Shown here: positions 1-38,024 of the stretch, piece after piece
How positions within the stretch are numbered: the stretch's first letter is position 1
Layout of the letters: the number at the start of each line of letters is the position of its first letter
From: Chiloscyllium plagiosum
Taxonomy: Eukaryota
Direction of reading: 5' to 3'
NCBI RefSeq assembly: GCF_004010195.1
Contig: NC_057718.1
Span: 65,742,919-65,780,942, forward strand
DNA length: 38,024 nucleotides
Notes under the pieces: model-generated
What the model saw: the letters and a program-made list of their open reading frames with translations, nothing else
What the model was told of the DNA's origin: nothing
The model's database searches: none
Translations under genes and position numbers: made by a program

Positions 1-31
1 AATGTAGTAACTCTTTCACAAAGGCAAGATA

Positions 32-145
32 CAGCTGATATTGGAACTCTGAAGTAAAAGTGGAAAATGCTGGAACCTCTCTGGTCTAACAGTGTACATA
101 TAAAGTGAAACAAGTTATTTTAGGCTGATGACCTTTCATTAGAAC
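32..145 (-). mobile_element. Degenerate short Penelope-derived terminal element with decayed HHR core
   Basis: Aligns by eye to 32437-32561 (gatgctggaa..gaaaatgctggaa..tctgg). Minus strand reads ctaatga-a-aggtc-atca-gcct-aaaa, a decayed CUGANGA/stem II/GAAA. Confidence 0.45.
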
Positions 146-698
146 ATTTGTTACTCTTTGAGATGGCTTCTACAGTACTGATATATGACAAAGTATCTTC
201 CATCATGTCTTTTGAATATTTTGTTTTGTAACTGTGTCCAGAATGAGATCCCATTTGTGCATGCATCATCCTTTATTTTACATTGCAAAGATTTGCTGCA
301 TTAAATACAAGGTTGTGAGGGATTTTATCAAAAAGTTGGAGAAAATGTTTCGATTTTGTATTTTTTTAAACGTTTTCTGGAAGAAAGATCACAAAAGAAA
401 CATGAAAAGGAGTACCTATGGGTTTTAGCAATGCTTTTCCAATCAGAGGAAGGTAGGGTCAGGCAGTAGCTCAGCAGACAGAGGGAGGCTCAAGCCCCTG
501 AAAGAATGAGAGAGAGCACAGCAGCTGTCTCTCCAGAGTTGGGTGGGAAAACTAAAGTTAAAGCTACAGTACCAAAGAAATCTGCAGATGAAAGGGACTA
601 TAGACTCTCACATAAGACGTTTGGAAGCAATCGTCCTACACATCAAAAGGAAAAAGCAAGTAGCTGAAAGAAGTTCCATGTACTAAGAATGATGCCAG

Positions 699-842
699 TA
701 GATTAGATTAGATTACTGACAGTGTGGAAACAGGCCCTTCGGCCCAACAAGTCCACACTGCCCCGCCGAAGCGCAACCCACCCATACCCCTACATCTACC
801 CCTTACCTAACACTACGGGCAATTTAGCATGGCCAATTCACC
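699..842 (-). mobile_element. 5'-truncated HE1-type (V-SINE) SINE
   Basis: Its 738-842 portion is the reverse complement of 1121-1225. CR1-like tail gggcctgtttccacactg...(aatct)n; flanked by ccagtag at 695-701 and 841-847. Confidence 0.85.
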
Positions 843-940
843 AGTAGTAGTAGTAATAGGGGCTGTAGCAGTCGGAGTGAGGGTGGTGTTGAATCAGTCA
901 CCTAAAAAGTCCCTACATTACAGCAGACCTGCATGAAGAC

Positions 941-1240
941 GGCACGGTGGACGGCACGGTGGCACAGTGGTTAGCACTGCTGCCTCACAGCACCAGAGAC
1001 CCGGGTTCAATTCCCACCTCAGGCAACTGACTGTGTGGAGTTTGCACGTTCTCCCCGTGTCTGCGTGGGTTTCCTCCGGGTGCTCCGGTTTCCTCCCACA
1101 GTCCAAAGATGTGCAGGTCAGGTGAATTGGCCATGCTAAATTGCCCGTAGTGTAAGGTAAGGGGTAAATGTAGGGGTATGGGTGAGTTGTGCTTCGGCGG
1201 GTCGGTGTGGACTTGTTGGGCCGAATCTGTAATCTGTAAA
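941..1240 (+). mobile_element. Near full-length HE1-type tRNA-derived V-SINE
   Basis: A box tggcacagtgg, B box gggttcaattcc, V-domain tgtggagtttgcacgttctccccgtgtctgcgtgggtttcctccggg. Duplicated 5' ggcacggtgg; candidate TSD aagac (936-940/1241-1245). Confidence 0.9.
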
Positions 1241-1555
1241 AAGACATGATTGATTTTAAGCACTGAACATCATACCCACAAATGAAGCAGTCACTAGAGC
1301 ACTATATCTAGATTTGGATGCTGATCAGCCGCCCGATTTTGATAGGTCTGTATCCAAAAGTGTTTCTGGTCAAAGTAGACACCACAAACTAGGAGGGAAA
1401 CCAATTCACTTTTAGTGACAAAACCACCAAACACCAAAGAAAGCAACTAAATAGTGCATCCAGATTTGCTTTGAGGAGAGAGGCCTGCTAAGCAATGACC
1501 ATATGGAGAGTGTGAATTTTCTAACAAATTTATTTAAGGAGAAGTACATGTTACA

Positions 1556-1892
1556 AACATAGAATCCCTATAGTGTGGAAACAGGTTATTTCACCCAACA
1601 AACTCACACTGACCCTCTGAAGAGTATCCCACCCAGACTCATTTTCCTACCCTATTACTCGACATTTATTCTCTATTAATGCACCTAACCTACATATCCC
1701 TGAACATTATGGGAAATTTAGCACAGCCAATTCACCTAATCTGCACATCTTTGGATTGTGGGAGGAAACCGTAACACCCAGAGGTAACCCAAGCAGACAC
1801 GAGGAGAATGTGCAAACTTCACACAGTCGTCTGAGACTGGAATTGAACCCAGGTCCCTGGCACAGTGTTAACTACAGAGCCACCATGCCATC
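1556..1892 (-). mobile_element. HE1-type V-SINE, older copy
   Basis: Reverse complement of the tRNA head and V-domain (gagaatgtgcaaact, ggaggaaacc) and of the tail (catagaatccct..gtggaaacagg). Confidence 0.85.
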
Positions 1893-1934
1893 CCACCAAC
1901 TGAGTTACCATGCTGCCCCATATACCACAAGAAA

Positions 1935-2146
1935 AACTGCATGGTCCAATCAGATGATAAGGCTGCTCCCCCCATGAGGGGAGACGACTGGTAGTGATTT
2001 AACCTGAGTGTTACTGCAGCTTACGCAAGGGGAGGGGTTGAGAATCAGAGTCCTTCATGGGAACCTGAGCTTCAATGGGAATTGAACCCACACTATTGGC
2101 ATCATTTTGCATTGCAAACTAGCTATCCAACCAACTAGCTAACTGA
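1935..2146 (-). mobile_element. tRNA-derived SINE, second family
   Basis: Reverse complement homologue of 4386-4592. Confidence 0.7.
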
Positions 2147-2469
2147 GACACAGTGGAAGTTTTGTTAAAGAATTTCTAACCTCCACTTCACAGTTTAGGC
2201 TACAATATTATAAATACAGCAAACACAGCTTTATTATCTATGATTGTATGGCAAGGGGAACACATTTTGGCCTCACATCCACTGGTAATTTGTTTTAAGA
2301 GAGACTGTACAACTTTGAACCATTGTGCCAACATAATGATATCAAATAGATTGTGAAGCCTATGCTACTCAGAGCTTTCACCTGTTTCACCATTTTATTC
2401 TTCAAGAATTGTCATTTGTAAAAATGTTAATTTCTCTGATGTCTGCACAGTATCAACAGATCATATCAG

Positions 2470-4306
2470 ACAGATTGTATCAATAGAAGCTAGACAAGTG
2501 TCCAATGTGACAGTGGGGAAGTGTTTTGGTAATAGTGACCGCAACACAGTCCGATTCAAATTTGTTCTGGACAACAAAAAAGATGGTCTGCAAAAGAGGG
2601 CTTGGCACTGAGGGAAGGCAGATTTTATTAAAATAAAGCAGCAACTGGCCAAAGTAGACTGGGAACAGCTCCTTGTCTATAACTGGAGTAATGGGAGTAT
2701 TCATAAAGGTCCTGGGAGAGTTCAGGTTCAAGAGTACACATATCCTGTCGAGGGAAATGTAGGAGCAATAAGTTCAGAGAGCCCTGGATGAGGAAGAAGA
2801 GTAGGGCTTTTACAAGTAAAAGGGAGCAATTCAGCTGTGGCCCTATAGGAAGTGCAGGAGGGAACTTAAGAAATCATTTAGAAGAGCAAAAAAGGGGACA
2901 TGGAAAATGGCTTACAAACAGGATTTGGGAGAATCCTAAGATATTTTGTAAGTATATAAAAGGGAAAGATGTTAACCAAGGAAAGAGTAGGGTCCGTTAG
3001 GACCAAGGGGGAAGCGGCAGGATATTAGAAGGGTGTTGAATGAATACTTCTCTTTTGTCCTCACAATGGAAAAGGAGAAGATAGATATGGAATTCAGGAA
3101 AAAGGACTGAGGAACTTGTACAGTTTGACATAGAAAATGGAGAATAATTGGAGGCTTATAAACAGACTAATCTCCTGGCCTGGATGAATCACATCCCAGG
3201 CTGCTGTGGGGAGGCGATGCAAGAATTTGCAGGGGCTCTGCCACAGATGTTTAATTCCTCTCTGGCAACAGGGAAACTGCCAGAGGACTGGAGGACAGCT
3301 AATTTGGCTCCATGTTTTAAAGAAAGATGACAGAGATAAACCAGGAAATTTCGGACCAGTGAATCTCGCATCAGTGATAGGGCAACTACTGGAGAAAATT
3401 CTGAAGGAGCAAATTAATACCCATTTGGGAATGCATGGCTTAATTAGGGTTAGTCTGCATGGCTTTGGCCGAGGGATGTCCTGCCTTACAAAGTTTTAGA
3501 ATTTATTTGAAAATATGATCAAGCGTGTGGTTGAGGGAAGTTCAGTTGATGCACTTTATATAGATTTTAGCAAAACTTTTGAGTGGGTCCTACATGGGAG
3601 ACTGATTGAGAAGGTTACAGCACATGGAATTGAGGGAAACTTAACAAGATGGATCAGAAACCGGCTCAGTAACAGGACACAATGGGTAGTGGTAGAAGGC
3701 TGTTTGAGTATATGGAGGTCAGTGTCTCGCAGTGTACCACAGGGATCAGTATTAGGACTATAATTGTTTATTTTATTTATATATAAATTATATAAATGAA
3801 AATGTGTGTGGGGGGGGGAGGGGGGCAACGTTAAGCAAATTTGCAGATGACATGAAGGTTGGCAGAGTGATTAATAGAGAAGAAGATGGTTGTAAATTTC
3901 AGGAAGGTATAGATGGGTTGATCAGATTGGCAGACGGTATTTAACCCTGATAAGTGCAAAGTGATGCACTTTGGAAGAAACAAGATGAGGGAGTATTTAA
4001 TGAAAACAGGACACTCGGTAGCTTAGAGGAACAGAGGGATCTTAGGGTAATTATACACAAGTCCCTGAAGTCAGCAGAGCACTTGAATAGGATAGTTAAG
4101 ATGGCATAGAGGATATTTGGTTTCATCAGTTGTGGCATAGAGTACAAGAACAGAGAGATAATGTTAAAGTTGTACAGAGTGTTGGTCAGGCCACAACTGG
4201 AGTTCTGTGTGCAGTTATGGTCACCTCACTATAGAACGGATGTGATAGCACAAGAGGGGGTACAGAAGAAGCTCATCAAGATGTTCCCGGGGATGCTAGA
4301 ACTTCC
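2470..4306 (+). mobile_element. Degenerate CR1 (HER1-like) LINE ORF2, RT region
   Basis: Frameshifted motifs PEDWRTAN, PGNFGPVNLASVIGQLLE, HGFGRGMSCLT, YIDFSKTF, SVPQGSVLG, FADD. Confidence 0.9.
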
Positions 4307-4385
4307 TGACAAGTAAATCAGAATGGATTCCTTGCAACTGTTGCTCATTGAATACTTGTACTGACCATCATACAACTGCTTCTTT

Positions 4386-4592
4386 GGGGGTCAGTTTAGC
4401 TCAGTTTGCTGGATGGTTTGCGAAGCAGTGTGGGTCCAATTCCCACCCTGGCTAATATTAACATGAAGCACTTGCCTTTTCAACCTCTCTCCCTCACTTG
4501 AAGTATGGTGGCCCTCAGGGTAAATTTCCACCAGTTGTCTCGCTCCAATAAAACAGCAGCCCTATGGTCTGGTAAGACTGTGGTGACTTAAC
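4386..4592 (+). mobile_element. tRNA-derived SINE, second family
   Basis: A box tagctcagtttg, B box gggtccaattcc; homologous to 1935-2146 and 32250-32580. Confidence 0.75.
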
Positions 4593-5294
4593 TTGGCAAC
4601 TGCTGCTTCACAACAACCTCCTTGCATGCTCCTCCTACAAGCCCTTTCATTCACACAAGTTAGCATCTTTAGATCACCAACCTCACCAAATCATTTATTA
4701 CATAAAACCAGAAAAGACGCTCTTCGCATTTTCTTTGAGCAGGTGAGGGAACAACATATTAGACTCCTAGCTCTGAAATTCTGATAAACTATGTACATAT
4801 TTCTCCATTCTCCATATGCCATACCAGTATAACATAGTTGATGAACTCTAAAGGATTGATAGAATGAGTGAGTACATAGATTTACCACATATATAAATCA
4901 GTGCTGGGTACAGATGCCTGGATAGGCAATGCTGGACATTACAAAGTATTTACAAAATAATAACACACCATTCCTCCCAAACTATCTGTACTGGAGGTTA
5001 TGCTCCATATGGTCCTCCTATCCACATCAAGATATCATTCTAACATACTTTTCATTGAGAAGGAAGAATGGAAAAGAGAGTTGTGTGCATAATGTTCATG
5101 TACTTTGCCCTAAACTGTATCTTTACTGTTCACATCAACTACTTCTGAAAGTGAGTTCCACTTTCTAATTCTGTCTGGCTAAAGGTGATTGTTGTGAATT
5201 CACTACAGGATTTATTATTGATTCTCTTTTGTTGATAGCCCCATGTTTGTGGTCTCAAGTGAAAACATAATATTTTCCCTGTTTGAACAAACCT

Positions 5295-6440
5295 TTTCCT
5301 AGAATGGTTACAGCAGAGAAGAAGGCTATTTAGCCTGTCTTGTCTGCCCTGGTTCTTTGAATGAGCAATGCACCTGTGCCAATCCCACGCCATCTTTCTG
5401 CAAATTCTTCCGTGTCAAATAATAATCCAATTTCTTACTGAATGCCTTGTATGAACCTGCCTTCAACACATTTTCAGACAAAAGTGAGGACTGCGGATGC
5501 TGGAAATCAGAGTCTAGATTAGAGTGGTGCTGGAAAAGCACAGCCGGTCAGGCAGCATCCGAGGAACAGGAAAATCGACGGTTCAGGCAAAAATCCTTCA
5601 TCAGGAATGAAGAGTTCACCACATTTTCAGACAATGCAGTCCAAATCTTAACTATCATGGATGAAAAAGTTTCACCTCATGTTTCTGCTGCTTTTTTGGC
5701 CACTTACTTTACACTTGTGCCTTGGCATTTTCGAGCCTTATACCAGTGGGGATAGCTTTTCTCCCATCTACAATATGCAAAGCCTTCATGATATTAAATA
5801 TCTCAATCAAATCTCCCCTTGACCTTCTCTTCCCCAAGATGAACAATCCTAATTTCTCTTTGTAGTTGAAATTCCTCATCCTTGGAAACACTCTCTCTCG
5901 TATTTCACATTATTTCTAAAATGCAGAGCCCATAACTGGACATAACATTCTAGTTAAAGCTGAACCAGTGCATTATACAAATTGAATATAATACCTTTTC
6001 CCATGTACACTGTCTCTATTCATAAAACCTTAAACTATATTCTTTATTAACTGCTCTACCAATCTATCTTGGCACTTTCAATTATTTACACACACATGCA
6101 CCCAAGTCCCTCTGCTCCTTCAGCCCCTTTAGAGTTGCATCTTTTATTTTTTTCTCTCCCGACCAAAATGAAGCGTTTCACACTTTTCTGCATTAAATTT
6201 CATCGGCCCATTCCATCAACTTTTTCTTTGCAGCTGTACACCATCCTTCTCTCAGTTCAGAATGCTTTCAACTTTAATGCTATCTGGAAACGTGGAAATT
6301 GTGCCCTGTATGCTAAGGTTTAAGTCATTAATATGTATCAGAAAGAACAAAGACCCCTGGGAAACTCCATTATAAACCTATTTCAGTCTGAAAAACATCC
6401 ATTAATCATTATTATTTCCTGCCACTCAGCCAATTTTACA
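5295..6440 (-). mobile_element. Degenerate CR1 LINE 3' part, interrupted by a PLE-derived insert
   Basis: Minus-strand peptide MFPRMRNFNYKEKLGLFILGKRRSRGDLIEIFNIMK matches the CR1 ORF2 C-terminus. Confidence 0.8.
5482..5614 (-). mobile_element. Short Penelope-derived element (family A, single arm) with degenerate HHR
   Basis: 20-bp TSD ttca(a/c)cacattttcagacaa at 5462-5481 and 5615-5634. Minus strand ctgatga-a-ggattttgcct-gaac-cgtc. Homologous to the arms of the 16.4 and 18.8 kb palindromes. Confidence 0.85.
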
Positions 6441-6469
6441 TCTATGTTGCTACTGGCCATTATTCTATT

Positions 6470-7490
6470 TATATCATAATCTATCAGGTCACCTTTCAGT
6501 CTTCCCTTTTCTGAAGAAAATCTCTAGCCTGATTATTCCTCCTACTGGATATAACAATGGTTCTGTCTCAGTTTATTAGATCTTTCTGGATTTTCTCCAG
6601 TGCTGCTATATCATTTTCAAAATATGGAGATCAGAATAGTTCACTAACTTCTAAATATAGTCTAACAAAGGTTTAAACGTGTATCGTAACTTGACTATTA
6701 AATGTTATCCCTTTAGAAGGAATACCAGTGTTTTGATTGCTTTTTCCAACTTCATTAGTCCACATCTGTACCTCTGATCCCTCAGTGCTTATAACATATT
6801 TAAATACAAATTCACAAATATACTCATTATTCTTGTAACAGAATGTTTTACATCACCTCATATTTATCTGTATCTATTTATTGAAGCTGCTTTGCTGATT
6901 ATTTGCCATTCCGCAAATTAATTGATATCTTTTGTCCTCCTGTGTTAACTATGGCCAACAATTTGATTTTATCTACAAATTTTACAATTGTATGCTAATT
7001 CCTGAGTCCAAATCATTTTTGTAAATAGAGAGTAACAATGGTTCCAGCACCAATCCTAACTGTTTATTATTTGACAATTAGGAAACACAGTGGTAGTAAA
7101 TAAGTATTGTAGCTGGTTTATTACTAATTCTGCTGCTGCACAACTCCACACATTCTGATAGCATCCATAAATCTGACTAGCAGATCTAGAACTAGGAGGT
7201 GAGATAACTTAAGATTGAGTTAAGAAGATATTTCTTCACTGAATTTCTTCACTGAATATCTTCAGAATTCTCTATTCTAGAGAGTTCAGATACTCTTTGC
7301 CTTCAAGATCAAGATCGACTTTTCAAAATAATGTAAACTAAGAGTTTTTAGGATCAAAGGAGTAGGTGATCTTGAACTGAACATGTTGTGTTTTGTCTTA
7401 TGATCAATGTACCTTTCTGAGACATAGTTAAGATACCATGACTGCTTATACCATGACTGCTCATAGGGCATAAAGGTCTAATATGGAATC
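6470..7490. mobile_element. Highly decayed CR1 fragments (minus ~6470-7060, plus ~7150-7490)
   Basis: Residual CR1 3' motifs (ctatcaggtcacctttcagtc; ttaagaagatatttcttcactga). Small tandem duplications near 7231 and 7433. Confidence 0.5.
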
Positions 7491-8054
7491 TTACTTGGGA
7501 ATCATTTGAAGCATGTCACACTATTGAAAGTGGCTCTGTTGTAACTGATAAACTAGCCTTGACCCAGCCTGAGGAATGCTATGTTGGTATGTTATATGCA
7601 GTTGTATTCCTGCTGGATTCCTTCAACACCATGTGACCCAGGCACTGTTACACCAGGTAAGGATTCCCTGCAGGAGGCAAAACCCACATCTGGAATGTAG
7701 TCTGAAAAGACCCACATGACCTATTCTTGCTCCTAATTCTGCTGTATGGTACCTTTGTAAAGGCTCTTTGTAAATCAAAATATGTTACAGGTTCTGAATT
7801 AGCCTTGGCTACCCTTTCTAGTACTAAAAAAGAATCCTGATCTTAAGAAAACTTGCTGACTGTTATTATTTTTCAGAAATACAATGTTTTTCCCTCACAT
7901 CTTTAAATAATGATTTCATATTTTCCTCTGCCACTGAACCTCTGGTCTACAATTCTTTATTTATTCCATTGCCCTTTAATAAATATAGAAATAACATTAG
8001 CCAACTACTGATACTCAGCACAATCTTCTTTCCTTTTTTTTTAACCAACATTCC

Positions 8055-8180
8055 TTCAATTGCACCTTCCAAATCCACACCACTACCATCCAGAATGTCA
8101 AGCTTAGAACCTACAAGTTCCCCTCCAAACCACTCAGCGTCCTGACTTGGAATTATACTGCCATTCCTTCAGAGTCACTC
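8055..8180 (+). mobile_element. L2-like LINE 3' fragment
   Basis: cactaccatccagaa..caagttcccctccaaaccactcagcgtcctgacttggaa resembles shark L2 3' ends (recalled, not aligned). Confidence 0.45.
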
Positions 8181-8199
8181 CAAGTGTGAGGTAGGGGGC

Positions 8200-9530
8200 T
8201 GCAGGACCCACAGATGAGTGGACCCTTAAAGGGAAATGTTGCACACAACCCCATGCAGTGTTCAGGACACAAAGCTGCAAGAATCCTAATCCTTGACTGG
8301 CCTAGCTCATTTCCCCCATCTTTGCACACAGCCCTAGACATTGCTGACTTACTCATTACACTAATACATTTCAACACAGAGGCCAGGGAAAGGATAGGGA
8401 TTTTAGAGGATGAATGACAATGGTGTCAATTGGACCTGCTTCCACAGGCTGTAGCAGGATCTCAGGACAGACATTAATCCATGGTACATCCTGTATGACA
8501 ATAAGGTTAGGCATCATGCTGACAAAGTTACATTCAGAGTTACACAGAGAGACAAACAACCAAATGTAAGGTCAAACAGTGCAATTTGTAGAAACGTACC
8601 AAATAATACACAGCACTTTGTCACCTGTGCCACCAGCTGTCCTCAATAAGTTTTCTTCTTCATCTCCCTTCCATTATGTCTTAGTGGGCACCTTGGTTCC
8701 ACAGCAGGAGTGCAGTGAGACTGCTCAGCTGTGCAATCTGAAGGTTTGGTTGGGTGACTCCTGGGGCATTTGTATTTGGACAGTCTGACATGTTGGGGGC
8801 CTTCTTTCCGGAGGAATTTGGATCTTTTTTAGTGTGATCTTTCAAGGGTTGAAGGGCATCAGCAGGGTGAAGGTGGAGGGTCTCACCCTTTGTAGTGTGT
8901 TCTGAGCAGAGACCTCCAAGCGGTTCCTCCTCCATATGTGTGCCTCTTGGCACCATCCTGACTCCTTGTAAGGATAGTTCCGAGGGCGCTGTGCATTTGG
9001 TCCTGAGGACCAGTGGCTTGGGCGATGGAATTCAGGTGTGTGGCCCTCTCCAGTAGATTCTGAGAGTGCTGAACCTGGCTCTCCATAACAGCTGCCAACC
9101 AGTCCATGGAGGTCGACACATGACAACATGATTCACTACACTGCTGAAACCTCTGGGCAATAAAAGGCAGTGTGTCCCACATCCCTATCAGTTATTCTTG
9201 CTCTTCCTTCGATATTCAGATGAAGTCCCTGATAGCAGAGGGTCCTCTCCTGCCTGAAGCTGATCAGGTGCATGGTCTCCAGCAGTCCTTTGAGTGCCAG
9301 AGCTTAGGAATTTCTTCCTCAGCCAGCAGTAGAGCTGTCACTGTGAGGTGCTCACCACAATGTACTCTCACACCTTCGAAACCCAAAGTTCCCATTGTGG
9401 TGTCAGTATCTAGGTTAGTGAGGGTTGCAGGAGGGAACCGGCCAATACTTTTTCTGTTACCTCAGTACTCTTGCCTCAGGGATCAAGACTTCTGGAGGAG
9501 TCAGCTCTTTTTTACAGCAGACATGGTAGA
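8200..9530 (-). mobile_element. Possible decayed PIF/Harbinger-type DNA transposon (Myb/SANT accessory-gene remnant)
   Basis: Relatively GC-rich block with minus-strand coiled-coil-like remnant STSMDWLAAVMESQVQ, resembling shark Harbinger accessory genes. No TIRs or DDE motif seen. Confidence 0.35.
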
Positions 9531-9539
9531 CATACTGAT

Positions 9540-10165
9540 GGTTTCCTTTATTGGTCAGAGTATTGAGTATAGGAATTGGGAGATCATGTTGCGGCTGTAC
9601 AGGATATTGGACTTTAGGCATAATGCGTGCAATTCTGGTCTCCTTCCTATCAGAAGGATACTGTGAAACTTGAAAGGGTTCAGAAAAGATTTACAAGGAT
9701 GTTGCCAGGGTTGGAAGATTTGAGCGATAAGGACAGGCTAAATAGGCTGGGTCTGTTTTCCCTGGAACATCGGAGGCTGAGGGGTGACCTTATAGAGATT
9801 TATAAAATCATGAGGGGCATGAATAGGGTAAATAGCCAAGGTCTTTTCCATGATGTGGGGGAATCCAGAACTAGAGGGCACAGGTTTAGGGTGAGAGGGG
9901 AAACATATAAAAGGGACCTAAGGGGCAATACTTTCACACAGAGGGTGATGCATGTATGGAATGAGCAGCCAGAGGAAGTGGTGGAAGCTGGTACAATTGC
10001 AGCATTTAAAAGGCATCTGGATGGTTTAATGAATAGGAAGGGTTTAGAGGGATATGAGCTAACTGCTGGAAATGGGACTAGATTAGGTTAGAATATCTAG
10101 TCGACATGGACGAGTTGGACTGAAGAATCTGTTTCTGTGTTGTACGTCTCTATAACTCAATGACT
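9540..10165 (+). mobile_element. CR1 (HER1-like) LINE 3' end, 5'-truncated
   Basis: ORF 9627-10091 QFWSPSYQKD..LERVQKRFTRMLPGL..RRLRGDLIE..TRGH; 3' UTR ending ctataactcaatgact. Confidence 0.95.
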
Positions 10166-10326
10166 TTCAGAGAATAGAGAGAGATGACATCATGGCAAGT
10201 GGTGAGAAGCAGTCAGCAATGGCTACCCATCAGGTTACTGTGAGGGTTGCAGTGGAATGAAGAGCAGTGCATACTCATTTAATGGGACATGGATGCCTGG
10301 TAACTCCTGACGCCTTCAGGGATTTG

Positions 10327-10640
10327 TGGAGGTCATGGCCTAGTGGTGTTATCACTGATCTGTTAATCCTGGGACTCAAGAAAAGTTCTGGGGACCTGGG
10401 TTTGATTCATGCCATGGCTGATGGTGGAATTGGGAGTTCATTGTCGATTTGTTGAAAAAACCCATCTGGTTCACTAATGTCCTTCAGGGAAGGAAACTGC
10501 CATCTTTACCTGTTCTGACCTACACATGACTGCAGAATCACAGCAAGGTGATTGACTCTTAACTCTGGGCAATTAGGATGGGCAGTAAATGCTGATCTAG
10601 CCAGTGACGCTCATATCCCATGAATGAATATTAAAAAAAG
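10327..10640 (+). mobile_element. tRNA-derived SINE, third family (Deu/SacSINE-like)
   Basis: A box tggcctagtgg, B box gggtttgattc, core aaacccatctggttcactaatgtccttcagggaaggaaactgcc, tail tgaatgaata-a(n). Confidence 0.7.
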
Positions 10641-10644
10641 GGCA

Positions 10645-11430
10645 GGTTAATAAAATAGTAAGAAAGCATGTGGGACATTTGAATTTAGCAACCTTGGCAC
10701 AGATTAAATGTTATATCAGAGCTTTACAGGAGTTTGGTTTGCCCACAGTTAGAGTACTTCATGCAGTATTGGTCACCACAGAGTAGGAAGGATGTGACTG
10801 CACTGGAGGGATGCAGAGGAGATCCACCAGGATTTTGCTTGGAATGGAGCACTTTAACCATGCAGAGAGGCTGGATAAGCACGTGTTTCCTCTTTGGAGT
10901 AGTAAAGGTTGATGGGGAACAGGTTAGAAGTGTATAAGATTATGAGAGGCACAGAGAGGGTGGATAGAAAGCTGCTGTTGCCTTCAATTGAAGAGATAAT
11001 AACAATTTGAGGTGAAAGGCAGGAGGTTTAGAGGGTTTGGAGGAAAATAATTTTCAGCCAGAAGGTGGTGGAGGTCTGGAATGCACTGCCTGGGAGATTG
11101 GTGGGTAACTTCACAACCTTTAAGAAGTATTTGGATGAACACTTGAAGTATCATAGTATTCAAGGTTATGGACCTACAGGTAGTTCTCCTATAATGCAAT
11201 GGTTGCGTTCTTGTGCAATCTTGCATTACAGAAATATCACACTTTAGAGATAGTGTACTGGATTCGTAAATCACATTACAACGAATTTGCGTTAACGAAA
11301 TGTGTTAAAGCAGAACTACCTGTATTGCTGAACAGTGGGACTGCTGCAAACATAGTGTTTTTTTGGCTGTACAGACTTGATGGGTCAAAAGGCCTTTTCT
11401 CTACTGTACAATTTCTAAGATTCTATGAGA
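10645..11430 (+). mobile_element. Degenerate CR1 LINE 3' end, interrupted by a MITE
   Basis: VCPQLEYFMQYWSP, VVEVWNALP, FKKYLDEHL..IQGYGP; tail ttctaagattctatga. Confidence 0.85.
11177..11322. mobile_element. 146-bp Tc1/mariner (Tigger/pogo-like) MITE
   Basis: TIRs caggtagttctcctataa and ttaaagcagaactacctg (16/18 match). TA at 11175-11176 and 11323-11324; removing it restores the CR1 3' end. Confidence 0.85.
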
Positions 11431-12805
11431 TATACCTGGCACTAATCTTACTGTTACATTGTTAAGGGACTATTCTCTGAACCCTCTGGGCTGAAAATCT
11501 TATTTTTTCAGAGATTACTTTGTGTAAATGTCTTCAGTATTAATATACAATTAACAGAGCTCTAAAGAAGCCCAAGCCTGAGGCAGGTCTTGACCTTGTC
11601 TCCTTCTTGACCAGTCTGTTTTGAGCTCAAATCTTACATGTAAGCACAAATCACATGGCAAAATATTCATCTTATTCAGTGCAGAACACAACAGAAATAC
11701 GGTGATGAGGATAGGTTGAATTTTTCTAATAAATTGAATTTGAGCCACATTTTTTGCTTTGATTTCGTTTTGTGTGCACATCATGTTTAGGTGCACAATG
11801 TATTAGCACAGAATATAATTGAAAAATAATGGCACTGAAGGTACATTTAAATCCTCCTGAAGGAGGATTTAACCTTAAAAAGCCTTATAAATTTAATTAT
11901 AAAATTAAAAGTTTTACATTGGCTGAAAGTGAATAAAATAGGAGTTGAAGATGCAGAATATTTTTTCTGACCATGATGAGGCCAAATGCTTTTGATGTAG
12001 ATCTTAACAAATGGGATCTGAAAGAACACAGTTTGATAGAATATGCTGAAATTAATTATGTTTTGTGCACATGTTAAAGCATGATTAAGGATGAAATTGT
12101 ACTGAGAATTATTTTCTGTCACAGGAAGCCGTTCCAAAAGCAGCTCTTTGCAGGTTATGTTCTCAATTTAAAGATAAGTCGTGGTCACTGTTGGCTGAGG
12201 CAGTTACTTAAATATCAACTTTAGAGACGTTTTCATAGGAGGCTGGCAGAATAATTAAACCCAAGCTTCTAAGCAAAGGAAATGGAGTCTCATGGAAAGT
12301 GGCTTATGATGAGGCAGAGGCCATGAAAATGGCAAGAGAAAATAACTGCAAATTGCAAGGCAGCTGCCATGGTAGGCATCAACTAATTAAATGCTTGTAT
12401 TCCCAGTCAAAATGTCATGTCTTGGGAAATTTTGTTGATTCTAGTCAGCACGCAGGTTACATGTAATGCTCCAGGTTGTGATGAAGCTCCAAGTTACAGC
12501 CAAGCTCTTGTGATCTTGAGCTAGTTCAGGAGACTGGAAATGCTCAGATGCAAATATGATAGACATGGAAACAGAAATTTTGAAGTTATCGAGCAGGTAA
12601 ACAGGACATGGAAGATGAGAGTAATGGTGCAGATAAGGGGTTGTGGTGGGTGGGTTAGTGGAGCTAAGTCCACAAAGACATCAACCATGCTCTTATTGAA
12701 TGGCAGAGCAGGCTCAATAGGCCAAAAGGCCTACTTCAGGTCCTATTTCTTAGGTTCTTTTGACTTAATTAGATGGGATGTGAAATTTGAATTTCCTGCA
12801 CGTTA

Positions 12806-13049
12806 CTATGCAGAGGGCAAGTGTACAGTATGTTGTGCTTCACATTGGCATGTAGTGGGATTCTCCATGTAATACCTTTGCATGCAATGAATGAACATGA
12901 AACTTTTTAGGGCCTGTTTCCACACTGTAAGTAATCTAATCTAATCTATGCAGAGGGCAAGTTTACAGTATGTTGTGCTTCACATTGGCATGTAGTGGGA
13001 TTCTCCATGTAATACCTTTGCATGCAATGAATGAACATGAAACTTTTTA
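12806..13049 (+). repeat. 104-bp direct duplication (12806-12909 / 12946-13049) around a 36-bp insert
   Basis: The two copies differ at one base (gtgtac vs gtttac). Confidence 0.95.
12910..12945 (+). mobile_element. Extremely 5'-truncated HE1/HER1 3' tail
   Basis: gggcctgtttccacactgtaagtaatctaatctaat, the same tail as the reverse complement of 699-737. Confidence 0.85.
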
Positions 13050-13935
13050 AAAATATTTTGTCCTTTCAAGATAAAGTAAGAGGTACAGCTTCTCACATTT
13101 TTTACGAAGAGCTATCTCCAGAAGAAGAGTTCCAACAGCTTATTCTGGCGAATATTTCCAAGCGCTATCTCCAGACGGGGGATGCCAACAGCAATTCCAA
13201 GAGCTACCAACACAGGCCTGTTCTGAACCAGGGGAACCAACAGCAACCAACCACAACCAGCAGATCCAAGAACCAACAAACTCCGAAAACCACCAACCCA
13301 ACTGACACCATCAGGCCTCAGACACATTCTGAGGTGAAAACCAGACCAGCAAAACCAGTAGAAAGTAAGAAAATCCAAGTACTTACTCAATAGATCTGCT
13401 ACACACATAACTGCATCAGTTGTCTCGATCCAAACCAAAAAGCCTCCGCAGTCCAAAGTCTTCATCCAGGCTCCGGAATGAGCGGGAACAGCCTGCTGTA
13501 CTTCAAATTGTGTTTTCCTCAGTGGTGAACTGAAACTCCTGAGATCCAAATGTTCCTGATCTAGCTAGCAGGGAGGGGAAGGCAGGTGCGACAGTGCATT
13601 AGGACCCTAAGGTTAGGAAGCCTGGTTAAAGTTTCTGTGATTAAAACTGTTGATTTTAAGTTCTAGTAGTATTTAATCTCGCTGGTAATGTATTTAATAG
13701 TATTAATGACTTCTGTATAGTTGATTGTCCATTTCCTTGTCTATTGCATTTATTTGTATTTCATGTATTATATTTCCCTATTTTTTGTATTTAAATAAAC
13801 ACAGATTTTTTTGCCCCTGAAATACCTGTCTACTGCCTCCTTCATTTCAAAGTCCAGAGTCTAGAACCAGGGATCTGGTGATGATTCGGACCAACTAAAA
13901 TCAGAAAATGACTGATTGCAAACCAGAACACTACA
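12991..13935 (+). mobile_element. Probable solo LTR (~945 bp)
   Basis: Inverted termini TGTAGTG...CACTACA and AATAAA at 13794-13799. No convincing TSD. Confidence 0.4.
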
Positions 13936-14509
13936 GTACCAATATATTTAACTAGATGTGAAATCAGTGAAATTAAATTCTGAAAGACACATGTGCCATC
14001 TTTGTGCTCTCAAATCCTTTGATAATTGCAATGTAATTCACAGGAATACTTTTTGCCACAATGCAGCCCCCCCTGGTTGACCAGGATGCTTTTTTATGGC
14101 CCCCTTATAACTGTTGTGTTCTCACCTGATAGCAAGTTTCACCATATTTTCAGAAACCGACATGAATCAGACTTGTCTCCTGTGCACACAGCCAGTGCTT
14201 TAAATTTTAATTGTGATTATTTGGGAAACAGGAAAAAGCAAGAGAGAGAAGTGGTCCACACACTTTCAGTTACACTGCTGGGAATGGCACGCCACTCTCA
14301 ACATCTACCCTGTAGTGCTGAGGATTATTTTCATTTTCAAGATGCAAGTCAGAGATTTACAACTTACTTTTATTGAATGAGAGTATAAGAAATTGCAAAG
14401 TTACCTTCCCTTGCACTAATTTGGTGAGAAACCAACTGGTTATTTCCATGACAGCATTTTAGTTTTAGATGAGGTTGGTATTGGGAATTACTTATCATTG
14501 ATAATAATT

Positions 14510-14775
14510 GAATCATAGAATCCCTACAATATGGAAGCAGGCCATTCTACCCATTGAGTCCACACTGACCCTTCGAACAACATCCCACTCACTTTCAACC
14601 CCCACCCCACCACTCCTACCCTATCCTATCCCAGTAACCCTGCATTTTGCATGGCTAATCCATTTAACCTGCACATCCTTGGACACTATGGGCAATTTAG
14701 CTTGGCCATTGCTCCTAACCTGCACATCTTTGGGCTGTTGGAGGAAACGAGAGAACCCACACAGACACAGGGAGC
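14510..14775 (-). mobile_element. HE1-type V-SINE, 5'-truncated
   Basis: Reverse-complement tail gaatcatagaatccctac and internal cctgcacatctttgg repeats. Confidence 0.8.
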
Positions 14776-16419
14776 TCAATAATTAGAGAGAAATAATTAG
14801 CTCAAGAAGGTACAATTAAACTGGGCTGAGTTATTTCCAGTCTGTGAGAAAAGCAATTAAAATTAGACATCACAAAACTGAACTCAAAATGAATCACTGT
14901 GTACAGCTGACAGTTTGCAAGGCTAAACTAGTGCCTTATGCACAGTTAGAATCAGGAAGTGATGATCTGTCTACGATATAAAGAACAAGGACAATTAAGA
15001 AGGTGAGGAGTAGTTGTGGTAGTTCAAGAAGCAGAACAGTCCAGTCAAACTTGTGGAGATTATTAAAAAGAAAAGGCAATTCACGTGATTGAGAATAATA
15101 TTTCAATACATTGACTGTCTGTCAAGTTCCAAGAGGCCAAAGAGTTAACAGCATAAGTTTTATGACAGAGATGTTCATTCTATAGGCAACAAGCTTTGAC
15201 TAAGCCATTTCCTGCCCAAAATTGTTGATGACATCATTATTATGCCATGTGATCAGACTCTTAAAATGACAGTCCACATTACTCACACAAGTACATGTAC
15301 AATATTCCTCCCCTTTACATCAGAGGCTCCTGCAATGAAATCTTTCACAATATTTGCAATCATTTATACAAATCAGTCCACAAGACATTCCAGAGGATGT
15401 CTGTTCCTGTAAGGCTGTCAGCACATCTCAGGCATCTGTTTATTTTTCTTGTTGGCTTTAAACTCTAATGCTTTAGGTATACTCAAGATGTCATCATTCA
15501 GTTTTTTCCTGACAATACTGAATGTTTGGAGATTTGAACAATGTTGTGACATTCTCCACTAAGATACTGTCTCCCTCAGATGTTCTAGATAGTATTCTTC
15601 CTCAGATATATTCTAGTCTTCATTTGGCACAGTTATTTAGTGGATCTTCAATTAATGTTGCTGGCACATTTGATTTGGTTGCCAAGTACATATATTGATC
15701 TTCATGACTTCTTCATATTACTTTGTCTCTCGTCTGCATGATGTAGGAAACCAGGATAGTCTTAGAACATAAAACATAGAAAGTACAGCATAATATAGGT
15801 CTTTCTGCCCACAATGTTGTGCTGATCATTTATCTTAATCTAAGATCAACCTAACCTACACACACCTCAATTTACTGCCATCCATGTGCTTGTTCAGCAG
15901 TCGCTTAAATGTCTCGAATGTCTCTGACTCTAATACCATTCCACGCACCCATCATTCTCTGCATAAAGAACCTACCTCTGAAATCTCCCCTACACCTTCC
16001 TCCAATCACCTTAAAATTATGACTCCTCGTGACAGCCAGAGACTTTTCCCCAGGGCAAAAATGGCTATCTATGCTATTTATGCCTTTCATTACCTTGTAC
16101 ACCTCTATCAAGTCACCTCTCTTTTGTCTTCTCTCCAGTGTGAAAAGCTTGAGCTCACTCAACCTCTCTTCAGAAGACAACCACCCAATCCAGGCAGTAT
16201 CCGGGGAAATCTCCTCTGTGCCCTCTCTAAAGAATCTACATCCTTCCTATAATGAGGCAATCAGAACTGGACACAATATTCCAAATGTGGTCTAACCAGG
16301 GTTTTATAGAGCTGCAGCAAAATGTTGTGGTTGTTAAACTCAATCCCCCCGTTAATGAAAGCCAAAACACCATACATCTTCTTAACAACCCTATCAACTT
16401 GGGTGACAACTTTAAGGGA

Positions 16420-16646
16420 GGAGAAAGTGAGGATTGCAGATGCTGGAGATCAGAGCTGAAAAATGTTTTGCTGGAAAAGCGCAGCAGGTCAGGCAGCATC
16501 CAAGGAGCAGGGGAATCGATGTTTCGGGCATAAGCCCTTCTTCAGGAATTCCTGAAGAAGGGCTTATGCCCGAAACGTCGATTCTCCTGCTCCTTGGATG
16601 CTGCCTGACCTGCTGCGCTTTTCTAGCAACACATTTTTCAGCTCTG
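16420..16646. mobile_element. Palindromic Penelope-derived element (family A): 98-bp arms, no spacer, 31-bp tail on the left arm
   Basis: Arms 16451-16548 and 16549-16646 with about 4 mismatches. 16-bp TSD tg(a/g)caactttaa(g/a)gga at 16404-16419 and 16645-16660. Confidence 0.92.
16552..16579 (+). ncRNA. Minimal hammerhead ribozyme motif (PLE-type)
   Basis: CUGAAGA-A-GGGC(UUAU)GCCC-GAA-ACGU-C: intact core, 4-bp stem II, palindromic ACGU in place of stem III, predicted GUC cleavage. The mirror copy at 16518-16545 (-) has ACAU. Confidence 0.7.
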
Positions 16647-18865
16647 GCAACTTTAAAGGATCCATATATGTGGACCCCAACATGCTGCTGTTCCTCCACA
16701 CTGTCTAGAACCCTGTCTTTAACCCTGTATTCAGCATTCAAATTCAACCTTCCAAAATGAATCACTTCACATTTATCCAGGCTGAACTCCATCTATCACT
16801 TCTCAGCTCAGCTCTGCATCCTGTCAGTGTCTTGTTGTAGCCTGCAACATCCCTCGATACTATTTACAACACCACTGGCCTTTGTGTCATCCAAGTCATT
16901 TATAAAAACTACAAAGGGCAGAGGCCCAAGGACAAATCCCTATGGGGCACCACTGGTCACCAACCTCCAGGTAGAATACTTTCCATCCAGTACCGCTAAC
17001 TGTCTTCTTACAGCCGGCCAATTCTGCATCCAGACAGCCAAATTTCCCTGTATCCCATACATCCTAGTTTTCTGAATGAGCCTACCATGGGGGAACCTTA
17101 TCAAATGCCTTACCAAAATCCAATTACACCACGTGCATTGCTCAACCTTTGTCAACTTGTCTCAACACATCCTCAAAGAACTCAATAAGGCTTGTGAGGC
17201 ATGACCTTCCCCTCACAAAGCCATGCTGACTATCTTTAATCAAACTATGTTTTTCCAAATAATCATAAATTCTATCTCTCAGAGACCTTTCCAGTACTTT
17301 GCTTACCATAGACATAAGACTGAATGGTCTGTAACTCCCAGGGATTTCGCTATTTTTTTTCTTGAACAGAGGAAAAACATTTGCCTCATTCCAATCATCT
17401 GGTAGTACTCCTGTAGAGAGTGAGGATGCAAAAATCATTGCCATAGGTGCAGCAATCTCATTCCTCACTTCCTGTAGTAACCTTGGATATATCTAGTCTG
17501 GCCTTGGGGACTAATCCAACTTGATGCTTCCCAGAATTTCCACCACATCCACTTTCTTAATATCAATCTGTTCAAACCTACTAACTTGGTCCACGGTGTT
17601 CTCACTATCAACAAGGTCCGTCTCTCTGGTGAATACTGAAGAAAAAACTCATTTAGGGCCTCCCCGACATCTTCAGACTCCAGGCACAAGTTCCCTCCAC
17701 TATCCCTGCTCAGTCTTACCCTCTCTATGATCATTCCTTTATTCCTCACATAAGTGTAGAACACCTTTGAGTTTTCTCCAATCCTTCCCGCCAAGGCTTT
17801 TTCATGCCCCCCTCCTAACTCTCTTCAGTCCATTTTTGAGTTCTTTCCTAGCTACCCTGTAATCTTCTAAAGCTGTGCCAGATCCTTGCTTCCGCAACTT
17901 TAAGCAAACTTCTTTCTTCCTCTGGACGAGAAGCTCCTCTTCTCTTGTCACCCAAGGCTCCTTCACCTTACCATTTCTTACCTATTTCAGTGGGATAAAC
18001 TTATCCAACACTCGCTCCTTAAACAGCCTCCACATTTCTGTTGCTCATTTCCCATAGAACAATTGTTCCCAATTTATACTCCACAACTCCTGTCTAATAG
18101 CAGTATAATTTCCCCTGCCCCAATTAAATACCTTCCCATATTGTCTGTTTCTATCTCTATCCATGGCTCTGGTAAAGGTGAGGCCAATGTGGTCACTGTC
18201 ACCAAAATGCTCTCCCATCGAGAGATCTGACACCTGGCTTGGCTCGTTGCCTAGCACCAAATCCAATATGGCCTCCCCCCTAGTTGGTCTAACTTCATAT
18301 TGAGCCAGGAATCCTTCCGGGACACACTTGACAAAATGGACTCCATCTAGACCATCTGCACTAAGGAGGTTCCAATCAATATTGGGGAAGTTGAAATCAC
18401 CCATAACAACAACTCTGCTACATCTGCACCTTTCCAAGATCTGCTGTCTAATCTGTTCTTCCATCTCTCTGCTGCTATTGGGGGGTCCATGGGAAATACC
18501 CAGTACAGTGACTGCTCCTTTTCTGTTACTGACGTCCACCCATACTGACTCAGTAGACAAACCCTCCTCAACAACCTCCTTTTCTGCAGTTGTGATGACT
18601 CTCTAATTAACAATGCTACTCCCCCTCCTCTTTTACCGTGACGAAGAGTACCCGATGAAGTTAACTGACGAAGGAGCAGTGGTCCGAAACGTAGTGCTTC
18701 CAAATAAACCTGTTTGTCTATAACCTGGTGTTGTGTGATTTTTAACTTTGTCCACCCCAGTCCAATAGGAGAAAGTGAGGACTGCAGATGCTGGAGATCA
18801 GAGCTGAAAAATGTGTTGCTGGAAAAACGCAGCAGGTCAGGCAGCATCCAAGGAGCAGGAGAATC

Positions 18866-18893
18866 GACGTTTCGGGCATGAGCCCTTCTTCAG
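18866..18893 (-). ncRNA. Minimal hammerhead ribozyme motif (mirror copy)
   Basis: The reverse complement is identical to 18899-18926. Confidence 0.7.
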
Positions 18894-18898
18894 GATTC

Positions 18899-18926
18899 CT
18901 GAAGAAGGGCTCATGCCCGAAACGTC
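18899..18926 (+). ncRNA. Minimal hammerhead ribozyme motif
   Basis: CUGAAGA-A-GGGC(UCAU)GCCC-GAAACGUC. Confidence 0.7.
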
Positions 18927-20934
18927 GATTCTCCTGCTCCTTGGACGCTGCCTGACCTGCTGCGCTTTTCCAGCAACACATTTTCAGCTTCCACCCCAGT
19001 CCAACACTGCCACCTCCACATCACTTTACCACGAGAAATGCCAGAGAACTTTCAGTCGTTGAGTGGATTGTATTCTGGGACGCTAACAAGCATTGGCTCA
19101 ATCTTTGAATTAGTGATCCTTGTTCTTGAGTTACACTTAAGAAATGTTTCATTGTCTGAACAAATCTTTTAACAAACATTTGTGCTGATTGATAGGGAGC
19201 TGATTGGATATATTGAATTCTGTTTTGCTTTAGATAGTCAGTAAATTTGTGTGATAATAATTATGGATCTTTATCATGATCAGGTTGTTCTGGATAACCA
19301 AACCTCATAATCTCAATCTTTTAATTGTTTTCTCTGAAGATGTTGTCTTCATAATGGCAACTTTAGGTCATTTAGCATACATGTAAACCACAATGGAAAA
19401 CATTTCCTCTTCAAAATATCTGGCCTAGTCAATGTGGATTCTTTGCCATGGTCTTTCTGACCATTCCTATGGGTGCACTGGTGTTAATGGAGGTAGGTTG
19501 GGAACTGTTGTGCAAGCTGCACATATTCCCATTTTCTTAATTTCAGAGTCAAGCCCAGGCCACCAAATATAGCTTCTGGCTTCATTCTGACAATGCCATG
19601 GTGTCCTTCATGTAATTGATTAAACTCTGGTTTCCCTACCTTTGCTGGAATGATGACCCTCATTCCAGGAGACTTCCTGCTTGTACGGATAGTTCTGGCT
19701 TCTTTGTGGTGTACATTTTCAATTTTGGAATTGTTCTGTGATCTTTCCATGAAGTACCATGTCCACCACTTTTGATAGTGGATATTTCCAGTGTACTTCT
19801 TAACTTGACATGCCATTACCAAGTGTTCTCTACTTGTTTGAAGTAGAAAATGTCTACATGAGGATATTTATAGTTGACTCCTTTGCAAACGTAATTTGTC
19901 AAGCTCACAGCATTCCCATATAAGTCAGAATGCCTATACTCAATTGTGTAAGTATGAGCTGATAGAACAACATGAATCCCTGCATATGGCTTGCAGCTAG
20001 AGAAGGTATCCCTGGATGAGGCCCAAATATTGTGGTCAATAGCCTGTGGTCTGTTGGTAGGGTAAACTCCCAGCCCTACAGGTATTGGTAGAATTATCGA
20101 ATGCCAAACATGATTCCGAGATCTTCTTTCTCTATCTGTGAACAGTTCGTTGTTGTTTTGTTTAACAATCTTATTGCAACAGCTTCTCTTCATTGGAAAT
20201 ATGTGAGAAATTACTGCCTCTTGCAATGGTAACCTTGAGTGAAATGGTATCAGGACTTCTGACTTTAATAAAGATTCTTTGGCTTATGTAAAAGTTCTTT
20301 TACATTGATCTTCCCATTTCCGATTTTGTTTTGGCATAATAAATTGTGAACCAGCTTGAGAATGGTTGCAGGATTTGGAACAAATCTACCATAGTAATTT
20401 AGCAAGCCCAAAATTGATCGTAGTTGGTTTACATTTTTTATGCTAATTATGGCTTTTATTTTTCAAGTGACTTGCCTCATCTCTTAACATCAATGACATG
20501 GCCTAGATATTCAGTGAAAGATTTAAAAAGCAAGCAAGTTGTTCTTTCCTCACCCTTCGGCCATAATTTTCAAGTGTCTGCAGAGTGGTGTCTAAATTTT
20601 GGAGATGCTCTTTTTCATTTGTCATCATGATTAAAATTCTGTGTAGGCATCCACTAAAATCCATTTAAAATCTGATCCATGGCATATTGGAATACTACAG
20701 GTACAGGTGTGATTCCAAATGAAAGTCTCTTGTATTTCAATTCTCCTTTATGTGTTATAATCAACAAGTATTTCTGTGACTCAGGATCTACATATATTTG
20801 GAGATAGTCTTAACTTAGGTCAATTTTATTGAAACGTTGACTTCCAGCTAGTCCAACAAATATGTAATCGATTAAAGGCAAATAATACTGCTCAGCATTG
20901 TATCAGATTAAATGTGACCTTAAAATCACTGCAG

Positions 20935-21757
20935 ACTCTTGATCAGATGGGCCAAAGGGCCAAGGAGTGGTAGATGGAGTTTAATTTTGATAAATGCGAG
21001 GTGCTGCATTTTGGGAAAGCAAATCTTAGCAGGACTCATACAGCAGGTTCATAGCTCCTTGAAAGTGGAGTCGCAGGTAGATAGGATAATGAAGAAGGCA
21101 TTTGATATACTTTCCTTTATTGGTCAGAGCATTGGGTAAAGGAGTTGGGAGGTCAAATTGCAGCTGTACAGGACATTGGTTAGGTCAGTTTTGGAAGATT
21201 GTGTGCAATTCTGGTCCCCCTCCTTTAGGAAGAATGTTGTGAAACTTGAAAGGGTTCAGAAAAAACTTACAAGGATGTTACCAAGGCTGGAGGGTTTGAG
21301 CTATAGCGAGAGGCTGGGACTGTTTTCCTTGGAGTGTCGAAGGCTGAGGGGTGACCTTATAGAGGTTTATAAAATCATGAGGGGCATGGATAGAATCATG
21401 AGGGGCATGGATAGGGTAAATAGACAAGGTCTTTTCCCTGGGGTGGGGGAATCCAGAAAGAGAGGGCATAGGTTGAGGGTGAAAGGGGTAAGCTTTAAAA
21501 TGGACCTAAGGAACAACGTTTTCATGCAGAGGGTGGTGCAAGTACAGAATGAGCTGCCCGAGGAAGTGGTGGAGGCTGGTACAATTACAACATTTAAAAG
21601 TCATCTGGATGGTACATGAATAGGAAGGATTTAGAGGGATATGAGACAAGTGCTGATGAATGGGAATCAATTAATTTAAGATAGCTGGTTGGCATGGACA
21701 AGTTGAACTGAAGGGTCTGTTTCCATGCAATACATCTCTATGACTCTATGACTCTAC
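20935..21757 (+). mobile_element. CR1 LINE 3' end inserted in the Gypsy RT
   Basis: ORF 21158-21619, (ctatgact)n tail, in-frame 21-bp tandem duplication at 21373-21414 (IMRGMDR x2). Confidence 0.95.
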
Positions 21758-22049
21758 GTGTACTGATCCATCTTTCATTATCACTGGTTTGATAGGCATG
21801 GCCCAGTCACTCACATTTGATGGTTTGAAGATTCCCACCTTGATCAGCCTCTCCAACTTTGCCTTGACCTTTGGTGAGATTACATCATCCACCATCTAGC
21901 TTGTAACATTTTATTTGATTCTGATCCTTGATTTTCAATTTGACAGAGATCTTTACAATGTTTGCTAGATCCCCATTTAAAACAATGGAATTTATGATAG
22001 TTCAGTCTCAGAATCTGACAGGCGATTTACTTCAGCCCAGTTAGATACT

Positions 22050-22390
22050 TAGAATCCATACAATGTGAATGCATGGCATTTGACCCATCAAGTCCAAGTT
22101 GACATTCCGAACAGTATCTCATCTAGACCCAGCCCCCGCTTCCTTATCCCTGTAATCTTGCATTTCCTGTGACTAATCCACCTATCCAGCACATCCCTGG
22201 ACACTGTGGGCAATCCATCTAAATTGCACATCTTTGGACTGTAGGAGGAATCTGAAGCATCCAGAGGAAACACATGCAGATACAGGGAGAATGTGTAAAC
22301 TCCACCCAGACAGTCACCCAAGGCTGGACTCAAACTTAGGTCCCCGGTGCTGGGAGGCAGCAGTACTAATCACTAAGCCACCATGCCATG
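22050..22390 (-). mobile_element. HE1-type V-SINE
   Basis: Reverse-complement tRNA head (ggcagcagtactaatcactaagccaccatgcc) and V-domain. Confidence 0.85.
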
Positions 22391-23139
22391 AAAATTAATA
22401 TTTTCCAACCATGTTTTTTCCAATAAAGCTGAAAAATTCCCTTTGAAAATGTGTAATGACAAGTCTTCAGACTGAACAGTCTAACTGAACAGTCACATTG
22501 ATAAAACACCCTAAAGGTATCACTTCACCTGCGAATGATCCTTGTACAATTTTGAGGGTTGCAGTGCGTTGTGACTCAGCTACTTCTGATACATATTTTC
22601 AGGTATCAATGAAACCTCCACTCCAGTGTCCACCTCTATAGTTATCAGTTTGCAATTCAGTCAGGAAATGATGCAGTATCAGTTGGTGTCGCCAGTTTTA
22701 GCTAGTATGTTTAATAACAGCTCTTCTTCAGAATGGCCGTTGACTTTCCTCATGCCCTTTTTGTACCATGTAGATTTTCTTCCTACTGTTTGGTTTCTGT
22801 AGTTTCGCTGTAAGTTTTTCATGTTTCTCCCTCAAACATGCCCATTTAGTGTGCTCTGTTTTGCCACCATTTCTGCATACAGCTTCTTTATACAAGTAAT
22901 TCTTTGCTGTGTGACCTGTTTTCCATACCGATGGCAGTTTGAGCTTATGGTGGTGCTTATCTTCAGCCATCTTTGTGTGAACTGTCATGCTCAAGTTTAG
23001 CTGTTGAGCTTCCGAGGCTGCGAGTTCCATCAAAACTGCTACTTCCAGTGCTTTCTTTGTCTAGATTCCTTTTCATCTGTAACATCTTCTGAATTGCTTG
23101 GTGAAGAATATCCATCTAATGCAGGATAACGTTGAGGGG

Positions 23140-24800
23140 ATCTTGGAAGCAAAGAGATCAGAAAACAAAGAAGAACTTAAAACATTCACAGAAATTATTA
23201 GCTAATTTTAAAATTAATCTCCAACTAAACAAATTAATTCACACCATTGTATCAACTGTTTCAAAATGGAATTGAGTGGGAGTGGTCAGTGGAGAGTCAG
23301 AAAACATTTGAAAAATTGAAGCAAGTACAGACTAGCAATGCTGATTTGAGACACCATGATCCCAAGTAACAATTTGGTGTGTGATGCCTCACCATGAAGG
23401 TTAAACCTGGTGTTATCTCACAAAACAAAAGATAGTGTAAAGAGATTTGAAGCAAGTGCCTTAATGAAATTTCTCCAGTTGGAAATGAGACATTGGCAAT
23501 CATATATCCTGTTACTAACTTGGACAAATAGTTGTAGAAAGTTTACTTTTGATAACTGACCACCAAGCTCTTTCAATCATATTTAGCTTAATGTACCACC
23601 CTGAGCGACAGCATGGCTTCAGAGGTGGGTAGTGATTTTTGTGGCCATCGGTGCGATGTTACATGTTGTAAAGCAGCAGATCGTGCAAATATCTATGTTC
23701 ATTTGAAATTTCTTATGAAGACATATTCATTTCTAGTGAGTGAATTACTTGTGAATTACTTTATATACACAAAGGGCATGCCAATGTCTACCAGAGAAAT
23801 TGATGAAGGAACTCTCAAGGATGAAGCTCTCAGTGAATTGTTCAGGAATATCAGAAATAGCTGGCCTAACTAGAATAATGACAAGATATTTCAAGGAGTG
23901 ATTCACATAGAAATGAAGTGAGAGCAAATTAAGATTGTATTCTCTGGGATTTAAGAGTCATTATTCCACCAAAGTGTAGACAGAGATTGTGAATGGAACA
24001 TCATCAATAGCATGGATGGTTAGACTGGATAAAAGGCAAAGCAGGAATCTATTATAACCAAAGGTAGATGGAGATATTGAAAAGCTAGTGAAATATTGTG
24101 AAATGTGTCTCTGACTGAAAGATAATGTAAACAAGCTTCCTTAAAGTCAATGTGTAAACAGAAGAAAATTGTGTGAATGAGTGCATGTCAATTTCTTTGA
24201 ACGGGAAGGGAATGACGAGCATGTTTTGGGACAATGGCAGGCTGAAAAATATTGAGTCTATGCCAATACCACGAGTGCCAAACTATTAAAGTTTTAAGCA
24301 GTTGATTTGCAATTTATGATTGCTCAAAGTGCCAGATGGTGATCCACAATTAATATCAGATAAGTTTGAAACACACCATTTCACCTCATATCAAATGATA
24401 CAGAAAGAAATGCACGGATTGTGAAGAGGTCTTGAAGAAATATTTGCTGGGTGACAAGCTGTTTTTAGAGACAATTTTCTGTTGTTTTGTAGAATAATCG
24501 CACTGCCACAACAGGATGCTAACCTTACACGTCAGTGTTTGAAACTACTCCTTGGACTAGGTTTAGCTGGCTTAAACTTGATGTCAACAGCAAAGTAAAA
24601 GGAAAACAAGACAACATGATAATGATTCATAACAAGGCATGACATTTCCAGAGTTTATTACTGGTTAGAATGTCATGATGAGAAACCGCAGTGGTTTCTT
24701 GTACCTGTTGTAAACAGACTTGGAGCATTTACAAATATAGTGAAGCTTGGACAGATACTCGTCAGTATCAGGTAGATTATCTGCTTGAAAGAAAACCTGA
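23140..24800 (+). mobile_element. Second, older Ty3/Gypsy pol remnant (RT connection-RH-IN)
   Basis: WEWSVESQKTFEKLKQ, VCDASP, ITDHQAL, WLQRW, MPMSTREIDEGTLKDEALS..SWP, RVIIPPKCR, DIEKLVKYCEMC. Confidence 0.8.
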
Positions 24801-26690
24801 CTAAGGAAGAACACACAAAACTTCCTTCGGTCCAATTTCCTTCTGCAACCAAAGTGAAAGCCAAAAATAAGCAAAGTGTGTTGGCATTGCAGACTCCACT
24901 GGTAAAGCAAAATGAGTCAGGGTCTTTGATTAAAATTCATTAATCAAGGCCACAGCCCGAACTAAATGCAATTGGTACTCTGATGGTGTCAATTAAATAT
25001 CTCCTTGTTCTGATTCAGTGAAACAAGTAAGCAGCCAAATCTTAAATTTTAAGGTATCGTTGATGTTGGCTGAGATTTGCAATTGCCGAATAATCATTTC
25101 ATAAGTACAGATGGGAATTGTGGAATCCCCATGGTAACAGACTCTGAAGCAATTATCTGGGAAATTGACAATTGCTTGAACAATTTCCCTACACTTACAC
25201 CCTCTGAAAGTGTCCATTTAATTTGGAGAATTGGAGTGTTTCATTAAGTAAGTAGTTACTTAAGAAGAGTTATAAACCAAGTTTAGCTTCTGAATAACTA
25301 TTAACTGAAATTTAACTTACCTTTTAGACTCCCAAATACACCTCCTATAGACAGCCAACATCTCCCCCCTCTTCTCTGGAACCTGACACGCTATCCCCAA
25401 ACCACCAAGGTCTGGCAGCCCCCTCTATATGCATGAAACTTGACCTTTACTGCCCCAGCCCCAGTGCTGGATCAACTGCAAGACCCAATGACTGCATCCT
25501 ACAGTCATTGAACCTAATAAACCTTCTCCTGGCTCTGAACCTGACAACTCCCACAACTAAGTCTAATCCCCTTTCTTGCTCAGGACTTGATTCCCCCTCA
25601 CCTCCTTTCTCCTCTTTGGATTCGACATCCCCACCCCCAGCTTTGAACCTGAACCTTGCTGTTGGTCCTGCCCCTCACCTAACCTGCCACTGGACATGAC
25701 CCACCCTGGGACATTGGACCCAATCCATCATTGCCTGACACTATATCAAAATCTTTATCTCCCACCCACCTCAATCTACCCACAACACTCCCTTACTTAT
25801 CTGGTTCTTTTGCCACCTTGTGCACTGGTATCCTATGTATCTGACAACCTACTCAACCAGCACCCCAACCATCTAGCACCCTACTGTCCCTTGCACCCGA
25901 ATCTCATGCTTACCTTATGTTCTTGTGGGTCACAGTAGCTGTTTCAGTAGCTGTCTATGATGCTAGAGCTTTAAAGCATAAGATGCAGCAACTGATTGCA
26001 GTGTTAAAAGAGACATGGTTTGCCTTTGGCCAGCTGTACATGGTGCCTGTCACAATGGAAATACAGCTTCACATTCCTGAAGGAGCACTGATTGGAACCC
26101 TCCGTCAGAAATGCAAAGCTTTCATTGTGTAAAACAAATAAGAGCAAGTGGCAATCTGTGTGTGATTGGTACTTCTTGGAAAATCTATCCATTTTCTAAG
26201 AACCTGTGTGCAAATATCATTTTGTTTTATTAAATGGGTGAAAGCATAGAATATTACAAGATCTTAACATTTTGTTTCATAGTCCTTTCTGCTGCCCTAT
26301 GTTCAATGTGGTACACAGCAGGAAATACCAAGACAAGTAATTGTTTAAAATTTCTGCTAGTTTGGCATCAGTGCCTACAAATTTATCATTTGAAGTACTT
26401 GGATATTCTGTCCCTATCCTAAATTTTGTGTATTTGTGTCTCTAGAATATCTTCAACATTTTGTTTCATATTCCATAATAACTTAATTTCATAATTTCCC
26501 TCTGTATTCCTTTCTCAAGCGCATGCACACGAACACATACACTTGCAGATACATTATATTTTGTTCAGAAAGCATATAAGTTGTAGACAGGCAGTCAATG
26601 TGGCATATTATAAATTCCCACTTTGGAAATAAAACTAGTCTGACTCGAGGTTAAGACACAGACAGACTTTATGCCTAAAATGCATTACCT

Positions 26691-27655
26691 CATAGAATCA
26701 TAGAGATGTACAGCACGGAAACAGACCCTTTGGTCCAACCCGTCCGTGCCGACCAGATATCCCAACCCAATCTAGTCCCACCTGCCAGCATCCGGCCCAT
26801 ATCCCTCCAAGCCCTTCCTATTCATATAGCCATCCAAATGCCTTCTAAATGTTGCAATTGTACCAGCCTCCACCACTTCCTCTGGCAGCTCATTACATAC
26901 ACAAACCACCCTCTGCGTGAAAAAGTTGCCCCTTAGGTCTCTTTTACATCTTTTCCCTGTCACCCTAAACCTATGCCCTCTAGTTCTGGACTCCCCCACC
27001 CCAGAGAAAAGACTTTGTCTATTTACCCTATCCATGCTCCTCATAATTTTGTAAACCTCTATAAGGTCACCCCTCAGCCTCCAACACTCCAGAAAAAACA
27101 GCCCCAGCCTGTTTAGCCCCTCCCTATAGCTCAAATTCTCCAACCCTGGCAACATCCTTGTAAATCTTTTCTGAACCCTTTCAAGTTTCACAACATCCTT
27201 CCGATAAGAAGGTGACCAGATTTGCACGCAACATTCCAAAAGTGCCCTAATCAATGACTTGTACAGCCACAACATGACCTCCCAACTCCTGTACTCAATA
27301 CTCTGACCAATAAAGGAAAGCATACCAAACGCCTTCTTCACTATCCTATCTACCTGCGACTCCACTTTCAAGGAGCTATGAATCTGCACTCCAAGGTCTC
27401 GTTGTTCGGCAACACTGCCAAGGACCTTACCATGAAGTGTATAAGTCCTGCTAAGATTTGCTTTATCAAACTGCAGCACCTTGCATTTATCTGAGTTAAA
27501 CTCCATCTGCCACTTCTCAGCCCATTGGCCCATCTGATCAAGATCCTGTTGTAATCTGAGGTAACCTTCTTCGCTGTCCATTGCACCTCCAGTTTTAGTG
27601 TCATCTGCAAATTTACTAACTATACCTCTTATGCTCACATCCGAATCATTTATAT
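26691..27655 (-). mobile_element. Young CR1 LINE 3' segment
   Basis: Uninterrupted 288-aa ORF 26772-27638 (KFADDTK...GYGPDAGRWD) plus tail. Confidence 0.95.
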
Positions 27656-27659
27656 GTAG

Positions 27660-28273
27660 TGGACTTCAGTAAGACATTCGACAAGGTTCCCCATGGGAGA
27701 CTGGCTAGCAAGGTTAGGTCTCACGGAATACATGGAGAACTAGCCATTGGATACAGAACTGGCTCAAAGGTAGAAGACAGAGGGTGGTGGTAGAGGGTTG
27801 TTTTTCAGACTGGAGGCCTGTGACCCATGGAATGCCACAAGGATTGGTGCTGGGTCCACTACTTTTTGTCATTTATGTTTTGGATTTGGATGTGAGCATA
27901 AGAGGTATAGTTAGTAAGTTTGCAGATGACACTAAAATTGGAGGTGTAGTGGACAGCGAAGAAAGTTATCTCAGGTTACAATGGGATCTTGATCAGATGG
28001 GCCAATGGGCTGAGAAGTGGCAGATGGAGTTTAATTCAGATAAATTCGAGGTGCTGCATTTTGGGAAAGCAAATCTTAGCAGGACTTATACACTTAATGG
28101 TAAGGTCCTAGGGAGTGTTGGTGAATAAACAAACCTTGGAGTGCAGGTTCATAGCTCCTTGAAAGTGGAGTCACAGGTAGATAGGATAGTGAAGAAGATG
28201 TTTGGACGTTTGGTATGCTTTCCTTTATTAGTCAGAGTATTGAGCACAGGAATTGGGAGGTCATGTTGCTGCT
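27660..28273 (+). mobile_element. Inverted CR1 RT segment joined to the previous element
   Basis: DFSKTFDKVPHG..GMPQGLVLGPLLF..KFADDTK; about 390 bp overlaps the minus segment. Confidence 0.92.
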
Positions 28274-29204
28274 CTGACCTGTGATGTCATTTTGTTTATA
28301 CTGGTAAAACCTTATCTCAGATTAGTGACTTGCAAGAAATTTTGGGACTTACATGTTAACCAATCGAAAACTGCATCTCCATTCTAACAGATTAAATATT
28401 TAACAGCCATCTTAGGTCAATTCGTTTGCGTCAGTTGTACGAATCGTTGAGCTTTTACTTATAAATTCTGAGTCTAAGGTCTCCCTCTTTCATTAGCACG
28501 TGAAGAAGGAGCAAGGCTCTGAAAGCTTGTGATTTCAAATAAACCTGTTAGACTATAACCTGGTGTGATTTTTGACATGGCCCAACCCAGTCCAAGATTG
28601 GCACCTCCACATCTTGATTGTCTTTCATACCATTTCCTAACTTTTTCATATCACTTTTTGTTATGTTTTACTTGTTGTCTACACACTTAGTCTATGTCAT
28701 TTTTAATTGCAATTTTATTCTTAATTCATCCATGGTGTGTCTTGTTGGCTAGACTTTTAGTGGGATATATTTCTCTTGGCCTGTCTTGATCAGCATTTTA
28801 TAATTTCTAATATTCTCATATTTTCTACCTCTAAGTTAGTTCTTAAATCTTGTCACATTTAGTGACTAAATTTTTTTAGCTTATGTACCTTGTTGATGCT
28901 TAACTTAAATCTTACTTGTTGTGATCAGTGCTGCCTAAATATTTCCTGTGTTTACTAATTTTGTTTGTTCTTGTTCCTTTCCCTCTGGGAAATGTATACC
29001 TAGAAACACTCCTCTTCACAGCTATACATAATAAGTAAGAAGTGTGTCTTGCACTCATCATGTAAGAACTCCTGTACCCTTTAGGTCACTTATTGGCAAT
29101 TGTTATTGGGTCAGTTAACCATCTCAACAGGCAAAAGGGTCTGTAGACAATGCCAAAGGCTGAAGCTTCTCCACCACAATGTCAGCACTCCTCTTCCTTG
29201 ATTA

Positions 29205-29340
29205 ATTTGTTACTCCCTCCTGACCCAAAGAAGTCCAAAGATGTACAGCTTAGGTAGATTGGCCATGCTAATTTGCTCCACAGCATCCAGGGATGTGCAG
29301 GCTAGGTGGATTAGCCATGGGAAATGTGGGGTTACATGGA
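29205..29340 (+). mobile_element. HE1-type SINE internal fragment
   Basis: gtccaaagatgtacag..gattggccatgctaa..gggatgtgcaggctaggtggattagccatggg. Confidence 0.7.
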
Positions 29341-29399
29341 AAAGGAGAACTTCTTTTGCCCTCTGTACTAAATTTCTATTCTCACCAAATGCTCAAATT

Positions 29400-30170
29400 C
29401 CTAAGTGTTTACAATGCACTCCATTCACATTGCAATCTGTATTTGTGCTTTTTTGCTGCAGCTCATGAAATGGAGACCTTCCTTCACAACTTCCCTTACA
29501 ACCACATGTTTCAACTTCCTAACATGTCAAATGCTCTGCTATTTAATACCTGGCTCATATAATAACGCTAAAATTACCAGCCATGAGATCCACTTTTGCA
29601 CGAGAACATGGTTCCTTCTCCTGATAATTCCACAGCAGGATCTCTTCTTTTGTTCTCCATGCCAATGGTCACAATATGACCATGATAATTTTTCAAGTTC
29701 CTCTGCAGATTTCCTAAAATATTCTTGACCTAAGCACCAGGCAGGTAGCAAAAGGTCACAACTACTGAGGATACTCTGTGTCTCCCTATAATTCACAAAT
29801 CTCTTTTAATCACAAGCCTTCCTGTTTGATTTCTTCTCTTTCCCAGCCCCACCCTCATTTCTTGCTTCATTAAGCCATGGTTAGACTTCAGTCTTTTCCT
29901 CATAAGATCAAGTATGTTGTATCTATTGGAGCAGACCTTCTCTATGTCTCCTTAAGCTCCCATTACTCTACTGATTAATAGTCATGCATTCTCCCTCATG
30001 CACTGTGCTTTCCTGAGTTGTGATTGTACTCTGGGAAAGCTATCCAAACATTTCTTTCCCTTTGCATTGGAATGCCTATAACTCATAGGCCAGATCTAAC
30101 GTCTCTGGGTTGAGGTGTCTCAAGACACATTCACTGACACAACCTAAGACACTGCAGATATGGCAGTGTA
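29400..30170 (-). mobile_element. Decayed CR1 ORF1 (SGNH esterase-like) remnant
   Basis: CYLPGA*VKNILGNLQ and LVILALLYEP resemble the CR1 ORF1 motifs CCLPGARVKD and VVISGLLPVP. Confidence 0.55.
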
Positions 30171-30273
30171 GAATTCTAGAAAGAAAAGTCAATTAATCTT
30201 GTAGTTGACATATACTGGTCCAATATAGCTCATAATTCAATGTGGAGCTCCAGCAAACCCAGCACATTTGATT

Positions 30274-31030
30274 TTTGTGAAGATTTGTAGTTCAGGTTGT
30301 AAGTTTGCTCTCTGAGCTGGAAGATTTGTTCTCGGACATTTCATCACTATGCTAGGTAATATAATCAGTGAGCCTCTGTTGAGGCACTGGTGTTGTGGTG
30401 GGTGATATCACTCCCGGTTCTTTTTCTGAGAAGTTGGTAAATGGGGTCCAAATCAATGTGTTTGTTAATGGATTTCTGGTTTGAATTCCAGGCCTCTCGG
30501 AATTCCCGTGCTTGTCTTTGTTTAGCTTGTCCCAGGATGGATGTATGGTTCCAGTCTAACTAGTGTTCCTCATCTTCTATGTGTAAGGATACTAGTGATT
30601 GTTGGTCATGCCATTTGGTGGCTAGCTGATGTTTGTGTATCCTGGTGAATCTAAAGGACCCTGTACCAACAACCAGCAGAATGAAAGTCATAAGTAAAAT
30701 ATCCTGTAAGGACTGCAACAAACGTTACATTGGACAAACGGGCAAGAAACTAGCCAAGAGGATACACGAGCACCAACTAGCCACCAAAAGACATGACCGA
30801 CTATCAACATACAGATGAAGAGGGACACCAGTTCAACTGGGACAATATATCCATCCTGGGACAGGCTAAACAAAGATATTCACAAGAATTTCCAGAGGCC
30901 TGGCATTCAAACTGGAACTCCATCAACAAATACATCGATTTGGACCACCATTTACCAACCTCTCAGAAAAAGTCCTTTGTGATATCACCTACCACAACAG
31001 ATCAAGACACATAAATAGAAAACAGGAAAC
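30274..31030. mobile_element. Penelope-like element (family C), GIY-YIG C-terminus as an inverted pair
   Basis: Plus arm KISCKDCNKRYIGQTGKKLAKRIHEH..EAWHSNWNSINK. Minus arm ~30400-30645 encodes the same region and ends in a decayed HHR (30334-30368, ctgatta-t-attac..gtgat-gaaa). Confidence 0.85.
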
Positions 31031-31039
31031 TAAGAGCTT

Positions 31040-31792
31040 CCAGACGTGAACCAATGTCCTTGGGGGAGTTTTTGCTACTGCTATTGGGGAGGTTTTAAAC
31101 TAATGTAGCAGGAGACTGGGAACCAGAAGAGCAGTGAGGTGGAGATTGGAGACTGTAAGAATTATGAAGATAACATTAATAAAGGGAAGAATAGGCAGAG
31201 AGCAGGTGAGCGCAAAAAAACTGGTGGCCTGAAATGCATCTACTTTAATGCAAGATGTATAGTGTGTGAGGCAGATGAACTTAGGGCTTGGATTGGTGCC
31301 TGGGAGTATGACATTATTGCCATCACAGAGACTTGGTTGAAGGAGGGGCATGATGATTGGCAACTAAATGTTCCAGGATATAGATGTTTCAGACAGGACA
31401 GGGAGGGAAGTTAAAGAGGGGGTGGGGTTGCATTGCACGCCTGTGCGAAAGGAGCACACTATGGCGGTCTTGGGTAGTGAGGCATTATGGGTGGAGCTGA
31501 GAAATAAGAAGGGTGCAGTTACATTTTTGGGGCTATATTACAGATCTCCCAACAGTGAGAGTGAAGTAGAAGAACAAATAGGTAAACAGATTATGAATAG
31601 ATGTAGAGGCAATAGGGTAGTGGTGATGGAAGATTTTAATTTTCCCAACATTGACTGGGATACACTTAGCGTCAGAGATCTGGATGGGGTAGAATTTGTA
31701 ATAAGCGTCCAGGAGAGTTTTCTAGAGCAGTATGTCAATAGTTCGGCGAGGGAAGGGGCCATATTGGACCTGGTACTGGGGAACGAGCCAGG
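31040..31792 (+). mobile_element. CR1 fragment: end of ORF1 and APE endonuclease
   Basis: GLKCIYFNAR, DIIAITETWL, GLYYRSPNS, DFNFPNIDW, REGAILDLVLGNEPG. Confidence 0.92.
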
Positions 31793-32249
31793 ATACTCTA
31801 CTATACCATTTAGGACAGTTCATTGAGTAATGTCACTTAGAATCATACCTGAAACATCAATTGACTATATACTGGGCATTTTTATTGTAAGTCCAAAATT
31901 TCCCTGCTTCACAAAATTGTCAAACAGCATCTCCAACCTAATTTCTCTTAGTTAAAACCTTTCTTGTCACCTGCAACTTGTATATAGAAGATTTATCTTT
32001 CATTTTCTATCACATGGCCCATTGTACCATTTGCATAATGAATGATGCTGGACAGGAATGCTTTCTGAATAATTTTTTTGGTGCTCCCAACATTTGTTCT
32101 AGCAATGCATGTTTCTCTGCTAATCTAACTTCTACCAAAACTACAGCTGTCAGTAAGTTGCAGGAATCGAATATGCCAGCAAATATTTGCGATTTCCTGC
32201 AGTCTTGCATACGAGCCACTGAATTCTGTTTTGTAAAGGTAATGTCAAC

Positions 32250-32580
32250 AGAGTGCTGCTTTCTCATTAGAGACAGAGAGAGAGAAAGAGAGAGAAAGAT
32301 GACTGGTGGTGATTTGACCTGAGGGTCACTGCACCTCAGGCAAAGGGAGGTTGAAAAGGAGAGTCATTTGCAGTAATGTCAATCAGTGTGGTGTCAGCTC
32401 TGCTCTGCAAACCAGCAATCCAGCCAACTGGGTTAAAAGCAAATTACTGCGGATGCTGGAATCTGAAACCAAAAGAGAAAATGCTGGAAAATCTCAGCAG
32501 GTCTGGCAGCATCTGTAAGGAGAGAAAAGAGCTGACGTTTCGAGTCTAACTGACCCTTTGACAACTGAGTTAATTGACCC
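32250..32580 (-). mobile_element. tRNA-derived SINE, second family, interrupted
   Basis: Reverse complement homologue of 4386-4592. Confidence 0.7.
32437..32561 (-). mobile_element. Short Penelope-derived element truncated inside its HHR
   Basis: 12-bp TSD caactg(g/a)gttaa at 32425-32436 and 32562-32573. Minus strand gggtc-agtta-gactc-gaaacgtc. Confidence 0.8.
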
Positions 32581-32739
32581 TCATTCTGTTATGTGCACTT
32601 CAATGAACCAATCTTTGCTCGTTCTGAATTAGTCAAAATCTGAACATAAGCATTTAGTAAGTCATCTTTTGGATAAATTCTCTCCATTCAAGTTAATAAA
32701 TTGCCCAAACATTCATCTATGTTCAAATCATCATGGGGC

Positions 32740-33900
32740 AACTTCGTAAGAACGGGATATGATGCTCAACTCATTGAACACCAGTTCCAATGTAACCCAG
32801 TGAAAAACTGCAACTACCTCCTCAGAAGACAGATAGGGGACACAACCAAGAGAGTACTCTTGTCACCCAGTACTTCCCTGGAGCAGCCTTCAATATGTCA
32901 TCGATGATGACAAACATCTCCCCAAGGTCATCTCTACACCTCCACTTCTCTTCTTAAAATAACCGCCAAACCTTAAACAGACCATCATTCGCAGCAAACT
33001 GCCCAGCCTTCAGGAGAACAGTGACCACAACACTACACAACCCTGCCAGAGCAACCTCTGCAAGACATGACAGATCTTTCACATGGATACTACCATCACA
33101 CATGGGAATGCCACCCAACATGCATGTGGCAAGTACTCATGCAACTCGGCCAGTGTTGTCTACCTCATATGCTGCAGGAAAGGATACCCTGAGACACCAC
33201 ACAATAATCACCAGACAGTTCCCCTTCCAGTGGGGAACACTTCACTAGTCAAGGACATTCAGCCTCTGATCTTCAGTTAAGCATCCTCCAAGGCAGCCTT
33301 TGAGATACACAACAATGCAGAATCACTGAGCAGAAACTGATAACCAAGTTCTGTACCCATGAAGATGGCATCAATTATGAACTTGGGTTTATGTCACATT
33401 ACATGTAACCCTACCATACTGTTCTATATAAAATTTTCCTTGCTGTTCTGTTTGACAACATCACCTTGATAACTTGTTATTATCTCTCTACCTTAATTAG
33501 TTTTGGATTACATGTTACTTTGGTTAGACCCTCGTTGTACAACTCTGATACCTATCAGGCAATTCCAGCCATTTGGTTGTCTCGAGCACCAACTTATTTA
33601 TAATCTTTTGTAATTATCTCTCTGCCTCAATTAATCGGATCATAGGTCATCCCTTCACTTGCTATTCAAGTGTTAACACTTTACTCACACATTCTGACAC
33701 TTTTGATCACCTGCAAAGACTTGTTATTAAGCCTGTCGGCTCTGTACTCACACATTTGTACTATCTTTTGATCTCCCCGCCTAAAAATTCTTCGTCCATG
33801 CTTCCCTCCATGTCACCTGACAATGGAGCGGTGTTCCAAAACCTTGTGGTCTCAAACAAATCAGTTGGACTATAACCTGCGTCATGTGGCTTTTAACCTT
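32740..33900 (+). mobile_element. 5'-truncated Penelope-like element (family B): GIY-YIG remnant, 3' UTR, decayed HHR
   Basis: PPNLKQTIIRSKL, CQSNLCKT, YSCNSASVVYLICCRKG, VGEHF, EQKLITKFCTHEDGINYELGFMSHYM*. HHR-like motif at 33814-33847. Confidence 0.85.
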
Positions 33901-33904
33901 CTTA

Positions 33905-35130
33905 AAAGCAATGAGGGTTTTTGCCTCTAGCACCTTTCCAGGGAGTAATTTTCAAACCCTCACCATGCCCTGAAGGAAACCATCTTTTTGAGCTCTTTTC
34001 AAGTCCTTCTTCCTATTACTTCAAATTTATGTCCTCTAACTCATAGAATAATCATGGACTTTTAGTTTTCTTATCAATCTGACTGGTAGAAACTTGTCAA
34101 AACCTTTCTAAATACCTGAATATCATACAAACCATGCTATTATCATCGACTCTCCTTGTTTTCGCTTCAAAACAAAAATTCAGGCCAATTAACCTGACAT
34201 AAACTTCCTTCAACATATCCAACTGACAGCCTTGATAAATCTAGGTCTTCCTAAATAGTAATAAATATAGTCCTGCAGAACATTTTCTAATGATTCATTT
34301 TTGATTGAGATTAAGCTAACTGGTCTGTAGTTAGTCAGGCTATCCTTTTTAAACACTGGTGAAACACCAAAACTTCTATCCTATCAGATCACTGGCATGG
34401 TAAAATGATGGCAGGGTCTTCACTATTTGTCCTTGTTTCTCTTAACCCCGAAACCAGATATTTAATCTACTTGCTAAGATTCTGAACCTTCTTAACCTTT
34501 CCTCCTTCATATTTCACATTCCTCCGGAGTAAAAATGTTAATATCAACCCCTCTTTTTGCAAACACAGATGCAAAGTATTTATTAAGAGTCATGTTCCAC
34601 ATCTTTTGTGTCCACAAACAGGTTATACTTTTGGTCTGTAATAGGATTTACATTTTCCTTAATTAGCCTCCTGTTCTTAATGTATTAATAAAACATCTTT
34701 GCATTGTATCATTTGGAATCTGTGTTCAGTGGAATTCATATATTATTCAGCCCTATTGATTCACGGCAGTGTTCATGCTTCAATCGGATCCCCTCCCATC
34801 AGTTTGTCCTCCTATTCCTTTCTACCTCATGCTTATCTAACCTCCCCATAACTACCTCAACTGCTTTTTATGGTTGTGAGTTTCATAATCTAATTACTCT
34901 CTGAAATTTCAGTAACTATATTACATTTATGGCCCCAAGAATTTGTTTTTTTCTTCCTTCCCATAAGTGGAAACAATTGCCATACATCTACCTATCAAAT
35001 ACTTTGAAATTCTTAAAGAATTCCATCAGGTCCCATTCTTTTAGAAAAAAGAGCCCCAACCTGTTCAATCTTTCCTGACAGGTATAACCTTGCAATCTAG
35101 TAACGTATTGGTAAACCTTTTTATGCTTTT
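33905..35130 (-). mobile_element. Old CR1 fragments
   Basis: Residual motifs (ttgtcaaaacctttcta, aagctaactggtctgtagtt, gagccccaacctgttcaatctttcctga). Confidence 0.55.
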
Positions 35131-35236
35131 GCCGGTACTTTTTCTGTGCTTTCCAGAATACTGCCTGATAACAACTTTAAGTGGACATGGTTTTTAACTC
35201 TTTGCATACTACAGTGGGTAAACCATCTCAGCATAC

Positions 35237-35287
35237 GTGGATCTGGTCGCTAACATTTCTGTCCTCCGAGACAACTATAGACTGTCG
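35237..35287 (-). CDS. Candidate internal coding exon (51 nt, phase 0/0) RQSIVVSEDRNVSDQIH
   Basis: Strong acceptor gtttccttcgttatcttttccag, donor CAC/gtatgc, open frame, locally retained CpGs in non-repeat DNA. Confidence 0.35.
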
Positions 35288-35942
35288 CTGGAAAAGATAA
35301 CGAAGGAAACCAACACAAATATTCTCTCTTCTCTTAATATAGAGCTAGTTTGACTGCTGTCAGGTCCGGATACAGGAACTATAAGAATTTCTTCAGAAAA
35401 ACCAACACAAGAAATATGCCATGTGTGAGGTATCAATAAAATCATGATTCTTCTTAAGAAAGCACTCCTCCCTCACCAGCTGTGGATAAGATGGGCTTAG
35501 CTGCAATCGTTTTCTGGCATAATCCAATTGTATCCCAGAACAACACACTGCAATTTTTCCTACCTACAGACTCTAGAACTTGTCAGTCACACAGTAAATA
35601 GTTCCAGCTTGTCTGAAAGTCTTTTGAGTGGCCAATTGAAATAGTTTATGGGCAAATGAAAAGCTGTCACGGAAATAGCAGAATGTTTGAGACTGATGTG
35701 AATTGAGCTGTGGCCAATATGAATTAGTTCTATTCCATTTTAGTCAGATAGCCGTCAATTTGAATAATGTGCAATGGGTAAGAATTGAAAGAGACACCTG
35801 CATCATCAAACCTATTGCATTATCTGTATTGTGAAACTAGTTTCCTTGGTAACAGGCTTGAGAAAGTGTTTAACAAATTATTTTCAAACACATACAAATA
35901 TTTGGTTGATCCAGTAGTAAATAAGATTAGGCAGCTCATTAC

Positions 35943-35990
35943 CTCTTGAGAGATCTTACTTTCTAACGCTTCTTGATGATATGTTTTAAG
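35943..35990 (-). CDS. Candidate internal coding exon (48 nt, phase 0/0) LKTYHQEALESKISQE
   Basis: Acceptor ttttctactcatttccttcaaag, donor GAG/gtaatg; only one frame is open. Confidence 0.35.
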
Positions 35991-36605
35991 CTTTGAAGGA
36001 AATGAGTAGAAAACAGTGTTCAACATAGTTGAATTAACAAACAAATATAATTTGACAGGCAGATATAGATGACTTTCAACTTGTAAAGGAAATGAGAAGA
36101 AGTGGAGTGGTGAATATCAAAGTTTAACGAGGAAGAGGTTAGAAGTTAGTTTCACAACCCTTTATTGTGTTCCCATCGAGGGCAGAGATGACTGTGCATG
36201 GGTTACAGATTCACTTATTGTTTCTTTAATAGTTTAAAATGTTGATGTGGTAGCTTCCACTAACTATTCCATTAGCTTGAAAATAATGTATTCTGACTTT
36301 ACCATTCATAAATGAGTTACCGAAGATTGAGCTAATTAAGAAGACAGGTCAAACAAGATACACAAAATCCTAGGGAGTGGGACTCACTGAGAAGGGTATT
36401 CAAATTATGGTAAGTAGCAAAGGAGGGGAGAAATGATACCAAAAGTTAATCGAAGCACAGGATGTTTAGATAAGGCCAGCTGATGAGCACTATGTGGTAA
36501 TTGGTTTGTATAATAACTGCCTTATGTATGAATGTTGGAGACAATAGAAAGAATTCACTGTATCATCAGAAGCATCTAAATTAATGTGGCCTCAAATTTT
36601 ACAGG

Positions 36606-37075
36606 GTTAAAAATCACACAACACCAGGTTATAGTGCAACAGGTTTATTTGGAAGCACTAGCTTTCAGACTGCTGCTCCTTCATCACGTAGCTGTGGAGC
36701 AGGACTAAAAGACACAGAATTTATAGCAAAAGAGGTCATGCAACTGAAATGATAAATTGAACAAACCTAGAATGTTGTTAAGTCTTTCATCTTTTAGAAT
36801 GAGTTGCAGATTTTAGTTCATTAGTATGTAAATCCTAGTCACATTCTTGAGGTTTTATTAAAAAAAAGTTGACATCTCAGCTCAGAAATGCACTAAAGGT
36901 GTGAGGTTAGAGTCTGTCTGTATCTCAACCTTGAGTCAGACTGGTTCTATTTCCAAAGTGGAATTTACAAAATATCACATGGATTGAGTGCCTGCATTGA
37001 CTGCATTGAACAAAATAGTTTGTATCTGCAAATACAATTCTGCAAATACAAATTCACCCCATAGGCTTATATGTG
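36606..37075 (-). mobile_element. Penelope 3' region (family B) with decayed HHR
   Basis: gttaaaaatcacacaacaccaggttatag..; the minus strand of 36655-36691 reads gtgatga-a-ggagc-agc-agtct-gaaagcta-gtg. Confidence 0.8.
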
Positions 37076-37231
37076 TGCACACATGCATTAGAGAGAGAGT
37101 GTGTGTGTATGTGATGTGTGCATGTGACTGTGAGTGCACGCGAGAAAGTGTGTGTTTGCATGTGTGCAAGCTTGGTAAAGTGTTGATTGAGTGTGATGGG
37201 ATATAAGAGAATGTATGCATGGGTGTAAGAG

Positions 37232-37265
<34 letters not shown>

Positions 37266-37878
37266 GTGTGTTTGTGTATGTGTGTCTGTGTCTGTGTGAA
37301 GTAGTGTATCCATATCTGTGTGTATGTGTGTCTGTGTGTACCTGTGTCTCTCTGTGTGTCTGTGTTTGTGTGTAAGAGAGTGTGCATCCGTATCTGTGTG
37401 TATGTGTGTGTCTGTGTGTCTATGTCTGTAGCTGTGTGTGACCGTGTGTGACTCTGTGATTGACTGTGTCTGCGTGTAAGCGCGAGTGTGTGTGTGTGAG
37501 AGAGAGTGTGTTTGCGTGTGTGTCTGTATCCCTTTCTCTCTGTGTTTGTCTGTGTTGGTCTCTCTCTATCTGTGACTCTGTGTGCCTTTTCTCTGCCTGT
37601 TTGTGTGTCTCTTTCTGTCTATTCCACTCTGTATGTCTGTCTCTGCATCTCTCTCTTATCTTTCTGTGTGTGTGGCTCTCTCTCTCTGTGTCTGTGTGTC
37701 CCTATGTGTGTGTGTCTCTTTCTGTATCTCTCTTTCTGTGCGTGTCTCTCTCTGTGTCTATCTGTGTGTCCCTATGTGTGCATGTCTCTGTCTGTATCTC
37801 TCTTTCTGTGTGTGTGTGTCTCTCTCTCTGTCTGTGTGTGTGTCTCTGTCTGTATCTGTGTGTGTGTGTGTGTGTGTC
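37070..37878. repeat. Compound (TG)n/(TC)n microsatellite, about 800 bp
   Basis: Directly visible; it explains the low-complexity ORFs here. Confidence 0.95.
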
Positions 37879-37960
37879 GGTTTTCCGCGGTCAGGACTAA
37901 TGAAGGGGGAAATCACAGATGCAGAATGGAGAGAGAGAAAGAGAGACCCAGCGTTGTTAC

Positions 37961-38024
37961 CTTTCATAATGTTGTCTGACAGTGATGGGATCTTCGGACG
38001 TGGTGTGAATAGAGAGAGAGAGAG
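37961..38024 (-). other. Candidate first/upstream exon ending ATG AAA G/gtaaca
   Basis: Donor AAG/gtaac, ATG at 37967-37965, local CpG retention (ccgcgg, cggacg). The exon may extend beyond the window. Confidence 0.3.

Follow-up and report, generated by a model that had tools for sequence, protein, structure and literature searches.

A spacer-free palindrome in Chiloscyllium plagiosum formed by two head-to-head terminal modules of a Penelope-like element, probably assembled during insertion

The window, a 38,024-nt stretch of the C. plagiosum genome, carries at 16404..16660 a palindrome that splits a decayed LINE, as well as two further copies of the same family (18768..18989 and 5477..5608). 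The ORF of the parent Penelope-like element (PLE) is absent from the copy at 16404..16660. The features are as follows.

5477..5608, minus strand: one arm alone, from an older subfamily (81% identity), beginning at module position 0
15905..18602, minus strand: host LINE with decayed APE and RT (taken to be CR1-type), split by the insertion; limits approximate, estimated from ORF fragments
16404..16419, plus strand: left TSD, 16 nt, 14/16 identical to the right copy
16420..16450, minus strand: 31-nt PLE 'tail'; its outer edge, at +128/129 of the module, is the fixed 3' end of the distal class
16451..16548, minus strand: long (tailed) arm, a PLE terminal module with its sense on the minus strand
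16518..16545, minus strand: minimal hammerhead motif of the left arm, with G-to-A at 16520
16548..16549, no strand: palindrome centre, a 2-nt AT overlap; both arms begin at module position 0
16549..16646, plus strand: short arm, which lacks the tail, stops at ~97-98 of the module and shares 2 nt of microhomology with the TSD
16552..16579, plus strand: minimal hammerhead motif of the right arm with an intact core (CUGAAGA-A-GGGC/GCCC-GAAAC-GUC); cleavage is predicted after 16579
16645..16660, plus strand: right TSD, a direct repeat of 16404-16419, supported by empty-site comparison
18768..18989, no strand: second palindromic copy of the same family, with a 15-nt TSD and a centre one base shorter

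The inverted repeat consists of two 98-nt arms (16451-16548 and 16549-16646) that are 96% complementary, have a 0-nt spacer and differ at four pairs of positions (16520/16577, 16512/16585, 16473/16624 and 16467/16630), in agreement with the spacer-free 196-bp palindrome with a one-sided 31-nt extension described in an earlier note on this DNA. Module position 0, at the centre, is the A of the parent's Inr-like TCATTCC. The palindrome folds at -182.9 kcal/mol (z -23, 200 shuffles), and single arms were no better folded than their shuffles (z 0.1-0.2). The host LINE retains RVT_1 (E 1e-7) and Exo_endo_phos_2 (E 4e-9) matches on the minus strand, and its label, CR1, is our assumption from its ORF2 motifs. 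Among four CR1 copies matching both flanks, two join the flanks with an overlap of exactly 16 nt and two do so at offsets of -28 and -34; the 16-nt overlap indicates that the TSD is real and that the palindrome was inserted as one unit, as the earlier note had proposed. Zero-spacer palindromes are a known type of assembly or library artefact that chimeric fold-back reads would give. Such an origin is extremely improbable here, given the TSD, the empty CR1 sites, 46 similar structures in 964 kb and 4/98 arm differences, which imply a structure old enough for drift and not a read artefact. A MITE or fold-back DNA transposon was likewise rejected on the 31-nt tail at one end, the variation of the other end over ~70-102 and the RT-element parent.

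The parent was found by walking upstream from the arm; a GIY-YIG family search of the genome had yielded one weak locus only. In a search with one arm, 16 of the best 30 matches run upstream into a shared C-rich PLE sequence, which proved to be the end of a GIY-YIG domain, while 10 are palindromes and four are bare single arms. In copy L208, the arm and the tail come after a frame of 684 aa that has a CxxxxCxxC linker and matches RVT_1 (E 2.7e-6) and GIY-YIG (E 3.3e-4), both slightly below the Pfam cut-offs, and the same order of ORF and module is found in L202, L203 and L196. Conversely, L210 and L199 show module, tail, 37 nt, ATG and ORF in this order, with a product start resembling those of full-length relatives, and L212 likewise has module and tail 37 nt ahead of its ATG. 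The module is thus found before as well as after the ORF, which is the partial tandem (pLTR) arrangement. The tailed arm at 16451..16548 is almost the same sequence as the 5' leader in the ORF-bearing copy L212. The location of the module after the RT-GIY-YIG ORF and, in tandems, before the ATG identifies arm plus tail as the 3' pLTR end and the ORF 5' leader. Database relatives of the ORF carry RVT_1, PF26215 and GIY-YIG, the best named ones being from Chiloscyllium and Stegostoma. A Pfam search of P0002 gave no domain match; both P0002 and P0038 have CxxxxCxxC ahead of the GIY-CxxC-YIG region, and a CxxxxCxxC linker is a mark of Neptune-type PLEs (Craig et al. 2021, PMC8557442). The parent can thus be classed as Neptune-type by its linker motif rather than by an RT tree. 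Arm and tail are the terminal module of this PLE and not a separate non-coding element; the PLE origin that had been predicted for this copy was borne out by contiguity with the RT-GIY-YIG ORF, and its reading as an inverted end with a tail was also right.

The 3.56-Gb genome holds at least 1239 element candidates, and we sampled it without selection in five 200-kb blocks chosen by coordinate (964 kb without N). This sample contains 225 arms, which belong to 179 insertions, and 46 of these insertions are head-to-head (a count of palindromic against single-arm copies that had been suggested beforehand), including subfamilies down to ~78% identity, with 6-13 palindromes per block. Extrapolation from these five blocks only gives ~660,000 insertions and ~170,000 palindromes genome-wide; the copy number in C. 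plagiosum is tens of thousands or more. A tailed arm is combined with a tail-less arm in 36 of the 46 palindromes. Twenty of the 46 are of the young type, and with 46 others from loci picked by similarity they make up the 66 young palindromes analysed below.

The hammerhead motif occurs four times in the window against 0.00 expected, and 89 family-level matches were found in the 964 kb as compared with 0-3 in five simulated sets. Between subfamilies the variation falls on N7 and loop II, with a constant core and stem II, and between families the stems II differ and ACGU is swapped for AGCU. As a sequence motif, the hammerhead is therefore real at the family level. The minimal type I assignment was upheld by these 89 matches together with the catalytic core, the bulged nucleotide and stem II, all of which are present in the intact right arm along with the self-complementary 15.2-16.2. 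Each arm does contain a motif, as had been claimed; it lies 4 nt off the centre and not at the arm start, and the left copy is broken. The left-arm motif reads GAAACAUC, in which position 16.2 is mutated and the self-complementary ACGU is lost, so that helix III of a dimer, which needs ACGU, is broken. The ACGU survives in the right arm but was lost from the left by the change at 16520. A search with a hammerhead descriptor, proposed in the earlier note, succeeded at the level of the motif, but an Rfam scan of the element returned no hammerhead family even at E 10. The best Rfam matches, miRNA hairpin models below their gathering scores, were dismissed as reflecting any long hairpin.

Stem I of the right arm has 2 bp followed by U.U and A-U, with a pairing probability of ~0.001 in one arm. 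It falls short of the 4-5 bp of PLE minimal hammerheads, whereas all 4 bp of stem I are paired in a sister subfamily. Cofolding of two copies did not yield the dimeric hammerhead. Stem II is predicted to pair with a probability of 0.97-1.0 in one arm versus 0.0 in the whole palindrome. According to these models, the ribozyme of the window copy is predicted to be inactive, its activity being unlikely, and the hammerhead is predicted to be silent within the hairpin, in accordance with earlier expectations of a weak stem I, doubtful activity and a sequestered ribozyme.

The positions at which copies begin and end were taken from BLAST end points, with an error of a few nt. The 5' ends cluster at the front edge of the hammerhead (91/225 at -5..+9): stops per nucleotide amount to 5.8% at -5..+9 versus 0.6% at -50..-6, 0.4% at -150..-51 and 0.4% at +25..+60. 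Only 2/225 arms begin at the hammerhead cut site (+30..34). Read and contig depth drops by a factor of 5 to 7 at this 5' point in runs X19 and X15, independently of the assembly. Among 23 gap-free ORF-bearing copies, 10 start at -5..+6, seven extend upstream and six start further in. In 12/30 ORF-bearing loci an ORF fragment breaks off at an arbitrary internal position and adjoins an arm starting at ~0, and in three more the fragment is joined to the arm via linkers of 11-17 nt; this is the pattern expected if the template was switched at a run-off end. The 3' ends are bimodal (~+80-98 and ~+123-129). Irrespective of palindromes, 12 of 30 EN-bearing loci end at +122-129, 13 at +90-99 and five elsewhere, and in the young palindromes 58/62 long arms extend at least to reference position 127-128.

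The initiator consensus is YYANWYY, which TCATTCC and TTATTCC fit, and position 0 is the A of one or the other in most of 27 long copies. An internal TATA-less promoter has been described for Drosophila virilis Penelope (PMC2377424). From the sequence, module position 0 is likely to be an Inr-like transcription start. A G at -1 is found in 4/42 cases outside palindromes and in 18/37 inside, where the partner arm can supply it; with no excess outside palindromes, a cap-derived G was discarded. RNA run X19 gave 3711 reads on both strands and run X20 none. No pile-up of molecule ends at position 0 was seen in X19, a single-cell polyA library unsuited to this end, and a search of sequencing runs, made with ORF sequence of L212 and not with the module, found no RNA run among the matches listed.

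TSDs are present in 35/46 palindromes, 9/43 tailed singles, 6/58 short singles and 2/179 controls, with a mode of 14 nt (21 of the 51 found). In 62 of the 66 young palindromes a tailed arm is paired with a tail-less arm whose end is variable (~70-102). The perfect junction of the window copy recurs in 3/66, and the two commonest junctions are one base shorter. Identical junctions recur on three to four subfamily marker backgrounds, and 11/62 centres carry parent sequence upstream of position 0. When differences of more than 2 nt are counted, the short arm reaches further 5' in 19 of the 62 pairs and the long arm in 18, with 25 ties; at differences of at least 10 nt, the short arm is ahead in 15 and the long arm in five. 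Some of the asymmetric junctions could stem from central deletions after insertion.

One alternative is that the same PLE stub acquired its inverted arm by self-priming or fold-back of the cDNA or an antisense template, the centres being reshaped later by deletions. Self-priming has been proposed for such palindromic junctions (Arkhipova et al. 2013, PMC3846280), most of the 27 long copies have a weak, imperfect inverted repeat near position 0 (-2 to -13 kcal/mol), and the centre of L029 and the recurring '1,6' junction fit. Subfamily markers are also concordant between the arms (48/52, 49/57 and 56/58, against 0.51, 0.48 and 0.62 expected), which suits one template or one source locus and is no proof of two RNAs; marker discordance as such a proof is absent. 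However, a zero-spacer centre would need a loop of at least 3 nt, the tail-less arm is the longer one on the 5' side in 19/62 pairs and can include as much as 32 nt of parent sequence from upstream that is missing from the tailed arm, and sense-oriented 3' ends without the tail are also found singly (13/30 EN-bearing loci; 77/133 singles). We consider fold-back unlikely.

Somewhat less probable still is a retrozyme-like, non-autonomous element that spreads because the PLE machinery retrotransposes its ~230-nt palindromic RNA as such. Near-full palindromes are indeed abundant (all 40 scored places have a forward and an inverted match, for which the query selects), the short arm ends variably and with microhomology, much like the 5' junction of a LINE, and one junction type is found three times on one marker background. 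Against this, junctions vary and an identical one occurs on several backgrounds, the palindromes form a continuum with kilobase-sized ORF-containing inverted insertions that also combine a tailed with a tail-less side (L036, L060 and L202), the ends ignore the cut site, no hammerhead-delimited tandem units exist among the 159 match clusters listed in the 964 kb, and RT would face a hairpin of -183 kcal/mol. The self-propagating, ribozyme-bearing non-coding parasite of the earlier note is not supported: its module is contiguous with PLE coding sequence in many copies, its junctions are variable and hammerhead-delimited tandems were not found among the 159 clusters listed. The variation of the centres and the further-reaching tail-less arm argue against both a palindromic master and a plain fold-back, and the junction and end evidence favours two primed cDNAs placed end to end.

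We regard it as probable that the insertion is an ORF-less PLE terminal module, present twice head to head, that was assembled during insertion by the RT/endonuclease of the element. The PLE protein would nick both target strands ~14 nt apart, and each target 3' end would prime RT at one of two internal sites of the mRNA leader, ~30-35 nt apart, as has been measured in vitro for the PLE of the anole. The outer end of the tail (16420..16450) is likely to be the distal RT start site and the end of the short arm (16549..16646) the proximal one. Both cDNAs would run off the RNA 5' end, after ~130 and ~95 nt, at what is likely the Inr-like transcription start just ahead of the hammerhead. Their 3' ends would anneal via microhomology of 1-4 nt, and fill-in by repair would leave tail-arm/arm between TSD copies. 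A cDNA that jumps from the 5' end to another template position would give a longer copy, and the hammerhead would be a passenger that is copied uncut.

In L1 twin priming, the second target strand primes a second cDNA, and the inversion is joined by microhomology; that second primer anneals upstream and the inverted part is no duplicate, whereas the shark starts are fixed and the segment is copied twice. Strong-stop cDNA of LTR elements is a short run-off product that subsequently jumps to another template. The two classes of 3' ends match findings in vitro on the PLE Poseidon_Ac of the green anole, in which RT starts internally at two sites, one on either side of the tail, and where both target strands are cut and extended on an uncut RNA template, a dimer is predicted and hammerhead cleavage is dispensable (Frangieh et al. 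2024, PMC11167929). In both elements the hammerhead precedes the region of RT starts by ~110-130 nt. Unlike the shark Neptune-type element, Poseidon_Ac belongs to the Poseidon clade and its ORF begins inside the hammerhead, and the main text of that study offers no explanation for inverted copies, for run-off at a 5' point or for jumps between templates (PMC11167929).

The insertion architecture itself is already published (Arkhipova 2013; Frangieh 2024): EN+ PLE insertions comprise a direct pLTR, a tail of 30-40 bp, an adjacent inverted 5'-truncated pLTR and a TSD (PMC3846280, PMC8557442). The shark copies share with them the head-to-head inverted copy, the one-sided 31-bp tail and the TSD (PMC3846280, PMC8557442), and at the family level an ORF with RT and C-terminal GIY-YIG contiguous with the module, the partial tandem and the optional nature of tail and inverted copy. 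An Inr-like motif with a short palindrome at the pLTR 5' end, and a pLTR plus tail leading into the ORF start, are common to both. They differ in that the shark copy has no ORF, both arms are cut back to a module of ~130/95 nt, the module lies entirely upstream of the ATG, the copy number is of the order of 10^5 and the TSD mode is 14 nt rather than the 8-10 nt of rotifers (PMC3846280, PMC8557442).

As for the hammerhead, the minimal motifs of metazoan PLEs are mostly solo copies derived from truncated PLEs (Cervera and de la Pena 2014, PMC4209133), and the shark motif shares with them the CUGANGA/GAAA core, the extra nucleotide after A9, G10.1-C11.1 and the self-complementary 15.2-16.2. Pairs on opposite strands, 100-700 bp apart, are known from Schistosoma, whose stem II has 7-8 bp versus 4 in the shark, and stem I has 4-5 bp in published minimal hammerheads versus 2 bp plus a mismatch here (PMC4209133). 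Published minimal hammerheads cleave poorly, as dimers or assisted by protein (PMC4209133, PMC11167929; for dimers also PMC6765202). Sharks are not among the genomes named in the available text of PMC4209133. Non-LTR retrozymes resemble the shark module in being short, non-coding, related to PLE pLTRs and equipped with a type I hammerhead, but they form head-to-tail tandems with one hammerhead per unit and a circular RNA, whereas the shark copies are head-to-head, have TSDs and ignore the cut site (Cervera and de la Pena 2020, PMC7229834; Li et al. 2026, 10.64898/2026.07.22.740005). Tandem hammerhead units are missing from the 159 clusters listed in 964 kb, and the 5' ends lie at -5..+9 and not at +32.

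How the tandem and inverted structures of PLEs form has been stated to be open (PMC8557442, PMC11167929). Our literature search found no description of the shark family and no twin-priming or run-off model for PLEs; subscription papers, Repbase or Dfam may hold the family. The clues to run-off, two-sided priming and template jumping are absent from the literature found, and Fig. S2 of PMC11167929 may show a similar 5' pile-up.

The locus at 16404..16660 is ordinary when taken alone, and it is the population that is useful for reading start sites, the 14-nt stagger, the run-off point and the jump junctions. We tentatively suggest, as a possibility that falls somewhat short of an even chance, that shark genomes preserve hundreds of thousands of frozen intermediates of the PLE cycle, namely RT on both target strands from two internal sites of the mRNA leader, a strong-stop-like cDNA and its run-off at a transcription start located at the front edge of the hammerhead, followed by joining or jumping. 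Joining of the twin cDNA would give a palindrome with a TSD, and a jump would give tandems, internally deleted copies and full-length copies; if true, one rule would account for pLTRs, tails, inversions and the abundant solo hammerheads of metazoans. In genomes of this kind, a hammerhead motif, whether solo or paired, is not necessarily a sign of a retrozyme or an active ribozyme.

The ~170,000 near-perfect hairpins of ~100 bp, an extrapolated number, could contribute much dsRNA from introns and much instability at palindromes. As regards the putative Dicer/ADAR targeting raised in the earlier note, in reads drawn from the entire family and not from the locus 16404..16660, A>G plus T>C accounted for 62/195 variant places in RNA run X19, 33/127 in X15 and 37/132 in X1, with G>A also raised in X19.

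In five 200-kb blocks taken by coordinate (L091-L190), we found at least four hammerhead families with distinct stems II, of GGGC, GGAGC, GGGTC and GTTACC types, and stems I were better in the latter three than in the focal family. Three copies from two of these blocks belong to a sister subfamily that has a CTGT loop, GAAT following the cut site and a perfect 4-bp stem I, and this subfamily is the best candidate for cleavage testing.

Sister-subfamily copies:
B25 (within L171-L190), block positions 70400 and 71112
B9 (within L091-L110), block position 164785

The window itself contains a second PLE family, whose hammerhead-bearing end hosts a palindromic focal-family copy (18768-18989) flanked by a 15-nt TSD.

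Second PLE family in the window:
18659-19022, end with the hammerhead (motif 18665-18693, plus strand; GGAGC-type stem II)
28498-28613, 33818-33883 and 36601-36693, related pieces

An inverted-repeat insertion of this family also lies at L199:400-695 (element orientation), just within the ORF start of an older-subfamily copy.

Internally deleted elements were found at several loci (L214, L215, L222, L224, L227-L230, L233 and L239). Each consists of a module, the first 260-515 nt past the tail and a second module beginning at position ~0, with a different break point in each element. They are candidate template-jump products or non-autonomous minis.

Three further features were noted in the window.

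19484-19867 (-), open stretch of 127 aa with an HxxHxG motif
12806-13049, pair of 104-nt copies that lie 140 nt apart and share 99% identity
37227-37900, long simple-repeat tract, degenerate and rich in TG/TC

A Pfam search with the 127-aa stretch returned no match; its motif recalls the zinc-binding region of LTR-retrotransposon integrases. The paired copies may reflect either a recent tandem duplication or an assembly duplication.
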